Virus record (IMG/VR): IMGVR_UViG_3300025810_000004
Coordinates: 94,947-158,946 of that record
DNA length: 64,000 nt
Strand: one strand, 5' to 3'
Source: a virus
This document shows, in pieces, positions 1-64,000 of this stretch. The translations under genes were made by a program, and so were the position numbers. The notes below the pieces were generated by a model that did no database searches, was not told the origin of the DNA, and saw nothing but the letters and a program-made list of their open reading frames with translations. Position 1 is the first letter of the stretch, and each line of letters begins with the position of its first letter.

Positions 1-429
1 CTTGGTGGACCCTGCCAATAGGGCGGAGACCTTTTCACAGGCTTGGCCTATGCTCCCAGCTTTGACGTGAACGTGGGTTTCGTCAAAGTGGTCTTCAGTA
101 TGGTACCAGGGGGTCATGGGGCCTTCCGTTGCCGGGTTGGCGTCCTCTGGTCTTGGGGGGATGTTGTCGCCTTCTTTCATGAGCACCACTCTGTCTGCTT
201 CTCTATGAAAGTAGTACCACCGCATTTTCTACTTGCTCCGTATTTCTTCTTCACAGTTGTAGCGAGGTGTACAACAATATACCGACAAGAACCATTATAA
301 TTACTCCCAGAAATTCCAAGACTGGGAGTTTGTCTTCTTTTTCTTCTATAGGTGCCAGTCCCCTCAACAGGACTTTCCAGAATTCTTCCACACCAATTCC
401 CCTTGTGGGGAAACTCCTCTATGGGGGGA

Positions 430-1671
430 TTACTTCACTATGTAGGTCCTGCTGTTCTCCAGGTTCTTGGTCCCCCTCATATACGGCATGACCCACCTCC
501 GCTTGGAGTTGAGCTTTTCCTCCAGTTCCAGCAGTTCATCCCTGAACTTTTCCACCTTCCACTGGAGATACTCTTTTCTGGTATCGGACGCAGATTCGAT
601 TTCCAGAGTCAGGGACTTTATATCCTGCTCTTTGCGGTTGAGCTTGTTCTTGATGGTGGCCTTCTTCGGCCACCAGTGTCCCCTAACCCAGTGCCTTCTT
701 GGGGAACCCTTATCCCCCGGCTGACCCTCGGTCGGCCCTCCCCAGGACATACCCCCAACCCAGGTCACCACGTCTCTGGGGATTTTGTCCAGTTTCCTCT
801 GGAGCTTCTTCCCTTTCCCCCTCTTGGGGTCCTTTGTCCTGTTCAGGGAGTCTTCCAGAGCCTTAATCTTGGTTGCGTTGTCTTCCGTGGCTGGGTCCAG
901 CTCCAGCACCGGGTCTGAGCTGTCCATGTAGAGGAAGGTTCCAAACACGATCCGAAGCGTGTCTATGATGTGCTTTCGAGCTTCCTGGCCTTCTGGCAGT
1001 TCGGTCACCAGACCCAGCTTGCTCATTACCTCTGGATTCTCTATATCCTCCAGAGTGGAATCCCTCTTGGGGTCGTCCAACATGACCCTCAGGTATGTTT
1101 CGAGGTCGTACCTATCTTCTTCCATTTCGTGGAGGTCCAACACCATCCACATTGAAGCGTCATCGCCCACGTGGGTGGACCTCTCGTTCTCAGGCCCCCA
1201 GAGGTACAGGTAAACGCACCCCGGATCGTTTGGCGGGGCAGGCTTGGGTTCTGTGGTTTCCCCCGCGTAGTGCCTGTCCACCCCCCTCCTGAACCTCACG
1301 TACACACCTTCAATTTGGTGCCATTGAGTTTCGTTTCCTCCCCATATCTTGGTCTTCCCCTCAGGAAGGGCGATATACTGGTTCGGGTACGGGGTTCTGA
1401 TCTCAGAGGGTGATACACCTTCCAAGGAGGTGTTGGCCAAGGCTGTCTGCATGGCGGGGGGTACGACGAAGTTCTGCCTCCCCGCCATCACGTACTCTGC
1501 CTGGTGCAGGGTGAGAGTGTACAGAGCCCTGTGGAACCCTATTCCAGGTATGTGGAAGTACCCAGCTATCTCCTTGGGCCCCGCCTTGCCACTGATTATC
1601 AGGTCCAACATGTGGGAGTGTACCTTCTCCCTTGGAAGCTCTTGGGTCAGCATTCTGAATTCTGGGGTCAT
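430..1671 (-). CDS. Hypothetical phage protein (413 aa) with a C-terminal PRxHWxRGHW...WxxPYxRG motif split by a coiled coil
   Basis: Long ORF with coding-like composition. SPRRHWVRGHWW and RRWVMPYMRG resemble a recurring C-terminal motif of phage/MGE hypothetical proteins. Confidence 0.75.
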   Translation of the reverse strand: MTPEFRMLTQELPREKVHSHMLDLIISGKAGPKEIAGYFHIPGIGFHRALYTLTLHQAEYVMAGRQNFVVPPAMQTALANTSLEGVSPSEIRTPYPNQYIALPEGKTKIWGGNETQWHQIEGVYVRFRRGVDRHYAGETTEPKPAPPNDPGCVYLYLWGPENERSTHVGDDASMWMVLDLHEMEEDRYDLETYLRVMLDDPKRDSTLEDIENPEVMSKLGLVTELPEGQEARKHIIDTLRIVFGTFLYMDSSDPVLELDPATEDNATKIKALEDSLNRTKDPKRGKGKKLQRKLDKIPRDVVTWVGGMSWGGPTEGQPGDKGSPRRHWVRGHWWPKKATIKNKLNRKEQDIKSLTLEIESASDTRKEYLQWKVEKFRDELLELEEKLNSKRRWVMPYMRGTKNLENSRTYIVK

Positions 1672-1868
1672 ACAACCTTATACAGACCTTCGAGCCTGTG
1701 CTTATCTTTATATAGAAAGGATGCTGTCCAGCACCCCTTTCACCCGTCTGACGTACCACTTCATCTGGTCTTCTGGTACTTCTTCCTGTTTATCGTTTAT
1801 AGCGAATGCCTCTTTTTGAGCCAGCTCATGGGTTCTCCTTTGGTTCACTTTACCAGCTGGTCCGGGTC

Positions 1869-1884
1869 CGTTGACCTATCTATA
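1869..1884 (+). promoter_or_regulatory. Putative late-type promoter CGTT-N7-CTATA upstream of the His-kinase operon
   Basis: cgtt gacctat ctata. The same motif with the same spacing precedes eight other + strand genes. Confidence 0.55.
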
Positions 1885-1897
1885 AGTTCGGTGAATT

Positions 1898-3478
1898 GTG
1901 ACCATGAAGATCTCCAACCTACATAAGCTGGTAGCCACACTTCCGGCACCCCACCAAGGGATGTTCTGGCTGTGCTTTGTTGTGCTTTGCTGGCAGGGTC
2001 TATACTTGGCCGAATTCTTTGGCGAGTCACTTTACTCCTTCGTAGAGCGACCAGTTCAGCCCCCTGACAAGTGTGAATTCACCCCTGACCTCGGACAAGA
2101 AGCTGAGGGGATGGACCCAGGGGAGGTCCACTTTGTGGTGGATATGCGGTGCTCCGTGTCGAATTTCAGCACGGTGTTCGTCACCACCCCGCTCTGTGGG
2201 GACTGCGACGATGAAGGCTGGAACGAACTCCAAGACGAGGATGGGGACGGGACATACGAGGGCAACATCCAGTTCGTGGATACCACGACCGACTCACCTC
2301 TGGTGGGGGCTGGGCTGATGTACAGATACGGTGTCACCATAGAATCCGGAAGCGGGTTCATGGCCACCTATCCAGAAAACCTCCTGCCCTCCAATTCGAA
2401 TGACGTCTCCTGTGCCCCGTCCTCAGACGGTATGACCTATGCCTACAGGACCCTCGTGACCGACGGTGACGGAACCGAAGTGAAGGACATATTCGGTTCT
2501 TGCACGAGTGTCCCCATCCCATCTGAAGAATGGGACAAAATCCGGGACGAGGAGTGGCGTTCTGCCAACTCGTTCCTGTATGAACACGTGGACCCATGGT
2601 GGAAACCCACCTCCGAGTTCCTGACGAAATTCCAGGTCGTTCCCCCCATCCTGTTTTTGACCTTCTGTTCTCTCTTGTACGTTTACGCCACCTTCTTCAT
2701 AGGCAGCAAATACGTCGGCAGGAAAGAAGCGGCCCTCCACAAAGCACTGGAAGAGACGAAGCACAAGAACACCTACTTGGAGCACGCGGCCAAGATCCTA
2801 CGCCATGACATGCACTCGGGGATCAACACCTACATCCCCCGTGGCATCAAGTCGCTGGAGCGGCGCTTGGAGCAGGCCCAGAAGAACCAGACCATTCGCG
2901 TCTTCAACGACAAGGGCGAGGTGTCCCCACAAACGCTGGTCGGGGCGTTGCGCCTGGACGCCCCGCTACGGATGCTCAAGGAAGGGCTGGCACACACCCA
3001 GAAGGTCTACGCTGGCGTGTGCGAGTTCACCAACCTCGTGAAGGCTGGGTCCAAGATAAACACCAAGCCCCACGACGTGGGAGAGATCCTGAGGGACTAT
3101 CTGGACACGGTGGAATACAAGAGCGAAGTCATAATAGACGACAACCTCCCAACCCTCGAAGTCAATGCGCCTCTTTTTTGCACCGCTCTGGACAACCTCA
3201 TAAGAAACGGTCTGAAGTACAACGATTCTGCATCCAGAATGGTGACGGTCACCAAATTTGACGAGCATCACATAGCCGTTCTGGACAACGGCAGGGGGAT
3301 GTCCCAAGAGGAATTCCTCGAATTTTCCAAGCCCTACACCCGCAAGGCCGGACAACAAGAAAGTGGCATGGGTCTGGGGCTCAATATTTGCATAGCCATA
3401 CTCAACGAACACGGGTTCTCTGTTTCTTCCTCGGTTAGACCAGAGGGCGGCACAGAAATAAAAGTGAGGATTTCTTGA
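1898..3478 (+). CDS. Membrane sensor histidine kinase
   Basis: Two hydrophobic TM segments flank an extracytoplasmic domain. H-box LRHDMHSG, N-box DNLIRNGLKY, G1 DNGRGM, G2 GMGLGL. Confidence 0.92.
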   Translation: MTMKISNLHKLVATLPAPHQGMFWLCFVVLCWQGLYLAEFFGESLYSFVERPVQPPDKCEFTPDLGQEAEGMDPGEVHFVVDMRCSVSNFSTVFVTTPLCGDCDDEGWNELQDEDGDGTYEGNIQFVDTTTDSPLVGAGLMYRYGVTIESGSGFMATYPENLLPSNSNDVSCAPSSDGMTYAYRTLVTDGDGTEVKDIFGSCTSVPIPSEEWDKIRDEEWRSANSFLYEHVDPWWKPTSEFLTKFQVVPPILFLTFCSLLYVYATFFIGSKYVGRKEAALHKALEETKHKNTYLEHAAKILRHDMHSGINTYIPRGIKSLERRLEQAQKNQTIRVFNDKGEVSPQTLVGALRLDAPLRMLKEGLAHTQKVYAGVCEFTNLVKAGSKINTKPHDVGEILRDYLDTVEYKSEVIIDDNLPTLEVNAPLFCTALDNLIRNGLKYNDSASRMVTVTKFDEHHIAVLDNGRGMSQEEFLEFSKPYTRKAGQQESGMGLGLNICIAILNEHGFSVSSSVRPEGGTEIKVRIS

Positions 3479-3909
3479 TGATCCGGAGCATACTTCTGGT
3501 GGACGACGAGAACCTGTTCCATCTGGTTTTCGAAGACGCTTGTTCTCTACTGGACATAGTCCTGAATCTGCAGGCCATAAACTCGGCCAACAAAGCTGAG
3601 GATTTGTTCAAGGACTGGCACCAGGACCCAACCGGACGCCCAGAGTGCGTGTTCGTGGATCTGAATCTTGTGGGTTCGAGCTTCGACGGCATAGAACTCG
3701 TCAGGCGTATCAACGAACTCTACGGCAACGGAGTCGTGATAGGTATTATATCCTCTTCCTCCGACCAGATGGAGATAGAGAAGGCAAAGTCAGTCGGTGC
3801 ACAATTCTGGATTGTGAAGTCTGACGACATAGAGCCCCGGCTTGAGGCTTTCAGGGAGGACTACCAGGGGTACATGGACCGCTCCGCCTCTTTTGAGGTC
3901 TACTCCTGA
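3475..3909 (+). CDS. Single-domain response regulator (REC, CheY-like)
   Basis: ILLVDDE, VFVDLNL (phospho-acceptor Asp), ISSS, FWIVKS. Overlaps the kinase stop codon. Confidence 0.92.
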   Translation: MMIRSILLVDDENLFHLVFEDACSLLDIVLNLQAINSANKAEDLFKDWHQDPTGRPECVFVDLNLVGSSFDGIELVRRINELYGNGVVIGIISSSSDQMEIEKAKSVGAQFWIVKSDDIEPRLEAFREDYQGYMDRSASFEVYS

Positions 3910-4553
3910 TGCCTCCCTCGGTTTCCTTCCCCGACGAAGCTTGGACCAGCCTCATACTTCTGGCCCAGAAGGACTCCGTCTGGTTGGAAGGAAATATACT
4001 GAAGGTGCTGGACCCAGGGGACAGCGCTTCTTACAGGTCCTACCTGGAGTCTGCTACCAAAGCGGATAAAGAAACCAGGGAAAGAAGGCTGGCTGTTACA
4101 AAGCAGGTACAAGCTCAAAACAAAGAACTGATAGCAGCCCAACAGGACTTAGACCAATCCAAAGTTCAGCTGGAAGACGCACTGGCCAAAGCCGAGGAAG
4201 AAGCAAGAAAGGCCAAAGAAGCTCAGAGGGCTGAAAAGGAGGCCAAAGAGGAAATAGACTCGGCCTACCAGAAAGCACAGCAGGACCTCGACTACATGCA
4301 GAAGAGGACCCAATTCGAGCTTATGGGGAACATAGTGAGGGTAGCCCTGGCGACCATAATAGGGGTGGGGGCGGTCACCACCATTCTTTACGCTGTCGCT
4401 TTGTTCGGAACTGGGGCGGAACCTGCCGACACCGCGCTCCTTGCAAACACTTGGTCCAGCATGTTCGGAATACTTCTCACCAACTCCTTTTCCATTATAG
4501 GAACCATAATGGGAGTGAAGTACGCCACCGATAGAAGAGAAGGCGAGGATTAG
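3909..4553 (+). CDS. Coiled-coil protein with two C-terminal TM helices, coupled to the response regulator
   Basis: TGATG stop/start overlap, an E/K/A/Q-rich heptad region and two hydrophobic segments. Confidence 0.8.
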   Translation: MPPSVSFPDEAWTSLILLAQKDSVWLEGNILKVLDPGDSASYRSYLESATKADKETRERRLAVTKQVQAQNKELIAAQQDLDQSKVQLEDALAKAEEEARKAKEAQRAEKEAKEEIDSAYQKAQQDLDYMQKRTQFELMGNIVRVALATIIGVGAVTTILYAVALFGTGAEPADTALLANTWSSMFGILLTNSFSIIGTIMGVKYATDRREGED

Positions 4554-4763
4554 CCCAACAGGCGTTACTTCGCGATATGAAGAACTACTGAGTGTGAGCA
4601 CGGGCTCTGGAGTGAGTCTCATACACGCCCACCCATTCCCCGTTTTTATCCCAAACGTGGAACCCATTCAGATACAGCCCACCTTTTGACTCCCAAGTTC
4701 CCAACCAAACTATGTAAGAACGGTACATTACTTTTGTCTCCAGTTTCCACGTTCAGTGTTCCC

Positions 4764-4793
4764 TATAGAGAGGATATCGTTATCCTCTCTATA
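4764..4793. promoter_or_regulatory. 13-bp perfect inverted repeat carrying the late-type promoter motif on both strands
   Basis: tatagagaggata-tcgt-tatcctctctata. + strand reads CGTT-N7-CTATA; - strand reads CGAT-N7-CTATA. Confidence 0.55.
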
Positions 4794-4830
4794 AAGACCG
4801 GGGTTTATACTCCTCAGGGGAGACTGAAGT

Positions 4831-6399
4831 ATGGCACAACCACCGTTCCTTATAGACGAACTCCAGATCGAGCCGGGAAGCGGCGACACACTCACCGTGT
4901 CTCGCGATTCGACCGACGGAGCTATGAAGTTCGTCGATGCAGTCGTGACATCTGGAGTGCTGCTTCCGAACCTTGTAGGATTGAGGAATGTCACCGGAGT
5001 CTACATGGTGGGTCGAGCTGGTGATGGTGCCCCGTATACGAGCGTCCAAGACGCTCTCGACGCGGTTCCCGACTCTTCCAGCGCTGCTCTCCCCTCCCTG
5101 GTTGTAATTCTGCCTGGTGTGTACACCGAGAACGTTTCCATCCAGAAGGACGGGGTGTATCTGGTCGGTCTGGGTGGAGCGACCATAACCAACGATGGGG
5201 CATCGGACACTGTTGAGATCAGCGCTGCCATAGCCACGACTCCTCAGGACGTTCTGCTCCGAGGTGTGATCATACAGAACACCTCTGCAGGTCAGTCCTG
5301 TGTCCGGATCATAGGTGCGGATTCCTTCGCCTCCGGTACGGTCACCGTGAACGCCGCGCCTCTGGCCACCGGAGACTCCATCACCATCAACGGCACTGCC
5401 CTCACCGGGACAGCAGGCACCCGCACTTCGGGGAGCAACGACTTCTCCGTCTCCGGCATGACCGACGCTGCCATAGCAGCCGAGATCGTAGACGCCATCA
5501 ACGATTCGGCCAACGCTTTCTCCTCTCTGGTAAGTGCAGAGGCAACCGGGGTCGGACTGAACGTGGTCACCCTCACGGCTATCACCGCCGGATCAGGTGG
5601 AAACGCTATAACCCTCGCAGCGAGCACCACGCCTCCGGGCAACATGACCCCATCGGGTGCGAACCTCACCGGGGGCGGGTCTTCGGGCTCCCTCGTGGGC
5701 AACGGAGTCATAACCGTCGAGGACTGCGACCTCGTGGCGGCTGGGGCAGCTGGGTACCAGGTTCGAGCCGATGCCTCTGGACACATCAGAATTCGTGGCG
5801 GCACCTGGCGTGGGTCAGACAGTGCCAGCCTCTCGACTGTCTCCAACTGCGCTCTGTTCTCGGTCGCCGGGGTCGAGTGGACCAACGACTTCGAAACCGC
5901 CTACGACACCACCTCAGACCGCCCCAATGACACCACCTGCGAGTACCTGCTCTCCGGTATAAGCCGCGCAGGTGGAATTCTGTCGAATCTCGTCGGTGCC
6001 GGGTCACTCACCATAAGTAGTTGCCCAAGTGTGGGAACACTGGCGCAGGCGGGGGACCAGACCCTCGCCGTGCAGCACTCGTCTGTGGGTGCGGTCACGC
6101 TGAGCGATACCGTGGCTGCCACACTGACCGCCAGCACACGCACGACTGCTACGGTGGGTGGCGGAACCCCCACACTGTCTGAGCCTCGTATCCGGGGCGA
6201 GGTGGCTTTTGCGGCCTCGGCTTCCGAATCGTACTCGTTCGATGTGACCCAGCCAGACACCGACTACACCGTGTTGCTGGAGAGCCCTACCACGGCTTCC
6301 GTCCTCGCGGTGACAAACAAGACAACCTCCGGGTTCGACATCGAGGCCAGTGTAGCTTTGACAGGCACCGTTGGTCTGTCTATCGTGCGCGGCCAGTAG
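4831..6399 (+). CDS. Putative virion protein with a pectin-lyase/pectinesterase-like beta-helix start and a beta-rich insertion domain
   Basis: YTSVQDALDAV...ILPGVYTENVSI is a typical beta-helix cap. The protein is G/S/T/A-rich; AIAAEIVDAIN...VTLTAITAG resembles tail-sheath-type insertion domains. Confidence 0.6.
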   Translation: MAQPPFLIDELQIEPGSGDTLTVSRDSTDGAMKFVDAVVTSGVLLPNLVGLRNVTGVYMVGRAGDGAPYTSVQDALDAVPDSSSAALPSLVVILPGVYTENVSIQKDGVYLVGLGGATITNDGASDTVEISAAIATTPQDVLLRGVIIQNTSAGQSCVRIIGADSFASGTVTVNAAPLATGDSITINGTALTGTAGTRTSGSNDFSVSGMTDAAIAAEIVDAINDSANAFSSLVSAEATGVGLNVVTLTAITAGSGGNAITLAASTTPPGNMTPSGANLTGGGSSGSLVGNGVITVEDCDLVAAGAAGYQVRADASGHIRIRGGTWRGSDSASLSTVSNCALFSVAGVEWTNDFETAYDTTSDRPNDTTCEYLLSGISRAGGILSNLVGAGSLTISSCPSVGTLAQAGDQTLAVQHSSVGAVTLSDTVAATLTASTRTTATVGGGTPTLSEPRIRGEVAFAASASESYSFDVTQPDTDYTVLLESPTTASVLAVTNKTTSGFDIEASVALTGTVGLSIVRGQ

Positions 6400-6405
6400 G
6401 AGACC

Positions 6406-7218
6406 ATGAACAACGACGACTTCTGGACGAACTTCGCTACGGGCCACACCAACACGGTGCTGGCTGGGTCGATGGACTCCCACTTGTCGGGCAAGAGTCT
6501 TGACGATTCGTTCGGCTCCGTTCGCAATCTCAAGACTGCTGCACGACCCATCCGGCTTCCCACACGCGAGATCAAGACCCTCGCCAAGAGGTTGGCACAG
6601 CGGCTCTACCAGTACGGACTGCCGAAGCCCGGTCGAGTGACGGCGCAGGAGTACCTGCCCCTCACCAACGTCATGGGTGATGAGGTGGTGGTCGAGATCC
6701 TGTTGACGGGCACGCCGGGTCGGAACCGCGACCCGTTCAGCAACGAACTGCTCAACGGCGGCTTCCTCAAGCGTCGTCCCGAAGGTCCGGTGATGCGGGT
6801 GTTCGTGAACCCGCACCTCGACCCCCGGTCGTTTGAGATGCGTCCTCGCAAGATTGTCGAGGACGAGTTGTACCGTCTTCTCGCCCACGAGTTGACCCAT
6901 GCGGCAGATGTCTGGTCAGGCAAGGGGTCGGTGGGTGACCTGTCGGGGTCGATGGATGATCTCAAGAAGCATCACCACAACCATCCGGCAGAGGTTCGGT
7001 CGCTGATGCGGGACGTGGTGACGCACCTCGATGACGGGGACACCGTGCGTGAGTTCATGGGCTACGGCATGGACTTCAACACGGCGCTCCGCGAAGCTCT
7101 GAAGGACACCAAGTGGCCGGACATCGAGCCGTACCTGAACCCGAAGAACAAGAAGACCCTCTTGAAGGGGATCTACACCTTCCTTCAAGATCAAGGTCTG
7201 GACGAGGCGGGGAGGTAG
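6406..7218 (+). CDS. HExxH zincin-like protein with an N-terminal leader ending in KTAA
   Basis: LAHELTHAAD motif with a downstream HPAE, and a GGAG RBS. Confidence 0.6.
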   Translation: MNNDDFWTNFATGHTNTVLAGSMDSHLSGKSLDDSFGSVRNLKTAARPIRLPTREIKTLAKRLAQRLYQYGLPKPGRVTAQEYLPLTNVMGDEVVVEILLTGTPGRNRDPFSNELLNGGFLKRRPEGPVMRVFVNPHLDPRSFEMRPRKIVEDELYRLLAHELTHAADVWSGKGSVGDLSGSMDDLKKHHHNHPAEVRSLMRDVVTHLDDGDTVREFMGYGMDFNTALREALKDTKWPDIEPYLNPKNKKTLLKGIYTFLQDQGLDEAGR

Positions 7219-7221
7219 TCG

Positions 7222-7536
7222 ATGGCAAGGTGTGGACGATGTGGGCTCTGGAATAAGTATCCGGACAACCACCACGAGCAGAAATATGCCGGGGTGTGTC
7301 TGTGGTACCAGCATCGTCTCATGGGCGACGACGTGTTCGAAGACCGGGAGTGCAGTGACTTCTTCGAACGCGTCCCCGGCCTGACCCCCCTCGACCATTT
7401 CGAATACAAGACCAAGCGGGACAATCTGGGGGATGCCTACAAAATGGCCAAAAGGTCCAAGTACCTCGCCTACATAGGCATAACGGTTTCTTTGATCTCT
7501 TTGGTGGCCTCCTTGTACAGGACCTTCTTCGTCTGA
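7222..7536 (+). CDS. Small Cys-rich protein with a C-terminal TM anchor
   Basis: CGRC...C...C pattern, hydrophobic C-terminus, GGAGG RBS. Confidence 0.7.
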   Translation: MARCGRCGLWNKYPDNHHEQKYAGVCLWYQHRLMGDDVFEDRECSDFFERVPGLTPLDHFEYKTKRDNLGDAYKMAKRSKYLAYIGITVSLISLVASLYRTFFV

Positions 7537-7571
7537 GGATCATACGTTGGACTGCCTATAACCTCCTTTAG

Positions 7572-8135
7572 TTGGAGGCAACTATGGCAAACAAACTTAT
7601 AGCTGGCCAGAAGCCGTTCACCGTTATAGCCCCCATCAAGAAGGGCGGAAGCGACCCCTCCAAGGGCAGAAACGGCGTCATATCCCGCACTTCCTACAGG
7701 TCCCAGACCTTCATCGAAGTGGCTCCCCGTCGGGGCACCAATAGTGTGACCAACAACCCCGGTGGAACCCCCGGCATGGGGGCGAGGCAGGGTCTGGCCA
7801 CAGCCACGGCTGCTCCTGTCCGAGCCACCGGAACGGTGACTTTGACTCCCGGTGACGTGGACGGAACCACCACTTTGCAGCTGGGTCCCCACATCCTCAC
7901 GTTTGGTGTGGAGTTCAACTCTGCCGCCACCCTGGCGACAGCTGTGGAAGCCTTGATTGGCTTCTCCGCCACCGAAGCGGCGGGTACAGTTACGATATCC
8001 GGTCCCTATGGTCCGGAAGGAAACGAGACTGTGTTCAAGGTTTCTGGGTACTCCCCAGGAGCTTTCACCCTCACCCCCAATGATGGTTCTTTGCAGGGTG
8101 CAGAACCCTATATAGGACCCGCCGAAATAGTGTAG
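7572..8135 (+). CDS. Putative virion structural protein (likely start ATG 7584)
   Basis: G/T/A-rich beta-type sequence. GGAGG RBS before MANKL; late motif at 7545-7560. Confidence 0.65.
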   Translation: MEATMANKLIAGQKPFTVIAPIKKGGSDPSKGRNGVISRTSYRSQTFIEVAPRRGTNSVTNNPGGTPGMGARQGLATATAAPVRATGTVTLTPGDVDGTTTLQLGPHILTFGVEFNSAATLATAVEALIGFSATEAAGTVTISGPYGPEGNETVFKVSGYSPGAFTLTPNDGSLQGAEPYIGPAEIV

Positions 8136-8142
8136 GTGTCGA

Positions 8143-8811
8143 ATGTCCTTACAGACCAAATCTGACAGATTGGGGATACTGAAGAATCTCCCTCCTGGCA
8201 CCAGGAGGGTCAAGGTGAAAGACATAACTGGCAAGGAGATGTACAAGAAGCCAGAAGAGGTGGACGTAGAAAACGACCTCATACAGTTCTCCAAATCCGG
8301 CGACGTCATAGTCATGAAGGGCAAGCCCGGAGGCCAGAACAAACTGCCCCCGGTCAACGCCAACGCCGCAGCCGTCTCCCAGGCTAGGGACTTGCACATA
8401 AGCTACAACAAGGTCGTGCACTCGGCTCGCAAAAACCCAGAGGGCGATGCGGTATACGAAGCCATAATGAAGTCCATGGCCGCAGACGTGGCCTCTCTCG
8501 AATTCGAGATAGAGGAACAGGTTCGGAAGGGACTCAACCCCACCCAGACCGTGGCCAAGAAGTCCAGAGTCCTCAAGTCTATGGCAGACGCCTGGTTGGC
8601 CCGCAAGAAGATCTCTCGGGACTCGACTGTCGATATGGAGTCCGATCAGTTCGGCGCTTTGTTCTCCCTTATCCTTTCCACCATGAAGGACTGCATGGTG
8701 GACGCCGGGACCCGCAAGGAGCACATAGAGACGATCTTCAACAAGTTCTCGGACACCATCTCCAAGCCAGCTTGGCAGTCAGAGGCAAAGAAACTCTCCG
8801 AGGGTAGCTGA
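8143..8811 (+). CDS. Hypothetical protein directly upstream of the large terminase (candidate small terminase)
   Basis: Position and helical composition only. Confidence 0.55.
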   Translation: MSLQTKSDRLGILKNLPPGTRRVKVKDITGKEMYKKPEEVDVENDLIQFSKSGDVIVMKGKPGGQNKLPPVNANAAAVSQARDLHISYNKVVHSARKNPEGDAVYEAIMKSMAADVASLEFEIEEQVRKGLNPTQTVAKKSRVLKSMADAWLARKKISRDSTVDMESDQFGALFSLILSTMKDCMVDAGTRKEHIETIFNKFSDTISKPAWQSEAKKLSEGS

Positions 8812-8813
8812 AT

Positions 8814-10724
8814 ATGCGGCTGTCCGATATAGCGGCGAATGTGGGTCGAACTGTCTCGGACTCTGACGACGTTGTAGACCCCATCACCTATATCGAGGCT
8901 CCTTGGGGTCTGAGTCTCCGCCTTTTCCCTGTGCAGAGGGTCATAATCAAGGCCCATTATGGGATGGAGCTGGACGACAACCCCCACGATTACCCCCTCG
9001 ACCAGCCCGTCCCCCCCAACCATCCCGAATACGACCCCGTTCTCATGGACGAAGACGGGTTCTACAAGTTCAGGATAGTGGTGACAAACTTCAGGAGGAA
9101 AAACCCTCAGTTCATGACTGAAGCTGGGTACCTGAAGTTCCTCCACAGCGAGGGCAGGTGCAACATAGACAAAGTCGTTCCCGGAAAGCAACGTCGGGAA
9201 ATGGTACTGAGTGTCGGAAGGCGTAGTGGCAAGACCCTGATCACGTCCTGTATCGTAGCCTACGAGACCTACAAGCTGCTACTCAAGGGCAACCCACAGA
9301 AATACTACGGGTCCTCTCAGTCCAACGTGATCCAGCTGATCTCCGTCGCAACCGACCGGGACCAAGCGGGTCTGCTGTACCGCGAAGCCTCCGGGCACTT
9401 CCAGAAGTGCGACTTCTTCAAGCCCTATGCGGCCAACGCAACCCAGAGCTTCGCCACCTTCCAGACCCCGTTCGACATCGAGAACTACGGGTCCTACAGG
9501 GACAACCCCAAGGCCCGGTACTCGATAAACGTGACGTTCCGTTCCTGCGTTGCAAAGGGACTCCGTGGTGGTGCCAACATTCTGGTCGCTCTGGACGAGG
9601 TTGCCCACTTCGGGGAGAAGGGGCAGGCGTCAGCCGACGAGGTGTACCAAGCTGTTGAGCCGAGTACTCGTACCTTCTCCCCCAAGGACCCCAACAACCA
9701 AACCCGCCCCATAGGGGAAAACGAAGGCCGGATCATCATGATCTCGTCACCGTTGGGGCGTCAGGGCCTTTTCTACAAGCAGTACCAACTCGGATTTGGG
9801 GACAACGAGGCAGCGGACAACCTTATCTGCATTCAGGCCCCGACCTGGGAGGTCAACCCCACCGTTCCAGCCAACACCTTCGTCGCTTCCTACCTGAAAG
9901 ACCCCAACGTCTTCTTCACCGAGTTCGGTGCCGTATTCAGTGACAGAACGAGGGGCTGGATAACCAGCGAGAAGGACCTCACCGACTGCATCGACCCGGA
10001 TTTGCGTCCGAGGCACAGGGCACCAGCTCTTGCGCCCCACTTCATGGGAATCGACGTCGCTCTTGCGGGTGACTATTCTGCCATAGCAATAGGTCACAAC
10101 ACACCTGACGGCAAGATAGTCCTGGACCTCGTTGAGAGGATAAAAGCCGGGGAGGGCGACTACGAGGGGTACGACAGGCTGGAATTCGACGACGTTGCTG
10201 ACTGGATCTTCAATTTCACGAAACGGTTCTACATAGTCCACGGGGTGTTCGACCAATGGCTCGGAATCCCCATGGAGCAGGCGCTGAAGAAGCGGGGGCT
10301 CACCAACCTCGAATCCCTGTACCACTCTCGTCAGGTCAGCAGCAACATATACCAGAATTTCAAGTCCCTCATGATGGACCAGAGGCTGGTGATGTACAAC
10401 TGGCCCCTGACTGACGGCGAAGACTTCGCACCCCACATACAGGAATTGCTGGAACTGGAGCAGGAAGTCGTCAGCAAATACATCGTTAAGGTCCAGGCCC
10501 CCAACATCGAAGGCAAGCACGACGATATGTCTGATGCTATAGCCCGTATGGTGTGGTGTGCCTCTCAGGATTCTACGCAGGTCAAGAAGGTCACCGGGTC
10601 CCGCAACAGCAAAGGCAAACCTGTGCGTTCAGGTGTGGGGAACAAAACCCCGACGTTCGGCAGGAGCGCCAAGAAGTCGGGGAGGAGCGGATTCGGGAGC
10701 CACTCCTCGCGCCAGAAACGTTAG
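8814..10724 (+). CDS. terL: Terminase large subunit
   Basis: Walker A VGRRSGKT, Walker B VALDEVAH, coupling motif ISSP, RNase-H-like nuclease motifs FMGIDVA and HDDMSDA. Confidence 0.93.
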   Translation: MRLSDIAANVGRTVSDSDDVVDPITYIEAPWGLSLRLFPVQRVIIKAHYGMELDDNPHDYPLDQPVPPNHPEYDPVLMDEDGFYKFRIVVTNFRRKNPQFMTEAGYLKFLHSEGRCNIDKVVPGKQRREMVLSVGRRSGKTLITSCIVAYETYKLLLKGNPQKYYGSSQSNVIQLISVATDRDQAGLLYREASGHFQKCDFFKPYAANATQSFATFQTPFDIENYGSYRDNPKARYSINVTFRSCVAKGLRGGANILVALDEVAHFGEKGQASADEVYQAVEPSTRTFSPKDPNNQTRPIGENEGRIIMISSPLGRQGLFYKQYQLGFGDNEAADNLICIQAPTWEVNPTVPANTFVASYLKDPNVFFTEFGAVFSDRTRGWITSEKDLTDCIDPDLRPRHRAPALAPHFMGIDVALAGDYSAIAIGHNTPDGKIVLDLVERIKAGEGDYEGYDRLEFDDVADWIFNFTKRFYIVHGVFDQWLGIPMEQALKKRGLTNLESLYHSRQVSSNIYQNFKSLMMDQRLVMYNWPLTDGEDFAPHIQELLELEQEVVSKYIVKVQAPNIEGKHDDMSDAIARMVWCASQDSTQVKKVTGSRNSKGKPVRSGVGNKTPTFGRSAKKSGRSGFGSHSSRQKR

Positions 10725-10758
10725 CGTTATTATAAACCCCAGCGTTATTATAAACCCC
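10723..10758 (+). repeat. 18-bp perfect tandem duplication overlapping a late promoter motif (10719-10734)
   Basis: agcgttattataaacccc occurs twice in a row. Confidence 0.9.
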
Positions 10759-10776
10759 GTTAACGGAGGAACTGCC

Positions 10777-11349
10777 GTGGCGTACACCCAAAATTCGAGT
10801 ATGGACGACGCTGGTGACGTGGAACTTATGTTCCCCGGTGACAGATTTCCGGTCGTCGTAGGACCCAACCTCAGGACCAGCGGTTGGAGGGGTGGCACAT
10901 TCGTCCAATACGTCACGGGCGATCAGGACTTCACCGTTGAAGTGAGTGACGGCAACCAGGCAGCTGGTTTCCTCCTCTTCCAGAGTGAAAACTATGAGCT
11001 TATCCCCCCGTATGGGAACGGTCCCGGCTCTCCCCAGAATTTCTTGGGCCAGCAGAACCGCAGCCCCGTGGGAGGCAACAACGTTATGACCGTGGTGGAA
11101 GGAGGGGTCCGTGCCTTCTTCAAGGTCTTTGAGACGGTCGCTCTGGACGGGGCCGGGGACAGGGTCGGGGGGTCCATAACCTACACCCTCAACGAAGACC
11201 TGAAAATCAGCGAGAACGGACTCCTCTGCAACGACTCGGACGCCAACCTCGCCGCAGCTGGGGTTTCGAGTCCACAGGTTGTAGGTATAGTGTCCGCGAT
11301 ACCCTCTTCTTCCAACAACAACCGACTCTGCATAGACCTCAAGTATTAG
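10777..11349 (+). CDS. Putative head-associated structural protein
   Basis: GGAGG RBS then GTG at 10777 (in frame with the track ORF 10558..11349). Lies between terL and portal; beta-rich. Confidence 0.65.
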   Translation: MAYTQNSSMDDAGDVELMFPGDRFPVVVGPNLRTSGWRGGTFVQYVTGDQDFTVEVSDGNQAAGFLLFQSENYELIPPYGNGPGSPQNFLGQQNRSPVGGNNVMTVVEGGVRAFFKVFETVALDGAGDRVGGSITYTLNEDLKISENGLLCNDSDANLAAAGVSSPQVVGIVSAIPSSSNNNRLCIDLKY

Positions 11350-11358
11350 GACCGGGAA

Positions 11359-11658
11359 TTGGACAAAAAGGCGCGAGAGATAGAGAACCTCAACTCCCGG
11401 ATAAAAGAACTGGCTCGTACGGCTTCTTCCAATCTGGAGGAAGCTCTGCGTATTGTCCGAAATTCCCCGGCTTCCAGGTTGGAAAAGAGGATAGCCCAGA
11501 GAAGGCTGGCAGAGGCTCTCGATGCGCTCCAGGGAGTGAAGGGCATAGTGACCACACCCGAAAGGGAGACACACGAGGAGTGGAAGGAGAGGCGTGAAGA
11601 GCGAAAGAAGAGACGTTCTGAGCGGCTCAAAGGCATGAAGGAGCAGGCTGATGTCTGA
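11359..11658 (+). CDS. Small basic coiled-coil hypothetical protein
   Basis: Fills the gap between genes and overlaps the portal start. Confidence 0.6.
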   Translation: MDKKAREIENLNSRIKELARTASSNLEEALRIVRNSPASRLEKRIAQRRLAEALDALQGVKGIVTTPERETHEEWKERREERKKRRSERLKGMKEQADV

Positions 11659-13357
11659 CAACAACGAGGGCAAGTCCGTCAAGAAGGTCAGAAACGGCGA
11701 CGGCAAGAAGAAGGCCAAGACCGGGAAGCCCCGCAAAGTCACCGCTTCCATGATGCGAACCAGGACCGCCTCGTACGGTGGTATGAGCGCCGGGAACGGC
11801 GGGTCAGTAGAGGGGGCGGGGGGCAACTTCTACTCCCCGGAACTCAGCACGGACTTTCTGGAGCTTCCTCAGTCTCTCCACGAGCAGTGGAATTACTACA
11901 GGTTCTTCTACAACTCCGAGCCGTTCGTCGGTCAGGCTGTGGACCTCCACACGGAGTTGCCAATCAGCAAGGTCCGGATCGGTATGGCCCACGCCAAGAA
12001 CCGGGACATAGCTGTTGCCGCAACCAAGTTCTGTGAGAGGTGGGCGAAGAATATCAAGCTCCTCGACAGGCTGATCTCCATCACACACGACCGGAACCTC
12101 ATAGGTGAGGTCAACATATGGTGTGAAGACGCCAACCCGGATATGCCCAGGGACATACGCCAGCAGCTCCAGCGCACTCTGCTCGAATCCGGAGAAGCGG
12201 AAGAAAAGTGGGTGGACAGAGAGGACGCCGACGAGAGGGCCGTTGCTTGGCTCAAGAAGAACTACAAGGGGTGGACCAGCATCCGGGTTCTTCCTCCAGA
12301 GCAGGTCAAGATGGAGTCGTTCAACTTCACGGACGAACGCATATTCGAGCTTATCCCCGACTCCAAGACTCGGGACATCATAGACAAATACCAGCAGGGG
12401 GACCCCAACGCGAAGCGTATCGTGGAGTCCATGCCACCTGAGGTGGTCAAAGCCGTCGTTGAGGGCGGGAACATCCCGCTCAACACGGACCCGATGGCTG
12501 GGTCTTTCATCTACTATCTGGCAAACAAGAAGTCAGACTATGAGCCCCGTGGCCGTTCCATCCTTGAGAGGTGTATGAGGGCGCTCGTATACCGGGACAA
12601 GCTGCGTCAGGCACAGACCAGCATCGCCTCCCGCCACATGACCCCGATCCGTGTCGTGTTCGGTGAGGATATGGACGTGGCAGACGTGGAGGCTCTGCGA
12701 GAGCAGGTGGACAACGCGCTGCAGGACCCGGATTACAGCATCATCGCGAACTTCCAGATCAACTGGGAGGAAATGGGTGCAGACCAGAGACTGTTGGACC
12801 TGAGTGGTGAATACGACCTCACCGACCGGCAGTTGTACTCTGGTCTGGGAGTCACAGAAGGGTTGCTGTCTGGGGAGTCCAGCTATTCGGGCGACCGGAT
12901 CAATCTGGAAGTTATCAACACTCGGTATATGCTCCTCCGGGAGCAGCTTCAGGACTTGGTGGAGACCCAGTTCTTCAAGCCCATGTGCGCACGTATGGGC
13001 TTCGTAGAGGAGGACGACGACGGTGAAGAATACGTCGTCGTACCGACCCTGTCGTTCACCCGGCTTGCACTCCGTGACAATCGAGACACCTTCGACGCTC
13101 TATACAATCTGTATACAAAGGGTTCACTGGATGTGGACACCATTCTGGAGCTTCTCAACCTCGACCCCATAGCTGTCAGAGAGAGAATCGAGCGTGACCT
13201 GTTCACGGTCAATGACCCGACCTTCAACGAGGTTCTGCGAGGAGTCTACGGAGATACTGGCCGAGCGATTGCGGAGAACTCGAACGCAGCCGAGAAGATC
13301 GCGGAAGTGCTGGGGCTGAAGATGAACCCACCGGAAGAAGATGGCGGCAGATACTAA
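11651..13357 (+). CDS. Portal protein
   Basis: 568 aa, just downstream of terL. Segments PFVGQAVDLHTELP, PRGRSILERC, KLRQAQTSIASRHMTPIRVV and LGVTEGLLSGESSYS match portal architecture. Confidence 0.8.
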   Translation: MSDNNEGKSVKKVRNGDGKKKAKTGKPRKVTASMMRTRTASYGGMSAGNGGSVEGAGGNFYSPELSTDFLELPQSLHEQWNYYRFFYNSEPFVGQAVDLHTELPISKVRIGMAHAKNRDIAVAATKFCERWAKNIKLLDRLISITHDRNLIGEVNIWCEDANPDMPRDIRQQLQRTLLESGEAEEKWVDREDADERAVAWLKKNYKGWTSIRVLPPEQVKMESFNFTDERIFELIPDSKTRDIIDKYQQGDPNAKRIVESMPPEVVKAVVEGGNIPLNTDPMAGSFIYYLANKKSDYEPRGRSILERCMRALVYRDKLRQAQTSIASRHMTPIRVVFGEDMDVADVEALREQVDNALQDPDYSIIANFQINWEEMGADQRLLDLSGEYDLTDRQLYSGLGVTEGLLSGESSYSGDRINLEVINTRYMLLREQLQDLVETQFFKPMCARMGFVEEDDDGEEYVVVPTLSFTRLALRDNRDTFDALYNLYTKGSLDVDTILELLNLDPIAVRERIERDLFTVNDPTFNEVLRGVYGDTGRAIAENSNAAEKIAEVLGLKMNPPEEDGGRY

Positions 13358-13574
13358 ACGCAGCCACGGGTCCGGATTCTGTGCCCGATGTGGTGGTATG
13401 GGAAAAGCCCAGATCTACAGGGGCGGTAGGATTATGTCTGTGTACTGCGACTGTCCCGCAGGGGACAGATTCGTGGCGCGTGTGTCCGAGGGGCGCGTGA
13501 CAAAGCACAAGTTCCTTCGGGTTTCAGATTTCCCCACAAAATCGCGGTATTACGGTTTGGTTCCCAAGGATTAG
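13341..13574 (+). CDS. Small zinc-finger protein
   Basis: CARCGG...YCDCPAG. Confidence 0.5.
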   Translation: MAADTKRSHGSGFCARCGGMGKAQIYRGGRIMSVYCDCPAGDRFVARVSEGRVTKHKFLRVSDFPTKSRYYGLVPKD

Positions 13575-13621
13575 TTTCCCTCCCCCTGTCGGTATTATAC
13601 GGCTTCCACTCAGGAGAAAAA

Positions 13622-14083
13622 ATGGCAGTTGAAATCTGGAAAGCCAACGAAGATATCCACAAGCAGATGATGGCTCTGGTTGCCACCAATCATCCCGACT
13701 TAGCTCTATGCGTGGACGAGATCGTGATCGTCTTCCGCGAGAAGGCGGGAAAGGCTGGTGGTCAGGTCGTCCTCGGCAACTCCAAGAAGGTTGCGGCCAT
13801 CGCCAATGCCATCGGGAACACCGACTATAAGTTCGTGCTCGAAATTGCCGCAGACCAGTGGGAGAACGAACTGACCTCCCGACAGAAGGAAGCCCTTCTG
13901 GACCACCTCCTCTGTGCCTGCAGGGTGGACGAGGACCCCAAGTCTGGGAACATCAAGTACACCGTGGCGAAGCCCGACATCGCCGCGTACTCCGACAACG
14001 TGGAGCGGTACGGAATGTGGTTCCCGCGAGAGGAATCGGAAGCTGGGGAAGATGTGGCAGATTTGCTGCCTTCCGCGCAGTAG
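13622..14083 (+). CDS. Phage metallopeptidase-like protein with a degenerate HExxH motif
   Basis: W..LT..QKEALLDHLLCAC...KPDI resembles the phage metallopeptidase family, but the E and second H are missing. AGGAG RBS. Confidence 0.6.
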   Translation: MAVEIWKANEDIHKQMMALVATNHPDLALCVDEIVIVFREKAGKAGGQVVLGNSKKVAAIANAIGNTDYKFVLEIAADQWENELTSRQKEALLDHLLCACRVDEDPKSGNIKYTVAKPDIAAYSDNVERYGMWFPREESEAGEDVADLLPSAQ

Positions 14084-14089
14084 GCCCCC

Positions 14090-14770
14090 ATGGCATTCGA
14101 CACGAAGTACAGGCCCAAGACCTACAAAGAGGTCTTGGGTCAGGACACCACTGTGTCCATACTCAAGAAATACGTTTCAGAAGGCAAGGGGTTCCACCAA
14201 TCTTATGTCTTCTGCGGCCAGCACGGTTCGGGCAAGACCACTCTTGCCCGAATTCTGGCCCGTGCCCTTCTGTGTCACCAGCCCGTAGAAGGTGCTCCCT
14301 GTGACGAGTGCAACTCCTGCCTGTCCTTGCTGAATGGACAGGGGCATGAGTGCTTCGAAGAACTGGACGCCGCCACGAAGTCTGGGAAGGACGACCTCGC
14401 TCGGATTATCGAGGACGCCAACTACAGCACGTTGAGCGGTTCCCGGCGCGTCTACGTTATAGACGAGTGTTTCACTGAGGACACCGTTCTACTGACCCGT
14501 GACGGGTTCCGGTCCATTCGAGACATAGTGGATTCCAAATTCGTTGGGGAGGTTCTGTCTTTCGATCCTGACACCGGTAGGGAAATTTGGAAGCCCATAA
14601 CGGATTGGTTTGACCTCGGTGAACGCGAGGTCATTACTCTGGAATTCGATAACGGGGTCGAGATCACTGTCACCCTCGGTCAGGAGCTTTACACCTCCAA
14701 CCGTGGCTGGGTGAAAGTAGAAGATCTGACAGACCAGGACGACGTGGTGGAATCTTCGTGGGGTCAATAA
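14090..14770 (+). CDS. dnaX: DNA polymerase III gamma/tau (clamp loader) N-extein fused to the intein N-half (intein starts 14468)
   Basis: KYRP, Walker A GQHGSGKTT, Zn motif C...PCDECNSC, ELDAA, Walker B VIDE, then intein block A CFTEDT and GWVKVEDL. Ends at TAA. Confidence 0.9.
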   Translation: MAFDTKYRPKTYKEVLGQDTTVSILKKYVSEGKGFHQSYVFCGQHGSGKTTLARILARALLCHQPVEGAPCDECNSCLSLLNGQGHECFEELDAATKSGKDDLARIIEDANYSTLSGSRRVYVIDECFTEDTVLLTRDGFRSIRDIVDSKFVGEVLSFDPDTGREIWKPITDWFDLGEREVITLEFDNGVEITVTLGQELYTSNRGWVKVEDLTDQDDVVESSWGQ

Positions 14771-15074
14771 GTCTTTAGCTCTTGCTTATTGGTTCATGGA
14801 TGACGGATCAATTGGTAGGAGGACCAAAAGTGGTGCACTGTTGAGTGCCTGTATACACACTTGTGGATTCGGGATTCCAGAGAACGAATTATTGGTAACA
14901 TTCCTGAAAGAGAGATTCGGGTTGGAACCGATTTTAGCATTTTCCAAAGGTTATCCTTACCTAAGGTTCAATGTAAAAAGCGCGCGAGCATTGGGGGAAA
15001 TAATTACCCCATATTTGCACCCTTCTATGGCTTACAAAGGAAACTGCTTTGGCTCGACTGACGAACAAATCTGA
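14745..15074 (+). pseudogene. LAGLIDADG homing endonuclease remnant (single motif) between the intein halves
   Basis: LALAYWFMDDGS...ITPYLHPSMAYK in a different frame from both dnaX parts; more AT-rich than the flanks. Confidence 0.75.
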
Positions 15075-16176
15075 ACCTTTTCGCGCTCCAGTATATGATG
15101 TGACCGTGGAGGGGACACATTCTTTTTTTGCTGGTTCAGGCCCCACCCCCAACAGAGGTGTGCTGGTCCACAACTGCCACCGACTCTCCAAGAACGCACT
15201 GGACGTCCTGCTCAAGCCCATGGAGGACAATGTTCCTGGGTCTGAGAACAAGAGGCTCGTCATTCTGTTCTGCACCACGGAACCAGACAAGATGGTCGGG
15301 ACCGTGTTCTCCAGATGCGCACCTGCTTTCACCATCAGACCCACATCGTTTGAGGAGATCTCGGATAGGTTGGCCTCCATCTGTGTGCTGGAGGGTATCA
15401 AATACGAGCCGACTGCCCTTCTGACCTTGGCTGAGATCAGCAAGAGTCACATCCGCGATGCCTTGAAGACCCTGGAGGGGGTCTCGGTCGTCAGCAACAG
15501 GGTCGTGGACGACAAGGCAGTCAGCTCGTATTTCAAATTCGATACCAACGAAGTCATCCTGAGTCTGTTGAAGGAGATACTCCTGGACAACAAACCAGAA
15601 TGCTTCGAGTTGGCCGAGTCCGTGTCCCGTGACCTTGGCCCAAAGGTTTCGTACGAGAGGCTTTCGGAAGCCTCGATGCTGGCCTATAGGTCGAGTCTGG
15701 GAATTCCGCCGAAGCGGACGTCTTGGGATCTCCAGAAACTCAGGGAGATCGGCGTGAACCACCAACAGGCTCTGTTGGAGGTCGCCAAGCACTTCGCCGC
15801 ACCTCCAAACAGGTCTTCTGGTTCTTCCTTTGTATTGGACTGCGTGGGTTTCACCCCCCACGTCAATACTGCCCCGACACCTCGAAGAGACACCAGCGAA
15901 AATAAGGGAGAAAAGGGGGAAGACAAGACCCCCGAAAAACTGGTAGACTACGAGAAGAGCAAGCAGGTGTCCCACCCTTCTGTTAATTCAGGTGGGGTGT
16001 ATATCGAGCCCAAAGCAGTCAAGAAAATCGAAGATGGGGCAGGCGGGTATGATACCCTGACTGTTCCGGTCGTCAAGACTAAGTCTTTAGACAGAGCTAC
16101 GTTTATTAAGCTGCTGCAGGTGCACCTCGGAGGGGTCAACATAAATGCCAAAAGGGGAGTCTTGGATAGTTCTTGA
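15049..16176 (+). CDS. dnaX: Intein C-half (42 aa) fused to the DnaX C-extein
   Basis: AAGGA RBS then TTG. Block F VYDVTVEGTHSFF, block G LVHN/C, then HRLSKNALDVLLKPMED, FCTTE, SRC and RDALKTLE of DnaX. Confidence 0.88.
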   Translation: MARLTNKSEPFRAPVYDVTVEGTHSFFAGSGPTPNRGVLVHNCHRLSKNALDVLLKPMEDNVPGSENKRLVILFCTTEPDKMVGTVFSRCAPAFTIRPTSFEEISDRLASICVLEGIKYEPTALLTLAEISKSHIRDALKTLEGVSVVSNRVVDDKAVSSYFKFDTNEVILSLLKEILLDNKPECFELAESVSRDLGPKVSYERLSEASMLAYRSSLGIPPKRTSWDLQKLREIGVNHQQALLEVAKHFAAPPNRSSGSSFVLDCVGFTPHVNTAPTPRRDTSENKGEKGEDKTPEKLVDYEKSKQVSHPSVNSGGVYIEPKAVKKIEDGAGGYDTLTVPVVKTKSLDRATFIKLLQVHLGGVNINAKRGVLDSS

Positions 16177-16666
16177 ACTTTCTTTCCAAGGGGAAAGATT
16201 AGCCTCTTACGGCTCGCTTCTGGAATTTCTGTGCTCCATAGCTCACCTTGAAGACGAAGAAGAAGACCTCATATTCATACCCTATGCGGTGTTGAATTCC
16301 AAGAATTCCAAACACGTCCTGAACGTCATGGAAGGGTACTGCTTCGTCCACGAGTCCATCCCCGAAGACGCTCTGGCAACCCTCATAAATAGCGAGTACA
16401 TATCCGGAACAGTTTCCCAGGGCAGAAACACCTATGGCACCGTTGACGGCCAAGCCATAGCCGGAATAAAGAACAAACTGGGGGAAATGGTATCCTCCAA
16501 ACTTGAGAAGGGACAGCCAGTCAGAGTCATTGGAGGTCCCTTCAAAGGTATAGTCGGGGTAATACAGATAAAGGGCTCCACCAGCTCTTGTGTGCACTTC
16601 TCTTTCAGGTCCATGGAGACCATGAGGGTCGTGTTCAACTACCTATTGGAGCCCTACGATGCCTAG
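16145..16666 (+). CDS. NusG/RfaH-like transcription factor
   Basis: NGN-like W-IVL...IFIP...GYCFV and KOW motif GQPVRVIGGPFKGIVGVI. Confidence 0.8.
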   Translation: MPKGESWIVLELSFQGERLASYGSLLEFLCSIAHLEDEEEDLIFIPYAVLNSKNSKHVLNVMEGYCFVHESIPEDALATLINSEYISGTVSQGRNTYGTVDGQAIAGIKNKLGEMVSSKLEKGQPVRVIGGPFKGIVGVIQIKGSTSSCVHFSFRSMETMRVVFNYLLEPYDA

Positions 16667-17276
16667 CAACTGGTATTCCCACGTCTTCATGGACCCCTCC
16701 GACATAGAGAAATTCTTCTCCTCCGACAGGGGGCTGCACGAGATATATGGGGAGACCCCGGAAGACAAAGAAGAAGTCAACAACGAGCAGCTATCCCAAA
16801 TCAGAAAAGTGCTGCACAGAATCCCCCCGAGGGAAGCCGACTTCGTGGAGTTGTACTACTTCCACGAGGTGAAGCAGGCAGCGATAGCTGAGCTGTTTGG
16901 TGTCAGCCAGCCCACCATCTGCTACAGACTCCAGAGGGCTTCCAAGAGAATCAAGTACCTCATAGAGCTTCCAGAATACGAAGAAAAGAAACTGGCCAAA
17001 TTCCTGAACATGGTCCTGTCCGACCCAGTGGACATAGAGATCATGAGGCTGATGCTATTGACCACCTGCCAGAGCGAAGTCGCAAGGTCCCTCAATGCCT
17101 CGCAGGGCTTCGTCAGGCACAGATTCTACAGGTCCCTGAAGAAGATCAAGGACTATCCGGGTGCAGAATCCAAACTGTACCAGAAGGTGTTCACGCACCT
17201 ATCCCAGAACCTGAACGTTCTGAAGAGTGACGACAAGCTCAAGAAGACCGAGCCCATGGTGTTCGTCCTGGGGTGA
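16659..17276 (+). CDS. Sigma70 region-4-like tandem HTH protein (phage sigma-like regulator)
   Basis: IPPREADFVELYY...QAAIAELFGVSQPTICYRLQRA and a second HTH QSEVARSLNASQGFVRHR. Confidence 0.75.
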   Translation: MPSNWYSHVFMDPSDIEKFFSSDRGLHEIYGETPEDKEEVNNEQLSQIRKVLHRIPPREADFVELYYFHEVKQAAIAELFGVSQPTICYRLQRASKRIKYLIELPEYEEKKLAKFLNMVLSDPVDIEIMRLMLLTTCQSEVARSLNASQGFVRHRFYRSLKKIKDYPGAESKLYQKVFTHLSQNLNVLKSDDKLKKTEPMVFVLG

Positions 17277-17321
17277 CGTTTGGTCTTTTATACGGACTGT
17301 CCGGTATAGGATAAACGAGGT

Positions 17322-17630
17322 ATGTCCGAAACCAAAACCACTTTTATGGCCAAGAAGTTAGCGAGTCGCTGGCTCGCTGAGAACATGGTCCCTGAGTACA
17401 AAATGGTTGTCTATATGCACGGGGGAGGCAGTCATATAAACCTCCCTTCGATCATAAGGACTGCCAGAAAACGTCAGTTCAAGTGGGCTCAGGACAAGTA
17501 TCCTGACCTGAGGCTGAAGGTTGGGTTCGACTTTGTGTCCGTCAGGTCCAAAGACCCCCGAGCCATAAAAGACCTCAAAGCCTACTTCACCAAGCTGGGG
17601 TTTGAAACATTCGGGATGGAAGGGGAATGA
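17322..17630 (+). CDS. Hypothetical protein
   Basis: GAGG RBS; late motif at 17277-17292. Confidence 0.65.
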   Translation: MSETKTTFMAKKLASRWLAENMVPEYKMVVYMHGGGSHINLPSIIRTARKRQFKWAQDKYPDLRLKVGFDFVSVRSKDPRAIKDLKAYFTKLGFETFGMEGE

Positions 17631-18055
17631 CCGCCTCTCTCATACAGTCCGAGTTCGTGTACAGGTCTGGGGTTTCCCCCAATCTGTACACGTTCACCAT
17701 ATCCTCCAACTCAACTGGTGTCATATCGGTCAGGGACATACAGGACCCCTACGGTTTTGTCATTTCCCCGTACACCCAGATACCCCAGTCTGTGACGGCG
17801 GACATCAGCTCCGCTATGTCGCAAGTGGAGACCATCTTGTCACTCACCTCAGCCGTCAACGGCACCCTCACCTTCACCGCTGAAACCGAAAAGACCGTGA
17901 CCTTCGCGGAAGCCTTTTCTGACACCTCTTACAGGGTGCAGGTCACTTCGGACGTTTTCGCTCCTTTCCGAATCACCAACAAGACCGTGCTTGGATTCAC
18001 GGTCCAAGCCGGGTCGACCATAACGGGCAGCGTCGGATACGACGTGTTTGTTTGA
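17627..18055 (+). CDS. Putative virion protein
   Basis: ATGA overlap. Its C-terminal beta domain (VTFAEAFSDTSYRV...TNKTVLGF) resembles the C-terminus of 4831..6399 (YSFDVTQPDTDYTV...TNKTTSGF). Confidence 0.7.
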   Translation: MTASLIQSEFVYRSGVSPNLYTFTISSNSTGVISVRDIQDPYGFVISPYTQIPQSVTADISSAMSQVETILSLTSAVNGTLTFTAETEKTVTFAEAFSDTSYRVQVTSDVFAPFRITNKTVLGFTVQAGSTITGSVGYDVFV

Positions 18056-18105
18056 GTCGATAACTCTCCTATAACTGTTATTATTCCGAACACGGAGATC
18101 CGAAA

Positions 18106-20121
18106 ATGCTACTCCCCATCGAAACCCACAAGTCGGCTTCTGACACCATTGGCTCGGGCGACAACACTTATATAGCCCGTTACAAGCGACAGCAGGTCGT
18201 GGTGATGGCTGACACCTCGTACGAGGCACAGCAGATTGCAGCCAAGCACTTCCGGGCTCGCAAGCCCTACGAAGTGAGTGTCATGCTCGCGGAGAAGGGC
18301 GGCAAGCAGGTCACCCACATGCCCCTCATGGCTTCTGAGCAGGAGGCCGAGAAGTTGGAGGCCGAGGCCGAAGCCAACGAGGCACAGGCTGATGCTGACC
18401 GCCAGAAGGCCGACGCCGCTCGCATGAAGGAAGGCTGGGCTGAGGGTGCACAGGGCCGCAAGGACTGGCAGGCTTGGTTCGACCAGCAGTCTCAGGAGTT
18501 CCAGGACAAGTGGAACGAGATGAACGAGCAGTATGGGGAAGTGGTCAAGGACCAGTACAAGACCGCTGCTGGTGGTCTTTACGGCTACACCAAGGGCACC
18601 CAGCGCGACGTGGAAGCCACGATCCGCAAGTCCACCAAATATGCCACCAAGCTCGCAAAGGGCATCTACGCCAAGGACGAGCGCAGCGTGGACTTCCTGA
18701 AGACCCACGCGAAGCGCGGCAGCAAGACCGCCAAGTTGCTCCTGGTTGCTATGTCCAGTGTCGGTCCCCGAGTGGCTTCCGAAAAGTCTGCAAATGTCTT
18801 TGAGCTTCCCATAGAGAACAAGACCGCCGCGAAGCGCAAGAGCCCCTCCAACGGCATGTACGGGTTCCCTTCCAAGGTCGCTCGTCTTTCTCTCACGGCT
18901 TGCTCGGACCTGAAGTCCTACATCGGTGAGATCACCTACGATCTCCACAGCCGTCGCGCAGCGAAGCACGAGCGCATCACCGGGTTCCTCAAGGAGCACA
19001 GCAAGACCGCCAAGTGCGGTTATTCCCGCATGATTCTGTCCTGCTACCCGGACGCCCCCAAAGTCGCCAAGCAGAAGCTCCCCAAGGAACTGGAAGAGCA
19101 CCAGTTCACCTCCAAGGACGGGGACAACCCTCCCCCTGCAGACGCCGACGGCGACGGCAAGACCAACGAGCCGAAGCCCGAGGGTCTCAAAAACAAAAAG
19201 TCTTCCATGAAGAAGAAGATTGACCGCCACATGTACGTGATCCACAAGGCGGGTGACCGCTACGTGGTCACCCTGGGCGACCCGAGGAAGCCCGGTGTGG
19301 ATATTAAATTCCAGTCACCGCATATGAGCGATGTAACGGAGTACCTGGAAGACAAGGGTATCAGCAACGACCACGTATTTGATACGACTCGTAAATTCGG
19401 TATCCCCGATACCTACAGCGAGTTCTACATAAGTATGAACCGTCTTGCATCCCGAGGTGGCCACCACTATACCTCCCCCGACGGGACCGTGCTCGTGGAT
19501 ACCGCTTTCCTGAATTCCCTCGGCGGAATACGGGGGGTCTCCCTGCAGCACATGGGATTCGGTGAGTTTTTTGCCGACACCCCAAAGGGCCGGGTTGACT
19601 TCATAAGGGGAGGGGCGGATTTCCCCGGAAAGTCTGGCCGTTCCCACAAGGTCAGGGGCCCAGGTGCAGAGTGGCTCGTGGCCGAGATGACCTCCAAGGG
19701 CAAGTCTGAGGAAATGTCCTCCCACAAGAGCGCAGCTGAGGAGACGCTGAAGAAGGCGTTCGTCCCCGACTCGGTGGACGGCTGGCTGGAGTGGGCGGAA
19801 GGTTCCCGTACCGCTGCCCCCATTGACGACTTGTTTGAGATGCGTGATGTCCGGTATCCACCAGAGGTGGGTTTCATCGTTGACCTGTTGGTCAATCTGG
19901 GATTCGGGAAGGGTTACGGCTCTCCCGATGCAATCCTTCGGTGGGTGGAGGCTGGCAAGTCTGTCCCCGAAACCATCGCAGACATCACGAAGCATTGGCG
20001 TAAGCAGTTCAAGAGCACCAACCCGAAGGTGCAGGCTGCGTTTCTGAAAGCGATGGCGTCTATTGAGGACAACGCGGCTCCCGCGAAGGAGTACCCGCCG
20101 CCTCGCCGACGCCGTGCCTGA
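18106..20121 (+). CDS. Multidomain putative head/internal protein punctuated by [K/R]-x-A motifs
   Basis: 671 aa with KSAS, KTAA, RVAS, RLAS, KSAA and RTAA between apparent modules. Contains a duplicated G(L/M)YG(Y/F)...FLKxH module. Late motif at 18058-18073. Confidence 0.7.
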   Translation: MLLPIETHKSASDTIGSGDNTYIARYKRQQVVVMADTSYEAQQIAAKHFRARKPYEVSVMLAEKGGKQVTHMPLMASEQEAEKLEAEAEANEAQADADRQKADAARMKEGWAEGAQGRKDWQAWFDQQSQEFQDKWNEMNEQYGEVVKDQYKTAAGGLYGYTKGTQRDVEATIRKSTKYATKLAKGIYAKDERSVDFLKTHAKRGSKTAKLLLVAMSSVGPRVASEKSANVFELPIENKTAAKRKSPSNGMYGFPSKVARLSLTACSDLKSYIGEITYDLHSRRAAKHERITGFLKEHSKTAKCGYSRMILSCYPDAPKVAKQKLPKELEEHQFTSKDGDNPPPADADGDGKTNEPKPEGLKNKKSSMKKKIDRHMYVIHKAGDRYVVTLGDPRKPGVDIKFQSPHMSDVTEYLEDKGISNDHVFDTTRKFGIPDTYSEFYISMNRLASRGGHHYTSPDGTVLVDTAFLNSLGGIRGVSLQHMGFGEFFADTPKGRVDFIRGGADFPGKSGRSHKVRGPGAEWLVAEMTSKGKSEEMSSHKSAAEETLKKAFVPDSVDGWLEWAEGSRTAAPIDDLFEMRDVRYPPEVGFIVDLLVNLGFGKGYGSPDAILRWVEAGKSVPETIADITKHWRKQFKSTNPKVQAAFLKAMASIEDNAAPAKEYPPPRRRRA

Positions 20122-20210
20122 CAGGAGGGTGAGAAGCGGTCGCTTCCACACTCCCATCCCCACCCCGAAGACATTGACGAATGGAACCCGGTCATAGAGG
20201 ACGATGAGAA

Positions 20211-21326
20211 ATGAGCCAGCACCAGCGCGACAAGCAGGCGTACTTGAACGCCACCCCGATGCAGCGTGAGGTCGTGCGTCGGCTCCTGTGCGATGTGCTG
20301 GCGTGCCTCCGAGCACAGGCACTCTCATACCAGACGAGCCACTGGCAGGTCGTCGGGCAGTCCTTCTACGGCAACCACCTCCTGTTCGCCCGCCTCTACG
20401 AGTCGGTGAAGGAACAGGTAGACGGACTCGCCGAGAAGATCGTAGGCTACCTGGGTAGGGACGCCGTTGACCTCACCTACCAGATGGAAGACATCCGGGA
20501 CTTCACCTCGGCCTGGTCTCAGATAGGGTGTCACCACCGGAGGGGATTGCAGTCCGAAACTGACCTCCAGGCCACCCTGAAATTGGCATATAACGCCATA
20601 ACTTCCACCGGGCTTATGACTCTTGGGTTGGATGACTGGATCATGGCGACTGCCAACGCCCATGAGGAGAACGAGTACCTGCTCCAGCAGGCATTGACTC
20701 CGGTTCCGGGGCAGAAGCAGGCGTCCAAGCAGGCCAGCACCAACACCGAGCGGTACTTCTACAAGGCCACGGACGGCAAGTGGTACGTCGAGAACGAGGA
20801 GTACGAGGAGGACTGGGGCACAGGCGAGCAGATCGAAGGTGAGATGACCCATTATGGGCCGTTCCCATCGTTTGATGCCGCCGAGAAGTACATGCGCCGC
20901 AATTTCGCCAACTCCGGTTCCTACTCCGATGACCATTCCGGTCGCATGAAGCCCCCGCGCAACCCGGTGAAGCCCGGTCGTGGACGTAGGCTCTGGGGAT
21001 CTGACGCCCCTTCCGAGGAGCACCGCTTCTTCGACAACCCGGAGAAGCGTGAGGTGCGGGAGTTCGCTCAGGCAGGTGCCATCAGCAACAGCCCCGAGAT
21101 CGCCGCCGAAGCCTCCGAAGAAGACCAGCTGGACGTTTCCGAGGCCAAGGCCGTAGCGGAAGCCGAAGCGGCCCCTCCCACCCCCGAAGAGATCAAGGAA
21201 GAGCCGGGTGGAAAGACCCTGAGCACCCTGAATAGGCTGGTGGTGGAGTCCGAAGACCCCGACGCGGCAAAGGCTGCTGAAGACAACAAAGCAAGAATGG
21301 CGGCATGGCTCCGCGAACTCGGTTGA
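20211..21326 (+). CDS. Dps/ferritin-like domain fused via KQASKQAS to further domains
   Basis: SHWQVVGQSFYGNHLLFARLY...VDGLAEKI matches the Dps ferroxidase-centre signature. Confidence 0.75.
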   Translation: MSQHQRDKQAYLNATPMQREVVRRLLCDVLACLRAQALSYQTSHWQVVGQSFYGNHLLFARLYESVKEQVDGLAEKIVGYLGRDAVDLTYQMEDIRDFTSAWSQIGCHHRRGLQSETDLQATLKLAYNAITSTGLMTLGLDDWIMATANAHEENEYLLQQALTPVPGQKQASKQASTNTERYFYKATDGKWYVENEEYEEDWGTGEQIEGEMTHYGPFPSFDAAEKYMRRNFANSGSYSDDHSGRMKPPRNPVKPGRGRRLWGSDAPSEEHRFFDNPEKREVREFAQAGAISNSPEIAAEASEEDQLDVSEAKAVAEAEAAPPTPEEIKEEPGGKTLSTLNRLVVESEDPDAAKAAEDNKARMAAWLRELG

Positions 21327-21380
21327 CTCCCTATCTCCCCGTCTCAGGTATCAAGACCAACTCTCACGGAGAACATCACC

Positions 21381-21704
21381 ATGGCACGCACCCTTACCGC
21401 ATCGGATCGCAAGGCTCTGACTCGTTTGGCTTCGACCCTTGAGAAGGGTTCTGATGAACGTCGGGCGATCCTCTCCTTCCTCAAGAAGGAGGGGATGGAC
21501 TTCAAGAGAATCGACCGATACATGATCAACGCGGCGGAGGAGATGGGATCTCTTCTGTACGGGAATCCCGATGTCGCATTGAAGATCCGGGATGCTCTCG
21601 GAGGCCCCTACAAGAAATCAGCGCGGGCGCTCTTCGATGCGTACGAGAAAGCCCAGGCTAAGTTTGACTTTGCGAACGACTACGACTACGACTTCGACTA
21701 CTAG
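21381..21704 (+). CDS. Shared-leader protein 1 (38-aa leader plus unique C-terminal domain)
   Basis: MARTLTASDRKALTRLASTLEKGSDERRAILSFLKKEG; late motif at 21320-21335. Confidence 0.85.
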   Translation: MARTLTASDRKALTRLASTLEKGSDERRAILSFLKKEGMDFKRIDRYMINAAEEMGSLLYGNPDVALKIRDALGGPYKKSARALFDAYEKAQAKFDFANDYDYDFDY

Positions 21705-21738
21705 CTTCCCATAACATATTCCTTGGAGTGGTCCAATC

Positions 21739-22047
21739 ATGTCCCGTTCCCTTACTGCTTCCGATCGCAAGAACCTCATTCGCTTGGCTTCGACGCTTCC
21801 CGCTGGGAGTGCGGAGCGCCGTGCGATTCTGGCGGGGTTGAGCAAGCAGGCGTGGTCCCCGGCGCGAACGGATGCTGAAGTCTTTGCGAACGGGAACATG
21901 AACGCACGGCTCCTTGTTCGCAAGGTGGACAAGATGGTCGATGGTTTGGGGTCGTTGATGGGATTTCCAGACCAGATCGGTGTGAAGGCCGCTAAGGCTC
22001 GCCTTGCTCTGATTGAACTGGCTCGTGAGATCGGTCAATACGACTGA
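21739..22047 (+). CDS. Shared-leader protein 2
   Basis: MSRSLTASDRKNLIRLASTLPAGSAERRAILAGLSKQA; GGAG RBS. Confidence 0.85.
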   Translation: MSRSLTASDRKNLIRLASTLPAGSAERRAILAGLSKQAWSPARTDAEVFANGNMNARLLVRKVDKMVDGLGSLMGFPDQIGVKAAKARLALIELAREIGQYD

Positions 22048-22156
22048 CCCAAGAACCCCTCCAGCCGTGACCTCACGGAGTCCGGGTCTGACTCGGTAGG
22101 CTGTCTATGACCCCGATACGGGTATCAACAGACATCCTCGTTGGAGTGACCCCATC

Positions 22157-22666
22157 ATGTCCCGCACTCTCACTGCTTCCGATCGCAAGGTCCTCATTCG
22201 ACTCGCTTCTTCGCTCCCGAAGGGAGATAAGTCGCGTCGTGCGATCCTCGCTGGTCTGGCGAAGACCAGCCGATATGAGGATTTTGATGACTCCGTCATG
22301 AAAGACGCTGAGTATTACTTTGACAAAGTAGACTCCAGTCTTTTCAGCGGTTTGAAGAGGATGGATATAAAGATCCGGAAAAACGGTCGCTCCGACCACG
22401 AGTTCTTTGAAGAGGACTCACTCGGTGCGGTGGGGGAATGGACGAAGGGCTACACTTTCACTTCTCCCAGGGGTCACATAGACATATCAGTGTCCATGTA
22501 TCATAACTCCGCTGGTGATCCCATATGGTATCACTACGCGGTGCGCGGGGGGGCGGACTGGATTCCGTCTTCGGGTTGGGGCAAGATCGGGGAGGTTGAG
22601 GAGGAAGACCCCAGAAAGTTCGTAGAAAAGGTCTTGAAGGACATACAAGCCGTTCTGGCCTACTGA
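22157..22666 (+). CDS. Shared-leader protein 3
   Basis: MSRTLTASDRKVLIRLASSLPKGDKSRRAILAGLAKTS; late motif at 22094-22109. Confidence 0.85.
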   Translation: MSRTLTASDRKVLIRLASSLPKGDKSRRAILAGLAKTSRYEDFDDSVMKDAEYYFDKVDSSLFSGLKRMDIKIRKNGRSDHEFFEEDSLGAVGEWTKGYTFTSPRGHIDISVSMYHNSAGDPIWYHYAVRGGADWIPSSGWGKIGEVEEEDPRKFVEKVLKDIQAVLAY

Positions 22667-24060
22667 AACATAGGGGACAGGAATTCTGCGTAGTTCTTCC
22701 CCCTGCCTATGGACTTGGTGTTTATCGGCCTCTTCACCTGCGAATAAGAAGCCGTGGCCACGTGTCTGTCTGATTTGTGGGGGCACAAGCACCCCTCGTG
22801 GAAGCTGAGACCCAAACTCTCCAGTAGACTTGGTATCTCCGTCTCTGGGCTGGAAACCAGCTCTTCGTATCGTACCACCACGTCGGCGTCAACTTCGGTG
22901 TTCTTCCACTCCTCGTAATAGTGCTTCAGTCCCTCCACCGAGTTGGACCAAGAAGTGCCTATGGTGTGGAACATCTGCATGTAGCAGCTCGCCAGACAGT
23001 CCTCAGGGTTCCTGACGCAGTGGACTATCTTTGCGCCCGGAAACATCTGTCTTATTAGTCCGGTGTGTCTCCAGTTGCCTGGAAGTTTGTCTGTCACGTA
23101 TCCCTGCTCTGGCACCGGACCGTCGTGTTTCCCCTTCGTGTAGATGGTCGCTATCTGGTCTATCTGGTCGACCGACAAATCGGGCCACCAGGCAGCTCCA
23201 AGGTCGTTGGCTATCTTGTCCAGGTCCTTCCTCTCACCCATGGCGGTGACCTCTGGGTGCATGGAAAGGATCTGCTCCGTCAAACTGGTGCCTGACCTTG
23301 GGATTCCGACTATGAAGATGAACCGGGAGCAGTCGAGGGTGCTTGTGTTGGACCGGACCGCCTTCTTCTCAAGCTCGCGTTTGATCTTGAACTTGTCCCG
23401 GTCGTACACCAGTCCCTGCTTGTTCACCTCAGAAAAGTGGCTCCATGCTTCCGCGTAATTCCCCAATTTGTCGTGCAGCATCCCGAGTTCGTGTGCAAGC
23501 TCAGGACTCCAGACCAGCCCCTGCAGGGTGTCCACCCCCTCCTGGTGTCTGCCCATCCTTCTGAGGCACTTCGCTTTTATCACCTTGGCCTTTCTGTCGA
23601 AGTAGGCTGGTGGTAGCTTCCTGCCGTCGAGAATCACCTCCTCGACCTCGGAAGCCTGCTCCACGGCCTTCTCGCAGAAAGCTATGGCTTCCTCCAGAAG
23701 CCCCGCGACCTCCCTCACCTGCGCTCGCACCACGTTCGACCCGATGGTGTTTATCCCCTCAAGGATCTTCTCCACCTCCTCGAATTTCCCCAGCCCCACC
23801 AGCGAGAACGCATACTGTTCTCTCCATATGTCGGATTTGGGGTCGAGCAGGACCGAATTCTTGTAGCATTCTCTGGCTTCGTCTATCCTGCCCACGGAGG
23901 AAGCCACCATCCCCATGATGCCCCACAGGTACCCGTTGTCTTGGTACCTTTTCAGCATAGCCTGGAAATACTGATAGGCCCCATCCCGGTTTCCGGACTG
24001 GAACAGGTTCATCCCGAATTCGAATTCTTCGTCTATCTTTCGCATTTGGCTAAACTCCAA
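22660..24060 (-). CDS. TPR-repeat PAPS-dependent sulfotransferase
   Basis: N-terminal TPR-like helices. 5'-PSB IFIVGIPRSGTSLTEQIL, DKLP, 3'-PB VRNPEDCLAS, YEELV, TASYSQV. Confidence 0.9.
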   Translation of the reverse strand: MEFSQMRKIDEEFEFGMNLFQSGNRDGAYQYFQAMLKRYQDNGYLWGIMGMVASSVGRIDEARECYKNSVLLDPKSDIWREQYAFSLVGLGKFEEVEKILEGINTIGSNVVRAQVREVAGLLEEAIAFCEKAVEQASEVEEVILDGRKLPPAYFDRKAKVIKAKCLRRMGRHQEGVDTLQGLVWSPELAHELGMLHDKLGNYAEAWSHFSEVNKQGLVYDRDKFKIKRELEKKAVRSNTSTLDCSRFIFIVGIPRSGTSLTEQILSMHPEVTAMGERKDLDKIANDLGAAWWPDLSVDQIDQIATIYTKGKHDGPVPEQGYVTDKLPGNWRHTGLIRQMFPGAKIVHCVRNPEDCLASCYMQMFHTIGTSWSNSVEGLKHYYEEWKNTEVDADVVVRYEELVSSPETEIPSLLESLGLSFHEGCLCPHKSDRHVATASYSQVKRPINTKSIGRGKNYAEFLSPMFQ

Positions 24061-24305
24061 ATACAGGTTACCCGGAAGTTATGCCTCCGGGTAAAACACA
24101 CCGCTCTTTCCCCGCCCCCCGAACAAGAATGACCAAAAAAAGAGGGGAGGGAAAGAGCGGTGTGTCAGGAATGGGGGGCTGAGTGCTGGCCGACGACCCA
24201 TAGCGAAAGCGGGACCACAATTCGAGCCCCAGCCACTCCCGCGCGAAGGGCTCCAGCGACGGGTGCAGGGACAGGGGGATGGGGTCATCGTGGTCTTTGA
24301 GGGAA

Positions 24306-24540
24306 TCAGACACCCGGCACTCCCCTGCGAAGCTCCAGACCGTGCGGCGTGTCGACGGCGGCCAACTGGCCGGGCTTGGTGCCCAGCGCCTCGTGCGCCA
24401 GCCGGATGGCCAGCAGGCGCTGCTCGGCGGTCAGGGCAGGCGGTGCGCTGCGGCGCTCCTCACCAGGGGGCCACGTGGTGCTGGCCCGCACCACGCTGGT
24501 CTCGGTGTCGATGGTCAGGGTCAGGGTCGTCTTGGACATC
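24306..24540 (-). CDS. Small GC-rich hypothetical protein
   Basis: GGAG RBS before MSKTTLTL. Confidence 0.45.
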
Positions 24541-24987
24541 GTGTTCTCCGGTGGTTGTCTGCTGTCTCTTGGCATCAGGACGGGGAAGTGAGATCAGTCA
24601 CGCCTTCATCTCCAAGAAGCACAACGGCAGTCCGTCGTGCGCGGGGAAGCGGTTGATGAGGTTGGCGCAGGACTCGCAGTAGAGCAGCGGCGTCCCTCGG
24701 TTGGACCACGCGGGGTCAGCCTTGTTGGTGCAGGCTCCGCGCCCACACTCAGGCTTCTCGCCACGAGCACGAGCCTCGTCCTGCCACTTGCGGCGGTCGT
24801 GGTAGTCGTCGGGCTTGGGGCGGCTCACAGCGCCTCCAGCAGCCCCGCCACGCTGTTCAGCGCCACGGCGGCCATGGTGAGGATGGAAAGGCACCACAGC
24901 GCCAGCAGGGACAGCGTGGTGCGGTGCTCGTCCGCGTCGGGCGTCCAGCGAGGACGGCGCAGACCGATGTGGGGGTCGCGGGGGGTG

Positions 24988-25075
24988 TGGCGGAGAGAGT
25001 GGGATTCGAACCCACGGTACGTTGCCGCACACTCGCGTTCCAGGCGAGCACCTTCGTCCACTCGGTCATCTCTCC
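24988..25075 (-). tRNA. tRNA-Ser(GGA)
   Basis: GGAGAGA acceptor, anticodon arm ctcgc-ctGGAac-gcgag, long variable arm, GGTTCGAATCC, encoded CCA. Confidence 0.95.
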
Positions 25076-25087
25076 AAAATTCTACGG

Positions 25088-25170
25088 TAGGGACGGTGGG
25101 ATTCGAACCCACAAGACCGTAAGGCCAGCAGATTTTAAATCTGCCATGTCTACCATTCCATCACATCCCC
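25088..25170 (-). tRNA. tRNA-Leu(TAA)
   Basis: GGGGATG acceptor, anticodon arm gcaga-ttTAAaa-tctgc, variable arm, GGTTCGAATCC. Confidence 0.92.
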
Positions 25171-25177
25171 GAAAAAA

Positions 25178-25249
25178 TGGACCCGGTGGGAGTCGAACCC
25201 CTGACCCCCTGCGTGCAGGCAGGTGCTCTCCCAACTGAGCTACAGCCCC
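25178..25249 (-). tRNA. Atypical or pseudo tRNA-Ala(TGC)
   Basis: Ala-type 5' half GGGGCTGTAGCTCAGTTGGGAGAGC with G3:U70, but a 6-nt anticodon loop (ctgcac) and mismatches in the T and acceptor stems. Confidence 0.65.
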
Positions 25250-25266
25250 ATTATGTCGTCAAAGTT

Positions 25267-25416
25267 GGCACACTTTAACCGGTGTGCCAGCGGGTTTGTA
25301 AGCCACGTTTTGCAAGCTCTTGAACTTTAATTCCAGAACACGTTTTCCTACCTCTTGGCTCTTAGTTGGCTTGTTGTCACCAACTACAAGGCACACTTTA
25401 ACCGGTGTGCCAGCGG
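25267..25416 (-). repeat. Two identical 27-bp hairpin/pseudoknot elements (25267-25293 and 25390-25416)
   Basis: Minus strand CCGCTGGCACACCGGTTAAAGTGTGCC occurs twice. Confidence 0.85.
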
Positions 25417-25725
25417 TATAGGTTTAGATTTTCACTTACGTTTCGGGCTTCGCCACGATGCGCTGGATGCCTTCTCAGACTTTAGCCTCCGATAACCTAA
25501 AACGGAGGTCGCACTCTTGTTCCGCCTTCTGCCGTGAGGCTCCAACGGGGGTGCAAAGTTATCAGATTTTCAATGAACTATTCGGGTTTTACCGAGCAGG
25601 GCTCGCAAACCGGAAGCCAACCACTTTTCCATCTTCTGGACTTGGTAGCTTTTGATGAACATTGCCCCCAATCACACGTAGGATTGGGGCGAAGTTGGGG
25701 ACCACACAAAGTGATGTGACCTACT

Positions 25726-26391
25726 TCAGAACCAGGGGGTTTCCCCCCAGAAATCTCGGTATACAAGGTATTGTTCTGTAGCATACCTTTGGGCGGCAGG
25801 TCCTGATCCATTATACCGACGGAGAGCGTCTTTGGGGTCGCCTTTTGCATATCTGAGAGCTTCCGAAAGAACGAATCCCACAGCGTGTAGGTTTACCTCC
25901 GGGTCGTATAGGTCATCGACCGAATTGATGATACCCTCCCTTTTGAGGGTCGTCTCCCAAACGACCGGGTGAATCTGGCCCAGACCTATTTCTCCTGCTG
26001 CCCCGAGCGCGTCGGTCTTGCATCGGCTCTCCCTGTACACGGTCAGTGCTATGACTCTGGGGTTGACTTTGTGGGCTTCTGCCGCTTTTCCGATGAAGGC
26101 GTTGAACTCTTCTGGGGGGTTGATCCTACAGTGCTGGGCGAAGTCTTCGGTCGGAAGTCCCTCAGGAACTTCGCTGTCGGCTCCCCCATTTCCTGCAATA
26201 CTGTCTCCCTGTCCCCCTTCTCCCACAAGGTCACCAGTCTCTCGCACTCCTGTATGGTCCGTGTCTTCACAGTATTCCTTTCCGACCTTCACGAAGGCCA
26301 GCAGGGCGAATGTGAAGGCTGCCCCGCACGCAAAGAACCCCAACGCCTCGTAGAAGCGATGGTTGCCCTCAGTATACAGAGGCGGTCTCAC
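25726..26391 (-). CDS. Membrane-anchored lytic transglycosylase (SLT family)
   Basis: N-terminal TM; catalytic RES, GLGQI, LYDPEVN, ALRRYNG. Confidence 0.88.
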   Translation of the reverse strand: MRPPLYTEGNHRFYEALGFFACGAAFTFALLAFVKVGKEYCEDTDHTGVRETGDLVGEGGQGDSIAGNGGADSEVPEGLPTEDFAQHCRINPPEEFNAFIGKAAEAHKVNPRVIALTVYRESRCKTDALGAAGEIGLGQIHPVVWETTLKREGIINSVDDLYDPEVNLHAVGFVLSEALRYAKGDPKDALRRYNGSGPAAQRYATEQYLVYRDFWGETPWF

Positions 26392-26673
26392 GATGCACTC
26401 TCACGGTCCTTCCGCGACTGGATGGCCGACCGAATGTGCCTCTGGTCCACGTTTGGGAACTGGCGCTTGACCTGCTTCCGGCTGGGGCACTCAGGCTGGG
26501 CGTCTACCCATGCCTGCACCCTGTTGCGCTGTTCACGGCTTTCGTACACTCTCGCGTCTCCGAAGTTGGTCTATACCTACAGTTTACAATACCACCGTCT
26601 TGTGGTTTATCGTTCTTCTCCGGTCCGTGTTTTATAGGTAAAGTAACCACAGAAGCAAGAAGCACGGGACCCA

Positions 26674-29600
26674 ATGTCTATACTAGACTCTTCCTCATAC
26701 GTGTTGAGACCATCACGCAGCGCGGGTGGTAACTCCAGTACGACCGACGAGGCCACCACTGGGGTGGATCGTGACCATCTGTATCCGGAGGAGTTCCCTG
26801 CGGCGTACGTGGTCAAGCCCACAGATGGTCCGGTGGAGCCATACGGCGATATGTACCGTGCCGCTGTGCTGCTTCAGCCTTCTGACAGGGCCGGGAAGCA
26901 GGAATACTGTCTGTTTGCTGCCACCACGGGCTCCCTGAGCACTATCGAGGATGCTTCCTTCGTTGTGACTGGTGGGTCCGACTCCGTGCAGGTTATTCCG
27001 GGTTCGCTTTCCGTTGGGGGGTTCGAAGACGGAACCACCTCCTTCTACATCCGAGACGAGGGTGCCAGAGACGTTTCCAGTGTGGTCTCCATATCCATAG
27101 TGGTGGGGGGAACCTCCGTGACCAATGCGGTCACCTGTACCGTGACATCCTATGATGCTCTCACCGGGCGGGTTGAGATAGACGCTTCTGGGATAGGGGG
27201 AGGATATTCCGAGGAGAGAGGAGACACTATACTTGCGGCCTATTATGTCCTTGCCGGGGTGTCCTTCTGGTGGACCCGCAACGACACGGTAGACGGTGTT
27301 TCCCGATTTGGGTGGAACGGAAAGGTCCAGAAGTGGCTCCCCCTTCCCGGAACCCCCGCCAGGTCTTTGGGTGCGGTTGACCCGGACGAGGCTTACACCC
27401 TGAACCCGGCCCCCACCAGATTCGAAATTGGGGACACCCTTCCAGGCGACCCCTCAGAGGGAGACCAATACGCGTTGCTGCGTGTGGGTCTGTACTCAGA
27501 CAAGGATTCCACCCCCCTCGAAGTGAGGGTGGTGTCCGACGAAGTCGCAGACGCAGGATGGGATGGAGGCGGCGGGGACGCCATAGTCGGAGTGAACAGT
27601 GGATTCCTTGTTCTCAGCGACGCCTTCATTGAAGTCAACGCGGGACGCACACTTTGGTACAACGCAGAAACCTTCGTTCCCGATGCCGACGGGGATATGG
27701 GAGTTGTTGCAGACTTCCCCATCGTGGACAACCAGGGGTTCCCTTCTCTTTCCCCGGCACCCGGCCCCACCGAGCGCCCCTTCCTGAGAATAGGGAACAG
27801 GCAGTACCTGACCCCCATACCCAAGGAGGATGACACCTCCTTGAACAGCCCAAGCGGGGTCCCCAGCGGCTCCTTTGAATGGAGCAAGACCACAGGCAAG
27901 ATAGTCCTGTCCGCTGTCGACATAGCGAAGTGCACCCCCGGCTTTTCTACGGCAGAAGGCGACCCAGCCGACTACGAGATACCCTATCTGGGTGCGCGTC
28001 TGTTCTTCGACGGGGTGGCGCTCAGCACCCAGCCCATCCCTGTCAGGGGTCCCTCTTATTGCATAGACGCTGAAGGAGACGGCGGAAACGGCTCCCCTAT
28101 AACTGGCGACCCGGATGGGGTTCCAACCTTCGGTGACCTCTTCGTTGACAGGGCCAAGCCACTGCCCCCTCCTGGGGTCAGTGGGGTGTCTTGGGTGCCA
28201 GACAACAGCGGCGTTGTGCCTGATGGTGCCGCTGTCCCTGTCCCCGACCCCCCTCAGACCCGCCCCAACGGAACGGGGCTCGTGAGACAGGTCAAGGCAG
28301 AAGCTGGAGACATGTTCTTCTTCAATGGCAACACCGGGGGGTCCGGATACGCCTACGAAAACGTCGACATCATCGAGTACGACGAAGATGTAACCAAGCT
28401 CGAATTCAGAATCCCCAAGACTGACGTGGAAGTCGCTCGTCAGTCCAAGAACGCCCCCAGCAACTATCCTTATTCTTCTCAGATAAACATGAGAAGGAGG
28501 CCAGTGAAGGGTGACGGCCTGCTCTTCAGGCAGGCCATGGTCATACCCTCAGTGTACTCTGATACCGCTCGGGTCTATTCGAGGTTCATGGGTCCGTACC
28601 AGCTGGACGGGACGGAAACTCTCCGCTATGCGCTGGGCGGTACAGAGTATCTTTGGACTGCTCCGGGGTCTGGTTCTTACACCGCTTCTGACATAGCGGC
28701 CAGTTTCCCTGTCGGACACGCAGGCCACCAGCGGGGAATCCTGTACCTGGAGGACCCAAGCGGGACCGACATAGAGATAGGGTGGCACCTCCCTGAGTCC
28801 TCAGGTGGTCCTCCACGCGGGAGATTTGAACTGTCCGCACACGCGGCACTTGGTCTCCTTCCCGGCTGGAAGATTGTCGCCGGGGACAGCGAATACAGGT
28901 GGCTACCAGACAACGGGGTTGCGCTCGGAGTCTTCCGTAGCCCCACGAACCTTGACCGGAGTGACCCCACCCCGGATATAAGGGCCAGGTCGGTCTTGAA
29001 GAACGAGGTTCTGACCGACAACATCCCCGCCGTTCCCTTCATAACCATAAACCAGCCTCCGCTGGAGGATATTCCTGGGTACGAGGAGGACTCCCACTTC
29101 AGGGTCCGGTCCGGTCTCCTCAGGTTGAACCTCAAGAATTACCAGACCATCCGGGACATTGGGCTGAAGTATGACTGGCCCAACGACAGGATGCAGTGGA
29201 TAAGGGAAGGCAAGACCAACTCCACGGAAATAGCCTTCCCTTCTTCCGTTCTGCAGTTGGCTGACACCGGGGTACTTCCGGAAACGGTGTCGTCGGATGC
29301 CATGCTGGACGGCGCTTTCGGTCTGGACCTGAAGTCCGCTAAGGACGACTCCTTCAGTGAGCTGACTCAGGGAACAGAATTCCTGATGCCGGGTGGAGGA
29401 AACCCAGGTCAGGCGTTTCTCGTTGAGGTAGCCGGGGAGACGAAGTACCAGGGGGGCAACGGTACCTTCGTTGCGGGTGACACGCTCTTCTCCGACCCCA
29501 ACACCACCATAGGGTCCGTGCCAGCGGGATACCTCCTGCACATCATAAACGGGGACGCCGAGGGGGTCTACACCTTCACGGACAGCTTCCTGAATGTGTC

Positions 29601-32600
29601 CCCGGCCTTCCCCGCCAGCGCTGGTTTCCCCCTGGGCCCACCCGCACAGTGGAAGATATACGAGGCCAAGACCAGAGGGGAAGTGGACAACACGCTCTTG
29701 GCTGACGTTCAGCAGACCGTGCAGAACCACCTCTCAGAGGAGCCATTCAAGATCCGGCTCTTGACCTATGCAGGAGACGTTGGGAGCACTCTGACGGTCA
29801 ACCCGTCTGATGCCATCAGAAGTGGCCGAATAGTCAGGGTGAGGTTTGGACTGGAATCCGGGTCCCCGGAAGCCGTACCCTCTTATCTGGTCAGAGGCAC
29901 GGATCTCGGTCCGATTGCAACAGACGGTCTTTTTGTGGACCCCACAGACCCCCACGTTTCCAATTCTGGGGCGACCGTATACTTCCAGATCCGCGTGGGG
30001 GCAGAGATTTACGTCCCCACCGTGAACGGAGGCGGCGGGCTCGTTGACGTGGACACCACCACCGGAGAGGTCTTCATAGACCCCAACGTCGTGTCGGACC
30101 AGACCGGGAGTTCTGTTTTCTACGATCAGATCTTCCTGTCCCCCAGCGATCTGAGTGCGGGTGAATGCGAGATAGACTCCTCGGATGGGTCGGTCAACCT
30201 TTCTGGGGCCGATACAAGCAGCTATTCCGGTGCGAAGGCTTATTTTGTTGAGCAGATGGTCACCGAGAACAACCTCGACGTCACCACTTCTCCCCTGAAC
30301 GGAAGTCTGCTGTTCAACAAGCCGCTCCGCGCTATGCAGATAGTGGAGGTCAACTACTTCCAGGCGGATACCAACGGCGACAAAGCCCTGGATTCAGACG
30401 GGAACGAGATAGAGGTGACCGAATTCTTACCCCTCGTGGTGAGACTGGAGACTGCCACCAGAATCGACGGGTACACCTATTCCTACAATCCCACCGGAAG
30501 AACCGAGTCCTCGACTGTGGAACCCTTCATGTGGGTTGGGGTGGAGTTGCAGAATTTTGCGGGTGTCACGAACGCCGTCGCCAACGAGGGGACCATAACC
30601 TTCACCAACGAAGTGTCCGAAACCGACACCGTTCAGATCAATTACGGTGTTCTCGAAGCATTCGGAGGGGAACAGGCTTACACCGTGAGCACTCCCCCGG
30701 TGTACAGGAAGCCATTCTGGATAGACGCCGAGTCCAGCAGCTTCCCCCTACAGTCGGACAAGACCTCTGTGTTTGAGGCTGGTGATCTCGTTCTGGTGGG
30801 AGAAACTCCGCTGTACGTGACTGGTTCGTCTTATGACGCCTCCACCGAGGCGACCACTGTTTCCTTCTTCCCCACCACCCAAGGCGAAGTGGGTAGCAGA
30901 GCAGTGGGGAGGGACGTCAGTCTGACCGTTTCTGACTTCAAAGTGGCGGTGGATTACGGGGGCGACGAGGGTTTCATGCCCACCCTCAACACCGACGCCA
31001 TAACTGGTACCCCTCTGCAGCCAGCAGACAGGGGACAGCTGGAAGTTTCCTTCTATGGTGACGTCAGGGCCTTCACGAGGGCAAGCCACATACTGGAGAT
31101 AGACGGGTACCCGTACCTCATAATCAGCTCTTCTCAGTCCGCTGACGGCAGAAACACGGTCGTCACAGTCGGTACCCCCCTCTACAAGGACCACGACAAC
31201 TCGCAGAAGGTCAGAGTCAGTGTGCGCCCGGTTCACACCCCCGGACCCACCGAATTCGTTGGGCTCGGACCCTTGGTTCCGACCGAAGAGTTCGACCTTT
31301 TCTTGATGGGCCGAACCGAATCCTCAGGGAACCCGATTCCCGGTAAGAACCTCATAGAAGGCGTCCACTACACCCTCGATCCCACCACGGGTTCTGTGGT
31401 GTTCCAGTCTCCGACCCAGGGACCCCTTCAGGCGGGGGAATACCTCCACTTCAGGTACATGAAGCTGGTGGAGGTCACTCCAGAGATTGTGGACGGGGCC
31501 TTGTTGTATCCTCTCTACAAGTCCAAGTACCTGGCTGTGTCTACCCCCAGCTCAAAGAACGGGATACTGGGGAAGGTCCTCAAGGCGAAGTACACCTATA
31601 GAAACCAAGACTCCTTCTTCTTCGAAGTTCTGCCTCTTCTGGACTATCTGCCGGAAGTGGAGAGTGCTTCTTCCTCTCAGGGCATAACCCCAATAGGCGG
31701 AGGAGCGGTCCCAAGCACCCCAGGTGAAACCCCCCTCAACAAGCAGGGAAGATTTGGGCTCAGGGGAGAAACCCAAGATTATCTGGACCAGGACAGAGCT
31801 GCCAGAGCATACGTTGAATTCTTCAATGGGGTCATACTGGCGTTCGAGCAGGTGTTGGAAGCCATCGACGGTCGGATCATCGGTGACCGGGACGGCAAGT
31901 TCCGATTCTTCGTGGGTCGTGGTGCCCGGTACGCTCGACCTGGGTGGGAAGACGAGATCACGGGAGACCTCGTGGCACGTCTCGTCTGGCGTGAGGTCGT
32001 CAACGAGTGGGCACCGGATGGGTTCGACGGTTGGTATCGAACCACTGACCCCGTGTTTGACCCCACGACCGCTGAAGTGCCTGACGCGAGCAACCGTCCT
32101 GGCGAGACAAATGGGGTGACACCCAACCCGGACACGCTGAGATTCTTCGCTAACCTCCAGCGGAACCGCATTAAGAATGATATGGATGACCGCCTGCTGG
32201 TTGGCTTCGGTCGTCCGCGTGGGTTCGCCACATTGTTCCCGAGCATCGACGTACCCGGTCTCTTCAAAGCGATGTGGATGGCACACCGGTATTCACGCCT
32301 CTTCCCTGAAGCGACCAAGCACTTCTCCCGGCTGTTCCCTGGCATCGAATACGTTCCTGGGTCGAGTGCTGGGTTCTACACGTCTGGACGCAAAGTCGCG
32401 GTTCCCGGTCCCGAACCGGGTGAAGAGACCGAGCAGGTCGTCAAGACTCAGAAGTCTGCCATCGGACAGATCGCAAACCCGGCTCTGGGCAACGTCGAGA
32501 ACGTGGTGGATATCACGAGTGCCGATCGGCTGCCTCGGGCACGAGTCTGGGCCTACTACCCAGACGGAAATGCAGATCTCGGCACGGCTGGTCAGGCGAC

Positions 32601-35600
32601 CATCGTGGCGACTCCTCTCCCTCTCGGGGAGTTTCCCATCGACCCGACCACCGGGTACCCGGACCCTGCCCAGCTTCTCTCGGGTGGTGGTGACCTGTAC
32701 GACCTTGTGTCGGGCGACGTGGACTTGGCGACCCCAGCTTTCACGGCGGGTCAGCGGGTCAACTACGGAAAGCCAACGGGCGCGGTGTACGACCTCACCG
32801 ACTCCAGCGGGAACGGGATCTTCGTTGACCAGGTGACCAACGGGTACATCATCACCCTGGCCGACCAGAGCGGGTCAGGTGTGACGGGATCAAGCATTCT
32901 GTACAACGGCACTGACCCCCTGGAAGACATCATCAGCGTCGATGACGGCTACGGCGACACGGTGTTCTGCGGCCCGGTAGTACCTGACATCACGACGTTG
33001 GTGTACCCACCAACTTCGGAAAACGAGATTCAAGAACTTATCGAGGTTCTTCCAGACTACCGCATTCAGTTCGACCTCAAAGTCGGCAAGCGCACGGGTG
33101 AATTCATCGACGCGTCATTACCCACGAATGACGACGTGTTCCCTCTACCCTTGCAGAACTGGAACGGTCAGAGACCACCTCAACCGCTGACCTGCATCGA
33201 GGGTGAGGTCGAGTTCGTGAACACGGACTCCGAGCCCGTGCAGCTTCCCTGTCTTCTGGGTCAGGACAAGGACGACTCGGGAGACTACCAGATCCCCTAC
33301 ATTCGGGGAGCCGACACCGAGCTTTCGGTTCTCGGTCGAGTGGCGGCAGACTTCCGGTACCTGTTTGAGGACACGACGGGTGCGCCTTCCCACACGTGGA
33401 AGGCCATCTACCCCGACGAGATCATCGCGAGCGATGGGACCATCCTCCTGAGCTACGACGTTGGAACGTCCCGTGACCCGGCGACGTTGTACACGGCAAC
33501 GGACCTGACTCCCGTGGCAACGGCTGGGTCGTACACCCCGAACTCGGGCATCGGTGACGCTCGACCGTATGACCTTCTCCTCGTGCAGACAGAGCAGTCT
33601 CCTGCGGGGATTACGGGCATTCTTTCCATCGGTGATGCGGCATCCTCAAAGGTAGAAGTACCTCGGTTCGTCACCAAGGTGAACGCGGACGCCACCAGCA
33701 CGGATCTGGTTCGCCACACCATCCGGAACGCAGCGGTTGCTGTTGGCGGGGGTGGCACCACAGGTGTCATCGTTACCGAGACCAATCCATTCCCTGGTCT
33801 GTATAACACCACGTTCAACTGCGATTCCGTCGGGTTCGTGCTGGATGATGGGTTTGGTGGTGGTGTGGGGGCTACAGGTGGATTCAACCAGTTCCTCGGA
33901 GCCGGTCGTGTCGCCATCCTCCGCGTCTACAGTCCCTCGACGGGGGCTCTGATCGAAGAGATCGCGGTGTCTGGCCTCACCGTGTGGTCCACGTTGGTCC
34001 CGGCTGGGACAGCCATGATCGGCGCACCTTACTTCTCCGATGGACAACTGTTCGTTGAGACGAGTGTTGCCATCTCGACGGTGGCGAACGATGGCAACTA
34101 CTACGACGTGACGGTCTCGGTGGACTGCTACATCGACGCCGTGACCTCTGCGTTGACCGGTCTCGCCGTGGGTTCGGGCGTCGGCACTACCACGGCCTCC
34201 GTTCAGTCTGACCGCCTGACCTTCACGGAGACGACCAGTCTTGCGAAGGCTGCCGACCGCACCACGACGACCGCGACGGGAGCGGTGAACGTCGGCACTT
34301 CCCTCGCGGTGTGGGAGCTTGAGCTTGCCGGTGGTGTCACCGGCTGCACGGTCAACGCACCCGCTTCGGTGAATGGTGGTGACCCCTTCACCTTCCTTGA
34401 GCGGCTGAACGGGGTGACCCCTTACGTCGGAACATTCGCTTCGGCTTCCGCTGCGGGTGCCGGTGACGAGGTGGGAACCATCCGAGTCATGTCCTGGGAA
34501 GGACACAACAACACTCCGGTGAGCACCACGGGTCTGACTTTCGGTGCAGTGCCATCTTCCGACTACGGCGCGGTTGCTGAGATCTTGCGTGGAACCGGAA
34601 CCATCCTCGACTCCCTCTATGCGGGGGCGAACCTCCGATACCGCGCGTGGATTCAGAACGTCACCGTGCTTGCTGGCGGGCTTAACGAGGTTCAATCGGG
34701 CGACATCCTGACCGTGTCCGGGAGCGGCGCGATCCCCAACAATGCAGCGGTCAAGAGCGGGACGTACCTCGTCCGCCACAAGGTCACGACCAATGGAACG
34801 GACTCGGGTGTGGACATTCTCCGCGTGTCGGCCACGGCGAACGCTGGGAACAGCAACGTCATCGACCTTCGGTTCCCGAAGGTGCTGTCGAGCGATGAGG
34901 CGGGTACGACACTCACGACCTCACTTCCGGCTCTGATCACGTCGTCCGTCTCTGGACCCACCCATGCGTTCCCGGCGAGTGGTCGTGTCTATCTGATCTT
35001 GAAGGACCAGTACGCGACCTTTGATGGGGTCGCGAACTGGGTGGTCGATGCTTCTGCGGTCTACTCTGCCGCGTATACATCCGTTGTGGAGAACTCGACC
35101 AATGAGACACTGACGTTCTCTGGCCTTACGGATTTCAAGAACGCCCACGGTTCGGGATTACTCTCAAGCTCATTCTTCGCCGCTGCTCAGAGAAACGTGA
35201 AGGTGTCGGGGATGACCTACTTCCCCAACCGCCTTCTGGCCTCGACGCTGCCCGAAAACAACGTCCTCGGGTTCAACGCAGACGGAGCTTTGAATGCCTT
35301 TGGTGGCGTTGCGATGGTCTACTTCGCCAGCACACTGGCGGGTGGGGGTTCCAAGCCCTTCAACAGCACGTTCGCCAATCTGAAGCGGAACAACGCAGGC
35401 GTCATCGTCAACGACGACCTCCTGGTCCGCGTGCCGTTCGGTCGGAACAGCACGGCCTTCTACGAGGCGCGTGACGTCACCATCTACCCACCGGACAGTA
35501 TAACAGGCGGCAACCCCATCGGAGTCGCCACCTACCTGGAGACGACGCAGTTCACGAACACGTCCTGGGATCAGATTCACTTCGACTCGGTGACTGGACC

Positions 35601-37338
35601 TAACAACGTCATTCCGGCCACCCCGGAACTTAACTGCCTCCTCCCTGGAGATCGGGTTCGATATGCCGACCAGCCTCTTACCGGGGGTGCCGGAAAGTTC
35701 ATCGCGGTTTCCGGTGTGTTCCTGGAGCCCTCGATGCCTCGACCCGTCGGGGATCTGAGCCAAGCCCTTCCGCATGTGGTCGCAAACTCGTACACCAACA
35801 ACTTCGACAACATCGGCCTCCGGGACTACGACGACTTCAATGCGGTCGCTGTGGGCAGCGAGGACGTGTACTTCGAGGTGCGTCGGATTCGGAGGTTCCA
35901 TGAGCAGCCGGGTGAGGTCGCAGCCGGTCTGGAGCCGCTTCGGTATGTCTATGAGATCCGACGTGGTGAGGTTTCCAGCTACACCGCGTCCTCCCGTCAG
36001 TTTGTTGCTCTCACCGGGGGCATTTACACGGAGGCGACCAATCTTGGAGCGTTCAACAACCCGGACGTGAACATCCACTCGGGCGACGTGCTCCGGATCA
36101 TTGATCCCAGCACCGGAGCGGTCACGGATACGGCAGAGGTCCAGCGCGTCGTCGATCCGGTGACACTGAAGCTCCGCAAGCCTGGTCTGGCGAATACGCC
36201 CCCAGCGGGAGCTTTGTTTGAGATCTATCTGGAGCAGGCCATCGTTCCGCACGAGCAGTCCAACGAGCAGCTGCTTGAACTCATAACGGACAAGGTGGTC
36301 TTCGAGCGGCGTGTCGACTACCCCGGTGGGGACACCGATGGCGGTTTCGTCTCCACCGTCAACGATATGCAGGACACCACGGTCACTTCATGGCAGGCCG
36401 AGGGTGTGGTGTCGGGAGACTACGTGGTGGTCGACCCGGCTGGGAGGCTCTACCTCGACACGGAGTTTGGGGCGCGACCCACGGGAGACCGATCCGTCAT
36501 TGAGCGCGGCGCGGTCTACACTGCCGGTGTTCCGAGCGTCTTCGATGACAACCGGGGCTTCTACAGGGTCACCGATGCACCCGCCACGGGAGTCCTGACC
36601 GTAGATGGTACTTCCAGATTCTCGGACGGTACGAAGTTCGGAGATGCCGGTGCCGAGTACGTCGTGCTGCCGACCATCAACAACGGCACGACCGAGAACC
36701 AGCAGGACCTCCGCGTCACGGCAGCCGCATCCGGGGGGTCCTTCGCGGGGTCCCCAGCCTCGATTCAGCCCTTCGCTTACCGGATCATTCGGCCCAATGG
36801 AGTGTTCTCACAGGATGCGGTGGAACTTGTCCTCTTCATGCGGGAACGGATGCTCTCGTGGATTGGCGCGTTGAACGACGCCTACGTTCGGGGTGGTGAC
36901 TACTACGTCTTCCAGCGGGACGACCACATCAAGAACCTCCGAGAGTTTGGCGTGCTGCACAACTCTGTGGTGGAGAACCTTGAGGGCCTGGTGGACACGA
37001 CGCCGTTCGCCAACACGGCGGATTGCCTGTCGATTCTGGATCGCCGGTTCTGGACCCTGGACTTCCGGCTCGACAGCCTTCCCATAGGTGCTGGTACCAC
37101 GTACACTCAGTTTGCCGACGACGGATTCGCCCAGAGACCCGTGTTGCCAGACCTGATAGAAGAAGTCCTGAACCTTGACGACAAGTTCAGGGACCAGAGG
37201 TACTCTTGGATCTCGTTCAGGGCCAACAGGACGGATGGCTCGATAAGAACGGCGAAGAGGGCGGAAAACAGCCTCGAATCCAGGCTCAGGAAGCAACGTG
37301 AGGCCATCAACCGCAGCAAGGGACTGAAGAAGTCATAG
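26674..37338 (+). CDS. Giant putative virion structural protein (3554 aa; baseplate/tail-associated)
   Basis: Uninterrupted 10.6-kb ORF, acidic and G/T/S/V/P-rich, inside the structural gene block. No catalytic motif recognised. Confidence 0.75.
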   Translation: MSILDSSSYVLRPSRSAGGNSSTTDEATTGVDRDHLYPEEFPAAYVVKPTDGPVEPYGDMYRAAVLLQPSDRAGKQEYCLFAATTGSLSTIEDASFVVTGGSDSVQVIPGSLSVGGFEDGTTSFYIRDEGARDVSSVVSISIVVGGTSVTNAVTCTVTSYDALTGRVEIDASGIGGGYSEERGDTILAAYYVLAGVSFWWTRNDTVDGVSRFGWNGKVQKWLPLPGTPARSLGAVDPDEAYTLNPAPTRFEIGDTLPGDPSEGDQYALLRVGLYSDKDSTPLEVRVVSDEVADAGWDGGGGDAIVGVNSGFLVLSDAFIEVNAGRTLWYNAETFVPDADGDMGVVADFPIVDNQGFPSLSPAPGPTERPFLRIGNRQYLTPIPKEDDTSLNSPSGVPSGSFEWSKTTGKIVLSAVDIAKCTPGFSTAEGDPADYEIPYLGARLFFDGVALSTQPIPVRGPSYCIDAEGDGGNGSPITGDPDGVPTFGDLFVDRAKPLPPPGVSGVSWVPDNSGVVPDGAAVPVPDPPQTRPNGTGLVRQVKAEAGDMFFFNGNTGGSGYAYENVDIIEYDEDVTKLEFRIPKTDVEVARQSKNAPSNYPYSSQINMRRRPVKGDGLLFRQAMVIPSVYSDTARVYSRFMGPYQLDGTETLRYALGGTEYLWTAPGSGSYTASDIAASFPVGHAGHQRGILYLEDPSGTDIEIGWHLPESSGGPPRGRFELSAHAALGLLPGWKIVAGDSEYRWLPDNGVALGVFRSPTNLDRSDPTPDIRARSVLKNEVLTDNIPAVPFITINQPPLEDIPGYEEDSHFRVRSGLLRLNLKNYQTIRDIGLKYDWPNDRMQWIREGKTNSTEIAFPSSVLQLADTGVLPETVSSDAMLDGAFGLDLKSAKDDSFSELTQGTEFLMPGGGNPGQAFLVEVAGETKYQGGNGTFVAGDTLFSDPNTTIGSVPAGYLLHIINGDAEGVYTFTDSFLNVSPAFPASAGFPLGPPAQWKIYEAKTRGEVDNTLLADVQQTVQNHLSEEPFKIRLLTYAGDVGSTLTVNPSDAIRSGRIVRVRFGLESGSPEAVPSYLVRGTDLGPIATDGLFVDPTDPHVSNSGATVYFQIRVGAEIYVPTVNGGGGLVDVDTTTGEVFIDPNVVSDQTGSSVFYDQIFLSPSDLSAGECEIDSSDGSVNLSGADTSSYSGAKAYFVEQMVTENNLDVTTSPLNGSLLFNKPLRAMQIVEVNYFQADTNGDKALDSDGNEIEVTEFLPLVVRLETATRIDGYTYSYNPTGRTESSTVEPFMWVGVELQNFAGVTNAVANEGTITFTNEVSETDTVQINYGVLEAFGGEQAYTVSTPPVYRKPFWIDAESSSFPLQSDKTSVFEAGDLVLVGETPLYVTGSSYDASTEATTVSFFPTTQGEVGSRAVGRDVSLTVSDFKVAVDYGGDEGFMPTLNTDAITGTPLQPADRGQLEVSFYGDVRAFTRASHILEIDGYPYLIISSSQSADGRNTVVTVGTPLYKDHDNSQKVRVSVRPVHTPGPTEFVGLGPLVPTEEFDLFLMGRTESSGNPIPGKNLIEGVHYTLDPTTGSVVFQSPTQGPLQAGEYLHFRYMKLVEVTPEIVDGALLYPLYKSKYLAVSTPSSKNGILGKVLKAKYTYRNQDSFFFEVLPLLDYLPEVESASSSQGITPIGGGAVPSTPGETPLNKQGRFGLRGETQDYLDQDRAARAYVEFFNGVILAFEQVLEAIDGRIIGDRDGKFRFFVGRGARYARPGWEDEITGDLVARLVWREVVNEWAPDGFDGWYRTTDPVFDPTTAEVPDASNRPGETNGVTPNPDTLRFFANLQRNRIKNDMDDRLLVGFGRPRGFATLFPSIDVPGLFKAMWMAHRYSRLFPEATKHFSRLFPGIEYVPGSSAGFYTSGRKVAVPGPEPGEETEQVVKTQKSAIGQIANPALGNVENVVDITSADRLPRARVWAYYPDGNADLGTAGQATIVATPLPLGEFPIDPTTGYPDPAQLLSGGGDLYDLVSGDVDLATPAFTAGQRVNYGKPTGAVYDLTDSSGNGIFVDQVTNGYIITLADQSGSGVTGSSILYNGTDPLEDIISVDDGYGDTVFCGPVVPDITTLVYPPTSENEIQELIEVLPDYRIQFDLKVGKRTGEFIDASLPTNDDVFPLPLQNWNGQRPPQPLTCIEGEVEFVNTDSEPVQLPCLLGQDKDDSGDYQIPYIRGADTELSVLGRVAADFRYLFEDTTGAPSHTWKAIYPDEIIASDGTILLSYDVGTSRDPATLYTATDLTPVATAGSYTPNSGIGDARPYDLLLVQTEQSPAGITGILSIGDAASSKVEVPRFVTKVNADATSTDLVRHTIRNAAVAVGGGGTTGVIVTETNPFPGLYNTTFNCDSVGFVLDDGFGGGVGATGGFNQFLGAGRVAILRVYSPSTGALIEEIAVSGLTVWSTLVPAGTAMIGAPYFSDGQLFVETSVAISTVANDGNYYDVTVSVDCYIDAVTSALTGLAVGSGVGTTTASVQSDRLTFTETTSLAKAADRTTTTATGAVNVGTSLAVWELELAGGVTGCTVNAPASVNGGDPFTFLERLNGVTPYVGTFASASAAGAGDEVGTIRVMSWEGHNNTPVSTTGLTFGAVPSSDYGAVAEILRGTGTILDSLYAGANLRYRAWIQNVTVLAGGLNEVQSGDILTVSGSGAIPNNAAVKSGTYLVRHKVTTNGTDSGVDILRVSATANAGNSNVIDLRFPKVLSSDEAGTTLTTSLPALITSSVSGPTHAFPASGRVYLILKDQYATFDGVANWVVDASAVYSAAYTSVVENSTNETLTFSGLTDFKNAHGSGLLSSSFFAAAQRNVKVSGMTYFPNRLLASTLPENNVLGFNADGALNAFGGVAMVYFASTLAGGGSKPFNSTFANLKRNNAGVIVNDDLLVRVPFGRNSTAFYEARDVTIYPPDSITGGNPIGVATYLETTQFTNTSWDQIHFDSVTGPNNVIPATPELNCLLPGDRVRYADQPLTGGAGKFIAVSGVFLEPSMPRPVGDLSQALPHVVANSYTNNFDNIGLRDYDDFNAVAVGSEDVYFEVRRIRRFHEQPGEVAAGLEPLRYVYEIRRGEVSSYTASSRQFVALTGGIYTEATNLGAFNNPDVNIHSGDVLRIIDPSTGAVTDTAEVQRVVDPVTLKLRKPGLANTPPAGALFEIYLEQAIVPHEQSNEQLLELITDKVVFERRVDYPGGDTDGGFVSTVNDMQDTTVTSWQAEGVVSGDYVVVDPAGRLYLDTEFGARPTGDRSVIERGAVYTAGVPSVFDDNRGFYRVTDAPATGVLTVDGTSRFSDGTKFGDAGAEYVVLPTINNGTTENQQDLRVTAAASGGSFAGSPASIQPFAYRIIRPNGVFSQDAVELVLFMRERMLSWIGALNDAYVRGGDYYVFQRDDHIKNLREFGVLHNSVVENLEGLVDTTPFANTADCLSILDRRFWTLDFRLDSLPIGAGTTYTQFADDGFAQRPVLPDLIEEVLNLDDKFRDQRYSWISFRANRTDGSIRTAKRAENSLESRLRKQREAINRSKGLKKS

Positions 37339-37372
37339 TCAGTCCACAACAAGGGAAGCTGTACAAACCATC

Positions 37373-37777
37373 ATGAAGTACGAGATACCAGACGAACTGA
37401 CGGTTGAACACATCCTCAGCTTGAACTACACCAGAGCCATGGCGAGGGTTATGGAGAGCCCCTCCCTCTCTGCCTTCTCCAAGATGGGCATGAGGGAGGA
37501 ATTCCTTGCAGCCGCCAGAAAGTCTATCATTGAAGGTCAGGACTTTTTGGTGGAAATGCTGAGGATGACCCCCAGGGACCGACTCATGGGTGTCTGCGAG
37601 GTGTACCACACGGTGGATACGTTTGCACCCACCATCAATAGGGTGGTCACCCTTCTTGTGGCTGGGAGAGACGAACAGGCTTGGGAGGTCTTCAAGAGTC
37701 TAAAGGAAAACTTCGGTGACAGCCTTCCCCGGATGCTGAACCACGAGAGTCCGGAGTGGCTCGACGTCAGGACCTGA
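37373..37777 (+). CDS. Hypothetical protein
   Basis: ORF with coding-like composition. Confidence 0.6.
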   Translation: MKYEIPDELTVEHILSLNYTRAMARVMESPSLSAFSKMGMREEFLAAARKSIIEGQDFLVEMLRMTPRDRLMGVCEVYHTVDTFAPTINRVVTLLVAGRDEQAWEVFKSLKENFGDSLPRMLNHESPEWLDVRT

Positions 37778-38396
37778 GCAGCTCAAACATACGCCCCAGA
37801 ACTTTGTCAGACCCCGGTGGGCTCAGCCTCAGAATTCCCAGCTGGTAAGCCTTCTCAAGGTCCCCAAGGAATATCTGCGTCCCTTCTCCTGAGCTGCAGT
37901 CCTCTCCGTATATCGATCTGCACAGGGCCTCTATCTTTGGTTCTGCCTTCTTGGCAGAGGCCACGAGTTCGATTCGGAGCTTTGGAAACAGTTCTTTTTT
38001 GGTCTGCCCCACCAATTTCTTCAGGGCCATTTTCACGTCGTCCTTGTCGAACTCTATACGCTTTCTGGGTTCGTTTTCGTAGTCTCCCAGTGCTCTGACA
38101 CTCTTCAGCAGGTCCAGGTACTCCCAGTCCCTTCGGGACAGACCCATGGACTCTTGACCGTATAGGAAGTCCTGAATTATCCCGGAAGTTATAAGGGGGT
38201 CTTCGGCGTCGAATAGGGACAGCCAGCCCCTCTTCTTCCCCTGAACTATCCGGTCCGCGAGTTCGGCGTGAGTCCCCCATTTGCTCGTCATCTGGTCGGC
38301 TATCTTGAACACGATTTCGGCTATTTCGTCTGGATTTACCAGACGTTCTACGCTACCCGGAATCCCCTGTTCAAACAGCAGTTGTGTTCTAGCCAT
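37767..38396 (-). CDS. Hypothetical protein
   Basis: Starts 3 nt after the upstream minus-strand gene ends. Confidence 0.65.
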   Translation of the reverse strand: MARTQLLFEQGIPGSVERLVNPDEIAEIVFKIADQMTSKWGTHAELADRIVQGKKRGWLSLFDAEDPLITSGIIQDFLYGQESMGLSRRDWEYLDLLKSVRALGDYENEPRKRIEFDKDDVKMALKKLVGQTKKELFPKLRIELVASAKKAEPKIEALCRSIYGEDCSSGEGTQIFLGDLEKAYQLGILRLSPPGSDKVLGRMFELLRS

Positions 38397-38399
38397 CTT

Positions 38400-39200
38400 T
38401 CAATCCACTATGACGTTGAGCACTCCCGGACCCCAGGAGGTGAGAACGTATCCGTTTCTCGTCTTCTGCGAAGTCACAGATCCAGAAGTGAACACCCTCA
38501 TATTTGACTCTTCTATAAACAACCGACCGAAGCGTCTCCTGTTGGACTTCTTCTTGGGTGTTGTCTGAAGTTGGTTCAGGCTTTTTAGGGACTCTTCGAA
38601 GGTTTGACCCAATATACCAAGGGCCTTCAGGGCTCCTATCGTTCTGTCGCCCACTATCCCGTCTATGGGTCCGCAGGGAATTCCGAGTTTATGGAGACCA
38701 GCCTGTATACTCCTCTCTGTCACTCTCCCTCCTTCCCACTTGTCGACTTCCAACTGGCTGGCGACGCACATCGAGTACCAAGAGTGCTCCCCTCTGCCTT
38801 CTCCCTGGAGAGAATCCCCCACGTTGATCCAATCGCCGAAATAGTGGAAAACGTGGCTTGTAGGTGAGGGGAGGGGGTATCGGTCCCAGGGTACGAAGCC
38901 ATTGGGCACGAGGACAGACCACAGAACGCTAAGGAGGGCCTCTCCTCGGTCTTCCCTTGAGCTTTTGAGTTCTATGCAGACTTCCCGCCCCGTCTGCAGC
39001 ATAGAAGCAAAGGGAGACATTTTCGTTGGACCGGGAGCGCGTTCCACGTCCCCCCAGTCCTTTATAGAGGTCGGGCAACCTCTGTAGGAGAGGCTGAACC
39101 TGTCCCCGTAGTTTTCGACCAGCTGGGAACCAGCCCTGTTGAGGGCCTCTATCGTATCCGGGGTGAGTAACGTGTTCTTGTGCTGGACGAGTTTTGGCAT
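38400..39200 (-). CDS. Peptidoglycan-binding-domain protein
   Basis: SIQAGLHKLGIPCGPIDGIVGDRTIGAL is a PG_binding_1-type motif. Confidence 0.72.
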   Translation of the reverse strand: MPKLVQHKNTLLTPDTIEALNRAGSQLVENYGDRFSLSYRGCPTSIKDWGDVERAPGPTKMSPFASMLQTGREVCIELKSSREDRGEALLSVLWSVLVPNGFVPWDRYPLPSPTSHVFHYFGDWINVGDSLQGEGRGEHSWYSMCVASQLEVDKWEGGRVTERSIQAGLHKLGIPCGPIDGIVGDRTIGALKALGILGQTFEESLKSLNQLQTTPKKKSNRRRFGRLFIEESNMRVFTSGSVTSQKTRNGYVLTSWGPGVLNVIVD

Positions 39201-39254
39201 CGTTGAATCGCCTATTAGGAAAGTTGATAAAGTTCAACACATTTAAGGATACCC

Positions 39255-39968
39255 ATGGCTGCGAACATAAGAAGCGAGGTACCAGCCAAACCGACCGTGG
39301 ACGGGGCAAGCCGTGACGATTTGTCCGCTGGCGACGTTGTAACCCTCACCAGCATTGACGCTGCCACCACCTACACCTGGGACCTGGTTTTCATACCGGA
39401 GGGGAGCGCAGTAACCATAGTCGGGTCAGGGGTTTCTGTCAGTTTCACTGCAGACCTCGTTGGTCCTTATCTTGTGCGGCTGGTGGTAGATATAGGGCTG
39501 GCGACCGAGGACGTCCAATACGTCCGACTCCGGGCACTGACCACTTCACTCGGGCTGAAGCTGGTAGCAGCCGGAGAGCGCCGTGACTCCACAGGCGTGA
39601 TCCCGGTCGACGTGGACACCGGGGGCTGGGCGAACGAGCAGAATTACAACCTCCAGCGGCTTGAGTCTATCATCACGGCTGGTGGTGTGTGGGCAGTCAC
39701 AAGCGTGGGCGGACCCTCGTTCACCCCCGCGAACTTTGACTTCGTGGTCATCACCGCAGCAACGACCGAGATCACCCTCCCAGCCCCGTCCGCCAACGCC
39801 CGCATCGCGTTCAAGTTGGCCGTGGTTCCCGTAGATGTGCAGGTCAAGACGGACGCCGCTGGTGTGACCATCGACGGAACGGACTACTCAGGGGTTGGGC
39901 TCTCTATTGCCGCACAGTGGGAGCAGTTCAACGTGATCTCGGACGGCTCAAACTGGTTCATTTTCTGA
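39255..39968 (+). CDS. Putative virion protein with a PKD/Ig-like domain
   Basis: TYTWDL...FTADLVGPYLVRLVV; C-terminal ITLPA...SDGSNWFI resembles tail-fibre-type modules. Late motif at 39201-39216. Confidence 0.65.
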   Translation: MAANIRSEVPAKPTVDGASRDDLSAGDVVTLTSIDAATTYTWDLVFIPEGSAVTIVGSGVSVSFTADLVGPYLVRLVVDIGLATEDVQYVRLRALTTSLGLKLVAAGERRDSTGVIPVDVDTGGWANEQNYNLQRLESIITAGGVWAVTSVGGPSFTPANFDFVVITAATTEITLPAPSANARIAFKLAVVPVDVQVKTDAAGVTIDGTDYSGVGLSIAAQWEQFNVISDGSNWFIF

Positions 39969-39981
39969 TTCTGAGGTTGGC

Positions 39982-41586
39982 ATGGCTTATTCCCCCGCAG
40001 TTCGCAGCACCGTAGACACAGGCAATAGCACCACCGCTGCTCTTGGAGCGGCTGGTGTTTTTACAGGGTCTTGGACCGATGTCGAGGTCTGGAACGGCAT
40101 CAGTGTCATTCTCAAGGGCACGGCGGTGGCTACGGCTCCCGGCACACTGGTCATGCAGTTCAGCCAGGACGGGGTCACGGTCACAAAGCCGATCACGGTT
40201 CCCGTGGAAGATATCGGTGGCGTAATCTCCCCGCGAACGCTGGGCACCATCGCCAAGTATTTCCGGGTGGTGTACACCAACGGCGCACAAGCGCAGACCA
40301 CGTTCAGCCTTCAGACGATGTTGCACACTTCGCAGGTCAACCCCGTATCCCGGCTGGATGACGGGTTCGATAACGAGGATGTTATCAACGTGCGGGCTGC
40401 TCCGACAGGGGCGCAGCCTGACGGCGACTATGTGAATGGCAAGGCAGACGGCACTGCGTTCTCTTCGGTTGCGCCGCTGGTAGCGGGTGCCACGTACAAC
40501 TCAGGTTGGATCGACACGGACGGGTGGGTCTCCATCGAGTTGTTCGTCTCCACCGACGAGTTGTCCGCATCGGGAGGCATCGTCGTTGAGTTCACCGACG
40601 ACGTGCAGGGTGGTGCCGTGGTCCGGTCGTCTACAGTCTATTCCTACACGCAAACGGACATCGACCGAGGGTACTTGGAACTCGACCTCCCCGTTCGACT
40701 TGACGGGTTCCGGGTGCGGTACACCAACGGGGCATCGAATCAGGGCTCCTTCTTCCTTCAAGCCGACCTTCGTGTCAACGCCACCCCCCTCCGCACGAAC
40801 GCTGCGGGTGCCTTGATCACCAACGACTTTGAGATCGAGGTCGCGCTGGGGAACATCCCTAACCACACCAATGGCACCAAGTTCGGGTCGGTTCTGGACA
40901 TCGACAACGCGGATCCTACCCCCGTCACGGTTTGGCGTGCGGGAGATAGCGGCTCTGCTTTTCGCCGCAAGACCTTCGCCACGGTAGCCGCGAACCTGTG
41001 GGTCGCCAGTACAGACAATGCTGACACCGCTGACATCACTCTGATCATCAACGACGCGAGCAACGCCCTCGTCACGGCCACCGTGACCCTGACGGGTCAG
41101 ACCCCGGTAGACACAGGGGTGAGCGCCCTCGACTGCAACACAGCCTATATCAGCGGCAACGACCAGACGCTCGCCGGGGATGTGTGGGTCACCAACGCGA
41201 ACAACTTCGTCGCACCCGGAGTTGGTGGCGGTGTTCCGGTTGATCCCACCGAGGTTCAAGCCTACATCCCGGCAGCGGACGGGCGAACCCAGCAGGCTGT
41301 GTACCGAGTCCCCTTTGACACCACCATGGTCATCCGGGAGTTCCACGCTTCGATGCAAGCGGGCACGGGACAAGCGGCGGCTAAGGTCAAAGTGCTGGTC
41401 TGCAAGCCCAACGAGTCGTGGTACACGCTTCGCCCCTACGCGCTGACCAACTACATCGCGCTGGAGCGGCCAGAAATCATCACCCTTCCAGCGGGAACCT
41501 TCGTTGAGGTTGTGCTTGACGACGTGGCCTCAAACAACACCGACACCGTGGTCATCTTCAACTACGACCTCATTGTGGGGGCATAG
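39982..41586 (+). CDS. Putative virion protein with a duplicated N-terminal beta-sandwich
   Basis: STTAALGAAGVFTGSWTD...FRVVYTNGAQAQTTFSLQ repeats as SVAPLVAGATYNSGWID...FRVRYTNGASNQGSFFLQ. Confidence 0.7.
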   Translation: MAYSPAVRSTVDTGNSTTAALGAAGVFTGSWTDVEVWNGISVILKGTAVATAPGTLVMQFSQDGVTVTKPITVPVEDIGGVISPRTLGTIAKYFRVVYTNGAQAQTTFSLQTMLHTSQVNPVSRLDDGFDNEDVINVRAAPTGAQPDGDYVNGKADGTAFSSVAPLVAGATYNSGWIDTDGWVSIELFVSTDELSASGGIVVEFTDDVQGGAVVRSSTVYSYTQTDIDRGYLELDLPVRLDGFRVRYTNGASNQGSFFLQADLRVNATPLRTNAAGALITNDFEIEVALGNIPNHTNGTKFGSVLDIDNADPTPVTVWRAGDSGSAFRRKTFATVAANLWVASTDNADTADITLIINDASNALVTATVTLTGQTPVDTGVSALDCNTAYISGNDQTLAGDVWVTNANNFVAPGVGGGVPVDPTEVQAYIPAADGRTQQAVYRVPFDTTMVIREFHASMQAGTGQAAAKVKVLVCKPNESWYTLRPYALTNYIALERPEIITLPAGTFVEVVLDDVASNNTDTVVIFNYDLIVGA

Positions 41587-41660
41587 AGATGCACCCGGAG
41601 GTTCGCAGCGAGAAGCACCGAAGTCTGGGCCCCAGGATCCTCTGTTCCGTAGGAGCTTGA

Positions 41661-44600
41661 GTGCCTGTATACCTTCCAGGACTAACCCTCGGCGGCCTCG
41701 GCTACGGCGGGGCTTCCTACGGCTACTCGCCTTATGGGTCGGGTGTTCATCCACGCCTTCCAGTTCCTACGACTGGGGGCTACGGCGGAGCGTCATATGG
41801 CCTCGCTTCGTATGGCTCCGTTGACATAACCCCTCCGAGAGTCACCGGGGCCGTGTCTCTGGATGGCTACAGGGTCGAGGTGTTCTTCAGCGAAGATATG
41901 GCTGGTGACTCTGCCCTTGTTGACCCAGCCAACTATTCGTTCTCTGACGTTTACGGGGTTCCTGTATCGACTGTGCAGGTTCAGCTCGGGATGAGTTCTG
42001 GGCTAGGTTTCTCTTCAGTCATAGTGGTCCACTCCGGCACTACGCTGGGCGGTCAGTATCTGGTAGAGGTTACCGGACCCACCGACATAGCTGGTAACCC
42101 GGTAGGACCCCCACCAACGAATTCGACTTCCTTCTACTCTCTGGGTGATCAGGCTTCAGCCCTGGTCTCAATACCACCTCCCCCGGAAGACGACGGCAGA
42201 ACCGTCCGGGTGGACTTCAAAAACAGCCTGGGAGATTCCCAGGCCATGCTGACTGAGGCTGAATTCTCGCCTGGGGTGGAAAGCACCTCTTCTTATGGTA
42301 CCGAAACCAGCTATCCCGTAGCGCCAACCATAGGCTCCGCAACACAGAACCCAACCCTCCTCAGTCAGGTGGACCTGGACGTCCACCCCATGACCAGCGC
42401 CACGTACGACCTCACACTTGGTCCCAGCCTTTCCATGGACTACGAGGGTGGTCTTCTGCCAGACGACGACCCGAATTTCGCAGGAACCGAGATAGGAACC
42501 GGGTCCAGCTCTTTGGGGACCTCGGTTCTTGTACTCTCCAAGGGCCCCGCCGTGCAGTACGGTTGGTCGTTTGGGGACACCACGGGAAGGATGGTTGCAG
42601 GAACCTCCTACAGGCTCGACTTCGAGTTCAGCACTTCTGGCACGACCATAACCCCGGCAGTAACCAACTCCACTCTCGGTGTGCTGTCTGCCTCTGACGG
42701 GGTTATCCAGATAGACGTTGGTCTGGCCTCCCAGCTGGGCACCGAGGTGTTGGAAATAACCTCCGGTGCCTTCTCAGCTCAGGTCCCCGCCGTTTGGAAC
42801 GACTCAAACACGCACACCGTGTCGGTCATAAGGAACCAGAAGGGGGACTTCTATTCGGTCCTGTTCGACGGGGTTCCTCTTTCCACGTTCTCCATAGCCT
42901 CCGCCACCGGAGCGGCTGTATACGCGGCTGGGTCTGCATTCGTTCTTGGAACCGCCCACGAGGTGAGTCTGTTCAAGCTGAACAGGGTGAAACTCACCTC
43001 CTCCTCCACCCTGTTCACGAGTGCCTGGAACTTCATCCACGGACTGGAAGAATCGTTCACCGGGTCGAGCGTCCTGACTCGTGACCGCATTCTCACCAAG
43101 TATGGGCCTCTCGTTCGCGGTTGGGGGGACAACACACCCGCCACAAAGCAGGACGTGGAAGTCAGGGTGGACGGGGTGGCTGTTTCCTTGGCGGGTGTGA
43201 ACCCGTATGTGGGAGAGGTTTACCCTGAGATCCCCATACCTCTGGCGGCAGCTGGAACCCTCAGCGTTGAGGTGGACTACATCTGGTTCAGAACCCCAGC
43301 CATGGAGATGGCTGGGCTGAACACGCGTGGTCTCACTTTGAACACCTGGGATAGGAGTTCTGGGCACACCTCTCCCCCTGAGCCGGGTCCCACACCCATA
43401 AGCGCCACGGGAACGGTGAAGACCAACAGGTTCTCGCTCGGTGTGGCTCTCGCCCCGTATGCCAGAAAGAGCCCGGAGCAAATAGGTCACAAGTACATCG
43501 GGTACCAGAAGGAGTATTCGGCCCTTCTGAACACGGAGTCGACGCTCAAACTCAACCAGAACCCCCACGCCATTTCTGTGGGAGACATAACCGTTGAGGC
43601 TCTGGTGGAATCCGGGGTGTTCGACGGAACCACGACTCCGGCTGCGGCCCCAACGCCTTGGGACTTTGATGGGGAGGACGATGGGTCTGTAGTAGGGGAC
43701 GGGACCTACAAGGTCGTGGATTCCTCCACCGGACCTTACGGGATAGGAACCGCTGCGATATACCACAGGGAGCTGGACCTATCGCTGGAGACGTTTGCGA
43801 GTATAACCTCCAGATTCTTGGTCGACAGCTACGTTCTTGACGGGGTTTTCACGGGGGTCGGATTCGGAATCCACGATGGTGCCAACCTGATAATGGTCGG
43901 TGCCCTCGTCGTGGATGGAGTGAAACACGTCGGTATTCTCCTCGACGGTTCGAACCCGCACCTTGAGGAAAGTTGGCAGGTTGGACCTGCTTCCGACGCA
44001 GAGGCGAAGTCCAGCACTGAGATTCTCATACCCTTCGGGGAGGCCCCCGTAGGTCTGTATCCGGGGCAGAAGTTCAGGGTTCCCAGTGGACCCCAGAAGG
44101 GGGTGTACACCATCGGGGAGTGCGGACTGGACACAGAGTCGGACAGTGTGGGGAACACGTTCGTTGAGATAACGTTCTCCCCGGCTCTTCCCTATTCGAT
44201 AGACCTGTACGAGGGCAGGGATTTCCCGGTTGTCTTCGAGGTTCCTTGGGACACCAATCTGGTTTCGTTCAGGCTGAATTCCGAGTTCCCGGAAGGGGGA
44301 ATGACGATAAGGCTGGGCGGGGTCTTGTCGGCGGTTCTGGCCGACACATCGGTGGAATATCCGGCCACCCTCCCAGCTCCGGTTGAAACCTCGCTGTTGA
44401 TACCCGCTTCCGACAAGGGAGAGGTATTCTGGGGCTCCATATCCAGACGGGCCGAATCAGAAAGCCTCTGGGATTTCGTCCAATACGAGTCCAGCCCCAC
44501 CATAATACACCAGACGGTTCAGGGTGTTCAGGTCACGAATAACACCGACGCTGTTCTGACCGACCCGTGGTATGAAGTCGGTGGGCTTGGGGAAGCAAAG

Positions 44601-47159
44601 GTAGATCCAAACACGGGCACCAAGCTTCTGGTGAGGTCCACCAGCGCGAGTCCTCCCTCCCAGAACGTCCCGACGGAGTTCTGCTATGAGAGGGTGGAAC
44701 CGTTCCTGGCTATAAGGAAGTCCTCGCTCGACGCAAACTTCGAGTTCCAGGTCACGACCGGAGTGGAAGGGGTGGGGAACGCCTCTTTCAGAGCGCTGGA
44801 CACTCGCAAGAAGTCGCTTCTGACCACCATCCTGTACGTGGACACCCCCTCCAGTTCGGGGGCGATAAAGAGGCGGGTCATAACGGGCAGACCCAAGGTT
44901 TCCCTGAGCGGCCTCCAGTCCCCAACCGACGCCGGGTATACCCGGTCCGCATTTTCGACGGCGAGTGACCCATTTGTCAGGGGGCAGGTTCTCGAATTCA
45001 CCAAGAGCACTTCCCAGGTTGCCGAATGGACCTTGTCTTCAACCGGAGACTCCCTGGTAGAAGACGAGGGGATGGTCCTTGAGTGCAGACTGGCGATAGG
45101 TACTGGCACCACCGTAGGGGATACGGGGATAGGCTTCGTCATAGGCGGGAACGTCGCGATAAGCACCACGGAAAGCAGGACCGTGCAACTCTCCTTCTCC
45201 GGTGGGGGGAAGGACACGATAGACCTGTTGGACGCGAACGAAGCGGTGGTTGTCTCCTTCGCCTTCCCTGGAACGACCTGGGAGGACGGAGCATTTCACA
45301 GCTACAAACTGTCTTGCGACCCGGTAGCAGACATAGTGGTGCTCTCCATAGACGACGTGGTTATAGGGAACGAGCCTCTATCTTCGTTCTCTGGAGGGAC
45401 GGGGGCAGTATCCCACACGATAGAGAACCAGATTTCCACAGTGGGGACCGGAGAATTCAGCGAGGTGGTGCTGGATTCTGTATACGCAATACCGCTTCGG
45501 GTGAAAGCTACGGGTACAGACACGATAGGCAGAACTCTGGGGTTCTTGGCACACAGGAACAAGAGAACAGGAGCACCTTCCTATACGGAATTGGAAGACA
45601 TAGACTCGTACGTAGTGCCGAGGTCGGACCTCGCACCGCACAGTCTGAACTCCAGCGCAGCGGCGACGATAGTACAGATGGACTACACGGCTTCTTCGGT
45701 GAACGCACGTGTGTTCCTGGACCCAGGCTGGGGGGTGTCACTGTACAGGCCGGACCTACCGTTGCCGCCGACCTCACCCGGAACGCCGGGAATAACGCCT
45801 GCAAACAGCACGGACCCACGTGACGCCTGGTGCACTCTGGAATACGCAGAGATGCCGCTGGATACAAGGTCCGGAGGAAATACTGCGAGGCAGCGCGGGG
45901 TAATAACCTTAGGGACTGGAATAGAGGAGTTCGCAGGCAAGAAGATAGGGACTACACTGTGGGGACCGACACCCATTTCGTACAGAGTGCGAGAGTTCCC
46001 ACATGCAGGGTACGGGCTGGCACCACAGAACATGGTGCTGAACCGACACACGACGCTGACCAGCGGCGAATACAACATAGACTCTGTACCGGAAACCAGA
46101 GAGATAGTATCCAGAAGCGCGGTTCTGGTGGTCATAACCGACTCCGTAGGGGCCTATAAGGCAGACAGGATATTCGTAGTCGTAGTGGACGGGGGTGTAG
46201 TACCAGCCGCAGACTACACATTCGACAAGATCACACAGGAACTGCGATTCGTATCAACGGCGGCGCTGCCTACATCGCACCACAAGGTGGCGGTGACGTT
46301 CGCGATAGGCAAGCCAGTAACCAAGCAATACCTGTGCGACCAGGAGATCGAAGAAACCGTAACGGTGCTGAACACAGGCACACCTGTACTGGTGCAGAGT
46401 GCGGATTATGCCGACGACAAATACGCTTCAGTAGAGATCTGCACGAACTCCTCCGGAGGAGACGAAGACGTACCCGCATTTGCGCCAGCATGCGACGTGG
46501 CGGGACTGACCGACATTGAAATACCAGTCACGATAAACAGCTCTTTCACCACAGAGACCGTACACGCAGCCAGCACACAGCTGCAGGGAACGGGAATAGT
46601 GGGTACCGGAACCTCGCTCGTCTCAGGGACTGCAGGGCTGTTCACGGCAAACGCACTGCCATATGCGAGACAGCAGCAGTCCACACTCAACTCGCTCGTA
46701 TACACGACCGCACACAACATACCGTTCACCAACGCGGCTGCTCCACAACGTGCACAGCAGCAGATGTCTGCACACTCACAGGGTGTGGCCATAATACTGG
46801 AGGATCGTTCCCCGAGAGAGGAAGACGCAAGCAGTCTGTTCTCAGGAGGAGAGGGGGACAACACACCACCTTCCATGGTGGACGTCCCTACAATAAACGC
46901 TGCATACGAAAACGTGCCGTCAGGAACACCGACCACAAACGGAAACGGAGCAGCCGCGTACGCACTGGAAGACTTCGCAACCACAGGCACGGTTTCGGTT
47001 GCAGGACCGGCGTTATTTTACACGGGAAGAACCACGATACAGGGTGGAAACCAGCTCCCTGCTTCGAGTACTGCGCAGCAGTATCTGGTGTTGTCAGGTG
47101 GTTCGGCTATAAACAAGACCCCGACCATAACCACAGGCATAGTCAGAGCAGCTAACTGA
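41661..47159 (+). CDS. Large putative virion protein (1832 aa) with a GYG-rich N-terminus and Ig-like/lectin-like domains
   Basis: GGASYG repeats, DITPPRV...VFFSE Ig-like start, and ConA-like strands (HTVSVIR...VLFDG; FHSYKL...LSIDD). Confidence 0.72.
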   Translation: MPVYLPGLTLGGLGYGGASYGYSPYGSGVHPRLPVPTTGGYGGASYGLASYGSVDITPPRVTGAVSLDGYRVEVFFSEDMAGDSALVDPANYSFSDVYGVPVSTVQVQLGMSSGLGFSSVIVVHSGTTLGGQYLVEVTGPTDIAGNPVGPPPTNSTSFYSLGDQASALVSIPPPPEDDGRTVRVDFKNSLGDSQAMLTEAEFSPGVESTSSYGTETSYPVAPTIGSATQNPTLLSQVDLDVHPMTSATYDLTLGPSLSMDYEGGLLPDDDPNFAGTEIGTGSSSLGTSVLVLSKGPAVQYGWSFGDTTGRMVAGTSYRLDFEFSTSGTTITPAVTNSTLGVLSASDGVIQIDVGLASQLGTEVLEITSGAFSAQVPAVWNDSNTHTVSVIRNQKGDFYSVLFDGVPLSTFSIASATGAAVYAAGSAFVLGTAHEVSLFKLNRVKLTSSSTLFTSAWNFIHGLEESFTGSSVLTRDRILTKYGPLVRGWGDNTPATKQDVEVRVDGVAVSLAGVNPYVGEVYPEIPIPLAAAGTLSVEVDYIWFRTPAMEMAGLNTRGLTLNTWDRSSGHTSPPEPGPTPISATGTVKTNRFSLGVALAPYARKSPEQIGHKYIGYQKEYSALLNTESTLKLNQNPHAISVGDITVEALVESGVFDGTTTPAAAPTPWDFDGEDDGSVVGDGTYKVVDSSTGPYGIGTAAIYHRELDLSLETFASITSRFLVDSYVLDGVFTGVGFGIHDGANLIMVGALVVDGVKHVGILLDGSNPHLEESWQVGPASDAEAKSSTEILIPFGEAPVGLYPGQKFRVPSGPQKGVYTIGECGLDTESDSVGNTFVEITFSPALPYSIDLYEGRDFPVVFEVPWDTNLVSFRLNSEFPEGGMTIRLGGVLSAVLADTSVEYPATLPAPVETSLLIPASDKGEVFWGSISRRAESESLWDFVQYESSPTIIHQTVQGVQVTNNTDAVLTDPWYEVGGLGEAKVDPNTGTKLLVRSTSASPPSQNVPTEFCYERVEPFLAIRKSSLDANFEFQVTTGVEGVGNASFRALDTRKKSLLTTILYVDTPSSSGAIKRRVITGRPKVSLSGLQSPTDAGYTRSAFSTASDPFVRGQVLEFTKSTSQVAEWTLSSTGDSLVEDEGMVLECRLAIGTGTTVGDTGIGFVIGGNVAISTTESRTVQLSFSGGGKDTIDLLDANEAVVVSFAFPGTTWEDGAFHSYKLSCDPVADIVVLSIDDVVIGNEPLSSFSGGTGAVSHTIENQISTVGTGEFSEVVLDSVYAIPLRVKATGTDTIGRTLGFLAHRNKRTGAPSYTELEDIDSYVVPRSDLAPHSLNSSAAATIVQMDYTASSVNARVFLDPGWGVSLYRPDLPLPPTSPGTPGITPANSTDPRDAWCTLEYAEMPLDTRSGGNTARQRGVITLGTGIEEFAGKKIGTTLWGPTPISYRVREFPHAGYGLAPQNMVLNRHTTLTSGEYNIDSVPETREIVSRSAVLVVITDSVGAYKADRIFVVVVDGGVVPAADYTFDKITQELRFVSTAALPTSHHKVAVTFAIGKPVTKQYLCDQEIEETVTVLNTGTPVLVQSADYADDKYASVEICTNSSGGDEDVPAFAPACDVAGLTDIEIPVTINSSFTTETVHAASTQLQGTGIVGTGTSLVSGTAGLFTANALPYARQQQSTLNSLVYTTAHNIPFTNAAAPQRAQQQMSAHSQGVAIILEDRSPREEDASSLFSGGEGDNTPPSMVDVPTINAAYENVPSGTPTTNGNGAAAYALEDFATTGTVSVAGPALFYTGRTTIQGGNQLPASSTAQQYLVLSGGSAINKTPTITTGIVRAAN

Positions 47160-47178
47160 TACTGAGTATCACTCACTG

Positions 47179-47874
47179 TCAGTCAATATCACTGACCCAA
47201 CCTACAATCCCTCCACCCCACCAGTGGACTTTGCTGTTCATCTTGTCCCTGTATGCAACTCCAAAGAAGTGTTCGTTGTCGAACAGGGGACACGGGGGAC
47301 CCAAACTGCGCCAACCAATCCTTGGGTCCTTCTCGTACAGAAGTGGGGCGATTCGACGAGATATCGAGGTCAGACTCTCCCTGCTGTTTCGACCCATTGA
47401 GGAAGCGATGGGTTTGTAGATACCTGTGCTTTGCAATTCGAGGACTCTGATACCCCAAACCTTTTCGTTGTGGATCGAGTTTTCGCTCCCCGTGACGGAA
47501 GAGTGTTCCCTCCTCAGAACAAAGTTCTTGAGTATCCCAATCCTCAAACCTGAACGTTCAACCGCGTGGTAGGTAAGACCATGGCCTATGATTTCCTTGA
47601 CCATGTGTCGGAACTTCTTTCCGTCTATCTGCTCCTCGATATAATCGATGGTATTCGATTGTATCGAGGCTATCGAATTGAGAGGTCGTTCTTCTTTGTT
47701 TGGTGGCACATCTGACTCCCGTCCGTGGAAGATTGCTCGATAGTAGGGAAATACCAGTATTTTGGGGGGTACGATACCCCTCTCCGGGTAGAGAAGGGCA
47801 AATGGAATCAGGCCAGTATTCCAAGAGGTCCCGAAGCCCAAATACAAGTCAAGGCCCCTCCCGTGTTTCTGCAT
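47179..47874 (-). CDS. Hypothetical protein
   Basis: 231-aa ORF converging on the structural block; start uncertain. Confidence 0.55.
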   Translation of the reverse strand: MQKHGRGLDLYLGFGTSWNTGLIPFALLYPERGIVPPKILVFPYYRAIFHGRESDVPPNKEERPLNSIASIQSNTIDYIEEQIDGKKFRHMVKEIIGHGLTYHAVERSGLRIGILKNFVLRREHSSVTGSENSIHNEKVWGIRVLELQSTGIYKPIASSMGRNSRESLTSISRRIAPLLYEKDPRIGWRSLGPPCPLFDNEHFFGVAYRDKMNSKVHWWGGGIVGWVSDID

Positions 47875-47964
47875 CGGTCGGTCGGTGACACCGAACCGAG
47901 CAGAACAGCAGGAGGGGCCAGTAGAGTGCTTCGGTTATCGATAATATCGAGATACAAATGAAGG

Positions 47965-48010
47965 CCCCCCAGCCGGATTGCCCCTTGCTCAAAGGCATCC
48001 GGCTGGGGGG
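47965..48010. terminator. Strong GC-rich hairpin, probable terminator of the minus-strand ncRNA transcript
   Basis: 14-bp stem ccccccagccggat / atccggctgggggg. Confidence 0.6.
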
Positions 48011-48026
48011 AATTCACATGAAAAGA

Positions 48027-48148
48027 AGCGGGAGGGAGGATTCGAACCTCCGAAAACCACCCCACAAGGGCCTTCGCCAGAGCAGAGTGGCGCAGCCACC
48101 ATGGCTGTCTTCGGTACGTCTGCCAACGCACCTTGCCTATCCCCTCGC
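48027..48148 (-). ncRNA. tRNA-like multi-arm RNA with no recognisable anticodon arm
   Basis: Acceptor-like GCGAGGG/CTCCCGC, perfect T arm GGAGG-TTCGAAT-CCTCC, D-like hairpin with TGGCAG loop, extra hairpins. Confidence 0.5.
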
Positions 48149-48214
48149 CCAGTGGCAGCTGGACACACAGTCACTCAGTATCACTGAGAACTGAAAGGGC
48201 TCCCGCGCAAAATT

Positions 48215-48306
48215 TGGTCTGTGGAGGGAGTCGAACCCACTTTATCCAACGTCGGAATCGAACCGACCTGCCAGCTGCCGCCGACTGCCATTCCAGGCTC
48301 ACAGAT
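48215..48306 (-). ncRNA. tRNA-like RNA with two T arms and a 3' CCA
   Basis: TCTGTG/CACAGA followed by CCA; GGAATGGCAG D-loop-like; GTCGG-TTCGATT-CCGAC and GTGGG-TTCGACT-CCCTC. Confidence 0.55.
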
Positions 48307-48339
48307 TTCCGAGGGAGGAGAGGAAAAACCTCCCCCCTT

Positions 48340-48374
48340 CACCCCTTTATCCTCATTTGGGGCTTCAATTAATA
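48340..48374 (-). promoter_or_regulatory. Early-type promoter motif, copy 1
   Basis: TATTAAT-N16-GATAAAGGGGTG on the minus strand. Confidence 0.75.
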
Positions 48375-48438
48375 TACTTTATTTCGAACTTGTATTTCGA
48401 ATTTAACCAAATTGTGCTTTAAGACACCAAAAACGCCA

Positions 48439-49182
48439 CTAAGCGGCGGCATCGCGCTCTGCGTTCAGCGACTCGGCGTAGGCCACGAGGTCAGCTCCGA
48501 GCTTGGTGTCCAGAGCCTTCCACTGGTCGAAGACCCCCAGAACGTGGCAGCAATCCGGACCGTAACCGATCTCGATGCTGGCCGGGACGGAGAGCTTGTG
48601 GCCACAACGGCAGCAGGCACCCTCGTGCCAGACCTCGACCACCTTGGGGAGGTCGGTGCCGAACCGGACCTGGTCCCAGATCCATGCGAACGCTTTGTGG
48701 CGCACGGTGTCGCTGGCCGGAACCTCACCGGGCTTGGCAACTCCGTACTTGTTGCACGCGCCACGGAGGCGGTACTCCTGGTTCGCGGTGGGGCGACCGT
48801 ACTTCTTGACGTTCTCAACCAGCTTCTGGTGGTTGTCGATCCAGTGACCCTTCAGCCCCTCAGCCATCTTGGCTTCGAGGGCAGCAGCCGCGTCACGCCA
48901 CCCGTAGGCGCGGTACTGCCCGTTGGGCTCCACGACCCCGATGCACTTGTAGTGCGACTTGCGGAGGTTGTTGTCTCCGGTGAAGACCCACACCTCAAAC
49001 AGGGCACCCGCGAGGTCGGGTTTGATCGCCTTGTAGGTGGCGCGGTTTCCGGTCTTGATGTTCTTGACGGTGAACATCGCGTTTCCGCCAGTGATGAACT
49101 CCATGATCGCCATGGGATTTTCCAGCAGACGCTGGTGGCGAGAGTTGTTGGCGGTGACTACGGGCTGGGATGCGTTGGCCAT
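48439..49182 (-). CDS. DUF6011-like zinc-binding protein
   Basis: HEGACCRCGHKLSVPASIEIGYGPDC; AGGAG RBS. Confidence 0.75.
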   Translation of the reverse strand: MANASQPVVTANNSRHQRLLENPMAIMEFITGGNAMFTVKNIKTGNRATYKAIKPDLAGALFEVWVFTGDNNLRKSHYKCIGVVEPNGQYRAYGWRDAAAALEAKMAEGLKGHWIDNHQKLVENVKKYGRPTANQEYRLRGACNKYGVAKPGEVPASDTVRHKAFAWIWDQVRFGTDLPKVVEVWHEGACCRCGHKLSVPASIEIGYGPDCCHVLGVFDQWKALDTKLGADLVAYAESLNAERDAAA

Positions 49183-49220
49183 TGTGATGACTCCTGCTTG
49201 GGTTGTACAGTTTTCTCTCT

Positions 49221-49256
49221 CACCCCTTTATCCTCGTTTAGGGGGCTCGATTAATA
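49221..49256 (-). promoter_or_regulatory. Early-type promoter motif, copy 2
   Basis: TATTAAT-N17-GATAAAGGGGTG. Confidence 0.75.
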
Positions 49257-49276
49257 CCTATTATTTTAGGCGAATG

Positions 49277-50134
49277 TCAGACGAGACCTTCGAGGACAGC
49301 CTCGTCGACCTCCACCTCGTCAGTCTGTGCCTTACAAGCAGCGACGCCACCAGCGTTGAGGAGCCAGTTGACGGTCCCCTCTTCGTCGGCGGGTGCCAGC
49401 TTGAAGCTGGTGTAGCGGCCAATCTTCAGCTGGGCACGAATTACCCGCTTGGCCACCTGCAGGGGTGCGCTCTTGGAGCGCGGGATCGGACCGTTCTCGG
49501 CTGCGGTGAGAACCTTCTGCCCGATCAGCAGTCCCTGGAGGTAGACCGTTCCGACGGGAGCAGCCAGCTTCGCGTCGGGGTCGGTGGAACCCTTGTAGAC
49601 GCGAGCACCACGGACCTTGTTGCCGTCCTTGTCGAGCAGAGGCTCGAAGACGTCAGCCGTGGTCGGCTTGGTGTCTCCGTCGATGGTGCGCTGGAGGTCA
49701 GCAACCACCGCGTCCACGGCAGCATCCACGATCTCGCGGGTGACGGGCACCTGACGCATCCCACCGGGGATCTCGGCGTCGAGACGGGCCACGAGGTCGG
49801 CCTTCTTCCCGGAGTCGTCCAGTCCGTTCTCGCGGCACCACTCCTGCAGCTGAGCCAGCTTCGCGGACTTCTTCCAGACGCGCTCCCATCCCATCAGGCC
49901 ACGGTCAGCGATCGCCTGCTTGTCGTCGGCGGTCATGGCCTCGGCCTCCGCCTTGGAGACGGTGACCAGCCGCATGTACTTGAACCCGGTGACCACGAGT
50001 GCATGCACGAGGTCGTCCCCGTATCGCTTCCCTCCGACGACGCGTCCGACCTTGGGGTAAATGAGTCCGGTGAAGCCCTTGTGGGCAGCGGCGAGGGTCT
50101 CAACGAGGTGGGGGAGGTTGGCGGAAACGGTCAT
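49277..50134 (-). CDS. Hypothetical protein with an inserted SAP DNA-binding motif
   Basis: KLAQLQEWCRENGLDDSGKKADLVARL matches the SAP consensus. Confidence 0.72.
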   Translation of the reverse strand: MTVSANLPHLVETLAAAHKGFTGLIYPKVGRVVGGKRYGDDLVHALVVTGFKYMRLVTVSKAEAEAMTADDKQAIADRGLMGWERVWKKSAKLAQLQEWCRENGLDDSGKKADLVARLDAEIPGGMRQVPVTREIVDAAVDAVVADLQRTIDGDTKPTTADVFEPLLDKDGNKVRGARVYKGSTDPDAKLAAPVGTVYLQGLLIGQKVLTAAENGPIPRSKSAPLQVAKRVIRAQLKIGRYTSFKLAPADEEGTVNWLLNAGGVAACKAQTDEVEVDEAVLEGLV

Positions 50135-50196
50135 GGAAAACTCCGGTGTGTGGGAATAACGGATGCAAACGCGTCGAAGGTGGAACCCCTCGGGTT

Positions 50197-50243
50197 TTTA
50201 TCTTTATTATAGACTTTGATTAATATATATATATATATATATA
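50197..50243 (-). promoter_or_regulatory. Early-type promoter motif, copy 3 (variant), joined to an (AT)10 run
   Basis: TATTAAT-N16-GATAAA at 50197-50225; AT repeat extends to 50243. Confidence 0.6.
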
Positions 50244-50296
50244 CGCACGGTATGTCCAAGAAGGACATACCGTGCGCTGTTGGGGGATCTAATCGT

Positions 50297-50935
50297 TTAT
50301 CGGCCCCAGATTTCGTCCTCGGTGGGCGACTCACCGCATTCCGCGTACAGAGCCTTCAAAACCTCTTCGGCCTCTTCAACTCCGTAGCCGTCCTCGTTCA
50401 TTTCCACACCCCGGATTTCTGCCAAGATGTGTTCACGTGGACGCTGTGCAGCCCCCAATTTCGCGACCTGAACCACCTGCGTCCGACCCTGGCCGAACAC
50501 CAGCATGGCTGGTGGGTTGGAATTGATGGCTTCGCGGATTACGACGCCCGTGACGCTGGTCACCTTCTTTTCCTTCCAGGACCAACCCTTGTAGGAAACC
50601 CCGGTGCCCATGCCCAACGACAGTTCCTGCTCGCAGTCGCTCTCTTCGGTCAGGTTCTGTGCTTCAAGCTCCACCACGATTTGGATGTTCACCCGCCCTT
50701 GGAGAGGGGAGGCACCAACCACCCTTGCGGTTTCATCCAACTCGATTCCCTGCAGCACCGCTTCCATCAAAGCACTGGACTTCTTGATGAAGTGCGAGAC
50801 GCCGTGGCGACCCGGTTCCCTCCGTTCCACCAATCCATCGGCAACAACGTCCGGGTCAGCAAGGGCGTGGTATACGTGAACCTCCACGCCCTTGCTTGGT
50901 TCTTCCCAGAAAGTGTGGGAGATTACAGCGAACAT
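50297..50935 (-). CDS. Hypothetical protein coupled to the VWA gene
   Basis: TGATG stop/start overlap. Confidence 0.7.
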   Translation of the reverse strand: MFAVISHTFWEEPSKGVEVHVYHALADPDVVADGLVERREPGRHGVSHFIKKSSALMEAVLQGIELDETARVVGASPLQGRVNIQIVVELEAQNLTEESDCEQELSLGMGTGVSYKGWSWKEKKVTSVTGVVIREAINSNPPAMLVFGQGRTQVVQVAKLGAAQRPREHILAEIRGVEMNEDGYGVEEAEEVLKALYAECGESPTEDEIWGR

Positions 50936-52413
50936 CAGTACCCCCGACGGGCATGGCCCGTGGTGCCGTCCAACTGGGCACGGCCACCACCAGTGGGAGG
51001 GAAGACCAGCGACTCAACCTTGTCGACCAAGGCGCGAGGCAGATCCTCGACATTTTCAACGACCACGTGGTCGGGGAAAAGACCCTCAACTCCGCGACAG
51101 CCCCAGCCGATGCCGACGCCCACGACCTTGATCCCAGCCTCTTCGGCCAGCCGGATCTGACGCTGCACCACCTTGGGGGAGTTGGGGACACCGTCCGTCA
51201 CTACCAGAATCAGACGGTGCTTCTCTTCCCGCGTGTTGATCTGTTCAAGGGCGAACTGAACCCCATCGCTGAGCGGAGTACCACCAGTGGCGCTGTACTT
51301 CCAGAAGCGGTCCGCAACGTCCTTGGTCTTCTCCTGCCAGTCCTTGAAGATGATGTAGTCCACGCCACTGGTCCGGTGGAAGTCTCCTTCTTTCACCAGA
51401 GCCCTGGCCCCGTAGGGGTTGGCCGCGTATTCCCAGTTGTCTCTGACGCCACAGCACAGGATGGGGGAGCCAAGGTCGCAGAAGGCACTGGCGACAGCGT
51501 ACATGCCCTTTGCTGCCATCTTGTAGAGTTTTCTGTCTCCACGACCTCCGTCCATCGAACCCGACATATCACCAACAACGGCGATCGCCAGACTCTCGGC
51601 AGGCTGCTTCTTGATCCGAGCCCACGGACGGCTGGGGGTCTTGCCTCCCTTCATTTCGATGAAGGAAGCGACCAGACGCCGATCCGAGAGGTGCGAACCA
51701 CGACGGAGACCGTGGCGAACCTCGGGCTGGCGGCTCGAAAGGAACTTGTTCCGGAAGTAACTGCGGAGAGCAGCCACGGTCGTCAGAAGCTCCTTGTCTG
51801 CCTTCCTGGTCTTCCGCTTGAAGGAGTCCCGCTGGTGATCAGCAATCTCCGGGGTTACCACCCGGTCACAGCCCGTGTCCCAAGGACGCCAGATCTGCTC
51901 GTCGGTGCGAACGTCCTCAGCTTCCTTGTCGAAGCCCTGAGTCAGAGCCTCCAGAGGGTCGAGAAGTCCGGTGTCTCCCTCGAAGTCTTCGAGTTCCATG
52001 CCCGGACCTTCGTCCTCGGCGTTCCCACCAGCCTTGTTGCCGCCTTCTTCGCCAGCACCCTCACCGTCGGCGTCGTCACCGTCATCGGCGTCGTCACCCT
52101 CGGCACTCTCTCCCTCACCCTCACCCTCGGCACCCTCACCGTCTTGGGGCTCACCGTCATCGGCGTCACCCTCGGCTTCTTCGCCGTCAGCGTCACCGTC
52201 GGTATCCTCACCACCCTCACCTTCGGTGGGGTCGTCAGCGCCCTCTTCCTCGGTGTCGTCGGCTTCGTCGCCAGCACCGTCGGCACCCTCGGTGTCGCCG
52301 TCTGCGGGCTCACCCTCGGCACCATCAGTGTCGTCAGCAGGTCGGGCCACCGGACGGAGCTGATCGGACGTTCCATCGAACAGACCGACCAGTCGCATCA
52401 TCATGGTTTTCAT
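50935..52413 (-). CDS. CobT-like VWA protein with a long acidic D/E/G linker
   Basis: MIDAS DMSGSM, GGTPLSDG, LVVTDGVP, VGVGIG. GGAGG RBS before MKTMMM. Confidence 0.85.
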   Translation of the reverse strand: MKTMMMRLVGLFDGTSDQLRPVARPADDTDGAEGEPADGDTEGADGAGDEADDTEEEGADDPTEGEGGEDTDGDADGEEAEGDADDGEPQDGEGAEGEGEGESAEGDDADDGDDADGEGAGEEGGNKAGGNAEDEGPGMELEDFEGDTGLLDPLEALTQGFDKEAEDVRTDEQIWRPWDTGCDRVVTPEIADHQRDSFKRKTRKADKELLTTVAALRSYFRNKFLSSRQPEVRHGLRRGSHLSDRRLVASFIEMKGGKTPSRPWARIKKQPAESLAIAVVGDMSGSMDGGRGDRKLYKMAAKGMYAVASAFCDLGSPILCCGVRDNWEYAANPYGARALVKEGDFHRTSGVDYIIFKDWQEKTKDVADRFWKYSATGGTPLSDGVQFALEQINTREEKHRLILVVTDGVPNSPKVVQRQIRLAEEAGIKVVGVGIGWGCRGVEGLFPDHVVVENVEDLPRALVDKVESLVFPPTGGGRAQLDGTTGHARRGY

Positions 52414-52425
52414 AACTTTTGCCTC

Positions 52426-52460
52426 CACCCCTTTATCCCTCTTTCGGAGTTTGATTAATA
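52426..52460 (-). promoter_or_regulatory. Early-type promoter motif, copy 4
   Basis: 52422-52460 is identical over 39 bp to 56600-56638. Confidence 0.78.
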
Positions 52461-52468
52461 CCCACCCT

Positions 52469-53554
52469 TCACTCCTCAACCAGCGACCACTGGAGGTCCT
52501 GGACCCCGGTTTCGGGGTGGGGGACTCCAGCAACCACGACCTCGACCATCTGCCCGGTGGCCTTGATCTCGGCACGGTCACCGACCTTCCACATGTGACC
52601 CTTGGGAGGTGGGTTCGACTTCTTGTCGTCGTTGGCGTCTTCCTCGGTGGGCTCGCCTTCACCCTCACCCGGCTCACCCTCACCTTCGGTGGGAGGGGGA
52701 GGCTGCTGGGACTTGACCAGACCGAACAGGTAAGCCACGACTTCCATCGCAAGCCACCAGTGTCCCAAGTCGTCTTCGCGAGTCATGTTGATCGCACGGT
52801 CCAGAAAGGGACGGAGTTCACCACCCGCAACCAGCTGGAAATGTTCGGGGGACGAAGCCGCGTAGCGGATCACCGCGTTCCGCTGGGTCGGGGTCTCGTA
52901 CCCCAAACCAAGGTCGCGGAAGGTTCCCGCAATCACCTGCATGGGTCCAATCATGCTGGCCCGGTGTTCGTTGACAATCAGCCCCATCCCCTCCTGCTCC
53001 AGGATGAAGTCCTGGAGGTCGGGCATGACCGAACCAGCACCGGGGTGATCCTCGCACCCACGACGCTCAATCCGAATGTCCTCAATCAGGTTCCCCCAGT
53101 GGAGGACCATTCCGACCAGCCGAGGCCAGTTCTTGTCCGGGTCGGGAATCAGGTTCCACCGATCCTTCAGCGGACCCCAGACCTCTTCGAAGGTGAGGTC
53201 ACGAGTGCAGCTGTACTTGTCGTGCCAGCTCTCGTGGTAGACCCCAGCGATGCGGACACGCTGTGGCTTCCGGGTCTTGGCCTCCGAATCGGCAGGACCC
53301 CAAGCGGCAACGTTCAGCTGCTTATGAGGTTCCGGAACACGGGTTGCGTTGGCGGCTGCGATCGCAGTGCGGACCATCCACTCGTCCAGTCCGTTTCCGA
53401 GCTTGATCCCGTTGGCGATCTTGTCGAAGAGGATTCGAGCGGTCCAGCGGTTGACGTTGTAGAACATCTTCCCGGTGGCTCGGACGGGAGGGCAAGCCTC
53501 TCCGAGGATGGACTCACCAGCAGCCTGCTGGGCCTCGCGCATGGCGTTGATCAC
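52469..53554 (-). CDS. CobT N-terminal-like HExxH domain protein
   Basis: YHESWH and GNLIEDIRIER, then a P/E/G linker and a short KVGDRAEI KOW/SH3-like tail. Confidence 0.75.
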   Translation of the reverse strand: MINAMREAQQAAGESILGEACPPVRATGKMFYNVNRWTARILFDKIANGIKLGNGLDEWMVRTAIAAANATRVPEPHKQLNVAAWGPADSEAKTRKPQRVRIAGVYHESWHDKYSCTRDLTFEEVWGPLKDRWNLIPDPDKNWPRLVGMVLHWGNLIEDIRIERRGCEDHPGAGSVMPDLQDFILEQEGMGLIVNEHRASMIGPMQVIAGTFRDLGLGYETPTQRNAVIRYAASSPEHFQLVAGGELRPFLDRAINMTREDDLGHWWLAMEVVAYLFGLVKSQQPPPPTEGEGEPGEGEGEPTEEDANDDKKSNPPPKGHMWKVGDRAEIKATGQMVEVVVAGVPHPETGVQDLQWSLVEE

Positions 53555-53607
53555 TTCGCTTCTCCTTGTCTCTGTGAGAGATCCAGATTTGGTGTGTTTT
53601 TCCCTTT

Positions 53608-53642
53608 CACCCCTTTATCCTCATTCGGGGTTTCAATTAATA
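53608..53642 (-). promoter_or_regulatory. Early-type promoter motif, copy 5
   Basis: TATTAAT-N16-GATAAAGGGGTG. Confidence 0.78.
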
Positions 53643-54121
53643 CCTCCCCTGACGAGGTCTTGGAACTTGGGTCCAAGGAACTGCAGGGAGTAGACCCCCT
53701 TCTGGTCGAACACCTCGACCTTTGCGGACACAAGCACAGCCCATTCGTTTTCGATGGCCACCACGAAGTCTCTCCCCACGTAGGACACAGGGGTTACGCG
53801 CCCAGGCAGCGAGCGAGGGTCTTCCTTTAGCTTCCCTTGGTCCCAGAGAGCTTTCACGGCCCCAAGGTCCATACCGGACTCCCAAAGCCAAAGGAAGCCC
53901 TCGGAGAGGTCTTCGATGGCCACCAGCGTTCCAGTACCTGCGGGGGTGTAATCCTGGAACTCTCGCTCTTCGATCGTGTATTCGTCTCCTACCACCAAAC
54001 CACGGTCCAAATACGACAAAAGCACCTCCCCCAACTCAGCGTCGGAGGAGGTCCAGTCCATGGGTCCCATGCTGGGGTCGGAGACCGGGTGGTTGCCCAC
54101 CACAATCCGACGCAGTTTCAT
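53633..54121 (-). CDS. Hypothetical protein
   Basis: ATGA overlap with the upstream gene. Confidence 0.7.
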   Translation of the reverse strand: MKLRRIVVGNHPVSDPSMGPMDWTSSDAELGEVLLSYLDRGLVVGDEYTIEEREFQDYTPAGTGTLVAIEDLSEGFLWLWESGMDLGAVKALWDQGKLKEDPRSLPGRVTPVSYVGRDFVVAIENEWAVLVSAKVEVFDQKGVYSLQFLGPKFQDLVRGGIN

Positions 54122-54498
54122 TCGTCTTCTCCCTGGTCCCAGCGGAACCCGATACGTGCCTTGTATTCCTTGCGTTCGATGTAAGCCATCAGGATTGATA
54201 CCTGACGTGGCTCCAGGAGTTCAAGAACGGTGGATGTGTCGCGGATTTCCGCGTTGGTGGTGACGCGGATGGTCTCCAGGAATCGGTCTCCCAATTCCTG
54301 GGCCAGACGGTCGAGGTCGACCCCCTTGCGCAGCACCCACTTCGGGTCCTGGTGGGTCACCAGGATTCTCCCGGAGTCACAGGTCAGAACGCCCGTGCTC
54401 CGGTTTTCTTCGCGAATCTTCTCCTTGATGGATTCCAGTTCCTTGGTCATGGAGTCGATGGCCTTGGCCAGGGCAATTGCCCGATCGAGGTCAGCCAC
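54118..54498 (-). CDS. Hypothetical coiled-coil protein (GTG start 54498)
   Basis: GAGG RBS. The 5' part of track ORF 54118..54939 is an overlap artefact. Confidence 0.65.
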   Translation of the reverse strand: MADLDRAIALAKAIDSMTKELESIKEKIREENRSTGVLTCDSGRILVTHQDPKWVLRKGVDLDRLAQELGDRFLETIRVTTNAEIRDTSTVLELLEPRQVSILMAYIERKEYKARIGFRWDQGEDE

Positions 54499-54499
54499 A

Positions 54500-55264
54500 T
54501 CAACCTCGCTCAGCGTGGCAGCCCACGTGGTAGGCACCCTCGGCCTCGACCCGAACGAACTGGTCACCGGGCTCGATGAAGCCCCGGCACTCCCGGCAGA
54601 ACAGCGGGAATTCAGCCCAATGGAGCTGCACATCACCACGCTCAGCAGCCGCAAGGAGGGCAACCTCGTCGGCCTCCTGCTCGGCAACAACCGGAGCTTC
54701 GACCTCGACTGCGACCCATGCCGCGAGCCGTGCAGCAGCCTCGGCGTAGCGGACTGCCTTTGCCTCACCGCAGAACCCAGCCAGAGGGCAACCACGGCAG
54801 GTGCGCGAACGCAGGTTCTGGGCACCAAAGCATTTGGTCTGCTCGATGACCCGGAGCCGGAGGTTCTCGTCGGCTTCCATGATGGGGTGGTTGGAGAGGG
54901 CAGCGTGTCGCACTGCCTTGACCGCCTTGGAGACCTCAACCGCTCCAGCCGCCTCAGCGACCGTCTGAGTGGCGACTGCCTGCTCAGGCACCTTCAAGGT
55001 GAAGGAACCCCGCTTGGGGCTGAAGACCTTTCCCTCGTCGCGGAGCTTGGAGAGGGCGAACGACATATCCCGTCGCGCCTTGGGGTAGTCCTTGCCGCGA
55101 GCCTTGATGTGGCCCCAGTGGTCCCAGCCGGGGAATCCCTCGGTGGCGACGATTGCGGCATCGACGTCCGGGGTTCGGACCATTCCGTCCGCAGCGATGT
55201 TCTGGAGAACAGCGAGGACGACAGGCTTCCAAGCGGTGACGTCGGAGTTGGCGGGGAAGTTCAT
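54500..55264 (-). CDS. Mrr-N-like winged-helix protein with Cys-rich zinc-binding modules
   Basis: KPVVLAVL...FALSKLRDEGKVFSPKRGSFTL resembles Mrr_N; also CFG...CRGCPLAGFC and CRECR...YHVGC. Confidence 0.65.
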   Translation of the reverse strand: MNFPANSDVTAWKPVVLAVLQNIAADGMVRTPDVDAAIVATEGFPGWDHWGHIKARGKDYPKARRDMSFALSKLRDEGKVFSPKRGSFTLKVPEQAVATQTVAEAAGAVEVSKAVKAVRHAALSNHPIMEADENLRLRVIEQTKCFGAQNLRSRTCRGCPLAGFCGEAKAVRYAEAAARLAAWVAVEVEAPVVAEQEADEVALLAAAERGDVQLHWAEFPLFCRECRGFIEPGDQFVRVEAEGAYHVGCHAERG

Positions 55265-55315
55265 TGTTGTTTGTCTCCTTGTCTCCCTGTGGGAGATCGG
55301 GTGATTTGGGGCTCT

Positions 55316-55350
55316 CACCCCTTTATCCTTCTTTGGGGCTCTGATTAATG
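55316..55350 (-). promoter_or_regulatory. Early-type promoter motif, copy 6
   Basis: CATTAAT-N16-GATAAAGGGGTG. Confidence 0.75.
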
Positions 55351-55367
55351 GGTCAGTGTTCGACCGA

Positions 55368-56522
55368 TCAGAACCCGACCTCTGCGTCGGCGTCGTTGAG
55401 GACACCGCACTTGATGGCCTCGTTGATCGCTGCCTCGGCAATCAGGATCTGGTCGCCGTCCAGACGCTCCGTCCAAGCCTCCATGGCCTCGGCCAGAATC
55501 TTGTCGGCAGTCCGATTCGGGAAGTCCTCACGGACGTTGCGAGCGCACTTCATGATTGCCTGAACGCCACGCATCGACAGACCGCTGCTGCAGTAGAGCT
55601 TGCGCTCGACCAGCATGGCGCGGATCCGCTCAACGCACTTGCCCAGAGTGTCGAAGATCTCCGGCATGGCCTCGTTCATTCCGGGGAACATGGCCCGGTA
55701 GATGACCACCTCTTCCTCCCACGCCATGTGGTGGAAGCGGATGAACTCACCCATCCGGTCGAGCAGCGAACCGTCGATCGGACGGCTGCTCATACCGTCA
55801 GCACCGTTGCCGTTGGAGTTGGCGGTGAAGACGAACTGCGTTCCCGGCAAGATCTTGTGGGCCTTGCCGTAGGGGTCGATGACCCGCTTCGAGGTCGTGT
55901 CGAGGACGAGCCGGAACTCTTCCAACTGGTCTTCGTCGCCACGGTCGACGTCGGAGAACAGAATCAGGAAGGGACGACGGATTCCATCGGCTCCCACGTA
56001 GCCCTCGGTGAGAGCCTTCCAGAGGGCACCGAACTCCCAGCCCGTCCCCTCGCTGTCCAGCTTCTGCTTGTAGAACCAACCCTTGACGTCGGTTCCACGG
56101 GTGAAGCAGAACGCCAAGGACGGCTTGCGCTGGGCGTAGCAGAACTGGTGAGGAAGAGCGTCCTTGCCGGTACCGGGACCGCCGTAGAGGAAGACGGGCT
56201 CACCACCCTTCAGCGCACGGTTGGCGCGTTCGTGGGCACGAGCCGCCTTGCCCTTCTTGGGCAGGAAGTAGTGGGGAATGCCGGGCAGGCACTCTTCCTC
56301 GGGGACGTGAGCGTCGATCTTGTAGGTGTACCGACCAAACTGGAACGTCAGGTTGTTGAGGTCGGGAGCCTTTCGCTTCACCTTGACCTCAGCCTCCAGT
56401 TCAGGGGAGACGAGTTCCGCCTCTTTGAAGTCGGCTGGGTCGAGTCCGTGCACCTCCTCGATGTGAGGGGTGAGGAAGTGGCCAACGTGGTTGCAGCCTT
56501 CGACGGGGCAGGTGATTGCCAT
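55368..56522 (-). CDS. MoxR/CbbQ/CobS-like AAA+ ATPase with an N-terminal C2H2 zinc finger
   Basis: CPVEGC...HIEEVH, Walker A GGPGTGKD, Walker-B-like ILFSDVDR, sensor-1 FTANSNG, DGSLLDR, SMRG. Confidence 0.85.
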   Translation of the reverse strand: MAITCPVEGCNHVGHFLTPHIEEVHGLDPADFKEAELVSPELEAEVKVKRKAPDLNNLTFQFGRYTYKIDAHVPEEECLPGIPHYFLPKKGKAARAHERANRALKGGEPVFLYGGPGTGKDALPHQFCYAQRKPSLAFCFTRGTDVKGWFYKQKLDSEGTGWEFGALWKALTEGYVGADGIRRPFLILFSDVDRGDEDQLEEFRLVLDTTSKRVIDPYGKAHKILPGTQFVFTANSNGNGADGMSSRPIDGSLLDRMGEFIRFHHMAWEEEVVIYRAMFPGMNEAMPEIFDTLGKCVERIRAMLVERKLYCSSGLSMRGVQAIMKCARNVREDFPNRTADKILAEAMEAWTERLDGDQILIAEAAINEAIKCGVLNDADAEVGF

Positions 56523-56603
56523 GTGTGTTGTCTCCTTGTCTCTCTGTGAGAGATCCGGTGAGTGTGAATTTACAGGGTTAGAGAGTCGCACTGACTCCCC
56601 CTC

Positions 56604-56638
56604 CACCCCTTTATCCCTCTTTCGGAGTTTGATTAATA
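56604..56638 (-). promoter_or_regulatory. Early-type promoter motif, copy 7
   Basis: TATTAAT-N16-GATAAAGGGGTG. Confidence 0.78.
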
Positions 56639-56657
56639 TATCCCTCAGTTCTACCGA

Positions 56658-56954
56658 TTAGAAGGGCATATCGTCATCATCCCAGGTTTCTTCCTGGAGG
56701 GTGGGGGGCTGCTGGTACCTGACGTCGGCGTCCACGATGGCCTTCAGCAGTGCGAGGTAGTTGCGGTCGTTTTCCCAGAATTCGTCGGGGACGAGGATAC
56801 CCATAGCATCCCGCAGCTGGATCTCCTCGACCTCTGGTTCCTCAGGTGGGTCCCAATACGAGCCGGGGTAGCCGTCGTGGTACTCGACGGTTCCGGTCAG
56901 GAGCCCCAACCCCTCAACAACGAGACCAGACTCAGCCGTGACTTCGATCTTCAC
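56658..56954 (-). CDS. Small acidic hypothetical protein ending in an SSB-like tail (DDDDMPF)
   Basis: GGAGG RBS then GTG; PGSYWDPPE motif. Confidence 0.65.
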   Translation of the reverse strand: MKIEVTAESGLVVEGLGLLTGTVEYHDGYPGSYWDPPEEPEVEEIQLRDAMGILVPDEFWENDRNYLALLKAIVDADVRYQQPPTLQEETWDDDDMPF

Positions 56955-57073
56955 TGCGCACCTCCAGTTTGATAAATGCCGATAAACGGAATTGCTTTTT
57001 CGGCAGTTGTTTCGAACTTGTATTCGAATTCTAATTCGAACGCCCCAGAAGGGCATCATGCGACTGACAACGT

Positions 57074-57436
57074 TTATCGTTTATCAGCCGACCCGGCGAG
57101 GGACCACACGACCTTGTGGTCCTGGTCGCGGTCGGTGACCTCGGTGCAGTAGCCAGCCTCAGTCCACCAGCGGCACTTGCGACACCGGATGGCGGCGTCG
57201 ATGCTCCAGTAGCTCTCGCCACAAGAGCACTCGTAGCGGTACTCGGCGTAGAGAGCCTCCCAGCGCGCGTTGTCGGCGGCGATGGCGGCATCCTCGGCCT
57301 CCTGGCTGTACTCGGTGACCGTGCCGTCGCGGAGGTCCACGCAGCTCACCTTGCAGCACCGGGCGGCGTAGCGGGCGGCCCGGTACTCGGCCCCACAGGC
57401 GTTGCAGCGGTGGGGATGGTCGTTCTGGATGGACAC
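57074..57436 (-). CDS. Cys-rich hypothetical protein with a duplicated CxxCG...AxxC module
   Basis: AAGGAG RBS then GTG. Confidence 0.65.
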   Translation of the reverse strand: MSIQNDHPHRCNACGAEYRAARYAARCCKVSCVDLRDGTVTEYSQEAEDAAIAADNARWEALYAEYRYECSCGESYWSIDAAIRCRKCRWWTEAGYCTEVTDRDQDHKVVWSLAGSADKR

Positions 57437-57514
57437 GGTAAGGACTCCTTCCTCGCACCTTGCGAGGAATCGGGGTACGAGAAGAAAAAACAAGAACACG
57501 AATGTGTCCCCTCT

Positions 57515-57549
57515 CACTCCTTTATCCCCTTTTAAAAGTCCGATTAATA
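57515..57549 (-). promoter_or_regulatory. Early-type promoter motif, copy 8
   Basis: TATTAAT-N16-GATAAAGGAGTG. Confidence 0.72.
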
Positions 57550-57969
57550 CCCCTCGATACCATCGAATAAAACTGACTTCACACACCCCGAAACCGCATT
57601 AACACCTGTTGGACTATATGCCCATATGTCTGTGAGGCCCATCAGACCGTCGCACCCCAAAAGAGCCAGCGATGCCAGATGTCCTCGGATTGCCTTCCGT
57701 GCGCTGTCAGTATTACTCGATATTATCGAAAGGTGGTTTTCTCCCACGAGGGGGTATTTCTCGGAGGTATACCCCCTTCTTTCAGCACCGCTGGATGACT
57801 CCCCGAATCGGTGACACCGACGATGTTCGGTGTTACCGACGATCGACCCGGCGTCCGACGATTGCGGGGATGCTACGGGCGGAGCCAACCACCAACCCGG
57901 CAGACCTGTGCCACCCATCCCAGATGCCCTCTACAGCACCCTTAGAGTCTTCAATGACGACTATGGGGT

Positions 57970-58260
57970 CTATGGTCCCTTTTTTAGTTTCTCCATGTAT
58001 CCGGACCTTCCCAATTCTTCGTCGAATTCAACCTCTTGGGCGTACCACTTTTCCCAGCTACGCCGCCCTCCCGGCATAGCGCCAATCAGCTTCCGCTCTG
58101 GGTACGCAGGCTCATATCTCCAACGAAGTTTACGGGGGTCAACGTCAGGGTCATTGACCCCCGTAAACTTCGGCTTCGTCCCACATCCAACGATGCGGCA
58201 GATCGTCACCTCCCCAGATGCTCGGCCCCTTGACACCCTCGTTGGAATAGCGTTCGGCAA
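57970..58260 (-). CDS. Hypothetical protein containing a 19-bp inverted repeat
   Basis: ORF in the minus-strand gene run; start uncertain. Confidence 0.45.
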   Translation of the reverse strand: MPNAIPTRVSRGRASGEVTICRIVGCGTKPKFTGVNDPDVDPRKLRWRYEPAYPERKLIGAMPGGRRSWEKWYAQEVEFDEELGRSGYMEKLKKGP

Positions 58261-58328
58261 CTCGTGCAGCTGAGGGTGGAAGTTCTGGTCTGTAAGGCAT
58301 GTGTGTTCTCCCTCGATGCTATCGAGTT

Positions 58329-58592
58329 CTACTCGGTATCACCGATAAAGGAGTTACCCGGAGTCGTGGATGCTGCCCCGTGGACTGATACGGCTTCTGT
58401 CACGACCGTGTTTCCCTCGCGGGCAACAAAGACGCGGACTTCCTCGGTCTCAATGTTCTGGAGCAAGTCTCCTCGGACGACGACCACACGGTCAGGGCGT
58501 GGACGGACAATTCCGAAGAACACGTCCACCGACCGAAAGCCGAACCGCTCAGGACTTGTCACACTGGCCATTCGAGAAGTACGAATCATCAT
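58329..58592 (-). CDS. Hypothetical protein
   Basis: GAGG RBS. Confidence 0.55.
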   Translation of the reverse strand: MMIRTSRMASVTSPERFGFRSVDVFFGIVRPRPDRVVVVRGDLLQNIETEEVRVFVAREGNTVVTEAVSVHGAASTTPGNSFIGDTE

Positions 58593-58633
58593 GTCCTCTT
58601 CACTACTATATTTATGACCTAAAAAGTACCTAA

Positions 58634-59113
58634 CTAAAGCAGAGGCCCCAACACACGAGCCACGCGGGAGAACCCCTCCTTCGCGGCGTCCGGGGGTCGC
58701 TCCGTGATGTAGCGGTGCATCTTGTCGATTGCCTCGTCCGGAACTCGACGGTCAGCGGGACGCGTAGCGTTGCGCTCCTTGCAGACGTGCTTCGGGGTGT
58801 CGAGCCAGACACACTCAACCGGACACCCGGTGTAGGCTGCCCACACCATACGGGAAACTCGTGCCCGCTTCCAATCCGTGTCGAAACAGGCGTCGAAGTA
58901 GAGCACACCGTGCTCCCGGTTCTGGCGCAACCAAGTGCTCTTGCCAGAACCGGGAGCACCCATGAGGATGACCACCTTCTTGGGCTCGGGACACCAGCGG
59001 AGGTAGTCCTCCAGGGCAGCCCACGTGCGCTGCCACGCGGCCTTTGCCCGGCGCGGGGTCCAGTGGTACCGACCCTGGAGGTCGTAGAGGTGATTGTCGG
59101 GAGAGAAGATCAT
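58634..59113 (-). CDS. AAA_33 / polynucleotide-kinase-like P-loop kinase
   Basis: ILMGAPGSGKSTW, FDAC, LDTPKHVCKERNATR, VPDEAI. Confidence 0.82.
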   Translation of the reverse strand: MIFSPDNHLYDLQGRYHWTPRRAKAAWQRTWAALEDYLRWCPEPKKVVILMGAPGSGKSTWLRQNREHGVLYFDACFDTDWKRARVSRMVWAAYTGCPVECVWLDTPKHVCKERNATRPADRRVPDEAIDKMHRYITERPPDAAKEGFSRVARVLGPLL

Positions 59114-59153
59114 TGTGTTCCTCGTGTTTCCAATCCCTTGTGTATCCACTCCA

Positions 59154-59342
59154 TCAGAACCTCCTCCAGGGTTGGGGGGCACCCTTACGGACACCTTCAC
59201 GTCGAGCGTCGTCTTGGACGTTCTGGATAAGCCGCCAAAGAGCCCGCCTCTCCTGCTCGTTGAGTTTGTCGAGCATCGGGATCAGCGTTGCTCGGTCGCA
59301 GCGCTCTCGATGCAGCAAGGCGGTCAAGTGTTGCTTGATCAC
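59154..59342 (-). CDS. Small hypothetical protein
   Basis: AAGGAG RBS then GTG. Confidence 0.55.
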   Translation of the reverse strand: MIKQHLTALLHRERCDRATLIPMLDKLNEQERRALWRLIQNVQDDARREGVRKGAPQPWRRF

Positions 59343-59352
59343 GTCCGTCTCC

Positions 59353-59634
59353 TTAGTTGTTGGTCCAGCAGGCTTCTGCGCAGACTTCGTTGCCCCCGCC
59401 GATGATCTTCCCTCGCTTCTCGCGAAGTTTGCTCTTGAACTTGGGTGCCCCGCACTTGTTGCAGGAGACTGGTCGGTTGCTCGCAACCCACACCTCCCGC
59501 ATCCGGGTCACCATGCGCTCAGGGATCTCTTCGGTCTGACCGACCCGGAAGACGCGAGCCTGGGCCTTCACGATCCCCCGCTCTTGCCCTTCACGGTTGG
59601 TGTAGACCCCGCAGACGCGAATCGCGTCCTTCAT
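59353..59634 (-). CDS. Zinc-ribbon hypothetical protein
   Basis: CNKCG...CAEAC. Confidence 0.6.
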   Translation of the reverse strand: MKDAIRVCGVYTNREGQERGIVKAQARVFRVGQTEEIPERMVTRMREVWVASNRPVSCNKCGAPKFKSKLREKRGKIIGGGNEVCAEACWTNN

Positions 59635-59757
59635 TGGCTGTCTCCCAGCTCGAATAGTCGAGCTTGTTGTTGATGATCTCTTCCGCCTCAAGGCGGCCCT
59701 TGACCTTCTCCGTCTTGGACCACTTTCCGCCTCTCCAGTCCTCCATGTGTGCGTTCG

Positions 59758-60039
59758 TCAAGCCTGGCCCCGTTTCCTCAGCCGGCGGATCGCCTCGTCT
59801 TGGTCTGCCCCTTTCAACGCCTCGATGCAGTCGAGGGTCGGGGCTCCGGTCTCTCGTCTGACCAGCTTGACCTCGTCCGGGTCAACCGGTCGCTGACGTC
59901 GCATCAGGAGCTTGTCCAGGCTGTGCATGAAGCCGTCCAGGTCGCCCTTGATCGACAGGCCGTTGACGTCCCTGACCTCGGCGACGAAGGCGTCGTACCA
60001 GGCCAGCGTGTCCTTCAGCTCTTGCTCCAGTTTGTTCAT
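59758..60039 (-). CDS. Small protein with an EF-Ts N-terminal (UBA-like) domain
   Basis: DEVKLVRRETGAPTLDCIEAL...DEAIRRLRKRG resembles the EF-Ts pattern VKELRxxTGAGMMDCKKAL...AIxxLRKKG. Confidence 0.7.
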   Translation of the reverse strand: MNKLEQELKDTLAWYDAFVAEVRDVNGLSIKGDLDGFMHSLDKLLMRRQRPVDPDEVKLVRRETGAPTLDCIEALKGADQDEAIRRLRKRGQA

Positions 60040-60413
60040 CACGACGCACCTCCCGACCACCGCCCGAGTGCTTCGGCAGCGGCGATGCAGGCGGGTCCGA
60101 GGGTTTCGTGCCACGAGATACGATCTCCGTGGTCCACCTGCCATGGATGCCGGCGATTCTGCGCGTGAGCCGCGCGCACGCGCCATGCGTCATCCCCCAG
60201 CAGCGCCAGCAGACACCCAGCGGTCGCGGGGTCGTCGGGGTCGGGGACCGACTTGTTGTACATCCACATGGACTCCTCGGTGTAGGAGTCGAAACGCGGG
60301 TTTTCGATCCACTCATTGCACTCGAACACCTGCGGCAGCATCCCCGGCATCCACCGCCAACCCGGCAGCGACACAGCAAGGCGGCCCCACTCCTCAGTAG
60401 TTCTCTCAGTCAT
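60039..60413 (-). CDS. Hypothetical phage protein
   Basis: WRWMPGM...PDPDDPATAGCLLAL; overlaps both neighbours. Confidence 0.7.
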   Translation of the reverse strand: MTERTTEEWGRLAVSLPGWRWMPGMLPQVFECNEWIENPRFDSYTEESMWMYNKSVPDPDDPATAGCLLALLGDDAWRVRAAHAQNRRHPWQVDHGDRISWHETLGPACIAAAEALGRWSGGAS

Positions 60414-61150
60414 CGGTCACTCTCCTTGTCGAAGACGATTCCGAACTGAGGGCTAATCATCTTGTCGACGACGATGCCCTGTTCCTCCAAAGTGTGCTCG
60501 GAGGCAGTCCCGTAGAAGGTCATCCCCGGAGCCTTGACGGCCACAGCGGAGAATCCCTTCTTGTACCCGATGTAGAAACCGATGTCCACATCAGTGGTGG
60601 GAACCGACTCTGGATAGTTGTCGGGGTCCCACTCGAAGTGGGTGGCCTCGCGAAATTCGGCCAGCTTGTGGGAAGCGAATTCCAGCACAGACGCCTTCGG
60701 GTCTTCCACCCGCTCGACGGAGTCAGCCCAGCTGTTGAAGGCCAACACGTGCCGGAACGCCAGAACCATCCGTTCTTCTGCGGATTCCTCGGTGTACCCG
60801 TGCTCGTTTTCGTGCGAAAACGCCGCCAGCACCAGCCAAGCCACCTCCGCAGCGTGGTGGGGCTCGTAGTGGGCCAATTCGCCATTCCAACCCAGCTCCT
60901 CACCGGATTCGAAGATTCCGGGTCCCATCTTGTGGGCTCCCTCGATGGCGACCATGACCTCGTGGGGGGTAAGCCCCACGAACTTCGCCAGAAGTCGGAC
61001 GCCGTTCTGGGCCATCTTGGCGATGAACAAGGGGTCGGCTCCTTGCAAGAACATGCGGGAGAGCATGGTTGCGGAACCGGGGTCGGCTCCCCCGACGAGG
61101 GGGGAGACTTCCTCAGTGCAGCGCTTCTGGTCGTTGGTGGGCTGGGTCAC
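60410..61150 (-). CDS. Hypothetical protein
   Basis: AGGAGG RBS; first gene downstream of promoter copy 9. Confidence 0.75.
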   Translation of the reverse strand: MTQPTNDQKRCTEEVSPLVGGADPGSATMLSRMFLQGADPLFIAKMAQNGVRLLAKFVGLTPHEVMVAIEGAHKMGPGIFESGEELGWNGELAHYEPHHAAEVAWLVLAAFSHENEHGYTEESAEERMVLAFRHVLAFNSWADSVERVEDPKASVLEFASHKLAEFREATHFEWDPDNYPESVPTTDVDIGFYIGYKKGFSAVAVKAPGMTFYGTASEHTLEEQGIVVDKMISPQFGIVFDKESDR

Positions 61151-61191
61151 GGGACCTCCTGTTCAGCTTCTTAGTGTTTTGGTTTTTCTTT

Positions 61192-61227
61192 CGCCCCTTT
61201 ATACTTTTTTTTGGGGCTCGATTAATA
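61192..61227 (-). promoter_or_regulatory. Early-type promoter motif, copy 9
   Basis: TATTAAT-N17-TATAAAGGGGCG. Confidence 0.72.
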
Positions 61228-61295
61228 CTGGTTTTTACTTTTAAGACGCGAGGAAAGCCACTTTGCGGACAGTTCCTGTTCAAAGAGGATTTCAA

Positions 61296-61514
61296 CTACC
61301 TCCCTGTTTCATCCACTCCTGCTGCCGCGAGGCACTTTGCCAAGTGCACCTCGGTGGGGCTCAGGATCACCTCTCCCCCCTCTTCGTCCAGGGCTTGCTT
61401 GACGAACCACTTCCCTCCACGGAGGGCAAGGACAACGGTGATATCCACGAATGGGTCCCCGCACTTGGTAGAGGACTTTGGGGTTCGGCTCACGGTAACG
61501 GTCACGTCGTTCAT
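61296..61514 (-). CDS. Small hypothetical protein
   Basis: ATGA overlap. Confidence 0.55.
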   Translation of the reverse strand: MNDVTVTVSRTPKSSTKCGDPFVDITVVLALRGGKWFVKQALDEEGGEVILSPTEVHLAKCLAAAGVDETGR

Positions 61515-61723
61515 TGGTTGACTCTCCCTTTGATACCCGGCCATCCGATGCCAGGGAAGTTGAAGTTGCCCTTGACCACCGCTGCGTGTCCAACGTCCTT
61601 GGCGTATCGATAGTCCGGGTGGGCTTCCTCTTGCCGTTGGCAGTCAGCACAGAGGGTGTCAGTGTTGAACCACGAAACCTTTGTGGAGTTCGTGGGATTG
61701 GAACAACGGTCGCAACGGGTCAT
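61511..61723 (-). CDS. Small zinc-finger protein
   Basis: CDRC...SWFNTDTLCADC...NFPGIGWP. Confidence 0.7.
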   Translation of the reverse strand: MTRCDRCSNPTNSTKVSWFNTDTLCADCQRQEEAHPDYRYAKDVGHAAVVKGNFNFPGIGWPGIKGRVNQ

Positions 61724-61926
61724 GAACAGTCCTCGGGGTACTCGGGTTCGATGGGTTCGTCCACATCGGCCTGGGTGTACCCGGTGAGGATTTCAGGACG
61801 GTACTGGGACAGTTTGACCTTCTCGCACACATGGCAGACGAAGCACAGGGGGATGCCCTGGGCGTCGTGTGCAAGACGACGGTCCTCGTTCTTGCACCTG
61901 TGGTGCATGAGTTCTGATCGTTCCAT
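61720..61926 (-). CDS. Small Cys/His-rich hypothetical protein
   Basis: AGGAGGAG RBS; DAQGIPLCFVCHVC. Confidence 0.65.
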   Translation of the reverse strand: MERSELMHHRCKNEDRRLAHDAQGIPLCFVCHVCEKVKLSQYRPEILTGYTQADVDEPIEPEYPEDCS

Positions 61927-61934
61927 AACTCCTC

Positions 61935-62195
61935 CTACTTTCGGGTTTGGACCAAATCGACACACTCGGCGTAAGCCTCCTGAGAGGATAGGTCTCCCTT
62001 CTCCAGCATACAGCTGGCAACTGCGTTGAGGAACTGGTCGTGGGGGATGACCCAGTAATTGACCCACAGGAGCGCACCCACAGCGAGCGCAAGGACGGCG
62101 AGCCCGGTGTCAGAGCAAAGCCACATCAGAGCGGTCTTGCAGACCACCCACATGGCGATGCGCCAGTATCCGAGTTTGATGGCGAGGCGAACCAT
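61935..62195 (-). CDS. Small membrane protein
   Basis: AAGGAG RBS; hydrophobic segments. Confidence 0.6.
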   Translation of the reverse strand: MVRLAIKLGYWRIAMWVVCKTALMWLCSDTGLAVLALAVGALLWVNYWVIPHDQFLNAVASCMLEKGDLSSQEAYAECVDLVQTRK

Positions 62196-62205
62196 GTTCT
62201 CTCCT

Positions 62206-62706
62206 TCACAGAACGGGGAATGGGTTGGCGAACTTCCGACCAGCAACCTGGACGTATTCCCGCTCACCCGCTTCGTTGAACACCAAGGCGGTCAGGTGAC
62301 CACCGAACACGGCACCAGTGTCGATGCCCGTACCGTGGGCGAATTCCCTGGGGCCTTCCATGAACGGCTGGTGGCCGAAGACCACATGGCCGAATCGACC
62401 GCAGTAGATTTCCGCCCAGAACGGGTCCTCCGGACCCTCTTCACCCAGAGGGACCATCTGGCCCGTCTCGTGGTGAACGTTCCGAGTCCGCATCAAGTCA
62501 CCGAATTCCTTCCTCCAGTTTTCGGGGACCATGGCCTCTTCCACCGTCTCCGGAAGCTCCTTCCGGTTGGCGGGAATCCCCGCATGAACCACCAAGAGTC
62601 CGTGCTCTTCAACCTTGTGGAACGGAACCGTGTTGTTGAGGAATTCGACGTCCTCAGGAGTCAGGGCATCCGTGATCGTGACCAGTTCGGGCCGCTTTTC
62701 AGCCAT
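62206..62706 (-). pseudogene. C-terminal half of a PPP/ApaH-type metallophosphoesterase (5'-truncated)
   Basis: VVHAGI, VVFGHQP and GIDTGAVFGGHLTA are present; N-terminal GDxHG, GDxxDRG and GNHE motifs are absent. Confidence 0.72.
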
Positions 62707-62859
62707 TTCCTCCCCTGGTTTCCACCCGTCACTTCGTTTGAGGTTACATGCGGGGGCGGAGCTCGTAGAGCTTGGCCGCCCACACGGGGAAGTGCAGGGC
62801 CACGCCGCCCTTGTACACGGTGGCTGTGTCGCGGCCGGCGCGGCCGACGGTGACTGCTT

Positions 62860-63291
62860 TCATCCGAGACCCGCGAGGACTTCGTCCAGCGCCTTGGCGC
62901 GCCAGGCCGGGACGATCTCGACGAGGTCGGCCGCCGTGACGGCGGCCGGGAACAAAAGGGCCGGGCTTTGCCCCGCCAGGACGGAGGAGTCGAGACCGTG
63001 GCGGATGCGGTAGACGCCGTCTCGCTGCCGGGGGAAGCCGTCGAGCGTCTCGACCTTGGCGACGACCCGGCCCTGCGGCGTCTGGAGCGTGGCCCACAGC
63101 CACACGGCCTCGGCCTCGGCCTGGGGCTCGTAGCCCCGGAAGTCGGCGAGGGCTTGGGCCGGGACCCAGACGCTGACGTCGCCGACGCCCTCGATCTCTT
63201 GGGTGACCTGAGCCTCTCCGCTCAGGTCGCTGTTGAAGTGGATGCGTCCGGCCTCGTTGCCGTCGGCGTCTCTCAGGATGTGGGTGTGCAT
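62860..63291 (-). CDS. GC-rich hypothetical protein
   Basis: AAGGA RBS before MHTHIL. Confidence 0.6.
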   Translation of the reverse strand: MHTHILRDADGNEAGRIHFNSDLSGEAQVTQEIEGVGDVSVWVPAQALADFRGYEPQAEAEAVWLWATLQTPQGRVVAKVETLDGFPRQRDGVYRIRHGLDSSVLAGQSPALLFPAAVTAADLVEIVPAWRAKALDEVLAGLG

Positions 63292-63474
63292 GGGGTCCTT
63301 GTTGCGGTGACGGTGTAGCGGGCAGGGTGCCCTGTGTTGGAGCGGGCTCGGACCACGCGAAAGCCGGCGGCCTCGAAGCCTTCGGCGATGGCGAGGGCTT
63401 CCTTGCGGTCGAGCCTCGGGAGGATGAAGCGGTTGGGGCGCGGGGCCTTGATGATCTTGATCGCCCGGTCTTGG

Positions 63475-63667
63475 ACCAGCAGGCCAGCCGTAGGTTGGCG
63501 AACCTGTCGGTGCCCCCGTGGATCCGAGGGATGATGTGCTCGAAGGTGCTGATCTGAGACCCGCACCCAGGGTAGTACTCCGCTGCAGGTACCAGGTGGC
63601 ACCGACAGTAGAGACAGTGGGGGTCCGACGCAAGGAGCCGGGCCCGCTTACGTTGGGAGTTGTTCAC
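63475..63667 (-). pseudogene. Truncated HNH endonuclease
   Basis: CLYCRC...TFEHIIPRIHGGTDRFANLRLAC, then the expected xxCN terminus is missing. Confidence 0.6.
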
Positions 63668-64000
63668 AGCAAGGACCTGGACGCGGTCTTCACCATCGGT
63701 CCCCCATGTAGGCCGCCGCCGCCATCGCTCGCGCTCGCGACAAGGCGCTGCTCTCGCGCTGTTCGTCGTCTGCGGCCTGCGCGGCTGCGTCCATCTCGTC
63801 GCTGAACTGCTCAGCCATCGCAAGCGCAGCCTTACTCCCGAGGCTCACGTAGCCGTCGCCCTCAGCGTCCCCGTTGTCACCACCCTCGCCGGGGTGCTGA
63901 ACTTCGGCCAGCTTGCCCCGACCTCCACGGGCGACCTGCTTCTCCCAGCCCATTCCGGTTCGCACATGCGTCTTCGGAGCACCGGGCTTGTACTTCCGGG

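What the first reader, a model, noticed from the sequence alone, without database searches (positions are those of the whole stretch)
1869..4553. Phage-encoded two-component operon with a possible carbohydrate-binding sensor and a membrane coiled-coil partner
Seen: His kinase, stand-alone REC protein and a coiled-coil/2-TM protein are translationally coupled and preceded by the same promoter motif as the virion genes. They also use the resident ATA/AGR codon style, so this does not look like recent host DNA. The sensor domain (VHFVVDM...ELQDEDGDGTYEG...YRY...SCAP...YAYRTL) resembles CBM-like modules of secreted glycan-active proteins (recalled, not verified). The regulator has no DNA-binding domain, so its output should be protein-protein. 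Inference: late-expressed environmental sensing that might tune lysis timing or host behaviour through the third protein.
Basis: partly seen in the sequence, partly recalled or inferred. Interest (0 to 1): 0.72.

Follow-up and report, generated by a model that had tools for sequence, protein, structure and literature searches.

The report
Phage sensor relay with glycan-type sensor
A very large uncultured phage carries its own three-gene signalling unit (sensor kinase, phospho-receiver, undescribed membrane protein) that hundreds of uncultured phages keep, often beside their cell-bursting genes; this copy has an outward-facing sensor built like a sugar-binding module, so the phage may time host lysis by sensing glycans.

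Summary
Window 1904-4553 holds three genes joined by TGATG overlaps. They are a two-TM histidine kinase, a 143-aa receiver with no output domain, and a 214-aa protein made of an N-domain, one long helix and a TM hairpin.

The trio is not recent host DNA. The same gene order occurs in at least 577 IMG/VR viral contigs, and in nearly all of the 80 loci fetched. These include T4-like phages that share no detectable terminase or portal with this one. It is absent from 50,697 GenBank phage records. In 185,579 species genomes a motif scan found 8 loci, all MAGs. One of them is truly chromosomal and lacks the third gene.

In 21 of 63 dereplicated loci a holin or endolysin lies within three genes. In the closest relative a PG_binding_1 protein sits just downstream of the trio. 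A complex model supports the receiver binding the third protein (ipSAE 0.62, best control 0.00).

What is special here is the sensor. It is a Cys-rich periplasmic domain with a CBM20-like fold (Z about 10). It is homologous to CBM20/48-type repeats of secreted Bacteroidota proteins, one of them encoded in a SusC/SusD-GH16-GH3 locus.

The best reading is signal-gated control of a lysis-linked membrane protein, with a glycan as the possible cue. No step has been tested at the bench. This scan found the same trio earlier on other genomes. I found no paper that describes it.

The parts
1869..1883 (+). Promoter-like motif CGTTGACCTATCTAT, an instance of CGKTNNNCTNYCTAT
   Evidence: Seven exact copies in the record, all on the + strand and all 25-60 nt upstream of ORFs. 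A related CGGTAG..CTAT sits upstream of the kinase in L002, L099 and L100. Function as a promoter is inferred.
1904..3478 (+). Sensor histidine kinase (524 aa from ATG 1904; 526 aa from GTG 1898; residue numbers below count from 1898)
   Evidence: HATPase_c at E 2.1e-13. Twenty full-length relatives at 42-91% identity keep H303 (RHDMHSGI), the N box (DNLIRNGLKYND), G1 (DNGRG) and G2 (GxGLGLNIC) invariant.
1964..2020 (+). Kinase TM1 (aa 23-41)
   Evidence: Hydropathy scan.
2036..2635 (+). Extracytoplasmic Cys-rich sensor (aa 47-246). The CBM20-like beta-sandwich core is aa ~70-201 (nt 2105-2500), followed by helices.
   Evidence: AF2 model, pLDDT 75. Foldseek top hits are all CBM20. VIA gives Z 8-10, rmsd 2.5-2.9 A over 94-97 residues. 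A sensor profile hits 234 cluster representatives, mostly multi-repeat proteins. All ten examined carry AMPK1_CBM, mostly with CBM_48, CBM_20 or X25; some also carry GH16 or Por_Secre_tail. hhalign to P0260 gives 99.5% probability and 37% identity, with five Cys shared.
2630..2707 (+). Kinase TM2 (aa 245-270), running straight into the DHp helix with no HAMP domain
   Evidence: Hydropathy and alignment.
2804..2806 (+). Codon of H303, the predicted phospho-acceptor
   Evidence: Invariant in 20 relatives, at the position of the HisKA H box. Autophosphorylation is not tested.
3179..3472 (+). Catalytic ATP-binding domain (aa 428-525)
   Evidence: Pfam HATPase_c.
3478..3909 (+). Stand-alone receiver (143 aa) with D9/D10, D61, S92-94 and K114
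   Evidence: PF00072 at 38.4 bits. In 29 homologues the mean column identity is 79%, the catalytic residues are invariant and helix alpha1 (LFHLVFEDACSLLD) is nearly invariant.
3909..4553 (+). Phage-only membrane protein: N-domain (aa 1-35), one continuous helix (aa 40-166) that becomes TM1, a short outside loop, then TM2 (aa 172-205) and a charged tail
   Evidence: AF2 model, pLDDT 89. In 31 homologues TM2 (WSNMFGILLTNSFSIIGTIMGVKY) is nearly invariant and the coiled coil varies in length. More than 7,800 clusters, none with a Pfam family. Atlas clusters are about 100% viral.
3990..4121 (+). Predicted receiver-binding surface of the third protein (aa 28-33 and 53-71)
   Evidence: Complex model: ipSAE 0.62, best control 0.00; the contacts reach receiver helix alpha1, residues 11-31. 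A model only.

Best explanation
This is one copy of a phage-specific three-part phosphorelay. Shown by sequence: a dimer-type class I histidine kinase with an intact H box and ATP-binding boxes, a catalytically complete single-domain receiver, and a dedicated membrane protein, all co-translated from one unit behind a recurring phage motif. Inferred mechanism: the kinase spans the inner membrane and exposes a disulfide-bonded, CBM20/48-type beta-sandwich to the periplasm. A ligand, most likely a glucan or oligosaccharide of the kind bound by its homologues in Bacteroidota polysaccharide-utilisation proteins, changes phosphorylation of H303. The phosphoryl group passes to D61 of the receiver. 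The receiver has no DNA-binding domain. It docks through helix alpha1 and the rim of its active site onto the N-domain and the first turns of the long helix of the third protein. That helix runs unbroken into a two-TM hairpin whose second helix is almost invariant and carries a GxxxG-type packing motif. The receiver's phosphorylation state would thereby change the oligomeric or pore-forming state of the hairpin in the host membrane. In relatives the trio travels with holins and endolysins. The most likely output is therefore the timing of host lysis, as a holin-like or antiholin-like switch. This variant would let lysis respond to a cue outside the cytoplasm.
For: Catalytic residues of the kinase and receiver are invariant across relatives. 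The order kinase > receiver > third gene is kept in nearly all of 87 loci: receiver found in 86, third protein in 83. These loci come from at least 577 IMG/VR contigs. The receiver stays 65-73% identical, although the window's terminase and portal have no detectable homologue in five large carrier records, two of which are T4-like. No match in GenBank phages. The motif scan of 185,579 species genomes gave only 8 MAG loci. Lysis link: Phage_holin_4_1, PG_binding_1+Amidase_2 and PG_binding_1+GH19 are the commonest neighbours. Of 63 dereplicated loci, 25 have one in the locus, 21 within three genes and 14 adjacent, across many kinase architectures. The nearest relative (90% identical kinase) has a PG_binding_1 protein two genes downstream of the trio. 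Receiver-third binding: ipSAE 0.61/0.69/0.62, best of 3 controls 0.00, runs agree in at least 97% of contacts, partner pLDDT 87; that mark was reached by 58 of 80 solved complexes and 2 of 110 mismatched pairs. Third-protein model: one helix from aa 40 to 166 leading into the hairpin, pLDDT 89. Sensor: CBM20 fold at Z 8-10. The best non-kinase match to the sensor profile sits in a SusC/SusD/GH16/GH3 locus and ends in a T9SS sorting domain.
Against: In this phage the only endolysin candidate found (PG_binding_1, G000:79776-80600) lies about 16 kb from the trio, so the lysis link rests on relatives. About 60% of dereplicated loci show no recognised lysis gene within 6 kb. The third protein matches no holin family in Pfam or PHROGs and is larger than typical holins. 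The predicted interface uses the receiver face that normally docks the kinase DHp, so the high score may partly reflect memory of receiver-DHp complexes. The sensor itself gets no Pfam CBM hit and no PDB sequence hit. Ligand-binding residues could not be mapped, and a shared fold shows no function. No expression, phosphotransfer or phenotype data exist.
Confidence: 0.5

Rival explanations
1. The relay works as described, but its output is not lysis. The hairpin protein alters another membrane function of the infected cell, such as membrane potential, transport, motility or superinfection exclusion. The lysis genes are then merely frequent neighbours in a shared late or membrane gene block.
For: TM2 is almost invariant across phages whose holins and endolysins are of different families: Amidase_2, GH19, and further Phage_lysozyme, Peptidase_M15_3 and Glucosaminidase neighbours. 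This fits a universal membrane or host target better than a phage-specific holin partner. About 60% of loci have no lysis gene nearby, and this window has none. Other frequent neighbours are YceI, Hsp70 and RNR.
Against: A holin or endolysin within three genes in a third of loci is far above the few percent I would expect for phages of 150-400 genes (my estimate). It recurs with different enzyme types and different kinase architectures. No defence-system family matches.
Confidence: 0.25
2. The third protein is not the effector but an auxiliary partner of the receiver: a membrane scaffold or a CheZ/Spo0E-like phosphatase that binds next to the active site. The real target of the phosphorylated receiver is an unknown host or phage protein.
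For: The modelled contacts involve receiver alpha1 and residues next to the acidic pocket (11, 13, 14, 116), not the usual alpha4-beta5-alpha5 output face. Invariant or nearly invariant polar residues of the third protein (R60, Q68, N71) lie in that contact zone. The receiver has a conserved C-terminal extension of about 25 aa that is free in the model.
Against: There is no sequence similarity to known receiver phosphatases. The extreme conservation of the TM hairpin is hard to explain for a mere anchor.
Confidence: 0.15
3. The trio is recently captured host DNA (a passenger two-component system) or an assembly chimera, with no phage-specific role.
For: The kinase core and receiver are ordinary bacterial domain types. 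One Bacteroidetes MAG chromosome carries a PAS-kinase plus a 58%-identical receiver.
Against: The trio is found in at least 577 viral contigs, with conserved order, codon style and upstream motif. The bacterial copy lacks the third gene, and its receiver type was found in only 1 of 201 genomes of its order. All other genome hits are MAG contigs of scattered phyla.
Confidence: 0.03

Closest known systems
Class I two-component pairs with a stand-alone receiver (Thermotoga HK853-RR468; CheY, Spo0F, DivK-type single-domain regulators)
   Same: DHp histidine followed by an HATPase_c domain with N, G1 and G2 boxes. The receiver has DD/D/S/K residues and no output domain, so output must go through protein contact. 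The receiver's alpha1 face is used for docking.
   Different: Encoded by phages. No Pfam HisKA match. The receiver is conserved unusually strongly (79% mean column identity). A dedicated, co-translated membrane hairpin partner of no known family is present, which those systems lack.
Phage T4 lysis inhibition: holin T with antiholins RI and RIII (PMC11413866, PMC8385771)
   Same: A phage-encoded system in which a sensed signal, partly periplasmic, changes the behaviour of a membrane lysis protein and so the time of lysis.
   Different: There is no sequence relationship. T4 uses direct binding of small antiholins to the holin, without kinase, phosphorylation or receiver. Control of lysis by the present trio is only inferred.
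LytSR with LrgAB/CidAB of staphylococci (PMC4830213)
   Same: A two-component system linked to holin-like and antiholin-like membrane proteins and murein hydrolase activity.
   Different: LytR is a DNA-binding regulator that acts on transcription of lrgAB. Here the receiver has no DNA-binding domain and is predicted to bind the membrane protein directly. LytS is a multi-TM sensor unrelated to this one. That system is bacterial, not viral.
CBM20/CBM48/AMPK-beta glycogen-binding modules
   Same: Same beta-sandwich fold: Z 8-10 over the whole ~95-residue module. Profile-level homology to repeats that Pfam calls AMPK1_CBM, CBM_48, CBM_20 or X25. These repeats occur in secreted enzymes and in a polysaccharide-utilisation-locus protein.
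   Different: Here the module is the periplasmic input of a histidine kinase, not an appendage of a glycoside hydrolase. It belongs to a Cys-rich subtype (F-VDM-C ... CG-C ... CAP ... C). It falls below Pfam thresholds itself, and its ligand is unknown.
Periplasmic glycan-sensing regulators of Bacteroidota (hybrid two-component systems, SusR-type; from my own knowledge, not checked here)
   Same: A periplasmic domain would read oligosaccharides and signal across the inner membrane.
   Different: Those sensors use other folds and end in DNA-binding outputs that control the host's polysaccharide-utilisation genes. This one is viral and ends in a membrane hairpin.

Membership tests
Class I (HisKA-type) sensor histidine kinase | Conserved phospho-acceptor His in a DHp H box | tested here: met
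   H303 in RHDMHSGI is invariant in 20 relatives.
Class I (HisKA-type) sensor histidine kinase | HATPase_c domain with N, G1, F and G2 boxes | tested here: met
   PF02518 at E 2.1e-13, 51.1 bits against a cut-off of 26.4. N433/N437, DNGRG and GxGLGL are invariant.
Class I (HisKA-type) sensor histidine kinase | Match to a Pfam HisKA-family DHp model | tested here: not met
   No HisKA-type family at E <= 0.01. The DHp is recognisable only by motif and position.
Class I (HisKA-type) sensor histidine kinase | Autophosphorylation and phosphotransfer | not testable with these tools
   Needs purified proteins.
Single-domain (CheY-like) response regulator | Receiver domain above the Pfam cut-off, with the acidic pair, phospho-Asp, Thr/Ser and Lys | tested here: met
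   PF00072 at 38.4 bits against 30.2. D9, D10, D61, S92-94 and K114 are invariant in 29 homologues.
Single-domain (CheY-like) response regulator | No output domain | tested here: met
   143 aa in total, with only a conserved tail of about 25 aa after alpha5.
CBM20/CBM48 clan carbohydrate-binding module | Beta-sandwich fold of the clan | tested here: met
   All 50 listed VIA matches contain CBM20: Z 8.0-10.0, rmsd 2.3-3.8 A, 91-100 residues aligned. Foldseek E values are 2e-4 to 3e-2.
CBM20/CBM48 clan carbohydrate-binding module | Sequence match to the family models | tested here: inconclusive
   The sensor alone has no Pfam hit and no PDB profile hit. However, its profile finds repeats (E 1e-61 to 1e-31 for the ten examined) that Pfam calls AMPK1_CBM, CBM_48 or CBM_20. 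hhalign to one of them gives 99.5% probability.
CBM20/CBM48 clan carbohydrate-binding module | Aromatic ligand-binding platform and measured glycan binding | not testable with these tools
   W108-N109 and Y-R-Y are conserved. No residue-level structural alignment or binding assay was available.
Holin / antiholin (class II, two TM) | Two TM helices with N-in/C-in topology and a charged C-terminal tail | tested here: met
   Hydropathy and model. Basic residues flank the hairpin on the N- and C-terminal sides, and the loop between the helices is acidic (read from the sequence).
Holin / antiholin (class II, two TM) | Match to a known holin family | tested here: not met
   No Pfam or PHROG holin family. 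In relatives, separate Phage_holin_4_1 genes sit beside the trio.
Holin / antiholin (class II, two TM) | Placement in the lysis cassette | tested here: inconclusive
   Lysis genes lie within three genes in 21 of 63 dereplicated loci, and a PG_binding_1 gene lies next to the trio in the nearest relative. In this window they are about 16 kb away.
Holin / antiholin (class II, two TM) | Hole formation or holin inhibition | not testable with these tools
   Needs expression assays.

The most novel reading that the evidence does not exclude
During infection of a Bacteroidota-type host, a giant phage places its own glycan receptor in the host's periplasm. The receptor is a CBM20/48-type module borrowed from polysaccharide-utilisation proteins. 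It reads glucan oligosaccharides (laminarin-type or alpha-glucan), that is, whether the host is feeding. The signal passes by phosphorylation to a receiver that directly gates a holin-like membrane hairpin. Burst timing would then follow the host's food supply. The hundreds of sister cassettes with PAS, GAF or other sensors would do the same with other cues, making a general, modular 'decide when to lyse' device of uncultured large phages.
Probability: 0.2. Interest if true: 0.88.

Novelty: new variant of a known kind. Interest (0 to 1): 0.72.

Why it matters
Lysis timing is a central life-history trait of phages, yet T4 lysis inhibition is one of very few signal-responsive mechanisms worked out. 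This is a complete, phage-owned phosphorelay with interchangeable sensors and a fixed receiver-plus-hairpin output. It is spread over hundreds of uncultured large aquatic phages, and no paper or GenBank phage record in the collections searched holds it. If it gates lysis, environmental control of burst timing would be widespread in nature and would affect carbon flow during algal blooms. The variant in this window gives a concrete, testable input, because its sensor is a glycan-binding-type module related to proteins of Bacteroidota glucan-utilisation loci. The receiver-hairpin pair would also be a new kind of two-component output: direct control of a membrane protein.

Tried and rejected
- Single-protein pattern scans of viral and genome collections found nothing. 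Alignment-derived patterns were needed.
- tblastn of the kinase against GenBank phages gave only generic kinase-domain hits at 23-27% identity.
- The sensor alone gave no Pfam hit and its profile gave no PDB hit.
- The third protein's DUF2207_C match (19.3 bits against a cut-off of 33) was rejected as sub-threshold coiled-coil or TM noise.
- PADLOC hits (LeoA, GajA, JetC) are coiled-coil noise.
- Source names for the third protein (FeoB, FlhF, RuvC) and the Atlas label 'GLE1-like' were rejected as spurious, because no Pfam family backs them.
- A search for longer, fused forms of the third protein found a single 458-aa protein with no domains.
- The Pfam tally of 150 neighbour-cluster representatives showed no dominant family beyond those already seen.
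- Four literature searches found no description of the module. The jumbo-phage review PMC7824862 mentions histidine kinases only to set apart a different, divergent receiver type.
Full report
**Where the window lies.** The window is the last 64 kb of a 158,946-bp IMG/VR virus record. CheckV rates it 36% complete, which implies a genome of roughly 440 kb (the size is my inference). Phage identity is clear. A large terminase (8814-10724), a portal (11651-13357) and a clamp loader (15049-16176) match PHROG families.

**The observation.** Three + strand ORFs fill 1898/1904-4553.
- The first is a histidine kinase. Pfam gives HATPase_c at E 2.1e-13.
- The second is a 143-aa receiver. PF00072 scores 38.4 bits against a cut-off of 30.2.
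- The third is a 214-aa protein with no family above cut-off.
- Both junctions read TGATG, so each stop shares one base with the next ATG.

CGKTNNNCTNYCTAT occurs seven times in the whole record. Every copy is on the + strand and lies 25-60 nt before an ORF of at least 100 aa. One copy sits at 1869-1883. In the window, 11 matches with up to one mismatch were found against 1.95 expected. Three related phages carry CGGTAG..CTAT just upstream of their kinase genes. That the motif is a late promoter remains an inference from the virion-type genes it precedes.

Codon usage agrees with residency. The cassette has ATA/Ile 0.60, AGR/Arg 0.55 and GC3 0.68. Nine resident genes pooled give 0.41, 0.41 and 0.71, with a wide spread between genes.

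**Anatomy of the kinase.** Twenty full-length relatives at 42-91% identity were aligned. The layout is:
- TM1 at aa 23-41.
- An extracytoplasmic domain of about 200 aa with six conserved cysteines.
- TM2 at aa 245-270, running directly into the DHp helix with no HAMP domain.
- Invariant H303 (RHDMHSGI), N box, DNGRG and GxGLGL (hydropathy).

No Pfam HisKA model matches, so the DHp is assigned by motif only.

**The receiver and the third protein.** In 29 homologues the receiver keeps D9/D10, D61, S92-94 and K114. Its mean column identity is 79%, and helix alpha1 is almost invariant.

The third protein is modelled at pLDDT 89. It has a small N-domain and a single helix from aa 40 to 166 that continues into TM1. 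A short acidic loop follows, then TM2 and a charged tail. Across 31 homologues the central coiled coil varies in length, while TM2 (WSNMFGILLTNSFSIIGTIMGVKY) is nearly invariant. Basic residues on both cytoplasmic flanks give an N-in/C-in topology; this is read from the sequence.

**Distribution: the key result.**
- Patterns from the kinase alignment found at least 577 IMG/VR contigs with a kinase core 52-60% identical.
- Across the 87 loci then held (80 from IMG/VR, 7 fetched earlier), tblastn finds the receiver (65-87% identical) in 86 and the third protein (37-54%) in 83. The order is always kinase, receiver, third gene. The flanking genes differ widely.
- The third-protein family exceeds 7,800 clusters at 90% identity, none with a Pfam domain. 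Atlas clusters are labelled about 100% viral.
- Neither the receiver nor the third protein matches any of 50,697 GenBank phage records.
- The window's terminase and portal have no detectable homologue in five large carrier records, one of them 297 kb and 99% complete. Two of those records are T4-like, with Gp23 and Terminase_6N. The window's record shows no Gp23.

The trio is therefore shared by phages whose packaging genes show no detectable similarity.

**Occurrence in bacteria.** The same motifs occur at only 8 loci in 185,579 species genomes, all in MAGs of scattered phyla. Several of these carry the full trio and look like binned phage contigs.

One locus lies in real chromosomal context on a 967-kb Bacteroidetes contig, among TauE, Sox cytochrome, TetR and ABC1 genes. 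It has a PAS-kinase and a 58%-identical receiver but no third gene anywhere in that genome. Its receiver type was found in 1 of 201 genomes of its order.

**Link to lysis.** The commonest conserved neighbours are Phage_holin_4_1, PG_binding_1+Amidase_2 and PG_binding_1+GH19 endolysins. YceI, Hsp70 and ribonucleotide reductase follow.

Of 63 dereplicated loci, 25 contain a holin or endolysin, 21 within three genes and 14 immediately adjacent. These loci span many kinase architectures, from 300 to 712 aa, with one or two kinases. Further neighbours include Phage_lysozyme, Peptidase_M15_3 and Glucosaminidase.

The nearest relative has a 90% identical kinase and the same pectinesterase-like, terminase and portal genes downstream. 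It carries a PG_binding_1 protein two genes downstream of the trio. The window has only a 280-nt spacer there. Its own PG_binding_1 protein lies about 16 kb upstream, at G000:79776-80600.

I estimate chance proximity at a few percent for genomes of this size. The association is therefore strong, but it is not universal and is not present in this window.

**Receiver output.** A controlled complex prediction used the receiver with third-protein aa 1-146.
- ipSAE was 0.61, 0.69 and 0.62, against 0.00 for the best of three controls.
- The runs agreed in at least 97% of contacts, and partner pLDDT was 87.
- The same mark was reached by 58 of 80 solved complexes and 2 of 110 mismatched pairs.
- The interface joins receiver alpha1 (residues 11-31, plus 116) to third-protein residues 28-33 and 53-71. 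That zone includes invariant R60 and Q68 and nearly invariant N71.

Caveat: alpha1 is the face that receivers use to dock kinase DHp helices. The score may therefore partly reflect remembered receiver-DHp complexes. The same geometry would also suit a phosphatase-like partner, which I keep as a rival.

**The sensor: what is special here.** The domain model covers aa 47-246 at pLDDT 75. It shows a beta-sandwich followed by helices.
- Every top Foldseek hit is a CBM20 starch-binding domain, from glucoamylase, CGTase, beta-amylase, STBD1, GDE5 or laforin. E values run from 2e-4 to 3e-2.
- VIA gives Z 8.0-10.0 at 2.3-3.8 A over 91-100 residues.
- The sensor alone has no Pfam or PDB sequence match.
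- A sensor-only profile run against 1.84 billion representatives finds 234 proteins. Most are large, with 2-11 repeats of the module.
- In all ten examined, Pfam calls AMPK1_CBM, mostly with CBM_48, CBM_20 or X25. Two also carry GH16 catalytic domains and three carry T9SS Por_Secre_tail sorting domains.
- hhalign to one such protein gives 99.5% probability and 37% identity over 133 columns, with five cysteine positions shared.
- The best non-kinase match to the sensor profile is encoded directly after SusC, SusD, a PKD protein, GH16 and GH3.

That gene set is the layout of Bacteroidota beta-glucan (laminarin-type) utilisation loci. This last point rests on my own knowledge, and the ligand inference rests on it.

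The shared cysteines and secreted homologues place the sensor in the periplasm. Only about 29 clusters at 90% identity, or three at 50%, couple this module to the kinase. Other family members have PAS/GAF inputs or other putative periplasmic domains. Most have N-terminal hydrophobic segments.

**Mechanism proposed.** Steps shown by sequence are the intact catalytic residues, the coupling of the three genes, the topology, and the conservation and distribution of the trio. Steps supported only by models are the CBM-type fold and the receiver-third contact.

The inferred steps are as follows. A periplasmic glycan alters kinase activity, and the phosphoryl group passes from H303 to D61. The receiver's state is then transmitted through the rigid helix to the hairpin. 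The hairpin acts as a holin-like or antiholin-like element that sets lysis time.

My confidence is as follows:
- About 0.9 that this is a functional phage-specific relay.
- About 0.5 for the whole chain, including lysis as the output.
- About 0.35-0.4 that the cue is a glucan.

**Comparison with known systems.** The relay works like class I kinase/stand-alone receiver pairs. It differs in its viral home, its missing HisKA match and its dedicated hairpin partner.

In purpose it most resembles T4 lysis inhibition (PMC11413866, PMC8385771) and LytSR-LrgAB (PMC4830213). There is no homology to either. The receiver here lacks a DNA-binding domain, so it cannot act on transcription the way LytR does.

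Four literature searches found no description of such a module. The jumbo-phage review PMC7824862 does not cover it.

**Earlier notes of this scan.** The same trio was reported on several other genomes, with the same lysis-linked reading. I reached the distribution, the context and the binding support independently here. I could not reproduce the noted sensor-hairpin fusions. New in this report:
- The CBM20/48-type periplasmic sensor variant and its link to a polysaccharide-utilisation locus.
- The single chromosomal bacterial kinase-receiver pair that lacks the hairpin.
- The conserved upstream motif.

**Verdict.** This is a new variant of a known kind of system. It is of high interest but entirely untested at the bench.

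Noticed in passing
window 4757-4795: A perfect-looking inverted repeat (ctatagagaggata...tatcctctctatag) lies between the third gene and the pectinesterase-like gene. It contains the CGKT..CTAT motif on both strands (4765-4779 on the - strand, 4778-4792 on the +). It could be an operator or terminator overlapping the next promoter-like site.
   Followed up: partly
window 430-1671 (-): The 413-aa gene upstream of the kinase has a same-length counterpart, at the same position and on the same strand, in the nearest relative. That counterpart is flagged AcrVA2-like (PF26125). My own Pfam scan of the window protein gave no family at E <= 0.01.
   Followed up: no
L024, L025, L045, L047, L055, L060, L062, L079, L082, L087: Many carriers have two kinases of this family in tandem, often separated by a ~210-aa unknown gene, feeding one receiver and one hairpin gene. 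The second kinase has a TM helix ~30 aa before the H box, like the window's kinase, but a different outside domain. This suggests multi-input versions.
   Followed up: partly
L094 (G006:C1 about 505,900-518,560): A Bacteroidetes MAG chromosome carries a PAS-kinase and a 58%-identical receiver of this otherwise viral family, next to TetR, ABC1 and sulfur-oxidation genes. It has no hairpin gene. This may be a captured phage pair or a remnant of the bacterial ancestor.
   Followed up: partly
L016, L018, L020, L032, L056, L067, L076 and others: A YceI-like gene (PF04264, E 5e-43) sits directly before the kinase, or between the kinase and the receiver, in 12 loci. An Hsp70/DnaK gene (619 aa) flanks the trio in 9 loci.
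   Followed up: no
G000:79776-80600 (L096:2777-3601): The only endolysin candidate found in this record has PG_binding_1 followed by a C-terminal domain without a Pfam family. That domain is homologous (38% over 178 aa) to a ~205-aa gene that sits next to the holin in other carriers. It may be an undescribed cell-wall hydrolase domain.
   Followed up: partly
window about 2870-2960 (kinase aa ~325-355): The window and three relatives (P0003-P0005) carry an insertion of about 17 aa (QKNQTIRVFNDKGEVSPQT...) in the linker after the DHp helix; P0001 and P0025 have a different insert at the same place. Most relatives lack it.
   Followed up: no
window 4831-6399: The 522-aa gene after the trio has a weak pectinesterase/pectin-lyase-type match (E 8.4e-6, below cut-off) and is conserved in the nearest relative. 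It is probably a tail-spike-like glycan-active virion protein.
   Followed up: no
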